Part shown: piece after piece, positions 1 to 32,000 of the stretch | Layout: every line of letters starts with the position of its first letter | How positions within the stretch are numbered: the stretch's first letter is position 1 | Assembly (NCBI GenBank): GCA_003153315.1 | Contig: PLYA01000027.1 | Span: 55,469-87,468 of the forward strand | Reading direction: 5' to 3' | DNA from: Bacteroidota bacterium | GTDB lineage: Bacteria; Bacteroidota; Bacteroidia; B-17B0; Aurantibacillaceae | DNA: 32,000 bases | The notes under the pieces: generated by a model | What the model saw: only the letters and a program-made list of their open reading frames with translations | What the model was told of the DNA's origin: nothing | Database searches by the model: none | Made by a program: the position numbers and the translations under genes

Positions 1-530
1 TGCTGGATGAAATATTATTGTTTCATAGTAAGCCTATAACTTATAGGGATTTTCCTGAAACCAAATTTGGATTGACTAGAGCCCAATATGAGCATAAAAT
101 AAACAAGATTGTAAGATTCAGCAGAGAATGTAACCCTATCATTTGTAAAAATGATATGGAAACTTGTAATGATGGCACAGAGCATTTATCGTGTAATGAA
201 GACACCAAAGAGTTTATTGAAAAAGGTGGCTTTAAAGGACACTACGATAGATTAAAAGCAGAAGAAATAGAAAGGAATAAACTATTTAGTTCACCTCAAA
301 GTATTACTAATATACATCATGGGGATAAAATAGAGGTAAAAGGAAATAATAATAGTTTTGGAGATGTTCTTCAATCTTCTAATAAGGAACAAATAATTAA
401 GCCTGCAACTCCTATTATAAAAAGTATAATACCTAAGATTATAAAAGGGTTAATTGCGGTATTAACTGCGTTTGCTGCAATAGCAACTATATATGGTATT
501 TTAAGACAATACACTACTGTTTTTAATTAA
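1..530 (+). CDS. hypothetical protein, probably 5'-truncated by the window edge; C-terminal transmembrane anchor
   Basis: The ORF-track entry 18..530 starts at a TTG. The same frame has no stop back to nt 3 (ctg gat gaa ata tta), so the gene probably begins upstream of the window. The C-terminal IIKGLIAVLTAFAAIATIYGIL is a single hydrophobic helix. There is a Cys-rich stretch, CNPIICKNDMETCNDGTEHLSC. I recognise no family. Confidence 0.5.
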   Translation, partial: LDEILLFHSKPITYRDFPETKFGLTRAQYEHKINKIVRFSRECNPIICKNDMETCNDGTEHLSCNEDTKEFIEKGGFKGHYDRLKAEEIERNKLFSSPQSITNIHHGDKIEVKGNNNSFGDVLQSSNKEQIIKPATPIIKSIIPKIIKGLIAVLTAFAAIATIYGILRQYTTVFN

Positions 531-849
531 GTTGGTTACGTTCAACAAGCGCAGGCGAGTTGCTGGGTAAGCTAAATAAATCCCGAAGGGATGCCAAACT
601 TGACAATATGCTTACGAAGGGGCTATTTAACCATAATGAGTTATTATAACGATTACGTAAAAATGAAAAAGGGACTTAATGAAGCCCCTTTGTGATAACA
701 GCCAAGCTAATGAAACCAACTGTTATCAGCGTTTTAGCTTATTGGTTTGCAATATAATAAATTAATCTTATAATTTACATTATGTTAAGTAATAAGATTG
801 AGATGCGGTTAATTAGAAAGCTTTAACATTTATATACAAACAGGTTTCT

Positions 850-857
850 TATATTTG
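850..857 (+). promoter_or_regulatory. Bacteroidota-type -7 promoter box (TATATTTG = TAnnTTTG) for the small lipoprotein gene
   Basis: tatatttg at 850-857 matches the TAnnTTTG -7 consensus of Bacteroidetes sigma-A promoters. It ends 6 nt before the ATG at 864 and contains the TTG that the ORF track used as a start. Confidence 0.35.
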
Positions 858-863
858 CGCGGT

Positions 864-1088
864 ATGGAAATAAAAAAACTACTTCTACCCCTATTTGCAA
901 TGGCTGTTTTAAGCTCTTGCACCAAAAGCAATTATAATTGTACCTGCGTTACCAAGGCAACCGGTTTCGAAACTGAAACAGATACAGTAGTAATTAAAAA
1001 TACCAAATCGGCAGCTAAAAAGGCTTGTACAGATAGAAATTACGCTTCTCAATTAGGAGATGTAACTATGACCTGTACTATAAACTAA
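864..1088 (+). CDS. small secreted lipoprotein, Cys-containing, unknown function
   Basis: MEIKKLLLPLFAMAVLSSC is a signal peptide with an LSSC lipobox. The mature part is about 55 aa with 4 further Cys. I chose the ATG at 864 over the TTG at 855, which lies inside the putative -7 box. Confidence 0.6.
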   Translation: MEIKKLLLPLFAMAVLSSCTKSNYNCTCVTKATGFETETDTVVIKNTKSAAKKACTDRNYASQLGDVTMTCTIN

Positions 1089-1100
1089 GTTAAGGTTTAG

Positions 1101-2333
1101 TTAAAAAGCTTCTACCACTTCGGTAATAATACGGGCACAGTCTTTTATCTGCTCTTCGGTAATAACCAAAGGCGGTGCAAAACGTATAATATTGCCGTGG
1201 GTTGGTTTTGCCAGCAAACCTTTATGGGCTAAGTGCAGGCAAATATCCCAGGCGGTTTTATCGGGTTGTTCGTTTATCTCAATAGCATTTAATAAACCTT
1301 TGCCGCGTACTTCTTTAAGCAAAGGAGATTTGATTTTCCTTAATTCTTCACGCAAAATAGTACCCAAATACTCCGCACGTTCGGATAGTTTTTCATCGCG
1401 CAACACTTCCAACGCCGCCATAGCTACTTTGGCAGCAATGGGGTTTCCACCATAGGTAGAACCATGCTGTCCGGGCTTAATAAGCATCATTACTTCATCA
1501 TTGGTCAACACGGCAGATACCGGATACATACCACCCGAAAGCGCTTTGCCCAGAATTAATAAATCAGGACGTACATGTTCCCAATCGCAAGCCAATAAAC
1601 GCCCTGTACGCGATAAACCCGTTTGAATTTCGTCTGCTATAAACAACACATTATGCTGTTTGCATAAATCGTAGCAGGTTTTTAAATACCCATCAGTGGG
1701 AATGATTACCCCTGCCTCTCCTTGTATAGGCTCTACTAAGAAGCCAACAATGGTTGGGTCTTTTAAAGCTTCGGCTAAAGCATTTGTATTGTTATAGGGT
1801 ATGGTTATATAACCCGTATTAAACGGGCCAAAGTTTTGTTTAGAGTCGTTATCGGTACTAAAAGAAATAATGTTTACGGTACGTCCATGAAAATTACCTG
1901 CGCATACCACAATCTTAGCCTGGTTTTCTGCTATGCCCTTCTTCTCATAACCCCATTTGCGCGCTAACTTGATGGCGGTTTCAACAGCCTCTGCACCGCT
2001 ATTCATGGGCAATACTTTATCGTAGCCAAAGTAGTTGGTTATATACTTCTCGTATTCGCCTAAAGCGCTGTTATAAAATGCCCGCGATGTTAATGCCAGT
2101 TTTTGAGCCTGTTCTATAAATACCGATGTTATTTTAGGGTGACAATGCCCCTGATTAATGGCAGAATAAGCAGAAAGGAAATCGTAATACTTTTTACCCT
2201 CCACATCCCAAACAAACACACCCTCTCCCCTATCTAAAACAACCGGTAATGGATGGTAATTATGTGCTCCGTATTTATCTTCCAACTCTATGAGCTGCTC
2301 TGCTTTTGTTTTTGTAACTTCCATAACGGGCAT
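1101..2333 (-). CDS. rocD: ornithine--oxo-acid aminotransferase (class-III PLP aminotransferase)
   Basis: The full-length 410 aa carries ornithine aminotransferase hallmarks: [58 protein letters not shown], and the PLP-lysine context LGKALSGG. Confidence 0.92.
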
Positions 2334-2359
2334 GAGTATTGTGTTTAAGTATTATAGTG

Positions 2360-2390
2360 CAAATGTACAAATTAAGGCAGAGAAGCCAAA
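2360..2390 (-). promoter_or_regulatory. candidate rocD promoter (-33 TTTG / -7 TACATTTG on the minus strand)
   Basis: Plus-strand caaatgta (2360-2367) reads TACATTTG on the minus strand. caaa (2387-2390) reads TTTG, with 19 nt between the two. The -7 box lies 27 nt upstream of the rocD ATG. Confidence 0.4.
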
Positions 2391-2562
2391 ATAGAGGCGC
2401 TTTTAAACTTTATATATAAACTTTCATCTAATTGATAATTTGTTAAATGTTTAAGATAATTTAATAAAGTGTTTTAAACAGAAATTGAGATATTTGACAA
2501 AACAAAAACAGTTATATAAATTAATCTCTTTTACTATTTTTTACAGAGGTTAAAGATACTTT

Positions 2563-3882
2563 ATGTTGAACAGTATATTGCTATTTAAGAGGAAGAGTAC
2601 TACTGTTCTTGTTTTTCTGACTTGGATGTTTCTTTCGTCCGCTTCTTTTGCTCAAACAGATGATATGCCAAAAGATAGCATTCCTAAAACTATCGGTATA
2701 AATGCGGTAGAGAAGATAATTGAAAGAGATTTAATTGATGTTACCCAGAAAGTTATCCGTTTTTTTACCCCGCATAGTTTAAGGCACCCTATAGTTGCCG
2801 ACAGTTTAAAAAAGGATTCCGACATGGTGTACTTTGCCTTTCTTCCTGCGGTGGGTTATGCATTGCAAACAGGCGTAACAGGTATAGTTGCCATAAATAT
2901 TTCTTTTTTTACCAGCAAGAAATACAGAAAAGATACCAGGCTTTCTTCCTTTACCGTAAATCCGGCATTTTCATTACAAAATCAGGTTATGATACCTATT
3001 CAGTCTAATATTTGGCTTAACAAAAACAGGATAAACCTATTGGGCGACTGGCGTTATTATTTATATCCAACTGATACATACGGCTTAGGCGGGCAAACTT
3101 CTCTGTCAAATAGCAATTTGGTAAGGTATTCGTTTGTAAGAGTATATGAACAGGCTTCTAAAAGATTATTACCTAACTTTTACGTTGGGCTTGGTTATGG
3201 GCTTGACTGGCACTTTGGTATGAGCGTTCAAGAAACAGATGGTCTTGGTACAGATTTTCAGACCTATAACCATAATAAGAAAAGAACTGTATCATCCGGT
3301 CCGGTTTTAAATTTAACTTATGATAGCAGAGATAATATAAATAATCCGCATAAGGGAAATTATGCTAATGTTATTTTTCATAGTAACCTTAAAACATTTG
3401 GAAGCAATAGAGACTGGCAATCGCTTCAAATTGATTTGAGAAAGTTTATTAAACTTCATAGAAACGATAGACATGTATTGGCTTTATGGAGTTATAACTG
3501 GTTTACTTTTGGAGGAAAAGCGCCTTATTTTGACTTACCAAGCACAGGCTGGGATACTTATTCTAACACAGGTAGAGGATATATACAAGGCAGGCTTAGA
3601 GGAGATAACTTTATTTATTTAGAATCTGAATACAGGGTTACTATTACAAAAAATGGGTTGTTTGGGGGTGTTGCTTTTGCTAATGCACAAAGCGTTTCAG
3701 ATTATCCACCGGCTAACCCTAAAAATTATTTCTCTAATAGATATACAACTATTTTACCCGCTGCCGGATTAGGCATACGATTAAAGATTAATAAAGTATC
3801 TAAAGTAAACTTTGCCCTTGATTATGCTTGGGGTATGGGTGGATCAAGAGGTTTCTTCTTTAATTTATCCGAAGTATTTTAA
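2563..3882 (+). CDS. outer-membrane beta-barrel protein, Omp85/surface-antigen (D15)-like, no POTRA domains evident
   Basis: The signal peptide ends in SSASFAQT. The C-terminal region RGYIQGRLRGDNFIYLESEYRV...GGVAFANAQ...AAGLGIRLKI...FALDYAWG resembles the bacterial surface antigen barrel, and the terminal residue is F. Confidence 0.68.
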   Translation: MLNSILLFKRKSTTVLVFLTWMFLSSASFAQTDDMPKDSIPKTIGINAVEKIIERDLIDVTQKVIRFFTPHSLRHPIVADSLKKDSDMVYFAFLPAVGYALQTGVTGIVAINISFFTSKKYRKDTRLSSFTVNPAFSLQNQVMIPIQSNIWLNKNRINLLGDWRYYLYPTDTYGLGGQTSLSNSNLVRYSFVRVYEQASKRLLPNFYVGLGYGLDWHFGMSVQETDGLGTDFQTYNHNKKRTVSSGPVLNLTYDSRDNINNPHKGNYANVIFHSNLKTFGSNRDWQSLQIDLRKFIKLHRNDRHVLALWSYNWFTFGGKAPYFDLPSTGWDTYSNTGRGYIQGRLRGDNFIYLESEYRVTITKNGLFGGVAFANAQSVSDYPPANPKNYFSNRYTTILPAAGLGIRLKINKVSKVNFALDYAWGMGGSRGFFFNLSEVF

Positions 3883-3929
3883 ATCTCTCCTTTTAAAATA
3901 TAACCTCAAACAACTCTTATAGTTTAATT

Positions 3930-4170
3930 TCATTTTTCCCGCAAACGCAAAGTTATTATCCGCGATAATGCGGAACTTTTGCGCGAATACGCGGGAATTT
4001 GCCGCGAGCGCAAAGCTATTATCCGCGATGAGGCGGAACTTTTGCGCGATGATGCGGGAACTTTCCGCGAGCGCGAAGTTATTACCAGCGATAATACGGA
4101 ACTTTTGCGCGAATACGCGGAAGTTTGCCGCGAGCGCAAAGCTATCACCCGCGATGGGACGGAATGAGGG
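3930..4170. repeat. GC-rich tandem repeat: 63-bp unit x about 3.6 (units start at 3946, 4009, 4072, 4135), each built from three degenerate 21-bp modules
   Basis: Direct reading gives cgcaaagttattatccgcgataatgcggaacttttgcgcgaatacgcgggaatttgccgcgag, then two near-identical 63-bp copies and a partial fourth. It lies between the convergent OMP (+) and rng (-) genes. One 60-nt line (3961-4020) has 32 G+C, against AT-rich flanks. Confidence 0.9.
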
Positions 4171-4198
4171 CGTGGTAAATAAAAGGTTGGTAGGCTTA

Positions 4199-5755
4199 TT
4201 AAATAATTATCTCGTCGTCAGCTTCATTATAAAACTTAAACTGCATAAAATTAAAGGATGCCATGCTGCGGATAGTTATTTTACAACCTGTTGTTTTTTT
4301 CCATTTAGAAAGCAAGCTGTTCCAAAAGAAACCTTTGGTTATAAAAGCTTCTATATAAGGATGTACACAAACAGTAATTTTCTTTAAGTTTTGTTCTTTT
4401 ATAACAAAACGAAGGGTGCTTTCTATTTGCTCTACAAAAAGCACACTTGGTTGCACTTTGCCTGTACCATTACAGCTCGGACAAACTTCCTGCACATCCA
4501 CATTCATTTCAGGGCGTACACGCTGACGGGTAAGTTGTATTAAGCCAAATTTACTTGGGGGAAGTATGTTATGCTTTGCCCTATCGGTTTTCATAAACTC
4601 TTTAAACTTTTCAAAGAGTTCTCTGCGATACTCGGGGTTACGCATATCAATAAAATCCACCACAATAATACCACCCATATCGCGCAATCTTAACTGACGG
4701 GCAATTTCTGCAGCAGCTTCCAGGTTTACTTCTAAGGCATTCTCATCTTGTGAATTAGTAGATTTTGCACGGTTTCCGCTGTTTACATCAATAACGTGCA
4801 GAGCTTCGGTATGCTCAATAAAAAGGTAAGCACCACTTTTTAAGTGAACCGTTTTACCAAAGAGTGATTTTATTTGTTTCTCTATTCCAAAATGATCAAA
4901 AATAGGAAGCTTACTATCATAAGGCTTAATAATATCAAGCTGATCGGGCGCAATATTTTTAAGATAAGTGGCCAGTTCGGATTGTATGTGCTTATCGTTG
5001 GTATGTATGGCAGAAAACTTTGCATTCAGTATATCACGTAATAAGGCATTGGTTCTATCAACTTCACCTAATACACGGGCGGGTGGCTGAGCTGTTTTTA
5101 ATGTTTTAAAACACTCATCCCATTTGGCAATCAGATCGTTTAAATCTCCTTCTATTTCTGCCACAGATTTCCCTTCAGCAACCGTACGAATAATTACCCC
5201 AAAGTTTTTTGGTTTAATATTCTGAACCAATTCTTTTAGTCTTATTTTTTCTTCATTACTGCGTATTTTAGAAGATATAGAAACCTTATCAGAAAAAGGA
5301 ATCAATACCAGAAAACGCCCTGCTAAAGATATTTCGCAGGTAACACGGGGTCCTTTGGCAGAGATAGGTTCTTTAGCAACCTGTATTAATATATCCTGCC
5401 CGCTTTTAACAACGCTATTTATCTTTCCGTCTTTAGGAATATCTTTTTCCAGTTTAAAATACATCAGGTTAGAAGCATTTTGCTTACCTGATTTTACTTG
5501 TTCTAAATACTTACTAAGTGTAGCAGCTTGCGGACCTAAATCAAGATAGTGCAGAAAAGCATCCTTTTCATACCCTACATCTATAAAAGCGGCGTTTAGC
5601 CCAGTCATTACTTTACCTACCCTTCCCAGGTAAATATCTCCAACAGCCCATTTAAGATTACCTCTCTCACGGTGCAGCTCAATCAAACGCTTATCGTCTA
5701 GCAAAGCTATAACTATCTCGTCTGAGGTTTTGTTTATAATCAGTTCGTAGTTCAC
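4199..5755 (-). CDS. rng: ribonuclease G / Rne-Rng family endoribonuclease
   Basis: 518 aa. S1 domain: GDIYLGRVGKVMTGLNAAFIDVGYEKDAFLH. Catalytic-core motifs: HVIDVNSG, GGIIVVDFIDM. The start codon is GTG (plus-strand cac at 5753-5755). Confidence 0.9.
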   Translation of the reverse strand: MNYELIINKTSDEIVIALLDDKRLIELHRERGNLKWAVGDIYLGRVGKVMTGLNAAFIDVGYEKDAFLHYLDLGPQAATLSKYLEQVKSGKQNASNLMYFKLEKDIPKDGKINSVVKSGQDILIQVAKEPISAKGPRVTCEISLAGRFLVLIPFSDKVSISSKIRSNEEKIRLKELVQNIKPKNFGVIIRTVAEGKSVAEIEGDLNDLIAKWDECFKTLKTAQPPARVLGEVDRTNALLRDILNAKFSAIHTNDKHIQSELATYLKNIAPDQLDIIKPYDSKLPIFDHFGIEKQIKSLFGKTVHLKSGAYLFIEHTEALHVIDVNSGNRAKSTNSQDENALEVNLEAAAEIARQLRLRDMGGIIVVDFIDMRNPEYRRELFEKFKEFMKTDRAKHNILPPSKFGLIQLTRQRVRPEMNVDVQEVCPSCNGTGKVQPSVLFVEQIESTLRFVIKEQNLKKITVCVHPYIEAFITKGFFWNSLLSKWKKTTGCKITIRSMASFNFMQFKFYNEADDEIII

Positions 5756-5788
5756 GATAATATAATTTTATTGGTATATACGCAGAAA

Positions 5789-5812
5789 GCTGAAAAGATG
5801 ATACTTTTCAGC
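5789..5812 (-). terminator. perfect 9-bp hairpin (gctgaaaag-atgata-cttttcagc) between the small basic ORF and rng
   Basis: I read the stem directly. On the minus strand it is followed by ctttctg, a weak U-tract. It could be a terminator, an attenuator or a processing site. Confidence 0.35.
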
Positions 5813-5838
5813 AAACGGCGAATTATAAAAGAAATGGA

Positions 5839-5928
5839 TTATTTCTTTTTATGACGATTCTTTCTAAGACGCTTTTTGCGCTTATGAGTGGCCATTTTAT
5901 GACGTTTTCTTTTCTTTCCGCTTGGCAT
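5839..5928 (-). CDS. 29-aa highly basic protein, AURKAIP1/COX24-domain (ribosomal bS22-like)
   Basis: It is below the ORF track's 60-aa cutoff. Hand translation of the minus strand gives MPSGKKRKRHKMATHKRKKRLRKNRHKKK followed by a stop. The KKRKRHKM..HKRKKRLR pattern resembles actinobacterial bS22 and mitochondrial mS38-type peptides. It lies in the same orientation between the TPR gene and rng. Confidence 0.6.
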   Translation of the reverse strand: MPSGKKRKRHKMATHKRKKRLRKNRHKKK

Positions 5929-5968
5929 AGAATTAATTTTTGTGCTTTGGTTTAATTACCTCGGCTGG

Positions 5969-6796
5969 TTAAACATTACTTTTAAGTTGACTTATATATT
6001 TCTTTATTTGTTCTTTAATTTCTTTATCAGGAGTTAACTCTACGTATCTCTCCAGTGTTTCAATTGTTTTATTCTTCTCCCCCTCCTTTTCATATACATC
6101 GGCCAAAAACAAATAGGCCTCTAAGTATTCGGGATTTATTTTTACTACTTTTTTATAACGGGCTTCTGCTTTATCAAACTGACCTGATTTTACTGCGAAT
6201 GCTCCTAAGACCATTTGCACCTGTATATTTGTGCTATCGGCTCTTTCCACCTCTTTCAACATCCCTATACCTTTCATTGGGTCTGAGCTGCTTTCAACAT
6301 AACAAGAAGCTAACTGTATTTTTGCTTCTGTATAATCAGGCTTTTTGGCTAAGGCTTGGTTGTAACAATTCATGGCGCTTTGATAAAGGCTTTGTAACTG
6401 GTTCTTGTCTTTTATAAAACCCACTGAATAAAAATAACGGCTACCTGCATCGTACCATATTTTGGCTGTATTAACTTTCTCAGCTTTCTTCTCATAATAA
6501 TAGCAAGAGGCAAGAGGCATCTTTTTAGTATTAAAAAAGTCTATCAGGTTGTTTAAACCTGTAGTATCAGTAGCTTTTTTATCAAGAGTTTCATATTCTT
6601 TCTTATCCTTATCGGGCAAAGAAGAAACAATGGCATCTACAATTACTTTTATATCTACTACTTGCTGAGCTGCCTCAGTTTTTGTAGAAGTATCTTCGGC
6701 TTTTTTAACCGGTTTTTTGTTAGCAATAAATAAAAGAACGAATAATATAATTGAGCAAACAACTACGGTTAATTGTAGCGTACGCGTGTTTTTCAT
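5969..6796 (-). CDS. membrane-anchored tetratricopeptide (TPR) repeat protein
   Basis: N-terminal TM helix: LQLTVVVCSIILFVLLFIA. TPR-like repeats include YQSAMNCYNQALAKKPDY and AEARYKKVVKINPEYLEAYLFLADVYEKEG. It overlaps the HU stop by 4 nt, which suggests an operon. Confidence 0.75.
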   Translation of the reverse strand: MKNTRTLQLTVVVCSIILFVLLFIANKKPVKKAEDTSTKTEAAQQVVDIKVIVDAIVSSLPDKDKKEYETLDKKATDTTGLNNLIDFFNTKKMPLASCYYYEKKAEKVNTAKIWYDAGSRYFYSVGFIKDKNQLQSLYQSAMNCYNQALAKKPDYTEAKIQLASCYVESSSDPMKGIGMLKEVERADSTNIQVQMVLGAFAVKSGQFDKAEARYKKVVKINPEYLEAYLFLADVYEKEGEKNKTIETLERYVELTPDKEIKEQIKKYISQLKSNV

Positions 6797-7083
6797 TCTA
6801 CTTTAACATTTTTCTTAATCTTATCGGCAAAGGTTTTGGCAGGTTTAAAGGCAGGTATATAGTGTGCAGGTATATGAACCGCAGTGTTTTTAGTAATGTT
6901 GCGTCCTATTTTAGCTGCACGCTTTTTACATAAAAAAGTACCGAAACCACGCAGGTAAACGTTCTTGCCCTGCGTCATATTATTTTTTACCACTTTCATA
7001 AAAGATTCAACTGTATTAAGCACAATGGTACGCTCTACCCCCGTCTTTTCAGCTATTTCATTTACTATGTCGGCTTTGGTCAT
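6793..7083 (-). CDS. HU/IHF family DNA-binding protein
   Basis: 96 aa, MTKADIVNEIAEKTG...LRGFGTF...RNITKNTAVHIPAHYIPAFKPAK, the classic HU fold signature. Confidence 0.9.
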   Translation of the reverse strand: MTKADIVNEIAEKTGVERTIVLNTVESFMKVVKNNMTQGKNVYLRGFGTFLCKKRAAKIGRNITKNTAVHIPAHYIPAFKPAKTFADKIKKNVKVE

Positions 7084-7122
7084 TGTTTAAAATATTAATA
7101 TCTACTTTAAAAAAACAGGGGG

Positions 7123-7155
7123 CAAAGATACACTTTTTTCGTAACCTATTGCAAA
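7123..7155 (-). promoter_or_regulatory. candidate HU operon promoter (-33 TTTG / -7 TATCTTTG on the minus strand)
   Basis: Plus-strand caaagata (7123-7130) reads TATCTTTG on the minus strand. caaa (7152-7155) reads TTTG, with 21 nt between. The -7 box begins about 40 nt upstream of the HU ATG. Confidence 0.45.
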
Positions 7156-7402
7156 TTAATGTGTTTTTAGCAAAAGAAAAGATTTATACCTTATAAACCT
7201 TAGCAAGGATGCCTTTATCTTTTATATATACTTTAGTTTTATATAAAGACTTAGGGGTAGTTATTCAAACCCAATGTCATTTTTTTCAAACAAGTGTTAC
7301 TTTGTTAAGTTAAGAGTTTAGTTTGAAGTATTTATTTTAAATGTTTCACAGGGTGTTTCGCAATTCTTAAATTTACATTCTTCATTTTTAATTAAAAGAA
7401 CT

Positions 7403-9139
7403 ATGCATTATAAGTTATATATCAAAAACCCCTCATCGCATTATCTGTATATAGATTTGGTAATTGATAAGATAGATAGCGATACACTTAGCCTACAATT
7501 ACCTGCATGGCGCCCAGGTAGATATGAGTTGGGTAACTTTGCCAAGAACATAAAAAAGCTTGATGCTTTTGATGCTGCCGGTAAACCACTTAGTTACAAA
7601 AAAACAAGCAAAGATTGCTGGCAAATAAATACACAGGGGCATACAGAAATTAAAGTTACCTATAGTTACTACGCCGCCGAACTAAATGCAGGTTCTACTT
7701 ATGTGGATGAAAACCAAATGTATGTAAACCCATGCAATTGCCTGATGTATGTGCCCACCAAGATGCGGGAAAAACATACAATTACTTTAGATATACCCGA
7801 TACCTATAAAATTGCCACCTCTTTACAAAAAGAAAACAAAATGCTTACAGCAGTTGGTTTTGATGAACTGGCTGATTCTCCTTTTATTGCAACCCAGCAT
7901 ATACATCAAGTAACATTTAATATTCAGCATTTAACATTTTATTTACATTTTGTTGGAGAATGTACCCCTGATGAAGAAAGATTGAAGAAAGATTTCTCAC
8001 GCTTTATTGCCGAGCAGATTGCATTCTTTAACGGAGCGCATTTTAAAGAGTATCATTTCTTATTTCAAATACTGCCTCAAAAGTTCCATCACGGGGTAGA
8101 GCATACACACAATACAGTTATAGCCTTTGGTCCCGGTTATCATTTAATGCATAACGAAGTGTATAATGAGTTCTTGGGTTTGTGTTGCCATGAGTTGTTT
8201 CATACCTGGAATATAAAGAGTATTCGCCCTGCCGAGATGTTTCCTTATGATTATACCAAAGAGAATTATGCCCGAACAGGTTTTGTGTATGAGGGTGTTA
8301 CTACTTATTACGGAGATAAATTATTGTTTACTTCAAACCTGTTTAATGAAGATGTTTATTTTAAGTCTTTTGAAGAACGTTTAACCAAACACCTGCATAG
8401 CTTTGGCAGGTATAATCTTTCGTTAGGCGATAGCAGTTTTGATAATTGGCTGGATGGTTACAACCCGGGGGCTCCTTACCGCAAAACAAATATTTATGAT
8501 GAAGGTTGTTTAATTGCTTTTATGCTGGATGTTTTAATAAGGAAACATACGGGCAACAAAAATAATTTGCAAACGGTGTTGAAGAACTTATATGATAACT
8601 TCTATAAGAAGCAAAAGGGCTATACCGAAGAAAATTTTACCAAAGCATGCTCTGAAGCTGCTAATTACGATTTACAGGATTTCTTTACCAAATATGTATA
8701 TGGCTTAGAGCCTTACGAACCCATGTTGCACGAATGCGCTGGTTATATAGGCATTGAGTTGCACAAACAACACGCAGTTACATTCTATGAAAGGCATTTA
8801 GGTTTAAAAGCAGCCGAAGTAAATCATCATAAAAAAGTAACGATGGTTGCTCCCTATTCTCCTGCATGGAAAGCAGGTATTTCTATAGGTGATGAAATTA
8901 TTGCTGCCAATGGTTTTATTTTAAAGAATGATTTTAACCAATGGTTAACACATTTTTCTCATAAAAGTGCAGATTGTCTGTTAAGCGTGATGCGTAATAA
9001 TCAACTGATACAAATAAACATTCCTCTAAAACAGGAAGGAGATTTTTTCTATACCTATAAATTGATTAAACAACAGTATCTTACAGCCATACAAAAAGAG
9101 AATTACAATTGCTGGAAAAAATCTTTTTCTAAAACTTAA
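7403..9139 (+). CDS. M61 family (glycyl aminopeptidase-like) metallopeptidase with C-terminal PDZ domain
   Basis: 578 aa. HELFHTWN is an HExxH zinc motif in an M61-like context. The PDZ-like segment is APYSPAWKAGISIGDEIIAANG. Confidence 0.85.
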   Translation: MHYKLYIKNPSSHYLYIDLVIDKIDSDTLSLQLPAWRPGRYELGNFAKNIKKLDAFDAAGKPLSYKKTSKDCWQINTQGHTEIKVTYSYYAAELNAGSTYVDENQMYVNPCNCLMYVPTKMREKHTITLDIPDTYKIATSLQKENKMLTAVGFDELADSPFIATQHIHQVTFNIQHLTFYLHFVGECTPDEERLKKDFSRFIAEQIAFFNGAHFKEYHFLFQILPQKFHHGVEHTHNTVIAFGPGYHLMHNEVYNEFLGLCCHELFHTWNIKSIRPAEMFPYDYTKENYARTGFVYEGVTTYYGDKLLFTSNLFNEDVYFKSFEERLTKHLHSFGRYNLSLGDSSFDNWLDGYNPGAPYRKTNIYDEGCLIAFMLDVLIRKHTGNKNNLQTVLKNLYDNFYKKQKGYTEENFTKACSEAANYDLQDFFTKYVYGLEPYEPMLHECAGYIGIELHKQHAVTFYERHLGLKAAEVNHHKKVTMVAPYSPAWKAGISIGDEIIAANGFILKNDFNQWLTHFSHKSADCLLSVMRNNQLIQINIPLKQEGDFFYTYKLIKQQYLTAIQKENYNCWKKSFSKT

Positions 9140-9833
9140 AACCAAGATTAACTTCAAACACACCGTAGGGATGAGTGTATTCTATATAGTTAGCAACACT
9201 TGTAGATTTTCTCATAAAGCCTAAGCCGGCTTTCATACCGAAAGTAATTGTCTCATTTGGATTAAACAAAAAACCACCAAACAATGCCCCAGAGTAGTTT
9301 GTACCAACTTGTGCACTTCCTTGTATTTGTTGCGCATAAGTGTATCCATTATTATATACATAGTTTGGTGTGTAATTCCAATAATTAAACCCACCTACAT
9401 TAAAGCCTACTCCTAAAAACGGAGAAGTTCTTCTTTGACCTAAAGGGTAATAGTGGTAATGAAGACCTGATTCAAAAATTCGATTCTGTGAAGCAATAAA
9501 TGTTCCATTGTTATTTCCTGGATATGGATTATTGTCAGGCTTACCACCAATACCAAAGGTAAAAGGAATATGAAATCCACTCTTTCCATCTTTACTAAAA
9601 AATTCATAGGATAAAGAAACATTGGTAAACACAAATTGAAAAATATTAATCTGAATTAAGCTACGCTTTTTAAACTCAAAAGGTTTTTCTTCCCTTGGTC
9701 TTTGCTCCCTGCCATACGGATTGTAATATGTATCATCCGTTGTCGGATTTTGTTTACCTCCTTGTTTAATTACCTGAGCGTTTGCATTAATTACTATGGT
9801 AATTAAACACAGTATGAAAAGTTTTTTAAGCAT
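9129..9833 (-). CDS. putative outer-membrane beta-barrel protein
   Basis: Signal peptide MLKKLFILCLITIVINANAQ, Gly/Asn/Tyr-rich alternating beta-strand pattern, C-terminal ...LGFKF. Its 3' end overlaps the convergent M61 gene by 11 nt. Confidence 0.6.
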   Translation of the reverse strand: MLKKLFILCLITIVINANAQVIKQGGKQNPTTDDTYYNPYGREQRPREEKPFEFKKRSLIQINIFQFVFTNVSLSYEFFSKDGKSGFHIPFTFGIGGKPDNNPYPGNNNGTFIASQNRIFESGLHYHYYPLGQRRTSPFLGVGFNVGGFNYWNYTPNYVYNNGYTYAQQIQGSAQVGTNYSGALFGGFLFNPNETITFGMKAGLGFMRKSTSVANYIEYTHPYGVFEVNLGFKF

Positions 9834-9865
9834 AAATTGTTTCTAAGGTTCGGCTAAGGTAATAA

Positions 9866-9902
9866 AAAAGCCCCAATCTTATGTATAAGAAATGGGGCTT
9901 TT
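9866..9902 (-). terminator. rho-independent, bidirectional-looking terminator downstream of dnaA
   Basis: A 10-bp stem, aaaagcccca (9866-9875) paired with tggggctttt (9893-9902), around a 17-nt loop. It is flanked by an A-run on one side and a T-run on the other, and begins 21 nt after the dnaA stop. Confidence 0.6.
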
Positions 9903-9922
9903 CGTTTACTAACCAAGAAAAC

Positions 9923-11353
9923 CTATGGAAGGCTTATCTTCTTTTCCAATTCATCTATATATAAACGGAAACGTTTATCTGTATCCATTAAGTTATTTAC
10001 TGTACGGCAAGCATGTAAAACCGTTGCGTGGTCTTTTCCACCACAATGCATACCAATAGTTGCTAAAGATGATTTAGTCATACTCTTTGAAAAATACATT
10101 GCAATCTGACGGGCTTGCACCACTTCACGTTTTCGGGTTTTAGATTTCATGGTATCAATTGGCAAGTCAAAATAATCGCAAACAACTTTCTGTATATAGT
10201 CAATGGAAACTTCACGTGCAGTAGTTTTCACAAACTTGTCAATCATTTGTTTGGCAAGTTCAAGCGTAATTAATTTTTTATTTAATGTAGATTGTGCAAG
10301 CAAAGAAGTTAAGGCGCCTTCCAATTCACGTACATTGCTGGTAATACTATAAGCCAAATACTCAACCACTTCTTTTGGCAAATCAATTCCTTCTGTATAA
10401 ACTTTCTTTTCTAAAATAGCAATACGTGTTTCTAATGCCGGTGGCTGCAAATCAGCTGATAAGCCCCATTTGAAGCGAGAAAGTAATCGTTGTTCAATAC
10501 CTTGTAAATCAACAGGGGGTCTGTCTGAAGTTAAAATAACCTGTTTACCAACCTGATGTAGGTGATTAAATACATGGAAGAAAACATCCTGTGTCTTTTC
10601 TTTATTTGCTAAAAACTGAACATCATCTATTATCAGGATATCAATCATCTGATAAAAGTTAACGAAATCATTTTGAGCGTTATTCTTAATGGCATCTACA
10701 AACTGACGGGAAAATATTTCCGACTGTACATATAATACGGTCTTGTTCGGGAAATTATTTTTACATTCAATACCTATAGCTTGTGCTAAGTGAGTTTTAC
10801 CTACACCGTTAGTACCATATATTAATAAAGGGTTAAATGCGGTTCCACCGGGTTTTTGTGCAACCGCAAATGCAGCAGAACGAGCCAAACGGTTACAATC
10901 TCCTTCGATAAAATTATCGAAAGAATATTTTGTGTTTAGCTGAGACTCTACAACTACCTTTTTTAATCCAGGAATGATGAAAGGATTCCTTATAGGATTA
11001 GTACTGATATCAATAGGCATTGATACTGGAGAATTCTTTATATCTCTGTTTAAAGAAGGTACCTTTATTGTAATAGGTCTTTCTCCTTTATGAGAATTTT
11101 CCATTACTATATTATACTCAATACGTCCATCAGTACCAAGTTCTTTGCGGGTAACTTTTTTAAGTAACGTTATATAATGTTCTTCCAACCAATCATAAAA
11201 AAATTGCGACGGTACTTGTATAGTTAAAACTTTATCGTGTAGTTTAATAGCCTTAATAGGTTCAAACCATGTTTTATAATTTTGCGGATTCACGTTGTCC
11301 TTTATAACACTGAGGCAATTGTTCCAAACAGATTCGGCTGTTTTTTTATCCAT
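9923..11353 (-). CDS. dnaA: chromosomal replication initiator protein DnaA
   Basis: Walker A GTNGVGKTHL, Walker B IIDDVQFL, sensor motifs, and C-terminal DnaA-box binding domain ...GGKDHATVLHACRTV. The ORF track starts at the TTG at 11359. I prefer the in-frame ATG at 11353 (MDKKTAESVWN). Confidence 0.95.
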   Translation of the reverse strand: MDKKTAESVWNNCLSVIKDNVNPQNYKTWFEPIKAIKLHDKVLTIQVPSQFFYDWLEEHYITLLKKVTRKELGTDGRIEYNIVMENSHKGERPITIKVPSLNRDIKNSPVSMPIDISTNPIRNPFIIPGLKKVVVESQLNTKYSFDNFIEGDCNRLARSAAFAVAQKPGGTAFNPLLIYGTNGVGKTHLAQAIGIECKNNFPNKTVLYVQSEIFSRQFVDAIKNNAQNDFVNFYQMIDILIIDDVQFLANKEKTQDVFFHVFNHLHQVGKQVILTSDRPPVDLQGIEQRLLSRFKWGLSADLQPPALETRIAILEKKVYTEGIDLPKEVVEYLAYSITSNVRELEGALTSLLAQSTLNKKLITLELAKQMIDKFVKTTAREVSIDYIQKVVCDYFDLPIDTMKSKTRKREVVQARQIAMYFSKSMTKSSLATIGMHCGGKDHATVLHACRTVNNLMDTDKRFRLYIDELEKKISLP

Positions 11354-11576
11354 GTTCAATTTCTTAATTTATTTTAAAGTGCGTATATATAATTCCTTAA
11401 CAATTTCTTTACATTAAATTCATTTGCAAAAATGATTTTATCTACAAACGAGCTAACAAATAAATACTAAAAAATCAGTAAAAAAAAATTTATTAGTACT
11501 TGTTTTTGTTATTTTTTCTTCTCGGGATATTTATTTAAAAAATATTTCTTCAATTCAATTTTTTTATTAAAAGAGG

Positions 11577-12473
11577 TTAATAGTCGTTTGTTTTCGTTTT
11601 TCTTCCTACCAAGTAAACACCTGCAATGATAAGGACTCCAGCCAGTACATTTAACACGCTAAGCTCGTCTTTATTTAATAGTAATGCAAATGTTATAGCT
11701 AAAAAAGGTTGCAAATAAATGTATGCGCTTACTGTTGAGGGACTTAAAGATTTTAAAGCGTAGGTATTTAAAAGGTATGCTAAAAAAGTTGTACCTATAA
11801 TTACAAATGATAAAGCAAACCACGCATGAAAGGTAAACAAGCTAAAATCAACTTGTTTCACATCACTTAATCCGAAAGGTAATACTAAAAAGAATCCGAA
11901 CAAAAATATCCATTTCATTACCGTTACGGTTTTATATTGTTGCATATATGGTTTAGCCATTACCACAAATACTGCCCACGAGCAGGCATTAATTAAAGTA
12001 AAACTATCACCTAAAGCAGTTTGGTTATTTATTTGAAAAGATTTTCCGCTGCTTAATAATAAGGTAAGAGCTCCGCCAATACCCAATGCCAATCCTATTA
12101 CTTTAAAGAAGGAGAACCTTTCTTTTAATACCAATAAAGTAAAGATAGTTACCACAATCGGATTTATGGTCATGATGATCGCAGAGTTTATAGGGCGCGA
12201 TAAATGCAGCCCATAAATAAAACAAAGTTGGTTGCAAGCCACACCAAATACTGCTAACACAACAAACTTTAATAAATGATATCCGTTTACTTTTTCTTTT
12301 GGAGTAAATAATGAGAGTAGCCAAAATAAAATACATGCTCCGCTAACACGCATTAGCACCAATCCGGCTGGGCCAATATAAGTCGGCATTAAATCTTTGG
12401 CTATACTATAATTAAGTGCGTAAATTATTTGTGCTAATAAAAGGAAGATATGGACTTTCCGGGTATCGTTCAT
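11577..12473 (-). CDS. DMT superfamily (EamA-like) transporter
   Basis: 298 aa with about 10 predicted TM helices arranged as two EamA-like halves. Confidence 0.85.
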   Translation of the reverse strand: MNDTRKVHIFLLLAQIIYALNYSIAKDLMPTYIGPAGLVLMRVSGACILFWLLSLFTPKEKVNGYHLLKFVVLAVFGVACNQLCFIYGLHLSRPINSAIIMTINPIVVTIFTLLVLKERFSFFKVIGLALGIGGALTLLLSSGKSFQINNQTALGDSFTLINACSWAVFVVMAKPYMQQYKTVTVMKWIFLFGFFLVLPFGLSDVKQVDFSLFTFHAWFALSFVIIGTTFLAYLLNTYALKSLSPSTVSAYIYLQPFLAITFALLLNKDELSVLNVLAGVLIIAGVYLVGRKTKTNDY

Positions 12474-12523
12474 AAACGGGATAAATGTATAAATTTAATT
12501 AGCGAAATTTGTGCGCACTTAAA

Positions 12524-13309
12524 ATGATTATCACCGACCAACTAAACAGAAAGATAGAATTTAATTTTCCACCCAAGAAAATTATATCGCTTGTACCTTC
12601 GCAAAGTGAATTACTCTGGGATTTAGGTTTGCAGCAAGAGTTAATCGGTATAACCAAATTTTGTGTTCATCCAAAAGAGATGTTTCATTCGGTAAAAAGA
12701 ATTGGCGGAACCAAAACAATTAAGTTAGATGAAATAGCGAAACTTAATCCTGATTTAATTATTGCCAACAAAGAAGAAAACCAGCAGGAACAAATTGAAG
12801 AACTCTGTAAATATTTTCCGGTATATATAAGTAACATCCTTACCATACAAGATGCTTTGCAAATGATTGAGCAGGTTGGCTTAATCTGTAACAGAGAACA
12901 TGCTGCTAAAGACATAGCTAAAAAGATAAATGAACAGTACCTGCTCTTTATTAATAAGAATAAAAGAAAAGAATTGAGAGTTGCATATCTCATCTGGAGA
13001 GAACCCTATATGGCAGCAGGCTCTGTTAACTTTATTAATGAGATGTTATCTGTTTCCCAATTAAAAAATGTATTTGCCAATCATGAAGGAAGATATCCCG
13101 AAATAAAGATAAAAGAGCTCCAAAAAGAAAATCCGGATTTGGTTCTGCTTTCTTCTGAGCCTTACCCTTTTAAAGAGAAACATATTAAAGAATTACAAAC
13201 CCACTTGCCTAATACTAGAATAATGTTGGTAAATGGGGAGATGTTTAGCTGGTATGGTTCTCGTTTACTTTATACTTTTAACTATTTCGAAACTTTGTTT
13301 CCTGTTTAA
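12524..13309 (+). CDS. helical-backbone metal/cobalamin receptor-like periplasmic-binding-fold protein (BtuF/TroA-like), no signal peptide
   Basis: IISLVPSQSELLWDLGL...GITKFC...DLIIANKEEN...LSSEPYPF matches class III substrate-binding folds. I prefer the ATG at 12524 over the track's TTG at 12509. Confidence 0.7.
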   Translation: MIITDQLNRKIEFNFPPKKIISLVPSQSELLWDLGLQQELIGITKFCVHPKEMFHSVKRIGGTKTIKLDEIAKLNPDLIIANKEENQQEQIEELCKYFPVYISNILTIQDALQMIEQVGLICNREHAAKDIAKKINEQYLLFINKNKRKELRVAYLIWREPYMAAGSVNFINEMLSVSQLKNVFANHEGRYPEIKIKELQKENPDLVLLSSEPYPFKEKHIKELQTHLPNTRIMLVNGEMFSWYGSRLLYTFNYFETLFPV

Positions 13310-13351
13310 GGTTTCAAAATTCCTTTACCTTCGCTAAAAAATATAAATAAT

Positions 13352-14599
13352 ATGGACTTCTCATCATATAAATATAGTGTAAGCGAACGCTTTTTACGCT
13401 ACGTAAAAATAGATACACAAAGCAATTCCGAATCATTAACCTATCCTTCTACCGAAAAGCAAAAGAATTTAGGCAAGCTCTTAGCGGATGAATTAAAAGC
13501 AATGGGCTTAAGTGATGCACATATGGATGAGTATTGCTATGTATATGCAACCTTACCTGCCAATACAACTAAAAAAGTACCCGTAATTTGTTTTTGCTCT
13601 CATATGGATACCTCACCCGATTGCAGCGGTGCTAATGTTAACCCCATAGTGCATAAAAATTATAAAGGCGGTGATATTATTTTACCTAACGACACTACAC
13701 AAATAATAAAGTATAGCGAACATACCAATTTGGCAAATCAACTTGGGAATGATATTATAACTACCGATGGCACTACCCTACTTGGGGCAGATAATAAAGC
13801 CGGTGTTGCCGAAATTATGGATGCTATGCAATTTCTTGTTAATCATCCTGAAATTAAACATGGAACTATTAAAGTGTTGTTTACTCCCGATGAAGAAATT
13901 GGAAGAGGTGTGGATAAAGTAAATATAAAAAAGCTAGGTGCAGATTTTGCTTACACTATGGATGGCGAAACATTGGGACATATAGAGAATGAAACATTTT
14001 CGGCTGATGGGGTTACGCTTACCATTAAAGGTTTTCCTACACACCCCGGGTTTGCGAAAGATAAAATGCAACATGCTATTAAAATTGCTGCAGAAATTAT
14101 TGCTCTCATCCCAAAAGATAAAACACCAGAGACGACCGATAAGAAACAACCTTTCATCCATCCAACAGCTATAAATGGAGGTTTAGAGCAAGTGCAGCTA
14201 AAATTTATCATTCGTGCGTTTGATACCCCTACGCTTCACAGTTTAGAAGCCGAACTAAAACACATAGCTCAACAAGTGGTTTCTAAATATAATAAGTGTT
14301 CATTCACTTTTGAAGTACAAGAGCAATACCGCAACTTTAAAGATGTGTTAGATAAGCATCCTCAAATAACAGAACACGCTGTTGAGGCTGTTAAGCGTTC
14401 AGGCGTTAAACCTGTGTTAAGCAGTATACGTGGTGGTACTGATGGTTCCCGACTTTCATTCATGGGTTTGCCCTGTCCGAATATATTTGCCGGAGAGCAT
14501 GCTTTTCATAGTAAACAAGAGTGGGTAAGCATACAAGATATGGAAAAGGCTGTGCAAACTATTGTGCATTTGGCTGCTATTTGGGAAGAGAGGGCTTAA
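13352..14599 (+). CDS. pepT: peptidase T (tripeptide aminopeptidase, M20B)
   Basis: 415 aa. Motifs: SERFLRYVKIDTQS, SHMDTSPD, GADNKAGVAEIM, TPDEEIGRG, GGTDGS. Confidence 0.92.
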   Translation: MDFSSYKYSVSERFLRYVKIDTQSNSESLTYPSTEKQKNLGKLLADELKAMGLSDAHMDEYCYVYATLPANTTKKVPVICFCSHMDTSPDCSGANVNPIVHKNYKGGDIILPNDTTQIIKYSEHTNLANQLGNDIITTDGTTLLGADNKAGVAEIMDAMQFLVNHPEIKHGTIKVLFTPDEEIGRGVDKVNIKKLGADFAYTMDGETLGHIENETFSADGVTLTIKGFPTHPGFAKDKMQHAIKIAAEIIALIPKDKTPETTDKKQPFIHPTAINGGLEQVQLKFIIRAFDTPTLHSLEAELKHIAQQVVSKYNKCSFTFEVQEQYRNFKDVLDKHPQITEHAVEAVKRSGVKPVLSSIRGGTDGSRLSFMGLPCPNIFAGEHAFHSKQEWVSIQDMEKAVQTIVHLAAIWEERA

Positions 14600-14700
14600 G
14601 AAATATTGAATTAAAATATTTCCTTAGATTATAAAAGGCATGCCAAGCTTTACTGATTACGGCAAAGACTTTCCTCTGCAATCCCTAATGGTTACATGGG

Positions 14701-14717
14701 TATTTTTGCTATTTTTG
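14701..14717 (+). promoter_or_regulatory. two tandem -7 boxes (TATTTTTG at 14701-14708 and 14710-14717) upstream of hpt
   Basis: Both match TAnnTTTG. They lie downstream of the track's ATG at 14696, and the second ends 8 nt upstream of the ATG at 14726. Confidence 0.45.
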
Positions 14718-14725
14718 CATCTCAT

Positions 14726-15259
14726 ATGAGTTTAGTTACCTTACACAATAAGCAATTTAAGCCCTACATACTGGCAGATGTTATCCACGAAAGAGTTTCT
14801 CAGGTTGCGGGCAACCTGAGTGCCGATTTAAAAAACTCTTTTCCGCTTTTTGTAGTAGTGCTTAACGGTTCTTTTATTTTTGCCGCAGATTTAGTTAAGA
14901 TGCTTAAATTCCCATGCGAGATAAGCTTTGTAAAACTTTCTTCTTACGAGGGCACGGGTAGCACAGGTAAGGTACATGAAATTATTGGCCTTACCGAAAC
15001 TACAGAAAACCGCACCGTAGTTATTATAGAAGATATAGTAGATACAGGCACTACCCTAGAAAAACTGCACGATTTGCTAAAACATAAAGGAGCCGAACAA
15101 ATAAAAACAGCTACCCTATTGTTTAAGCCCATGGCGTACAAAAAAACAATACCTGTTGATTATATTTGTATGGAAATACCTAACGATTTTGTGGTGGGCT
15201 ATGGCTTAGATTACAATGGTTTGGGTAGGAATCTAAAAGATATTTATGTATTAGCTTAA
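14726..15259 (+). CDS. hpt: hypoxanthine phosphoribosyltransferase
   Basis: PRPP-binding motif VVIIEDIVDTGTT and C-terminal VGYGLDYNG. I moved the start to the ATG at 14726 (MSLVTLHNKQF) because the promoter boxes sit between 14696 and 14726. Confidence 0.9.
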   Translation: MSLVTLHNKQFKPYILADVIHERVSQVAGNLSADLKNSFPLFVVVLNGSFIFAADLVKMLKFPCEISFVKLSSYEGTGSTGKVHEIIGLTETTENRTVVIIEDIVDTGTTLEKLHDLLKHKGAEQIKTATLLFKPMAYKKTIPVDYICMEIPNDFVVGYGLDYNGLGRNLKDIYVLA

Positions 15260-15315
15260 GAATATAATTTTTAAATTGCAATAGATTAAATAAGAATAAC
15301 AAAAAACCCATCATC

Positions 15316-16260
15316 ATGCTTAATATTGTTTTATTTGGCCCTCCGGGTGCAGGCAAAGGAACACAGTCAAAAAAATTATGCGAGGCTTATCATTTGATAC
15401 ACCTCTCTACCGGCGATTTATTGCGCGATGAAATTAGTCGTGTTACCGAACTGGGTATGCAGGCAAAATCGATTATGGATAAAGGAGAGCTGGTAAGCGA
15501 CGAGATTGTAATTGCCATGATTGATGCCAAGCTAAATGCCAATCCGCAAGCTAAAGGTTTTATTTTTGATGGCTTTCCGCGCACGCAGGCACAGGCACAA
15601 GCCTTAGATGAATTATTGGAGAAAAGAAATGCCCCCATCAGCATGATGATTGCCTTAGAGGTAAATGATGTTGAATTATTGCATCGCTTGCTTCTTCGCG
15701 GAGCAGAATCAGGTAGACCTGATGACAGAGATGAGAACGTTATACGACGCAGGATATTTAATTACAATAACCAAACAGCTCCATTAAAGAAGTATTACTC
15801 GCAACAAAACAAGTTCCATTCTGTTTACGGCATGGGGACGGTAGAAAACATCTTTGAATTACTATGCGCTACCATTGATAACAAAACACAGATTAAAAAA
15901 CCTTACCATGATGGTACTGTAACCATTGCCGATGTGAGTATGGAAGATGAACCTGCCAAACATTTAAGAGCCATTAAAGAAACTCCTAAAACAAACCTTG
16001 CTAAGAAAGCTATAGTTAAAAAGAAAGTGGCAGCTAAACCTGCAAAAAAGATAGCAAAGAAATCTGCTCCAAAAAAAGCAAAAGCTAAAACCAAACCTGT
16101 TAAAAAAGCAATAGCTAAAAAGGTTGTAAAGAAAGCCGCTGCAAAAAAAGTAGTTAAAAAAGCTGCTCTTAAAAAAGCAAAAAAAATTAAAAAAATAACT
16201 GCAAAAAAGAAAGTAGTAGCTAAAAAAACAACCAAAAAATCTTCTAAGAAGAGAAAATAA
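15316..16260 (+). CDS. adk: adenylate kinase (short-LID type) with a long C-terminal Lys/Ala-rich histone-H1-like extension
   Basis: P-loop GPPGAGKGTQ, STGDLLR, and FDGFPRT in the first ~190 aa. The same frame continues without a stop for about 120 more aa, the last ~90 being AKKAIVKKKVAAKPAKKIAKKSAPKKAKAKTKPVKKAIAKKVVKKAAAKKVVKK... Confidence 0.9.
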   Translation: MLNIVLFGPPGAGKGTQSKKLCEAYHLIHLSTGDLLRDEISRVTELGMQAKSIMDKGELVSDEIVIAMIDAKLNANPQAKGFIFDGFPRTQAQAQALDELLEKRNAPISMMIALEVNDVELLHRLLLRGAESGRPDDRDENVIRRRIFNYNNQTAPLKKYYSQQNKFHSVYGMGTVENIFELLCATIDNKTQIKKPYHDGTVTIADVSMEDEPAKHLRAIKETPKTNLAKKAIVKKKVAAKPAKKIAKKSAPKKAKAKTKPVKKAIAKKVVKKAAAKKVVKKAALKKAKKIKKITAKKKVVAKKTTKKSSKKRK

Positions 16261-16275
16261 AACTCCCTATTTCCA

Positions 16276-17292
16276 TTGGACAAAAACTTTATTGATTACG
16301 TAAAAGTATGCTGCCGTAGCGGCAAAGGTGGTGCCGGCTCTATTCATTTCCACAGAGATGTATTTACAGCTAAAGGAGGCCCTGATGGTGGTGATGGTGG
16401 TCGCGGTGGACATATTATACTGCGTGGAAATAAACAACTCTGGACATTACTTCACTTAAAATACCGTAAACATATTATTGCTTCCGAAGGACAGAATGGA
16501 GGAAGTGCCTTGCGCAGCGGTAAACAAGGTAAAGACGAAATACTGGAAGTGCCCTTAGGTACTATTGCCCGCGATGTAGAAACCGGTAAATTAGAATGTG
16601 AGATTACCGAAGACGGGCAGGAAATTATATTAGTGCGTGGTGGTAGAGGCGGACAAGGCAATCATCATTTTAAAGGCCCAACCCAACAAACTCCACACTT
16701 TGCACAACCCGGAGAGGATGGCAAAGATGAATGGAAGGTATTAGAACTAAAAGTGCTTGCAGATGTGGGTTTAGTAGGTTTCCCTAATGCAGGTAAATCA
16801 ACTTTATTGTCTGTTCTTAGTGCTGCAAAACCAGAAATTGCTAACTACCCATTTACAACGCTTGTGCCTAACTTAGGCATTGTAAAATACAGAGATTATA
16901 AATCATTCGTTATGGCTGATATCCCTGGTATTATTGAAGGGGCAAGTGAAGGCAAAGGGCTTGGTTTACGTTTCCTCAGACATATTGAAAGAAATTCTGC
17001 TTTGCTATTCTTAGTGCCAGCCGACGCGAAAGATATTGTGGATGAATATAAAATTCTACTGAACGAATTAAAGCTCTACAATCCCGAACTGCTTGATAAA
17101 CGAAGAGTTTTAGCCATATCCAAAGCAGATTTACTGGACGAAGAACTGGAAAATGAAATTAGCGCTGATATTAAGAAACGTTTAAAAGGAAAGAATCAGA
17201 TTGAATTTATGTTCTTCTCTTCTCATACCGAGAAAAATTTAGTACAGCTAAAAGATTTACTGTGGCGTAAAATGAACGAACACAGTTTCTAA
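16276..17292 (+). CDS. obg: GTPase Obg/CgtA
   Basis: Obg-fold glycine-rich N-terminus ([23 protein letters not shown]). GTPase motifs GFPNAGKST and DIPGIIEGA. The apparent start is TTG, 5 codons after the adk stop in the same frame. Confidence 0.93.
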
Positions 17293-18092
17293 TAAGGAGA
17301 TTGTTTTCTGAGGATTTTATAAAGCAAAGAAGGAAAAAACCTTTTAATGTAAACAGTAAGAATTTCCTTTCTGCCAATTAATATTTCTTGTTTATTATTT
17401 TCTATTGCATTTAAAATTTTCTTTGCACATTCTTCCGCTGTCATCGCATTTACATGACTTTCATCCATCTTAGCATGTTTACTTCCATTAGCCAACATCG
17501 CATTATTTGATATATTGGTCTTTATCTTACCCGGGCAAACCAATAATATTTGTATGTTATTCTTTTCAACTTCCAATCGCAAAGACTCAAAGTAGCCGTG
17601 TAAAGCATGCTTAGCTGCTGAATAGGAAGAGCGTAAATAAAAACCAAACTTACCCGCAATGCTGCTAACCACTGTTATATGTCCGTTTTTTTGCTTTATC
17701 ATAATAGGAAGAACAGCCTTAGCCAATGCAACTTGTGCAAAGTAGTTTATTTCAAACAAATTCCTTTCTACAGATTGGCTTGTAGCAATGGCCTCTCCAC
17801 GCTGACTCGTACCTCCATTATTTATTAAGAAATCTATTCGGTTAAATTTTTGAATGATTTGCTGAACATAATCTTCCGCTTTAGAAGTATCTGCTAAATT
17901 AAAAGGGATAATTAAATAGCTTGCTTCCGATATATTAATTTGTTTAACCAACTGTTGCAATTTTTCTTCGCTGCGGGAAGACAAAACAATTTTTGCTCTG
18001 TGCTTGGCAAGCTCAAAAACCAAAGCCTCTCCAATTCCTGAAGAGGCTCCTGTTATCCAAACAACTTTTCCTGAGAAATAGTTAAGAGACAT
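17289..18092 (-). CDS. SDR family oxidoreductase
   Basis: Motifs [10 protein letters not shown] (TGxxxGxG), NNGG, and the catalytic YSAAKHAL (YxxxK). Confidence 0.88.
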
Positions 18093-18115
18093 ATAGGGCT
18101 AATCTCGTATAAAGA

Positions 18116-18952
18116 TTAGTCCTCAATCAGCTCTTCAATACCTTCCAGCACAGAATCATAAAACTCGTTATAAGCTTGTATATACTCTGTTTCTGATTTA
18201 TAAGGAAGTAATAACTTACCTGATTTCTTAGCGTATTTTACCAACTCAGCATTCACATTCTCACTGCCTAAAATTATTCCATCAGAGTAATCAATAGCCA
18301 GTTTAGAAATATTAATATAAGTAGGATCACTAACCTGTTTTACATCTTTAGCTGTTATGCCATCAAAAACAAGTTTAGAAGAAACCTCTTTATCAAGGCT
18401 ACCTTTAAATTCATCATGCTCATTTAATGAAAATACAATTTTAGTATCGGCAAACATTGGATTATCATTAAACGCCTTTTTTATGAATAAAGGCATAAAA
18501 CCTGTAAACCAACCCTGGCAGTGAATAATATCAGGCTGCCAGCCAAGTTTTTTAATGGTTTCCACTACGCCACGAACAAAAAATATGGCACGTTCATCAT
18601 TGTCGTCAAAAAATTTACCTTTTTCGTCTTTTAACGCAAACTTACGGCTAAAGAAATCATCATTATCTATAAAATAAACTTGCATACGTGCTGATTGGAT
18701 GGAAGCTACTTTAATAATAAGCGGGTGATCGCTATCGCTGATAATAAGGTTCATACCACTTAAACGAATTACTTCGTGCAGTGAGTGTCTACGCTCATTA
18801 ATGTTACCATACCTTGGCATAAACACACGTATTTCTTTACCTTTTTCTTGAATGGCTTGGGGTAAATGACGTGAAGTTTTGCTGATTGGAGTTTCCTCTA
18901 CATAGGGGAAGATTTCTTGTGATACGAAAAGAACTTTAGCTTTTTTCTTCAT
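18116..18952 (-). CDS. short-form glycogen/starch synthase-like protein (GT5 N-terminal domain type, common next to panC in Bacteroidota)
   Basis: VLFVSQEIFPYVEETPISKTSRHLPQAIQEKGKEIRVFMPRYG matches the starch-synthase catalytic-domain N-terminus. At 278 aa it is typical of the truncated Bacteroidota form. Confidence 0.78.
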   Translation of the reverse strand: MKKKAKVLFVSQEIFPYVEETPISKTSRHLPQAIQEKGKEIRVFMPRYGNINERRHSLHEVIRLSGMNLIISDSDHPLIIKVASIQSARMQVYFIDNDDFFSRKFALKDEKGKFFDDNDERAIFFVRGVVETIKKLGWQPDIIHCQGWFTGFMPLFIKKAFNDNPMFADTKIVFSLNEHDEFKGSLDKEVSSKLVFDGITAKDVKQVSDPTYINISKLAIDYSDGIILGSENVNAELVKYAKKSGKLLLPYKSETEYIQAYNEFYDSVLEGIEELIED

Positions 18953-18984
18953 AAATGTTTTTTAAGTTATGATGAGATGTTACA

Positions 18985-19016
18985 CAAAATTAAGAAAAAA
19001 TTTTCCAATTATCAAA
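18985..19016 (-). promoter_or_regulatory. candidate promoter for the glycogen-synthase-like/SDR operon (-33 TTTG / -7 TAATTTTG on the minus strand)
   Basis: Plus-strand caaaatta (18985-18992) reads TAATTTTG on the minus strand. caaa (19013-19016) reads TTTG, with 20 nt between. Confidence 0.4.
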
Positions 19017-19025
19017 GCCAAAGTA

Positions 19026-19033
19026 TAGATTTG
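19026..19033 (+). promoter_or_regulatory. candidate panC -7 box (TAGATTTG)
   Basis: tagatttg matches TAnnTTTG and ends 11 nt upstream of the panC ATG at 19045. Confidence 0.4.
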
Positions 19034-19044
19034 TTGCTTTTTGT

Positions 19045-19887
19045 ATGATTATTTGTAAAACTACCCAGGAAATCAGGGATTTAGAAGCTAATTTAACATT
19101 TGGAAAGAAGCTAATAGGTTTTGTTCCAACTATGGGGGCTTTACATAAAGGTCATATTTCTCTGTTAAAAGAGAGTAAAAAAAGCTGCGATATTACAATT
19201 TGTAGTGTTTTTGTAAACCCTAATCAATTTAATGATAAAGGTGATTTAGCCCGCTACCCACGTACCCCCGAAGCCGATATTAAAATGCTGGAAGAAGCTG
19301 GTTGCGATATTGTTTTTATGCCTTCGATAGAAGAGATATATCCCAAAACAGATACCCGTGTGTTTGATTTTGGCGCTATTGATAAAGTATTGGACGGAGC
19401 TTACCGCCCGGGGCATTTTAATGGGGTGGCACAGGTAGTTAGCAGGCTATTTGATATTATAAAGCCACACAAGGCCTTTTTCGGCTTAAAAGATTATCAA
19501 CAGGTACTAATTATTAAAAAAATGGTTGAGCAACTACAATTAAAGGTAGAAATTGTTGCTTGTCCTATTTTAAGAGAAGCGGATGGTTTAGCGATGAGTA
19601 GTCGTAATACTTTATTAGATGCCGAAGAAAGAAAGGCGGCTTCTTTAATTCCAAAACTGATGCAGGAGGCAAAAACACTAAGTACAACCATGTCTTTGCC
19701 CGATGTAAAAAATAAACTATTAGCTGAAATAAGTGCAAACCCTTTGCTAAAAGCCGATTACATTGAATTTTGTAATGCAGATACCTTGCAACCTATTACT
19801 GAAATTAAGCCCGGTAAAAAAGTAATTTGTCTTGCAGCAATATATTCTGGTAAAATACGCTTAATAGACAATCTGTTTATTAATTGA
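19045..19887 (+). CDS. panC: pantoate--beta-alanine ligase
   Basis: Motifs PTMGALHKGHISL (HxGH), FVNPNQF, GLKDYQQ, and MSSRN. Confidence 0.93.
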   Translation: MIICKTTQEIRDLEANLTFGKKLIGFVPTMGALHKGHISLLKESKKSCDITICSVFVNPNQFNDKGDLARYPRTPEADIKMLEEAGCDIVFMPSIEEIYPKTDTRVFDFGAIDKVLDGAYRPGHFNGVAQVVSRLFDIIKPHKAFFGLKDYQQVLIIKKMVEQLQLKVEIVACPILREADGLAMSSRNTLLDAEERKAASLIPKLMQEAKTLSTTMSLPDVKNKLLAEISANPLLKADYIEFCNADTLQPITEIKPGKKVICLAAIYSGKIRLIDNLFIN

Positions 19888-20867
19888 TTTCTTTCAAAAA
19901 AATATTAGTTATACAAACTGCTTTTATTGGCGATGCCATACTGGCAAGCGCCGCCTTAGAATCTATCCATAAACAATTCCCCAATGCAGAACTGCACATT
20001 TTAGTAAGAAAAGGAAATGAGTCTTTATATGAGCAGCACCCTTATTTAAAAAAGGTATGGGTATGGGATAAGAAAGATAACAAGATAAAGAACCTCTTTA
20101 AAACTATTTCAGGAATACGAAAAGAAAAATTTGACTGGCTTATAAACCTGCATCGCTTTGCCAGCTCAGGGCTTATTACCGTTTTATCTAAAGCAAAAGT
20201 TACCTGTGGCTTTGATAAAAACCCCTTCTCGTTTTTATTTACCTATAGGGTTAAACATAATATAGGAGATGGTTCTCATGAAGTTCAAAGAAATCATCTC
20301 TTATTAAAGAAATATGTGGATGCTGATTTTTCTAAACCAAAATTATATCCTTCTATTGCTAATTTTGAGAACGTAAGTGCTTATACAAAAAGTAGCTTTG
20401 TTTGCATGGCACCTGCATCGGTTTGGTTTACCAAGCAATTGCCCAAACATAAATGGGTTGAACTTTTCAATAAAATAAACCCCAATACAACTATTTATTT
20501 ATTGGGGGCTAAAGGAGATGAAGCTTTGTGCGAGGAAATTAAAAACGCATCAACGCATAAAAATAGTAAGGTGTTATGTGGTAAACTCTCTTTATTAGAT
20601 TCTTGTGCACTGATGTCTAAAGCAGAGATGAACTATGTAAACGATTCTGCGCCTTTGCATTTGGCATCATCGGTAAATGCAAACGTTACGGCTTATTTTT
20701 GCAGTACGGTTCCGGCCTTTGGTTTTTATCCTTTATCTGATAATTCTAAGGTGGTAGAAGCCACTCCTGCCCCGCCCTGCCGCCCCTGCGGTTTGCATGG
20801 ATATAAAGTATGCCCGCAAAAACATTTTAAATGCGGCAATGATATTGTGATAGAAGCCACAAATTAA
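19884..20867 (+). CDS. glycosyltransferase family 9 (heptosyltransferase-like)
   Basis: ILVIQTAFIGDAILASAALESI and the NDSAPLHLASS context are typical of GT9. The TTG start overlaps the panC stop (TTGA). Confidence 0.85.
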   Translation: MISFKKILVIQTAFIGDAILASAALESIHKQFPNAELHILVRKGNESLYEQHPYLKKVWVWDKKDNKIKNLFKTISGIRKEKFDWLINLHRFASSGLITVLSKAKVTCGFDKNPFSFLFTYRVKHNIGDGSHEVQRNHLLLKKYVDADFSKPKLYPSIANFENVSAYTKSSFVCMAPASVWFTKQLPKHKWVELFNKINPNTTIYLLGAKGDEALCEEIKNASTHKNSKVLCGKLSLLDSCALMSKAEMNYVNDSAPLHLASSVNANVTAYFCSTVPAFGFYPLSDNSKVVEATPAPPCRPCGLHGYKVCPQKHFKCGNDIVIEATN

Positions 20868-20868
20868 T

Positions 20869-20937
20869 GTCATTGCCAGGAGGCACGACGAAGCAATCTG
20901 TTTATTATTGAGATTGCTGCGCTTCGCTCGCAATGAC
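20869..20937. repeat. REP-like imperfect palindrome between convergent genes; probable bidirectional terminator
   Basis: The left arm is gtcattgccaggaggcacgacgaagcaatct, the loop is gtttattattg, and the right arm is agattgctgcgcttcgctcgcaatgac. The outer 8 bp (gtcattgc/gcaatgac) and inner 8 bp (agcaatct/agattgct) pair around an internal mismatch bubble. It is GC-rich relative to its flanks. Confidence 0.7.
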
Positions 20938-20944
20938 GGGCAGG

Positions 20945-21271
20945 TTATTTACCTCCCAGCAATACCAGTTCATTCATTTGTATTTCGGTAGTGTAGCGCT
21001 TAATACCTTCTTTATCAGTATTGTTGTTGTTTACCAACTTACCTTCTATGGCAACCTCGCTGCCCTTATCGGTGTATTTGGCCAGTCTTTCTGCTAAAGC
21101 ACCCCAGGCAATTACGTTGTGCCAGGTAGTATCTTTTACCCACTCGCCTTTTTTGTTTTTGTAGGTTTCATTGGTAGCGATGGATACGCGGGTCATTTGT
21201 TTGTTGCCTTCAAAGGTTTTTACTTCGGGTTTGTTACCCAGGTGTCCGATTAGTGTTACTTTGTTTCTCAT
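20945..21271 (-). CDS. ssb: single-stranded DNA-binding protein, OB-fold only (no C-terminal acidic tip)
   Basis: 108 aa. NKVTLIGHLGNKPEV...TTWHNVIAWGALAE...GSEVAIEGKL...RYTTEIQMNELVLLG is the SSB OB-fold pattern. The protein ends ...LLGGK, without a Gly-rich linker or a DDDxPF tail. Confidence 0.85.
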   Translation of the reverse strand: MRNKVTLIGHLGNKPEVKTFEGNKQMTRVSIATNETYKNKKGEWVKDTTWHNVIAWGALAERLAKYTDKGSEVAIEGKLVNNNNTDKEGIKRYTTEIQMNELVLLGGK

Positions 21272-21477
21272 GGTGTTTTTGTTTTAACTGTTTTGATTAA
21301 TTTGACGATGCAAAGTAACGGCGACCTCAAAACAATACTCGGTATTTAAGCACTTCTATACGGATAAAAACGGTTACAACTATTTGTTGTCGGGTAAAAA
21401 CAATAGCTCCTGACACTTATTATAATTCGCGTCCAAAGCTACTTTGTAATAAGTTAAATATAATAAATAATATTGTA

Positions 21478-22191
21478 ATGAATAAAACAAGGGGATTGGT
21501 ATTAAAAATTTGTATAGTAATACTTGCTGCTATTGCCGCAATACTTCCTTTAATTTGGAAGAAAGAACATATTGCAAAAACAATAATAATAGTTTTTGCT
21601 TTAATTACTATTTGCACTCTTTCATGGATAGACGCCGTAAGAGAAACAAATGAATCGGATAAAAAGGATAATAATCATGTTTTAGAATTAAGAAAGGATA
21701 GTTTAAGATATATAAAAGACAGTATTAAAAGAGAAGACCAATATTATCAACAAATAACAGCCTTACAGTATATAGCAGCAAAAAAAAGAGATAGTTTGTT
21801 GAGTATAATAAATAGCAATTATTTATATGGAAACATTATTGAAAAAAGTAAATTGTTCTTAGTGTCAGGAATGGGAAATAGAATAGTGGTAAATGGAGAT
21901 ACTTATTTAAAAGAAAGGCGTTTAACTCAAAAAGAAAAAGAGGAAATATATTCTAAATTAACGATGTTAAAGGTTTTTTATCCTGATGTGAAATTTTATC
22001 AGATAAACACAATAATTAATAACAGATTAGTTCAAGATATTAAAGTATTTATGAATCAAAATGGATACGAATCTGCAACATCAGACGGCGGAATGATGGC
22101 AGGTAATTTTCAGTTCAAAGGAATTAAAGTAGGCTACGATAATTTTATGAAATGTATTTCTATATCTATAGGGGCTATAGAAGAAGAGTAA
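21478..22191 (+). CDS. hypothetical membrane protein (two N-terminal TM helices, charged coiled-coil-like middle, unknown C-terminal domain)
   Basis: A 237-codon ORF in extremely AT-rich DNA, where stop codons are frequent, argues for real coding. TM helices: LVLKICIVILAAIAAILPLIW and TIIIVFALITICTLSWI. I recognise no family. Confidence 0.6.
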   Translation: MNKTRGLVLKICIVILAAIAAILPLIWKKEHIAKTIIIVFALITICTLSWIDAVRETNESDKKDNNHVLELRKDSLRYIKDSIKREDQYYQQITALQYIAAKKRDSLLSIINSNYLYGNIIEKSKLFLVSGMGNRIVVNGDTYLKERRLTQKEKEEIYSKLTMLKVFYPDVKFYQINTIINNRLVQDIKVFMNQNGYESATSDGGMMAGNFQFKGIKVGYDNFMKCISISIGAIEEE

Positions 22192-22252
22192 TTATTTTTT
22201 AAGAATAGAAACCCTTAGTTAAAAAACAAAAAGCCCTTCACTTTTTACTTTT

Positions 22253-22283
22253 AGCTTAACCTAAGCTGCCTTTACGTTAAGCT
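22253..22283. terminator. palindromic hairpin (agcttaac-N15-gttaagct) at the outer edge of the 21-bp array
   Basis: I read the 8-bp stem directly. An alternative inner hairpin is agctta-acc-taagct. A T-rich stretch follows on the minus strand (ctttttgtttttt), so it may terminate the 22585..23301 transcript after the array. Confidence 0.3.
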
Positions 22284-22293
22284 GGGTTGTTTA

Positions 22294-22587
22294 TTCGGAA
22301 TGAGTTATTGGTTATTCGCTAAGACTCATTAATCATTCGGAATAACACATTACCTATTCGTTATGACTGATTAATCATTCAGAATGAGATATTAGTCATT
22401 CAGAATAAGTTATTGATTATTCGTAATGACACATTAGTTAAACGGAATGACTTATTGATTATTCGGAATAATACATCAATCATTCGTTAAGACTCATTAG
22501 TTATTCGCTACAACACATTAATCATTCCGAATAAAACATTGGTTATTCGGAATGATTAGTTACTTATTCGTTAAGAACAACTGTTTA
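22294..22587. repeat. array of 14 contiguous, exactly phased 21-bp direct repeats, consensus TTCGGAATGACnCATTAATTA
   Basis: The units start at 22294 + 21n with no indel. U1-U7: ttcggaatgagttattggtta, ttcgctaagactcattaatca, ttcggaataacacattaccta, ttcgttatgactgattaatca, ttcagaatgagatattagtca, ttcagaataagttattgatta, ttcgtaatgacacattagtta. U8-U14: aacggaatgacttattgatta, ttcggaataatacatcaatca, ttcgttaagactcattagtta, ttcgctacaacacattaatca, ttccgaataaaacattggtta, ttcggaatgattagttactta, ttcgttaagaacaactgttta. The last unit contains the stop codon of the minus-strand ORF. Confidence 0.95.
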
Positions 22588-23301
22588 TAGGGGGCTTGGG
22601 TTATTGCCTGTGCTGGTAGATGCGGGTATAACCTCAGAGATAGAGCTGCTCCAATGATAATCGGCGGCGTTTGCATCTACCGTTGGATATATACCTTTGC
22701 CCACAGGGGGAGTAAAATCATATTGAAAATATACCCTTACATCATGCGGCAGGTTAATAATAGTAACCGTACTTTTATGAGTAGATTTTACCTGATGCCA
22801 GGTAACCTGGTCGGTGCTCCACCTAAAATGGTGTACCGAGCCTGCACCCGAAGCAGGAGTTTCTATGGTGGCAGAACCTCCGGAAACGCTTAGTACCCTA
22901 AAAATATGTTTATGATTGGTTCCGTGGCCAACGGGTGCCAAGCCAAAACGGGCAAAAACAGTGGTAATTTGGGCAATATTGCCCGGAAACTTTTGGTTGC
23001 AAACACTGTCAATATAATTTACCAATATATCGGTATTATGCAACAGGGTGCTTCCTTTGCTAAGTTCATCAGAAGTTAGCGTGGCCGACCTTGCCGTTTG
23101 CCTTGCCACCACATCGGTATTCAAATCGCCAATATTGGTGGTATATATAGGAATAGTGAGCGGCGCGGGTATGCCGCTGGCAGGCACATCGGGGTCTATA
23201 GCCAACTGATTTTTTAAAGCAGTGGCAAATGGCACTAATTCTTCAGATGTTTTGTTGTGGTAATCCTTTGCGGCTTTTACCCAGGTTATTGAGTTTTTCA
23301 T
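22585..23301 (-). CDS. hypothetical protein; helical N-terminal half, possible Fn3/Ig-like beta-sandwich C-terminal half; no signal peptide
   Basis: A 238-aa ORF with an ATG start, GC-richer than its neighbours (30 G+C in the 60 nt at 22621-22680). The C-terminal HHFRWSTDQVTWHQVKSTHKSTVTIINLPHDVRVYFQY looks like a fibronectin-III-type strand pattern, but this is pattern recognition only. I recognise no family. Confidence 0.62.
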   Translation of the reverse strand: MKNSITWVKAAKDYHNKTSEELVPFATALKNQLAIDPDVPASGIPAPLTIPIYTTNIGDLNTDVVARQTARSATLTSDELSKGSTLLHNTDILVNYIDSVCNQKFPGNIAQITTVFARFGLAPVGHGTNHKHIFRVLSVSGGSATIETPASGAGSVHHFRWSTDQVTWHQVKSTHKSTVTIINLPHDVRVYFQYDFTPPVGKGIYPTVDANAADYHWSSSISEVIPASTSTGNNPSPL

Positions 23302-23367
23302 TTTGTTTGCCCTTTTGGGGTCTTTGTTTTTTTGAATTGATAATAGAACCTTAGAGTCTGAGTTACG

Positions 23368-23436
23368 GTTGTCTGGAACAGAGAGGCGGTTGTCTATTTC
23401 TTAGGAGCTGTTGTCTATCGCAGAGATAAGTTGTCT
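23368..23436. promoter_or_regulatory. four direct GTTGTCT motifs spaced 21, 21 and 20 bp apart, upstream of the 22585..23301 ORF
   Basis: gttgtct occurs at 23368-23374, 23389-23395, 23410-23416 and 23430-23436, in the contexts cGGTTGTCTGGA, cGGTTGTCTATT, cTGTTGTCTATC and aAGTTGTCTGGG. The nearest copy is 67 nt upstream of the ATG at 23301. I found no canonical TAnnTTTG box for this gene. Confidence 0.55.
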
Positions 23437-23448
23437 GGGACTTTAGCT

Positions 23449-23474
23449 AACACCTGTAGCGCTTTGCAGGTGTT
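23449..23474 (+). other. 8-bp hairpin aacacctg-tagcgctttg-caggtgtt followed by ttat, between divergent genes
   Basis: I read the stem directly, and the loop contains the palindrome agcgct. On the plus strand it resembles an intrinsic terminator, but no annotated plus-strand gene ends here. Confidence 0.4.
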
Positions 23475-23577
23475 TTATATGCGTAAAACGAGGGGTGTTT
23501 TAAATTATTGTATGACGATGAAAATATTTTTTTCGTTATTAACTTTTATCCTTATTTTAGAGCTAAAATAAAACTGT

Positions 23578-24687
23578 ATGAGAAAGATTTACTTTATTAA
23601 AATGCTTGCTTTGCTACTGCCTCTGCAAATTTTTTCTCAAACAAGCGTATCGCAGTTAACCGTAACACCAGATTCGGTAGCTACCACATTGGCACAGGCT
23701 ATAGAAGGTAGTGGTGTAACCATAAGTAGTGCATCTTTAAACTGCGGTGCAGGGGGTGCAGGAACATTTTCATATCCAAGTACAGGTACTAATTTAGGTT
23801 TAACCAATGGGATACTTCTAACAAATGGTGGCGCAAATATTGTTGCAAATGCAGGATCTTATTTTTGTTCCGTTCAAACAGGAAATAATTTTACTGATAC
23901 TGATTTAACAGCTATTTATACTTCTGATACAAATGATGTTTGCATACTTCAATTTGATATTATACCTATGGGCGATACCATGAGTATTAAGTATGTTTTT
24001 GGCTCTGAAGAATATAATGGATATGTATGTTCACCTTTTAATGATGCATTCGGATTCTTTTTAACCGGACTTAACCCTGCAGGTGGTACATATAATGGGC
24101 AAAACATAGCTATTCTTCCGGGGATAACACCTGCAACACCTGTATCTATCAATACTGTAAATAATGGGGGTACCATGTATCCATGTTCAGCTACTAATCC
24201 CTCTTTTTACCATGATAATATTGCAAGCCCTAATAATGATATTGCTTATGATGGATATACCATACCCATTACCTCTGTTATTCCGGTGGTAGCATCTGCT
24301 ACTTATCATATTAAAATAGCTATTGCTGATGCAAGTGATGAAATTTTTGATTCCGGAGTTTTTATACAGGATGGCATTAGCAGTAATCAACCAAATACAA
24401 CCAATATTAATCTGTTAAATAAACAAGATAAAACCTTGCTTGTTTATCCTAATCCAACCAACGGCATACTTACTATTAAATATACTCTAAATAATACTGA
24501 TTGCAATGAGGCTGTTTTGCAGCTATTGGAAATGAATAGTGGTACTACAATACTTAAGAAAAATATAGCTTGCAATGCTACTCAAACACAAATTGATATG
24601 AGCGAATTGCCAAGCGGTGTTTATTCCTTAAGCATACTAAGTAATACAAATGCCTCAAAGAATATAAAGGTAATTAAGGTGAAGTAA
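23578..24687 (+). CDS. T9SS-secreted protein: choice-of-anchor L-like domain plus type A C-terminal sorting domain
   Basis: Signal peptide ...LLLPLQIFSQT. The segment GLTNGILLTNG...TDTDL...FDIIPMGDTMSIKYVFGSEEY...NDAFGFFL...ILPG...VSINTVNNG matches the choice-of-anchor L pattern. The C-terminal LLVYPNPTNGILTIKY...LPSGVYSLSIL...IKVIKVK is a Por/T9SS CTD. Confidence 0.85.
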   Translation: MRKIYFIKMLALLLPLQIFSQTSVSQLTVTPDSVATTLAQAIEGSGVTISSASLNCGAGGAGTFSYPSTGTNLGLTNGILLTNGGANIVANAGSYFCSVQTGNNFTDTDLTAIYTSDTNDVCILQFDIIPMGDTMSIKYVFGSEEYNGYVCSPFNDAFGFFLTGLNPAGGTYNGQNIAILPGITPATPVSINTVNNGGTMYPCSATNPSFYHDNIASPNNDIAYDGYTIPITSVIPVVASATYHIKIAIADASDEIFDSGVFIQDGISSNQPNTTNINLLNKQDKTLLVYPNPTNGILTIKYTLNNTDCNEAVLQLLEMNSGTTILKKNIACNATQTQIDMSELPSGVYSLSILSNTNASKNIKVIKVK

Positions 24688-24704
24688 AGATTTTATCGCT
24701 TATC

Positions 24705-25469
24705 TCAACAATACCCCTTTATCTTATAAATAAGCCAACCCATCATTTCATGTATTAATAAGGTACTTGTATGCAAAGCACCCGGGTCTGGTATAAATAA
24801 ATGGTCAAAATCAAACTTGCGGGGTCCACTATACCTGTCGGTAGGATAAAGTACAATCTTGTTTATGCCCACTTTGTTAAAGCAACCCTTTGCCCGTCTT
24901 AAATGAAAAGCAGATGTAACAAACAAAACAGAATCCTGTATGTACAAACTATCCATCAGGTGTTTGGTAAAAAGGGCATTCTCGCGGGTATTCTTCGATT
25001 CGTTTTCAATAATAATACTTGAATCAGCATAACCGCACTTTAGTAAATACTTCTTTAAAATAGCAGCTTCCTTTTCTTCAGGATGGCTAATACTACCGGA
25101 ACCTCCGGTAATGATAATTTTTTGCACCTGCTTACTTCCCAACAAAGGCAGCGTTTGAAAAAGCCTGTCGGCATTGCGCAAAAACTGGGGTTTATCCTGC
25201 CGTGCATCATACCAAATCATTCCCCCCAACACAACAGCGTATTTATAGTTGCGTGTGGGTTTTAAATCGGGGGTGGTAACTTCCCATAGGCGCATACATT
25301 CATCAACAATAAAAGAATTAGAAAATATATATAAAAGACAAACTGCCCAAATGATAAGTTTCTTTTTACGAAGCCTATCTTTGGCAAAAAAAGCAATAAT
25401 ACATAAGGCAAAAAACCAAATTAACGGTGTAATTAAAAAAGCCAGTATCTTAGAGAAGATAAAAAACAC
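24705..25469 (-). CDS. YdcF/ElyC/SanA (DUF218) family membrane protein
   Basis: N-terminal TM helices followed by the DUF218 pattern AVVLGG...IIITGGSGS...NTRENA...VTSAFHLRRA. Confidence 0.8.
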   Translation of the reverse strand: MFFIFSKILAFLITPLIWFFALCIIAFFAKDRLRKKKLIIWAVCLLYIFSNSFIVDECMRLWEVTTPDLKPTRNYKYAVVLGGMIWYDARQDKPQFLRNADRLFQTLPLLGSKQVQKIIITGGSGSISHPEEKEAAILKKYLLKCGYADSSIIIENESKNTRENALFTKHLMDSLYIQDSVLFVTSAFHLRRAKGCFNKVGINKIVLYPTDRYSGPRKFDFDHLFIPDPGALHTSTLLIHEMMGWLIYKIKGYC

Positions 25470-25491
25470 GAAAGCAAAAATAAGTAATTAG

Positions 25492-26508
25492 ATGAAAGTA
25501 AGCTCCATCCTGCGATTATTATTAAGTGTGATTACCATAGGTTGCTTTGTGTGGTTACTAATTTATGCAGAGCTGGCACTTTATCTGGCAAAGATTTCCT
25601 ATGGACAAGTAAACATCTTATTAAACACCGAGAAGATTGCAACTCTTTTAAAAGAAGATAAATTCAATAAAGAAGATAAGCAAAAGATTTTATGGGTTGA
25701 AGAAATAAAAAAATACTCGGTAGATAGCCTGGGGTATAAGCCTACTCATAATTTTACCACCTACTTTAACCAACATAACCAACCTATTTTATGGATAGTT
25801 ACTGCCTGCAAACCTTTTGCCTTTGAGGCTTATGAATGGGATTTCCCTATTGTGGGACATGTATCTTACAAAGGTTTCTTTAACAAAAGTGCAGCAGAAA
25901 AAGAGCGTTTTAAACTATATAGGCAAGGCTACGATGCCGATATATCTGAGGTTAGTGCATGGAGTACCTTAGGCTGGTTGCCCGACCCTGTATTATCATC
26001 TATGCTCAGCAAATCAAAAGGAAGGATGGCAAATCTGTTCTTTCATGAATTGTTTCATGCTACCTATTACGCACCAAGCAGTGTAGATGTAAATGAAAAC
26101 TTAGCCAACTTTATTGCCCGAAAAGCCACCCTTAAATTCCTGCAAGATGATACTGCCGAGCTTAACAAGTTTTTAAATACTATGCAAGATGATTCTACCT
26201 ACAATACATTTATTTTTAAAGGCTATGAAAGGTTGAAAAAGATGTATGCCCAAAGCGCAGATAAAGACAATAACTTTCGTTTAGCAGAAAAAGAAAAAAC
26301 TTTAGCAGCTATTTACAGAGAAAGCTTTGATGTAAAACTCCATTACCCTAAACGATATAAGGAGTATAATAAGCAGATTCTTTTTGCCAAGAACTCCTTT
26401 TTTATAGATGCACACAGGTATGATGGGCTTTCTGACTCATTAAACGAGGTTTTTAACAAAAAATACGGTGGAAATCTTAAAAAGATGATAACCGACCTAA
26501 AAAAATAA
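25492..26508 (+). CDS. putative zinc aminopeptidase (DUF2265 / 'predicted aminopeptidase' family)
   Basis: An N-terminal anchor, then HELFHATYY (HExxH) in the context GWLPDPVLSSML...LFFHELFHA, typical of that family. Confidence 0.7.
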   Translation: MKVSSILRLLLSVITIGCFVWLLIYAELALYLAKISYGQVNILLNTEKIATLLKEDKFNKEDKQKILWVEEIKKYSVDSLGYKPTHNFTTYFNQHNQPILWIVTACKPFAFEAYEWDFPIVGHVSYKGFFNKSAAEKERFKLYRQGYDADISEVSAWSTLGWLPDPVLSSMLSKSKGRMANLFFHELFHATYYAPSSVDVNENLANFIARKATLKFLQDDTAELNKFLNTMQDDSTYNTFIFKGYERLKKMYAQSADKDNNFRLAEKEKTLAAIYRESFDVKLHYPKRYKEYNKQILFAKNSFFIDAHRYDGLSDSLNEVFNKKYGGNLKKMITDLKK

Positions 26509-26584
26509 AAATCCGTATATTTAGGGGCTTTTTAAAAATTGGTTTAATTTTTGATAGGGAATAACAATTAAAAAATTAAGATTT

Positions 26585-28096
26585 ATGAAAAAAATAGTAT
26601 CAGCAATTATTTTAATAGCAACAGTAGCCACAGCAAAGGCACAAACTAAAGAACAAGGCTACGAAATTAAGTTAACAATTAAAGGCCTTAAAGATTCTGC
26701 CTGCTACCTTACCAGATATAAATGGGAAGGACAATACTATGTAGATACTGCGGTTGTTAAAAAAGGAGGTATAATGACTTTTAAAGGAAATAAACCTCTG
26801 GAAAAAGGGCTATACTCTCTTGTTGGGGCTAAGAGAAATGCTCTCTATTTTGACTTACCTATTACCGAACAAAAATTAACTATTGTTACTGATACCGCAG
26901 ATATATATAAGAACATGAAAATTACCGGTCCCACAGTTAATGAGGACTTTAGAAAATTCGTAATCTTTATGTCAACCCACTACAAGGAAGCATATGATTT
27001 TGAACAGGAAACAAAAAAGAAAAAAGATCCCGATTCTACCAAACTGATTAGAGAAAATAAGACCAAACACTTTGAAGAAATAAAGAAATACCAAAAGGAT
27101 TATTTAGCAGCCAATCCTAATACTTACTTAAGCACTATTATTCATTTACAAACTGATATAGAGATGCCGCCTATCCCTAAAGCATCTAACGGACGTAAAG
27201 ATTCTTTATGGGAATATAACTATTATGTACAGCATTATTGGGATGGTATTCCTTTAAATGATGTAGGAACTGTTAATACCAATAAACTTTTTGCAAACAA
27301 ACTAAAAACCTACTATGAAAAAACTTTAACTCCGGCACCTGATAGTCTTATCAAGTATTCTGATTGGTTGGTGAAACAAACTGGTGGTGATAAAGAAATG
27401 TTTAAATACATTGTTTACTACATGACCTATACTAGCGAATCGTCGAAAATAATGGGGCATGATGCTGTTTTTGTGCATCTTATAAATCAATATTATCGCA
27501 CAGGTAAAGCTTATTGGATGGACGAGAAGCAAACAAAAAAAATGCTTGAGCGTGGTGATATATTAGAGCCTCTATTGCTTGGTAATAAAGCTCCTGAAAT
27601 GAATATGATTGATACCACGGGTGCTAAAACTATTAAGAAATTGGGTATGGATACTATAACTAACAGTGAAAGACTGACTACTGTTTTTACAGATAACTAT
27701 GCTACCTTGCAAAAGCTCTTCGTACCATTATATAGTATTAAAGCAGATTATACCGTAGTTGTTTTTTGGGATGTAGATTGCGGGCATTGCCAAAAGGAAA
27801 TACCCCAGTTAAAAGAAATATATGATAAAATGAAAGCTGAAGGTAAAAGCGTTGAAGTATATAGCGTTTATACTCACTTTGAAGTTGACAAGTGGAAGAA
27901 ATTTATCCGTGAACATAAACTAAACTGGATAAACGTATATAATGGTGTTCACTTAATTGACCTGAAGGTAAAATATGATATCTACAGTACGCCAAGGATA
28001 TTCTTGCTTGACAAAAATAAGGTTATTAAAGCAAAGCAAATAGGTGTTGAGCAGGTTGAGAGTGTAATTAACAACCTTAGCCGTATTAAATCCTAA
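26585..28096 (+). CDS. TlpA-like thiol-disulfide oxidoreductase with N-terminal DUF4369/DUF5106-like domains
   Basis: Signal peptide ...ATVATAKAQT. Thioredoxin-fold active site VVFWDVDCGHCQKEIP (CxxC) in the C-terminal ~150 aa. Confidence 0.8.
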   Translation: MKKIVSAIILIATVATAKAQTKEQGYEIKLTIKGLKDSACYLTRYKWEGQYYVDTAVVKKGGIMTFKGNKPLEKGLYSLVGAKRNALYFDLPITEQKLTIVTDTADIYKNMKITGPTVNEDFRKFVIFMSTHYKEAYDFEQETKKKKDPDSTKLIRENKTKHFEEIKKYQKDYLAANPNTYLSTIIHLQTDIEMPPIPKASNGRKDSLWEYNYYVQHYWDGIPLNDVGTVNTNKLFANKLKTYYEKTLTPAPDSLIKYSDWLVKQTGGDKEMFKYIVYYMTYTSESSKIMGHDAVFVHLINQYYRTGKAYWMDEKQTKKMLERGDILEPLLLGNKAPEMNMIDTTGAKTIKKLGMDTITNSERLTTVFTDNYATLQKLFVPLYSIKADYTVVVFWDVDCGHCQKEIPQLKEIYDKMKAEGKSVEVYSVYTHFEVDKWKKFIREHKLNWINVYNGVHLIDLKVKYDIYSTPRIFLLDKNKVIKAKQIGVEQVESVINNLSRIKS

Positions 28097-28101
28097 GCGG
28101 A

Positions 28102-29241
28102 TTACGCTAAAGCTTTATTCCTCTTAACCACTATATCATACAGGGTTTCGTACTCTTTTAAGATTTTAGTAATATCAAAATCTTCTGCGCGTTTGTAAGC
28201 TCCTTCTCTAAATTTTGCAAGTGTAGTTTCATCCGATAAGATATGTATGGCATTCTTTGCCATATCATCCACATCGCCTACATTACTCATATAGCCTGTA
28301 ACTCCATTAATATTTAGTTCGGGTAAACCACCTGTATTGGTTGATATCACAGGTATCTTCATAGCCATAGCTTCTAAAGCCGCTAAACCAAAGCTTTCGG
28401 TTTCCGAAGGAAGAATAAACAAATCGGCTATAGATAATACATCCTTGGGGTCGGCAATTTTACCAACTGAAATAATGTCTCCGCAGGTATCTAACTCCCT
28501 GCAAAGTTTATCTATTACAGCACGTTCAGGCCCATCGCCAACCAAGATTAATTTAGTAGGTATTTGTTTACGCACCTTATCAAATACACGCAATACATCA
28601 TCAACACGCTTTACCTTACGGAAGTTTGATATATGTATCATTATCTTTTCTCCGTTAGTTGCGTAGCGGTGCCTGCTGCATTTATCAAAGTTTACATTGT
28701 ACTCTCTTAAATCAATAAAGTTGGGAATTACCTCAACCTCTTTATGTAAATCAAAAATAGAAAGGGTGTCTTGCTTTAAACTCTCTGAAACTGCTGTAAC
28801 GGCATCACTGTTCTCTAAAGAGTATTTAATTACCGGAAGAAAAGCAGGGTCGCGCCCTACAAGCGTTATATCTGTTCCGTGAAGTGTAGTGATAAAAGGA
28901 ATGTGTATGTTTTTAGTTGCCAGTATGTTCTTAGCCATTAAAGCTGCAGACGCATGCGGAATGGCATAATGCACATGCAACAAATCCAGCGCTTCATGCT
29001 GAGCCACATCTACTATTTTACTGGCCAGGGCAGATTCATAGGGCTGGTATTCAAACAAAGGGTAATCGCTTACATTTACTTCGTGAAAGAAAATATTCTC
29101 GGTAAAATAGCTTAACCTGAATGGCTGGCTATAGGTTATAAAATGTATCTGATGTCCTTTTAAGGCTAGGGCTTTTCCTAACTCAGTAGCTACAACGCCG
29201 CTACCGCCAAAGGTAGGGTAACAAACAATTCCTATTTTCAT
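28102..29241 (-). CDS. bshA: N-acetyl-alpha-D-glucosaminyl L-malate synthase (bacillithiol biosynthesis GT4)
   Basis: MKIGIVCYPTFGGSGVVATELGKALALKGHQIHFIT...TTLHGTDIT...HISNFRKVKRV...LVGDGPE...ESFGLAALEAMA is closely collinear with Bacillus BshA as I remember it. Confidence 0.85.
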   Translation of the reverse strand: MKIGIVCYPTFGGSGVVATELGKALALKGHQIHFITYSQPFRLSYFTENIFFHEVNVSDYPLFEYQPYESALASKIVDVAQHEALDLLHVHYAIPHASAALMAKNILATKNIHIPFITTLHGTDITLVGRDPAFLPVIKYSLENSDAVTAVSESLKQDTLSIFDLHKEVEVIPNFIDLREYNVNFDKCSRHRYATNGEKIMIHISNFRKVKRVDDVLRVFDKVRKQIPTKLILVGDGPERAVIDKLCRELDTCGDIISVGKIADPKDVLSIADLFILPSETESFGLAALEAMAMKIPVISTNTGGLPELNINGVTGYMSNVGDVDDMAKNAIHILSDETTLAKFREGAYKRAEDFDITKILKEYETLYDIVVKRNKALA

Positions 29242-29255
29242 TTTAATTAATGTCT

Positions 29256-30413
29256 TTATGGTTTAACCCAGAACAAATTAGGGTTATTGGTTTTGTAATA
29301 AATAAACGTAACACCCGTTTTTTCGTTGACTTCTTTTTTTACATGTGGTTCTTGTAAATAAGCATCTAACGGAAGCAACTCGACAGAAACAGATGTTTTG
29401 CCCTTTTTCCATGTCTCGGTATCATATTCGCTTGATAATCCACATTGAATTCTATATAAATTTTTCGCCATATAATTATACAAGTAATCTTCTTTAGTTT
29501 CCGGATTTTTATTATTCCAATTGGCATTTTTATTTATTTCAAGTGGCTTATTAGTAACCAATCGTTCGCGCACTTCTTCAATGCCAAGCATTTCGCCTTT
29601 TTCATTCATTACGTAAGCTTCCATAGTTGGGTCAATCCAAATCCATTTGTTTAAAGAAGGAACAAATACCATATTAATTACATGGCAATCATTAAAAACA
29701 GAATCTTTTGGCATACAGGTAACAAAGCGGGATTTGAAGCCCGTGGCAAGATAACACTCGTTCAGCACGGTAGCCAAGCCCCTGCAATTTAGCCCGCGAT
29801 TTCCCTTTTTACATTCATTAATCAAACTCATGCCATTTTTCACTTCGGGGTTATTGCTGTTTCCGTCGTGTGGAATTAAGTTATGTATCCAATGTAATAA
29901 GTTAAGAATTTTATCAACGTCTTTGCCGGTTCCCGCAATCGAATCAAGTTTAAAACCCTTACGCAATGCCACTAAATTAGGGTTATCTTGACTTTGATAA
30001 AAAAACTTGGGTACTTCTCTATTATCGGAAAAATTATACGCAGCGGCTTTTTTCAGTGTATCAAGATAATTGATAGGAATATCGAGTTTTGCTTTTGGGT
30101 CGTATTTTACCTGCGTAAATGCACTGTCTTTGCCATTCAGTAAAATAACAAAATCAAACACCTTGCCCGAATCAACGGTAATAGTAATTGAATCGGTATT
30201 GGTGTAGAAAGTTACTTGCTTGTTTGGGGTGGCATATATATCAGGCTTCACATCAGGTGAGATTGTCCAGGCATTTTTAAACAAAATACCGCCGCTTTTT
30301 ATATTCACCGATTTATCTGATGCCTGTATTACAGGCAATGTGTTTTTCTTTTCGTTTGTACACGAAAAAAACATTAATACTGCGCTTGAAAGAAGAACTA
30401 TTTTATTATACAT
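29256..30413 (-). CDS. transglutaminase-like cysteine-protease-fold lipoprotein
   Basis: Lipoprotein signal ...LMFFSC. Cys-His-Asp pattern: GLNCRGLATVL, NDCHVINMVF, WIWIDPT. Confidence 0.7.
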   Translation of the reverse strand: MYNKIVLLSSAVLMFFSCTNEKKNTLPVIQASDKSVNIKSGGILFKNAWTISPDVKPDIYATPNKQVTFYTNTDSITITVDSGKVFDFVILLNGKDSAFTQVKYDPKAKLDIPINYLDTLKKAAAYNFSDNREVPKFFYQSQDNPNLVALRKGFKLDSIAGTGKDVDKILNLLHWIHNLIPHDGNSNNPEVKNGMSLINECKKGNRGLNCRGLATVLNECYLATGFKSRFVTCMPKDSVFNDCHVINMVFVPSLNKWIWIDPTMEAYVMNEKGEMLGIEEVRERLVTNKPLEINKNANWNNKNPETKEDYLYNYMAKNLYRIQCGLSSEYDTETWKKGKTSVSVELLPLDAYLQEPHVKKEVNEKTGVTFIYYKTNNPNLFWVKP

Positions 30414-30421
30414 TTTTTACT

Positions 30422-32000
30422 TTAATACTTCAACAAGGCCTCCATAGCAACCTCAACCTTCTCTGCATTGGGCAGCATGGTTTTCTCTAAGGTGGAGTTA
30501 AGCGGTATGGCAGGTAAATTTTCTGCACCAATAACTTTAACAGGTGCATCTAATTGCTCGAAACAATTCTCGCTGATGCGGGACGCTATGCTTTGCGCAA
30601 AACTATTACTCTTAGGCTCTTCAGTTAGCACCAACACCTTACCGTGTTTTTTTGCAGAAGCATAAATAGTAGCTTCATCTAAAGGAGATAGTGTTCTTAA
30701 ATCAACAATCTCTATCTGATTAGGGAATTTCTTAGCTGCATTCTTAGCCCAATAAACTCCCATGCCGTATGTTATTACCGTAAGCGTACTCTTATCTTTT
30801 GCTGCTTCAACTTCCTGCACCATTCTGGCTTTGCCTAAGGGAATAACATAATCTTCATCAGGCTCTATGGTTTTGGCATCTTCAGTTCCTTTTATTTTAC
30901 TCCAGTACAAACCTTTGTGTTCAAGCATCAGCACAGGATTCGGGTCGTAGTAGGCTGCTTTCATTAAACCTTTTAAATCAGCACCGGTGCTTGGGTAACA
31001 AACTTTAATACCTTTAATATTACACACCACACTCTCTACACTGCTGCTGTGGTAAGGACCACCACTGCCATACGCGCCAATGGGCACACGCAAAATACAG
31101 CTAACAGGCCATTTGCCGTTTGATAAATAACATGAACGGGATACCTCTGTAAACAACTGGTTTAAGCCAGGCCAAATGTAATCGGCAAACTGTACTTCTA
31201 CAATGGGTTTCAATCCCACCGCACTCATACCCACAGTAGAACCTATAATAAATGCTTCCTGTATAGGAGTATTAAATACACGGTGGTTGCCAAACTTTTG
31301 TGCAAGGGTGGCAGCTTCTCTAAACACGCCGCCCAGGCGGTAACCCACATCTTGTCCGTATAACAAACACTCGGGGTGTTTCTCCATCAACTCGCGTATA
31401 GCAAACAAGGCGGCATCAACCATTACGGTTGGCTGCTTGCCTGCGGGTGCGCGGTTTCCTTTTTCTTCGGTTATGGGCGTAGGTGCAAAATCGTGGGTAA
31501 ATAAATCTTCCGGTCTTGGGTCTTCGGCCTGCAATGCTTTTTCATAATCGGCTTTTACAAGGGCAGTAGCCGCATCTTCTATCTTCTTTAATTCTTTTTC
31601 CTCAACGCGCTCAATCAACAAACGGTTACGCAACTTAGGCAAAGGGTCTTTCTTTAATGCTTCTTCCAAATCATCGCGGTACCACTCTTTACGTACACCC
31701 GATGTATGGTGATTCAGCAAAGGCACTTTAGCATGCACTAAAAATGGACGACGCTCTTTTCTGATTATCTCTATAACCTCTTGTAGCGTAGTAAAAGATT
31801 TTACAAAATCAGTCCCGTCAATAGTGCGGGTTTCCAGTCCTTTAAAACCTTTGGCATATTCGCTGGCATCCTGTGCTCTAATTTCTTTTGCGTTGGCAGA
31901 TATATCCCACTCATTATCCTGCACCAGGTATAATATAGGCAGTTGCTTTAGTGCTGCCATCTGAAAGGCTTCGGCTACTTCTCCCTCAGTAATGCAGGCA
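30422..32000 (-). CDS. fused alpha/beta E1 component of a 2-oxoacid (branched-chain/pyruvate-type) dehydrogenase, 5'-truncated by the window
   Basis: The frame stays open to nt 32000. The window holds the end of the TPP-binding alpha part (LPILYLVQDNEWDIS) and a complete beta part (GQDVG..GGVFREA...FGNHRVFNTPIQEAFIIG; C-terminal transketolase-like domain). Confidence 0.88.
   Translation of the reverse strand, partial: ACITEGEVAEAFQMAALKQLPILYLVQDNEWDISANAKEIRAQDASEYAKGFKGLETRTIDGTDFVKSFTTLQEVIEIIRKERRPFLVHAKVPLLNHHTSGVRKEWYRDDLEEALKKDPLPKLRNRLLIERVEEKELKKIEDAATALVKADYEKALQAEDPRPEDLFTHDFAPTPITEEKGNRAPAGKQPTVMVDAALFAIRELMEKHPECLLYGQDVGYRLGGVFREAATLAQKFGNHRVFNTPIQEAFIIGSTVGMSAVGLKPIVEVQFADYIWPGLNQLFTEVSRSCYLSNGKWPVSCILRVPIGAYGSGGPYHSSSVESVVCNIKGIKVCYPSTGADLKGLMKAAYYDPNPVLMLEHKGLYWSKIKGTEDAKTIEPDEDYVIPLGKARMVQEVEAAKDKSTLTVITYGMGVYWAKNAAKKFPNQIEIVDLRTLSPLDEATIYASAKKHGKVLVLTEEPKSNSFAQSIASRISENCFEQLDAPVKVIGAENLPAIPLNSTLEKTMLPNAEKVEVAMEALLKY

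Follow-up and report, generated by a model that had tools for sequence, protein, structure and literature searches.

Associations between a gene and a repeat array have led to new biology before, as in the cases of CRISPR, ToxIN, the plasmid centromeres and REPIN-RAYT. In the F plasmid, the centromere sopC of the SopB system consists of 12 repeats of 43 bp located after sopB, and other centromere arrays are those of R1 (parC/ParR) and pSK41 (parC). The operators/centromeres of inc18 omega are built from 7-10 contiguous 7-bp heptads in direct-direct-inverted order, which gives a super-period of 21 bp, and the metboxes of MetJ are AGACGTCT. In iteron copy control, the repA of P1 is followed by nine incA iterons, and iterons of 17-22 bp are spaced by approximately 21-22 bp. 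The sites of LytTR-type regulators (AgrA, ComE, YpdB, BtsR) are direct repeats of 8-10 bp with a spacing of approximately 21 bp. In ToxIN, tandem 36-nt RNA repeats are located upstream of an endoribonuclease toxin with a basic fold, and a terminator lies between them. None of these systems fits the locus described here, in which a gene of an uncharacterised protein family is paired with an array of 21-bp period, and we could not find a description of such a pairing in the literature.

The locus lies in a 2.3-kb block of a 32-kb stretch of Bacteroidota DNA, the whole of which is here called the window. Much of what the initial annotation had read from the letters was reproduced: two ORFs, of 237 aa (21478-22191, plus strand) and 238 aa (22585-23301, minus strand), converge on a 21-bp array, the flanking genes are panC and GT9, a T9SS cargo (Por_Secre_tail) and DUF218/ydcF, and the sharp swing in composition was recovered to the nucleotide, with 12 G+C in the 60 nt at 21661-21720 and 30 at 22621-22680. 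The G+C content was 27.5% for ORF237, 45.2% for ORF238, 29.3% for the array and 35.9% for the window. The block is a composite, in which two unrelated parts are located side by side. A leader, ORF238 and an array with a 21-bp period make up the right part (22222-23512), which is native and conserved as a unit and is hereafter called the module. Its features are:

22222-22283, no strand assigned: two hairpins between array B and the stop codon of ORF237 (predicted fold, either strand)
22291-22584, no strand assigned: array B, with 14 units that each measure exactly 21 bp, starting at the stop codon of ORF238
22585-23301, minus strand: ORF238, core gene of the module, 238 aa
23302-23512, minus strand: leader upstream of ORF238, alignable with the orthologous leaders of loci L032, L034 and L038
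23368-23436, minus strand: array C, four AGACAAC boxes in the leader with spacings of 21, 21 and 20 bp
23449-23478, plus strand: conserved hairpin AACACCTG-N10-CAGGTGTT followed by a T-run, antisense to ORF238

The left part (20868-22221) is strain-specific accessory DNA occupying a variable spot beside the array, with these features:

20869-20941, no strand assigned: REP-like palindrome (...GAGATTGCTGCGCTTCGCTCGCAATGAC...) adjoining the GT9 stop codon, where the variable segment has its far edge
20945-21271, minus strand: tail-less SSB, 108 aa, outside the module; it shares the variable segment with ORF237
21478-22191, plus strand: ORF237, strain-specific orphan outside the module

The two TM helices and the charged segment proposed for ORF237 were recognised as hydrophobic segments at approximately residues 6-27 and 33-52 and a following stretch with 35% charged residues. 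A C-terminal domain of approximately 110 aa comes after this charged helical stretch, and the gene is very A+T-rich (GC3 0.20). ORF237 had no relative but itself among 5.8 billion proteins. Pfam gave it sub-threshold matches only, 8xMP (E 0.04) and DUF4231 (E 0.27), which are both 2-TM families, and no match was found in PADLOC. The SSB matched Pfam SSB (PF00436, E 5e-29) over residues 3-103 of 108, in agreement with its description as an OB-fold-only protein; the acidic C-terminal tail carried by canonical bacterial SSBs is absent. Its best matches were plasmid and phage ssb genes with at most 55% identity. L008 and L009 contain elements that match the REP-like element with 80% identity over 75 nt. 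ORF237 and the SSB were absent from all other family loci fetched, and the corresponding spot in related genomes holds toxin-antitoxin, HNH or methylase genes. This variable islet beyond the array, occupied in the window by the orphan membrane protein and the SSB, may serve as a landmark for comparative genomics.

In a reading close to that of the initial annotation, the SSB, ORF237, the arrays and ORF238 could form one mobile, partition, replication, defence or toxin module. Adjacency in this window only is in favour of such a unit, as is the presence of accessory defence or toxin-antitoxin genes in the same spot of relatives. The same annotation had named the two ORFs never co-occurring in other genomes as the result that would count against their linkage, and this is what was found: neither ORF237 nor the SSB was seen beside relatives of ORF238 elsewhere, and the whole-block module is thereby refuted on the terms set for it. 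The partition, replication, defence and toxin readings were left unsupported: neither PADLOC nor Pfam gave a match, no gene for an NTPase such as ParA or for Rep was seen, and the Pfam labels of called genes up to 6 kb on either side included no integrase, transposase or relaxase. ORF238, moreover, keeps its chromosomal position across strains, and a single module of the whole block is hardly credible. Only the ORF237-SSB part is polymorphic, and it looks foreign. ORF238 and its array are syntenic in L032 and L033, and ORF238 is not compositionally foreign. The proposal of a compact protein-repeat module survived in another form: it recurs across genomes and is undescribed, but it contains one of the two proteins and not both.

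Whereas ORF237 matches only itself, ORF238, also taken for an orphan, belongs to a small uncharacterised family: its homologues fell into 29 clusters (48-100% identity), and a profile gave 93 matches. The family proteins are approximately 200-250 aa long and are predicted to have an N-terminal helical bundle followed by a C-terminal Fn3-like sandwich. In the AF2 model of ORF238 the pLDDT was 82 overall and 92 in the N-domain. The suggestion of an Fn3-like C-terminal half is supported by this predicted structure and by Foldseek, which matched that half to Fn3 domains only (E about 1e-4 to 3e-4, target-relative TM 0.6-0.67), and one distant family member matched Pfam fn3 at 5e-6. For the N-domain, Foldseek gave no match (best E 0.54) and no PDB fold was matched. 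No match to ORF238 was found in Pfam, NCBIfam, PHROG, PADLOC or PDB, and no RHH, HTH, ParB, winged-helix or HUH/Y1 fold was recognised by Foldseek and Pfam. As the initial annotation had noted, a signal peptide is lacking; there is no TM or hydrophobic segment either, and ORF238 is a cytoplasmic protein. The family proteins of the window's clade are near-neutral, with a pI of 5.9-6.8 and K+R of only 7%.

Up to four copies of the family gene occur per genome. They are surrounded by housekeeping genes, and among the loci analysed none of the neighbouring genes, whatever their type, was conserved. Searches with tblastn of 72,556 plasmids and 50,697 phages gave no match. The GC3 of ORF238 was 0.42, compared to 0.27-0.36 in most neighbouring genes, and an excess of G+C in the family gene was seen in all 11 Bacteroidia loci measured; the higher G+C is a family trait and not a sign of recent transfer. 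Since this excess is general and ORF238 also adjoins DUF218 in a related genome, with its chromosomal position kept across strains, ORF238 is not foreign in composition.

An array with a period of 21 or 42 bp and approximately 6 to 47 units was found after the stop codon in 27 of the 28 distinct family loci that had enough flanking DNA. In the 28th, L036, the array was located upstream of the family gene instead, and the pairing of gene and array was kept in 28/28 loci that could be judged. In a formal test, 25 of 26 family loci were periodic (21/42 bp) within 600 nt after the stop codon compared to 16 of 122 other ORFs (Fisher p = 1.7e-16), and most of those 16 were convergent neighbours of the same arrays. 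Four of the 28 loci were distant homologues in genomes of approximately 70% G+C. Arrays were present there as well: one of 21.6 units (L030), one with a period of 42 bp (L031), a degenerate one (L027) and the upstream one of L036.

The array in the window, array B, had all of its 14 units in exact register (TRF score 131-217). Its core is the near-palindrome TCATTCnGAATGA, which is accompanied by a conserved AAT block. Allowing up to 2 mismatches, the core occurred 9 times in the 32-kb window and 8 of these were within array B, compared to a mean of 1.6 in shuffled windows, none of which (0/100) reached 9. Array B was thereby confirmed not to be due to chance. In the arrays of the family the units are contiguous without spacers, and in L009 they were 94% matched. 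Number and sequence of the units are variable: the strains L032 and L033 have 9 and 11 units, respectively, and the similarity between unit consensuses drops to the random level once 4-fold sites are approximately 50% identical, with the period still at 21 or 42 bp. Paralogues inside one genome carry different units, and the units of the 36% and approximately 70% G+C genomes share nothing in sequence. Within the clade of L007, L018 and L019, the 9-bp core GAACAAYTG was kept at 26/27 positions and about half of the other 12 positions were changed. ACAAT was present in about half of the independent unit consensuses, where we estimate a chance expectation of approximately 0.05 per unit. Several arrays contained AGAC/GTCT half-sites, and several had loop-less palindromic cores (ACAATTGT, CAATATTG, AACCAATTGGTT) that are unable to fold back.

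Such drift and change in copy number are what would be expected if the arrays were functionless, slippage-prone heptamer satellites (7 x 3) persisting beside the gene. Nearly all tandem repeats in 190 kb of related loci had a period of either 7, in 21 arrays, or 21/42, in 23 arrays, and arrays of 21 or 7 bp were also found away from any family gene, as at 3941-4171 of the window, which suggests a general repeat-generating or repeat-tolerating process in these genomes. The link to the gene was nevertheless held in 28/28 judged loci, in genomes of 36% and of approximately 70% G+C and with unrelated unit sequences. Neutral persistence over that distance is not credible, and a by-product without function is decidedly unlikely.

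A period of 21 nt equals 7 codons, and a repeat protein of 7-aa heptads would leave a similar pattern. Young homogeneous arrays do keep open frames, of up to 343 codons in L009, but 9 of 27 arrays, including that of the window, were closed in all six frames, and gene callers rarely call them. Array B has at least 5 stop codons in each frame, which lie in recurring unit variants and do not resemble random decay, and when homologous units are compared from locus to locus, indels put them out of frame. That the array encodes a protein is most improbable.

The conserved period with a nearly free sequence could also indicate a physical or topological element with no specific binder, in which bendable or curved phased DNA would act as a sink for gyrase or a nucleoid protein, or as a boundary by a strongly transcribed gene. 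A similar physical role has been proposed for the BIME-2 arrays of enterobacteria. The arrays lie at the 3' ends of genes, in many cases where two genes converge, and this location and the 21-bp arrays without a family gene nearby are in accordance with such an element. It would leave unexplained, however, the link to one protein family across phyla and the invariant leader boxes described below; the core of 9-10 bp is conserved well above the remainder of the unit, and autocorrelation of the arrays gave no sub-period of 10-11 bp. We therefore regard it as quite unlikely.

At the RNA level, the array could be the 3' UTR of the ORF238 mRNA, where a string of hairpins would stabilise or terminate a highly expressed transcript or bind the encoded protein. 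In approximately 60% of the loci the array starts at most 30 nt from the stop codon and a terminator between the two is lacking, the GC3 of 0.42 is compatible with high expression, and the region of array B folds with a z of about -6 relative to shuffled sequence. In both the window and L032 the array is followed by hairpins. Those of the window occupy 22253-22283, with AGCTTAAC...GTTAAGCT, and 22222-22252, with a stem rich in A/T, and they are probably the shared 3' end of both convergent genes, judging from their position; a simple terminator scan made no canonical terminator call there. In L008 and L010, on the other hand, a canonical terminator separates the gene from the array, and the upstream array of L036 and the loop-less cores do not agree with a 3' UTR. 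The two strands of the array B region fold equally well. In our reading of its units, departures from the palindrome of T.G-type (3-4) and C.A-type (3) were about equally common, so that neither RNA strand is favoured. Hairpins give no cause for a strict 21-nt period, and Rfam gave no match even at E = 1. An RNA element of this type is thus unlikely, and the closed frames, the loop-less palindromes, the lack of strand bias, the terminators in L008 and L010 and the upstream array of L036 together argue for a role as DNA rather than as RNA or protein.

The leader upstream of ORF238 contains a 31-nt block with AGACAA boxes in which 30/31 positions were invariant among the window, L032 and L034, where 4-fold sites of the genes next to the leader were only 43-62% identical. 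The four boxes of array C are the only copies of the AGACAAC heptamer in the 32 kb, whereas the orthologous leaders have two boxes fewer. In L038 the boxes are contiguous heptads. The leader boxes and array B follow the same 21-bp (3 x 7) lattice, and the word AATAGACAA of the leader boxes was also present in downstream array units of L032/L033 and L008-L010. Array C looks like a candidate operator, the invariant block and the recurrence of AATAGACAA in the downstream units being what points to operator logic.

The hairpin and T-run at 23449-23478 are located on the antisense strand in the window, L032 and L034, and the stem in L034 displays a compensatory change from C-G to G-C. The hairpin may belong to the 5' region of ORF238, or it may terminate a small divergent transcript. 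The latter might indicate an antisense sRNA of approximately 110 nt, with GUUGUCU repeats and a terminator hairpin, which would pair with AGACAA units in the 3' array of the mRNA. The 31-nt invariant block would serve as its seed, and 9-10 nt are complementary to array units of L032/L033. The units of the window itself have, however, drifted from AGACAAT, other clades are without a complementary partner outside the array, no promoter was identified and the fold was not better than shuffled (z = -1.4), making such an sRNA very unlikely.

Compared to the plasmid centromeres, the module is similar in having short tandem repeats with a small palindrome beside one gene, in variable copy number and with a sequence private to each replicon. 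It differs in that it is chromosomal, that a genome may have as many as four copies and that no plasmid searched contained it. A par locus was rejected as there is no conserved ParA, ParM or TubZ NTPase neighbour and the family protein is without an RHH, HTH or ParB fold. A ParA-like gene follows the array in the single locus L015, and our guess is that this is the chromosomal parA. The 7-bp boxes on a 7/21-bp lattice, contiguous in L038 and 21 bp apart in the window, may resemble the inc18 heptads and the MetJ metboxes, as may the AGAC/GTCT half-sites of several arrays, and one element could be both operator and array. Unlike inc18 and MetJ, the module has no RHH gene and its arrays are much longer.

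The order of operator, gene and downstream direct repeats with one repeat per two helical turns is shared with the iteron systems, and titration is plausible here too. An iteron replicon was rejected, since no winged-helix Rep was found by fold or Pfam and the module is chromosomal, multi-copy and without a plasmid match. REP/BIME elements are likewise palindromic tandem units at gene 3' ends, and REPIN-RAYT is likewise a single gene flanked by its own co-evolving repeats. REPIN-RAYT was rejected because no HUH/Y1 transposase fold or Pfam match was present and the units are of 21 bp and strictly phased; the core motif, moreover, is confined to array B within the 32 kb and not dispersed, except for one outside copy at up to 2 mismatches. 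ToxIN also pairs a protein gene with a tandem array of fixed unit length. A type III toxin-antitoxin was rejected on the downstream location of the array in 27/28 loci, the lack of a PADLOC or Pfam match and a fold that is not that of ToxN/AbiQ, and a CRISPR array on the contiguous units without spacers and the absence of cas-like neighbours.

The spacing of 21 bp is also that of LytTR sites, and regulators such as YpdB bind direct repeats of approximately 9-10 bp. A stand-alone LytTR gene was found directly upstream of the family gene and on the same strand in four loci (L007/L017, L010 and L020). In one MAG, two pairs of LytTR and family genes have diverged together, with 33% identity between the LytTR proteins and 47% between the family proteins. 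Known LytTR sites are, however, paired and those of the module occur in tens, and phmmer detected no LytTR gene within 6 kb of ORF238 in the window or in the remaining loci, which restricts them to one lineage.

On these grounds it is quite possible, though at somewhat less than an even chance, that a sequence-specific protein binds the arrays as DNA, at sites that are in phase. The arrays would act as rows of short, often palindromic recognition sites, and one site per two helical turns would place all sites on the same face of the helix. The protein would bind as dimers and spread co-operatively along the array, the few leader boxes would be the operator of the family gene, and the long downstream array would be a high-capacity platform in cis that titrates or stores the binder, or that carries a nucleoprotein filament or boundary. 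The binder could be the encoded family protein or else a small protein dedicated to binding this DNA, as may be the case for the LytTR protein encoded upstream in one lineage. Protein and array would co-evolve as private pairs, and the differing units of paralogues in a single genome would be accounted for in this way.

Some observations do not sit easily with binding sites. No DNA-binding fold is recognisable, the protein of the window's clade is near-neutral, and arrays of 20-47 sites far exceed any operator. LytTR is confined to one lineage, repeats occur away from family genes, and an array starting at most 30 nt after the stop codon without a terminator also suits a 3'-UTR role.

A wider proposal, which is doubtful, is that the module represents an undescribed chromosomal protein-repeat class whose members range from Bacteroidota to bacteria of high G+C. 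By itself or together with a small partner, for which LytTR is an example, each protein would recognise and coat its own phased array in orthogonal co-evolving pairs, and the coated array would form a chromosomal boundary where accessory, defence and toxin-antitoxin genes gather. An unannotated protein family has in any case gained a testable clue in a cis-linked array that is fixed in period, at two helical turns, and free in sequence. Should the array be bound by the protein or by a partner, paralogues of one genome with different units would be ready-made orthogonal protein-DNA pairs.

Two further observations are of practical use and call for caution in annotation and assembly. Gene callers rarely annotate the arrays as genes, and spurious ORFs running across them are sometimes called. 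Assemblies were also seen to break inside the arrays.

The segment of the window that the initial annotation had read as a possible remnant or compact module of ORF237, ORF238 and repeats, next to an SSB, contains the following features:

20945-21271 (−), SSB
21478-22191 (+), ORF237 (237 aa)
22291-22584, array B (21-bp repeats)
22585-23301 (−), ORF238 (238 aa)
23302-23512, leader upstream of ORF238
23368-23436 (−), AGACAAC boxes

As a description of the segment, that annotation held up. Its G+C counts were exact (12 in 21661-21720 and 30 in 22621-22680), the flanking genes are those it named, the SSB is an OB fold without a tail, and in ORF237 two hydrophobic segments precede a charged stretch, with no hydrophobic segment in ORF238. 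The G+C content was 27.5% for ORF237, 45.2% for ORF238 and 35.9% for the window. The two genes do converge on array B, in which 14 units measure exactly 21 bp each. The unit core, TCATTCnGAATGA, is essentially array-confined within the window; when up to two mismatches were allowed, 8 of its 9 copies lay inside array B, the expectation being 1.6 copies and none of 100 shuffles reaching 9. The AGACAAC boxes upstream of ORF238 (n = 4) are spaced by 21, 21 and 20 bp and have no further copies in the 32 kb. Neither Rfam, at the gathering score and also at E = 1, nor a tRNA/tmRNA scan gave a match.

Close homologues of ORF238 formed 29 clusters with 48-100% identity, and a profile search of a library of 1.8 billion proteins identified 93 relatives, many of them 200-230 aa long and matching over most of the profile. 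Among the further family loci that were retrieved (those with L numbers), all with enough downstream sequence had an array with a 21-bp period, save L036, where the array is upstream. The arrays start 0 to approximately 420 nt past the stop codon and comprise about 6 to 47 units, in some loci with a super-period of 42, 63, 84 or 105. A blind periodicity test was positive in 25 of 26 family loci and in 16 of 122 other ORFs (Fisher p = 1.7e-16), and most of these 16 ORFs were convergent neighbours of the same family arrays. Two further loci fetched after the test, L037 and L038, also have arrays. The pairing persisted in distant homologues from genomes of approximately 70% G+C.

Arrays of distant family loci
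L030: 21.6 units of GTACCGTCCGATGGGATGGTT
L031: 42-bp period
L027: degenerate array, the three best lags being 42, 21 and 63
L036: array of about 18 units directly preceding the gene; sole exception in the periodicity test

In two independent assemblies (L034/L035, 6910-7009) an N run marking a scaffold gap is located inside a 21-bp array. Since assemblers break inside such arrays, the copy numbers are probably underestimated. A literature search for the gene-array association found no description of it. The pairing holds robustly across distant lineages and is without a described counterpart. A module exists, consisting of ORF238 and its array, but its membership differs from the one first proposed.

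ORF237 matched only itself among 5.8 billion proteins, and searches of Pfam, NCBIfam, PHROGs and PADLOC with ORF237, ORF238 and the SSB gave the SSB as the sole match. Homologues of ORF237 and the SSB were absent from all other loci fetched for the family, and the idea that ORF237 and ORF238 are partners was therefore not borne out. The content distal to the array differed among all the related genomes compared.

Content beyond the array
Window: ORF237 and SSB
L032: Dam-type methylase plus a run of hypothetical genes
L033: 347-aa ORF
L038: HNH, HigBA-like pair, MazEF
L012: weak ParE-like ORF
L037: weak Imm26-like ORF

L032 and L033 share the same sequence until partway through the array (9 and 11 units, respectively) and are unrelated from there on. 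This breakpoint and the variable content identify ORF237 and the SSB as strain-specific cargo of a variable islet, while ORF238 and its repeats are native. The composition agrees with this split: the GC3 of ORF237 was 0.20, far under that of the genome, whereas all 11 Bacteroidia family genes measured were 3-11 G+C points above their surroundings (GC3 0.38-0.51). The G+C excess of ORF238 is accordingly a family trait, perhaps linked to expression level. The L032/L033 protein is approximately 75% identical to ORF238 and its gene occupies the corresponding position, where it follows DUF4369-thioredoxin, Aminopep and DUF218; the T9SS cargo gene of the window is missing from these two loci.

The N-terminus of ORF237 (21478-21640) displayed a sub-threshold likeness to the 2-TM families 8xMP (PF24838, E 0.04) and DUF4231 (E 0.27), which is too weak to use and at most hints at a membrane-effector type, in keeping with an accessory islet. 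A REP-like palindrome at 20869-20941 (GAGATTGC...GCAATGAC), between the stop codons of GT9 and the SSB, shares 80% identity with elements that precede the family genes of L008 and L009, and the variable insert may have its far edge here.

No neighbour gene was conserved across the family loci, LytTR genes being limited to one lineage. A tblastn search with ORF238 against phages and plasmids gave no match, no family gene was found in the viral contigs scanned, and no cultured representative was among the retrieved loci. One MAG contained four copies of the gene with three different unit types, and another contained two copies. Upstream of the family gene, a T9SS cargo gene with a Por_Secre_tail or CHU_C C-terminal domain was seen in about five independent contexts, which is suggestive in that it seems more often than chance, though the orientation varies.

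T9SS cargo genes upstream of family genes
Window: 23578-24687
L002: 1864-4221
L008/L009: ~2530-3723
L013: 1-240
L034: 901-5457

L008 and L009 are two loci of one MAG, and their family proteins are 98% identical. Large near-perfect tandem repeats (120, 126 and 331 bp) are present upstream (L008 1964-3613, L009 1003-3613), partly inside a repeat-rich T9SS-type gene, and the pair appears to have arisen by a recent segmental duplication in which the module was copied. The housekeeping genes Obg, SDR and Glyco_transf_5 flank the module in both L038 and the window, but their order and orientation are rearranged, which suggests that an inversion had one of its breakpoints at the module. The gene following the array in L011 (5056-6708) encodes a 550-aa protein built from approximately 201-bp repeats.

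In the AF2 model of ORF238, four to five helices form a confidently predicted N-terminal bundle (pLDDT 92 for this domain by itself), and the C-terminal part is a beta sandwich. In Foldseek the sandwich matched Fn3 domains (E ~1e-4), and the bundle alone had no significant match (best E 0.54). A profile search of the family against PDB sequences gave no match, and Pfam and PHROGs applied to 23 close and distant members returned only fn3, in one member. The module resembles plasmid centromeres (sopC/SopB, parC/ParR), omega-type heptad operators, iteron/incA arrays and LytTR sites in architecture, and REPIN-RAYT and ToxIN are likewise gene-repeat pairs. Membership of the partition, iteron, REPIN-RAYT and ToxIN classes fails in each case on a defining protein, with no NTPase, RHH, ParB, Rep, HUH or ToxN fold present. 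Unlike CRISPR, the repeats are without spacers.

The unit consensus diverged at about the rate of 4-fold degenerate sites, and below approximately 50% 4-fold identity units were no more alike than shuffled units, yet the array period remained constant. In distant loci it was the short core alone, not overall unit similarity, that exceeded shuffled controls. About half of the independent unit consensuses contain ACAAT, against an estimated chance of about 0.05 per unit, and the motif is often part of a palindrome, for example AGACAATTGTCT, ACAATTGT or AACCAATTGG. In the L007/L018/L019 clade a 9-bp core was kept at 26 of 27 positions, with about half of the other 12 positions changed. A functionless satellite and a purely physical or topological element are among the lesser rival explanations. 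A heptad-coding array was rejected on stop-codon counts: 9 of 27 arrays had stops in all six frames, and the window array had at least 5 per frame, within recurring unit variants.

A leader of approximately 200 nt is common to the window, L032, L034 and L038. It contains a 31-nt block with two AGAC boxes 21 bp apart, invariant at 30 of 31 positions, compared with 43-62% identity at 4-fold sites of the neighbouring genes. The window leader has two extra 21-bp units, and the L038 boxes are contiguous heptads. The leader sequence AATAGACAA is also part of downstream units in L032/L033 and L008-L010. The leader also contains a hairpin, in which L034 shows a compensatory change from C-G to G-C, and a T-run on the antisense strand relative to the gene. 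A further, minor rival is an antisense sRNA with a sponge. A search of the rest of each locus for array 9-mers and their complements found essentially none, save the L033 leader box.

The function that we infer, and favour tentatively, lies at the DNA level. The sites would be in phase, one for every two turns of the helix, and dimers of a sequence-specific protein would bind them and spread along one helical face. The leader boxes would serve as an operator, and the long array would provide a platform in cis. Several observations point this way: the helical period is strict while the sequence is free, the cores are short and often loop-less palindromes, and the same box is present in leader and array. 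The main rival, a role of the array as 3′-UTR RNA, agrees with the many arrays that begin at the stop codon and have no terminator separating them from the gene. We consider it unlikely, and DNA-level sites are favoured by the canonical terminators separating gene from array in L008 and L010, by the upstream array of L036, and by palindrome departures without strand asymmetry, both strands folding equally.

Against DNA-level sites, no recognisable DNA-binding fold is seen in the family protein, nor is the protein basic (pI 5.9-6.8 in the clade of the window, higher in distant members), no operator is known to have tens of sites, and orphan 21-bp arrays occur away from the family gene. LytTR regulators bind direct repeats at approximately 21-bp spacing. 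Stand-alone LytTR genes are located directly upstream in L007/L017, L010 and L020, and in one MAG two LytTR/family-gene pairs diverged together; judged from sequence, the stand-alone LytTR protein is a candidate binder in that one lineage.

A second array with an exact 21-bp period (11 units, 63-bp super-period) is found at 3941-4171 of the window, with no ORF238-family gene nearby. Its unit is unrelated to that of array B, and small palindromes rich in G+C, for example CCGCGATAATGCGG, are present. The array separates two convergent genes at their 3′ ends, a 439-aa ORF of outer-membrane type and, on the minus strand, a 518-aa ORF that is a putative RNase G/E. Across 190 kb (loci L002-L026 and the window) almost all tandem repeats had a period of 7 (21 arrays) or 21/42 (23 arrays), with CTGATTA x17 in L021 and CGACTGT x12 in L011 as examples of the former, which suggests a heptamer-based repeat process in these Bacteroidia loci. 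A comparable heptamer phenomenon, that of TAACTGA repeats, is reported in PMC4679880.

Follow-up and report, generated by a model that had tools for sequence, protein, structure and literature searches.

A 21-bp tandem array and its neighbouring two-domain protein gene form a conserved module in uncultured Bacteroidota

The array and its neighbouring genes

The window, by which we mean the whole stretch of 32,000 nucleotides analysed here, sits on a 206-kb metagenomic scaffold (WOOD18-1 scaffold_234) belonging to a Bacteroidota MAG. Housekeeping genes (panC, heptosyltransferase, ssb, glycogen synthase, obg, adk, dnaA, HU and RNase E/G) surround a 21-bp tandem array, and we therefore place the locus on a chromosome rather than on a plasmid or phage. 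The array lies between two convergent genes encoding proteins of 237 and 238 aa, and a T9SS cargo gene is divergent from the 238-aa gene. The features discussed below are the following:

21478..22191, plus strand: 237-aa gene, no Pfam match
22294..22587, no strand assigned: 21-bp tandem array of 14 units, indel-free, 29% GC, non-coding
22585..23301, minus strand: 238-aa gene, the conserved partner of the array, with a predicted helical N-domain (residues 1-124) and an FN3-like beta-sandwich C-domain
23368..23436, minus strand: four AGACAAC sites, starting at 23368, 23389, 23410 and 23430

Laid out in register from 22294, the 14 units yield the plus-strand consensus TTCGGAATGACTCATTAATTA, which reads CGAATAATTAATGAGTCATTC on the gene-sense strand. 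This layout, together with Tandem Repeats Finder (22291-22570, period 21, 13.3 copies, 65% matches, 0% indels), bears out the original prediction of 14 units of 21 bp without an indel, and the unit table likewise contains the four positions said to be invariant (c3, a7, a10 and a21) and the two unit subtypes, one GGAAT-like and the other G(C/T)TA-like. Super-periods of 42 and 63 bp were reported by Tandem Repeats Finder at the same array. Pairwise identity between units averages 0.67, and the most degenerate unit is the last (22567-22587; 57% identity to the consensus), inside which falls the TAA stop of the ORF at 22585..23301 on the minus strand. A two-unit skeleton of the conserved positions has 18 overlapping matches in the window, 18/18 of them inside the array, compared with 0.03 in shuffled sequence, and the consensus has no copy elsewhere in the window. 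GC content is 29% in the array versus 45% in the adjacent 238-aa gene, and searches of the array returned no tRNA and no Rfam match. The array is non-coding and is not a CRISPR, as had been proposed: no ORF of at least 60 aa spans it and stops occur in 6/6 frames, its units are contiguous without spacers, and no cas domains were found among the neighbours.

An ATTC-N-GAAT dyad at the unit junctions, also part of the original prediction, survives as a count and not as a signal. The dyad does occur seven times, but the best inverted repeat in the consensus does not stand out from shuffles (P = 0.17), and dyads across 17 related arrays remain at chance level (combined P = 0.31). A dyad or hairpin in each unit, including palindromes such as ACAATTGT and ACCATGGT, was rejected on these grounds. 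A heptamer was also rejected as the basic unit, a 7-bp sub-period being present in only a few arrays, including those of the window, L002 and L013. Intrinsic curvature was rejected as well: A/T content shows a depletion, not an enrichment, at the 10.5-bp harmonic, and the array is therefore not classic curved DNA.

The 238-aa ORF had been described as an orphan, a label that no longer applies. It belongs to a family of 29 homologous clusters, all unnamed and all from peat and soil Bacteroidia, and a profile search recovered 93 representatives that are mostly 200-260 aa long. All carrier organisms are uncultured MAGs. AlphaFold predicts two domains, with a pLDDT of 82 over the full length; the N-domain model reaches 93. 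Despite this confident model, a structural search of the PDB found nothing similar to the N-domain (best E 0.39), and structural matches to the predicted C-domain are FN3 folds only. We recognized no nucleic-acid-binding fold in the predicted models. Judged by reading its sequence, the window protein is not notably basic. The protein has no sequence match in Pfam, PHROGs, PADLOC, NCBIfam or PDB and no tblastn match in 72,556 plasmids, and no homologue of the family was found in IMG/VR, INPHARED or PLSDB. A phage, plasmid or defence-system origin was rejected after the searches of IMG/VR, INPHARED, PLSDB, PHROGs and PADLOC gave no match. The gene is under purifying selection: 9/9 coding differences between L015 and L021 fall at third codon positions.

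Upstream of the gene, 66-135 nt from its ATG, the four AGACAAC sites are spaced 21, 21 and 20 bp apart. These are the only four copies of AGACAAC in the 32 kb, and all lie in this cluster on the strand of the gene. Phased chains of at least three 6-mers arose in 2/2000 shuffles, and the window holds no other phased cluster of this kind. The copies share only the 7-bp core and their spacers are not conserved. Such a conserved core, with variable spacers and a fixed phase, matches the expectation for protein-binding sites, and the cluster is probably a small group of putative phased sites in the promoter region of the gene.

The array next to the 238-aa gene is not the sole one in the window; a second array, with a period of 21/63 bp, lies at 3935-4164 and has no family gene beside it.

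A gene-array module across related loci

An array with a 21-bp period lies 0-417 bp 3′ of the family gene in 26/26 distinct loci, counted after identical contigs were collapsed. Loci L002-L008 came from a genome scan of three MAGs and L009-L023 from a metagenome scan, and exact-protein look-ups supplied P0024 and the distant homologues P0122, P0124, P0035, P0125, P0127 and P0129; contig look-ups for P0002 and P0005 were empty. Array periods are 21 bp or the multiples 42, 63, 84, 105 and 126, and the arrays contain 6 to 47 units. The set of 26 reaches distant homologues at a profile E of about 1e-21, including P0122, P0124 and the P0035 group. Tandem Repeats Finder detected the array in 24/26 loci and autocorrelation in the other 2/26; in the latter, L019 and L027, the non-coding DNA beyond the gene autocorrelates most strongly at lags of 21, 42 and 63.

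Unlinked period-21 arrays of at least five units are rare, with about two in the ~216 kb that were fetched (3935-4164 of the window and 1063-1182 of L018), and this rarity excludes chance adjacency of gene and array. Linkage to homologues of the 238-aa ORF, a check that the original prediction had put forward, is thus strongly positive, and the outcome it had named as contrary, a dispersed satellite with no conserved neighbour, is excluded by the 26/26 association. Gene and array are a conserved two-part module in uncultured Bacteroidota. Full-text literature searches found no description of such arrays, and the gene-plus-repeat module has apparently not been described before.

The module has a cassette-like distribution. 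No flanking gene is common to the loci, and the 237-aa convergent gene of the window is not conserved across them. The genes of L005 and L007 are 88% identical in nucleotide sequence, and those of L004 and L016 are 90.5% identical. In both pairs the likeness is limited to the coding sequence, joined in L005 and L007 by the array unit (19/21 identical); the upstream DNA, the spacer between gene and array and the DNA beyond the array are dissimilar even by word-9 blastn. Several genomes carry more than one copy, with four in MFD04780.bin.1.106, two in SPRUCE 208 and four in GCA_043800975.1, and paralogues within one genome each have their own unit sequence.

Period and phase are invariant across the family while the unit sequence turns over rapidly. 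The window unit is absent from the other family loci searched, and similarity between units falls to the level of shuffles once protein identity drops below about 80%. Arrays that have decayed to 47-65% identity between successive units nonetheless keep one phase over 190-376 bp without a slip. The presence of many substitutions and no phase-shifting indels points to selection on spacing or to ongoing in-register homogenization. In the young array of L015 and L021, variation is found mostly at unit positions 9-13 and the core is fixed, and the two arrays differ by one whole unit. The proposal that the period places every site on one face of the helix accords with strict phase in the absence of sequence conservation. 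On the gene-sense strand, 6/21 unit types contain a weak strand-specific core, AACAAT, compared with a maximum of 5 in shuffles.

Related arrays have a (G)AACAA(T/C) core that is similar to the AGACAAC core upstream of the window gene, and the L005/L007 unit agrees with units 1-2 of the cluster at 13-14/21 positions. The family gene of L035 likewise has a 21-bp array on its upstream side, and the window and L035 are the only loci with phased core sites in this position.

At least seven loci (L005, L007, L019, L020, L023, L027 and L034) have an intrinsic terminator in the spacer that separates gene from array, and the array is therefore not universally a 3′UTR. In about ten loci, including the window, the gap is at most 45 bp and no terminator separates the two parts, which makes co-transcription likely there. 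The window array directly adjoins the stop codon of the gene and is thus likely to be at least partly transcribed. The earlier suggestion of a repeat-laden 3′UTR acting as an RNA sponge is thereby weakened as a general account, although its premise of transcription probably holds in part for the window. Predicted RNA folding of the arrays is stronger than that of shuffles; the favoured strand varies by locus and Rfam returned nothing, which speaks against a conserved RNA structure.

Candidate roles of the array

Two turns of B-DNA span 21 bp. Our preferred reading, which we regard as plausible and hold tentatively, is that the array would serve as a DNA platform whose helically phased sites are occupied cooperatively by a protein, probably the one encoded next to it. 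Acting as double-stranded DNA, it would present direct-repeat sites to one side of the helix, each exactly two helical turns from the next, and protomers or oligomers loading cooperatively, one for every 21 bp (about 7.1 nm), would build a continuous nucleoprotein array. The likeliest binder would be the adjacent gene product, with a specificity that co-evolves with the local unit sequence. The AGACAAC sites of the window may form an operator-like part used in autoregulation, and the 14 downstream units may titrate or anchor the protein as a platform of high capacity. The action of the element as DNA, the binding of a protein and the identity of that protein are all inferred. As binder we put the adjacent gene product first, since no other component is inherited with the array in every locus and since unit sequences differ from paralogue to paralogue. 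DNA is favoured over RNA because of the terminators between gene and array, the lack of a consistent folding strand, the lack of dyad enrichment and the phased elements upstream. Several points count against the platform. Its own weakest point is that the predicted models contain no fold that we recognize as binding nucleic acid. In addition, the window protein is not notably basic, the array is not classic curved DNA, the array is always 3′ of the gene, with co-transcription likely in the ~10 loci mentioned above, and the loci were found through the protein, with the array at 3935-4164 having no family gene. A bolder version, which we consider possible if somewhat doubtful, is a new class of cognate protein-repeat pairs in which the helical and FN3 protein polymerizes once per two turns on a paralogue-specific array, as a nucleoprotein filament or RNP, within a relocatable cassette.

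The most serious competitor to the platform is an RNA partner, in which a transcript of the array, arising by read-through or from its own promoter, would bind or regulate the protein as an RNP scaffold, sponge or antidote, with one protomer per 21 nt and a loose likeness to type III toxin-antitoxin pairs. Position speaks for it, the array being downstream on the same side of the gene in 26/26 loci, at the stop codon in the window and L035, and within 45 bp without a terminator in about ten loci, yet terminators part gene and array in at least seven others. Strand asymmetry is present in sequence, with the recurrent core biased (AACAA in 8 unit types on the sense strand, its complement TTGTT in 1) and a mild sense-strand excess of A over T in 17/23 arrays, but predicted folding shows no consistent strand and no conserved hairpin or dyad, and Rfam gave no match. 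Type III toxin-antitoxin systems are typically cognate, paralogue-specific and fast-evolving repeat-protein pairs (PMC3401426); the family protein, however, is unrelated to ToxN, CptN and TenpN, and an exact 21-nt phase over hundreds of bases has no obvious reason in RNA. On balance we consider the RNA partner rather unlikely. Alternatively, a separate trans-acting regulator of direct repeats, such as a LytTR protein, might activate or repress the gene through the upstream sites, with the array as its decoy or enhancer-like sink and the family protein as regulated cargo. Stand-alone LytTR genes of 119-123 aa (Pfam E 1e-15 and 1e-9) lie directly upstream of the family gene in two paralogous loci, L004/L014 and L007/L017. 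LytTR regulators bind direct repeats with 12 bp between them, located just ahead of the promoter (PMC6193735), and the AGACAAC cluster of the window occupies a comparable position; a separate regulator would also account for a family protein whose predicted models lack a DNA-binding fold. Such adjacency is seen in 2/26 loci, however, and neither in the window nor in L016, a close relative of L004, which makes LytTR a lead and not a finding. In our own comparison the array cores fit the published consensus poorly, paralogue-specific units would need many different regulators, and decoy arrays of 6-47 sites are without precedent for LytTR regulators. We judge this explanation unlikely.

The array could also have no function, being an ancestral 21-bp minisatellite maintained by unequal crossing-over and gene conversion, with in-register slippage freezing its period, in lineages in which 7-bp and 21-bp repeats abound. 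The higher-order periods of 42 to 126 bp, the gain or loss of a unit between L015 and L021 and the rapid turnover are typical of such dynamics, 7-bp microsatellites are frequent in these MAGs, and the window holds an unlinked 21/63-bp array. A neutral satellite would nevertheless have to persist in 26/26 loci out to a profile E of about 1e-21, even within unrelated flanks. The period has drifted in none of the arrays, decayed arrays that are no longer homogenized show substitutions but no phase-shifting indel, and a conserved core sits beside variable positions inside the unit. With the neighbour conserved in 26/26 loci, the unit not dispersed and the phase kept on decay, features of a neutral satellite are lacking and we regard this origin as improbable. 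The same period equals seven codons, and the array might instead encode a heptad-repeat (coiled-coil) peptide. Homogeneous arrays do contain long open frames on either strand, some of which gene callers annotated (ELRQLFL repeats in L004 and a 128-aa call in L024), but the open frame and its strand vary between loci relative to the shared core. Stops occur in 6/6 frames at about the random rate in the window, L013, L019, L020 and L027, and composition lacks a 3-bp periodicity. The stops, the inconsistent frames and the absent periodicity effectively refute a coding heptad repeat, which we consider extremely improbable.

Relation to known repeat-protein systems

The platform reading has a parallel in the iterons of theta-replicating plasmids and chromids (P1 incA, F incC and Vibrio RctB sites), which are direct repeats of ~17-22 bp with roughly two-turn spacing beside a cognate gene. 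In these systems the initiator is titrated by its iteron array and controls its own synthesis from a promoter site, so that sites in the gene promoter accompany a separate titrating array (PMC6090056), and the repeat sequence is particular to the paralogue or replicon. Direct repeats adjacent to a gene are found in the window and in 26/26 loci. By contrast, the family protein lacks Rep or winged-helix features and is predicted to be a helical bundle with an FN3 domain; the loci are chromosomal, with several copies per genome and no plasmid homologues; and the arrays are strictly contiguous and, at up to 47 units, much longer.

Similar repeat-coating logic is seen in type II/III plasmid centromeres (parC-ParR and tubC-TubR), in which contiguous direct repeats lie beside the gene of the coating protein. 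The coating protein forms a helical or filamentous complex on these repeats. No partition NTPase (ParA, ParM or TubZ) and no RHH or HTH centromere-binding domain was found among the neighbours of the family loci, unlike in these centromeres, and the family protein has no RHH or wHTH fold and is not encoded on plasmids. The original prediction had drawn analogies to plasmid iterons and parC/parS, and these do not hold as identities: no Rep, ParA/ParM or ParB/ParR-like protein is present, and the array is embedded in chromosomal housekeeping DNA with no plasmid match.

LytTR direct repeats (AgrA, ComE and HdrR/BrsR) share the spacing, being repeats of ~9 bp placed 12 (11-13) bp apart and thus 21 bp from centre to centre (PMC6193735). 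This 21-bp spacing is present in both the array and the AGACAAC cluster, the latter with the right geometry, and two loci have a LytTR gene upstream. Known LytTR sites, however, comprise 2-3 repeats upstream of a promoter whereas the family arrays have 6-47 units downstream of the gene, most loci, including the window, have no LytTR gene, and the fit to the consensus is poor.

Type III toxin-antitoxin systems (ToxIN, CptIN and TenpIN) also combine a protein gene with adjacent short non-coding tandem repeats, often with a terminator between them, and form cognate, fast-diverging pairs with several per genome (PMC3401426). Their repeats lie upstream of the toxin gene (PMC3401426), whereas the family arrays are downstream in 26/26 loci. 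Repeat dimensions are different too, at ~34-40 nt and 2-5.5 copies compared with 21 nt and 6-47 copies in the family. Type III repeat RNAs fold into pseudoknots and are processed to single units; for the family arrays, folding predictions gave neither a consistent strand nor a conserved hairpin. The family protein is unrelated to the ToxN/AbiQ, CptN and TenpN endoribonucleases and has no Pfam or PADLOC match. Lacking features that define iterons, centromeres, type III toxin-antitoxin loci and CRISPR arrays, the module is akin to these in logic and a member of none.

If functional, the module would be a new case of a protein family always inherited alongside a tandem-repeat element of its own. 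Rep-iteron, ParR-parC, ToxN-ToxI and Cas-CRISPR pairs follow the same logic, here combined with an uncharacterized fold and a strict rule in which 21 bp is fixed and the sequence is free. The module offers a testable handle on an unannotated, multi-copy protein family of peat and soil Bacteroidota, and its arrays would be orthogonal phased binding platforms that may serve as synthetic DNA or RNA scaffolds. Even without a function, persistence and phase conservation over very deep divergence would be a notable instance of bacterial satellite DNA evolution. A second copy of the family, L029, comes from the same sample as the window.

Repeated sites and genes upstream of the family gene

Four AGACAAC sites form a regularly spaced cluster upstream of the 238-aa gene, a member of the FN3 family, and no other copy of this motif occurs elsewhere in the 32 kb. 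Conservation among the four is limited to the core, and we treat the cluster as a component of the module that comprises a family gene and its 21-bp-period array. A hairpin lies between these sites and a T9SS cargo gene. The hairpin may act as a weak terminator or mark where a small RNA ends; a terminator scan did not flag it.

Features upstream of the 238-aa gene (window positions)
23368–23436, minus strand: four AGACAAC sites spaced by 21, 21 and 20 bp
23450–23479, plus strand: hairpin ACACCTG-N10-CAGGTGT, then TTTATA
23578–24687: T9SS cargo gene

At the family loci L001, L002/L029, L005, L006, L032, L033 and L035, the DNA up to about 3 kb upstream of the family gene contains T9SS cargo genes, recognized by C-terminal domains of the Por_Secre_tail or CHU_C type. 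Such a gene is present at about half of the family loci with sufficient flanking DNA, and T9SS cargo genes may be enriched in this position. At two paralogous loci within one MAG, the gene directly upstream encodes a stand-alone LytTR-domain protein, and the two proteins share 32% identity.

Stand-alone LytTR-domain genes
L004, 5549–5920: 123 aa
L007, 945–1304: 119 aa

Direct repeats with 21-bp spacing are known binding targets of LytTR proteins (PMC6193735).

A second array and other genes of the window

A further array, with CGCG-rich units and a 21/63-bp period, sits between the two genes of a convergent pair, an Omp85-like gene and the RNase E/G gene. No FN3-family member was found near it, and 21-bp arrays in this genome therefore also exist without the family gene. 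Tandem Repeats Finder hits at 16072–16196 arise from an adenylate kinase ORF whose lysine/alanine-rich C-terminal tail, with KKAAKK-type repeats, is similar to histone H1. The window also contains dnaA and an HU-family gene, and this region may be close to the chromosomal origin. The main array is about 11 kb away from dnaA; the other family loci are not close to a dnaA gene.

Other features of the window
2563–3882, plus strand: Omp85-like gene
3935–4164: second array, 3.7 copies of 63 bp, 80% matches, no indels
4199–5755, minus strand: RNase E/G gene
6793–7083, minus strand: HU-family gene
9923–11359, minus strand: dnaA
15316–16260, plus strand: adenylate kinase ORF, C-terminal tail of about 100 aa

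Other repeats and gene calls at family loci

Short 7-bp tandem repeats (3–17 copies) are common in intergenic DNA of the MAGs carrying family loci (L003, L005, L006, L007, L008, L009, L016, L018, L021, L023 and L033), and often directly adjoin the 21-bp arrays or occupy the spacer between gene and array. In public annotations, some arrays are covered, on one strand or the other, by hypothetical ORFs of 85–139 aa (L024–L026, 5783–6015 and equivalents; L034, 4760–5179; L030, 5642–5908); these ORFs are probably artefacts of gene calling in repeat DNA. Immediately past the L008 array lies a coding repeat of 201 bp in about seven copies (7061–8543), which, on reading its sequence, we take to resemble homing-endonuclease-associated repeats.
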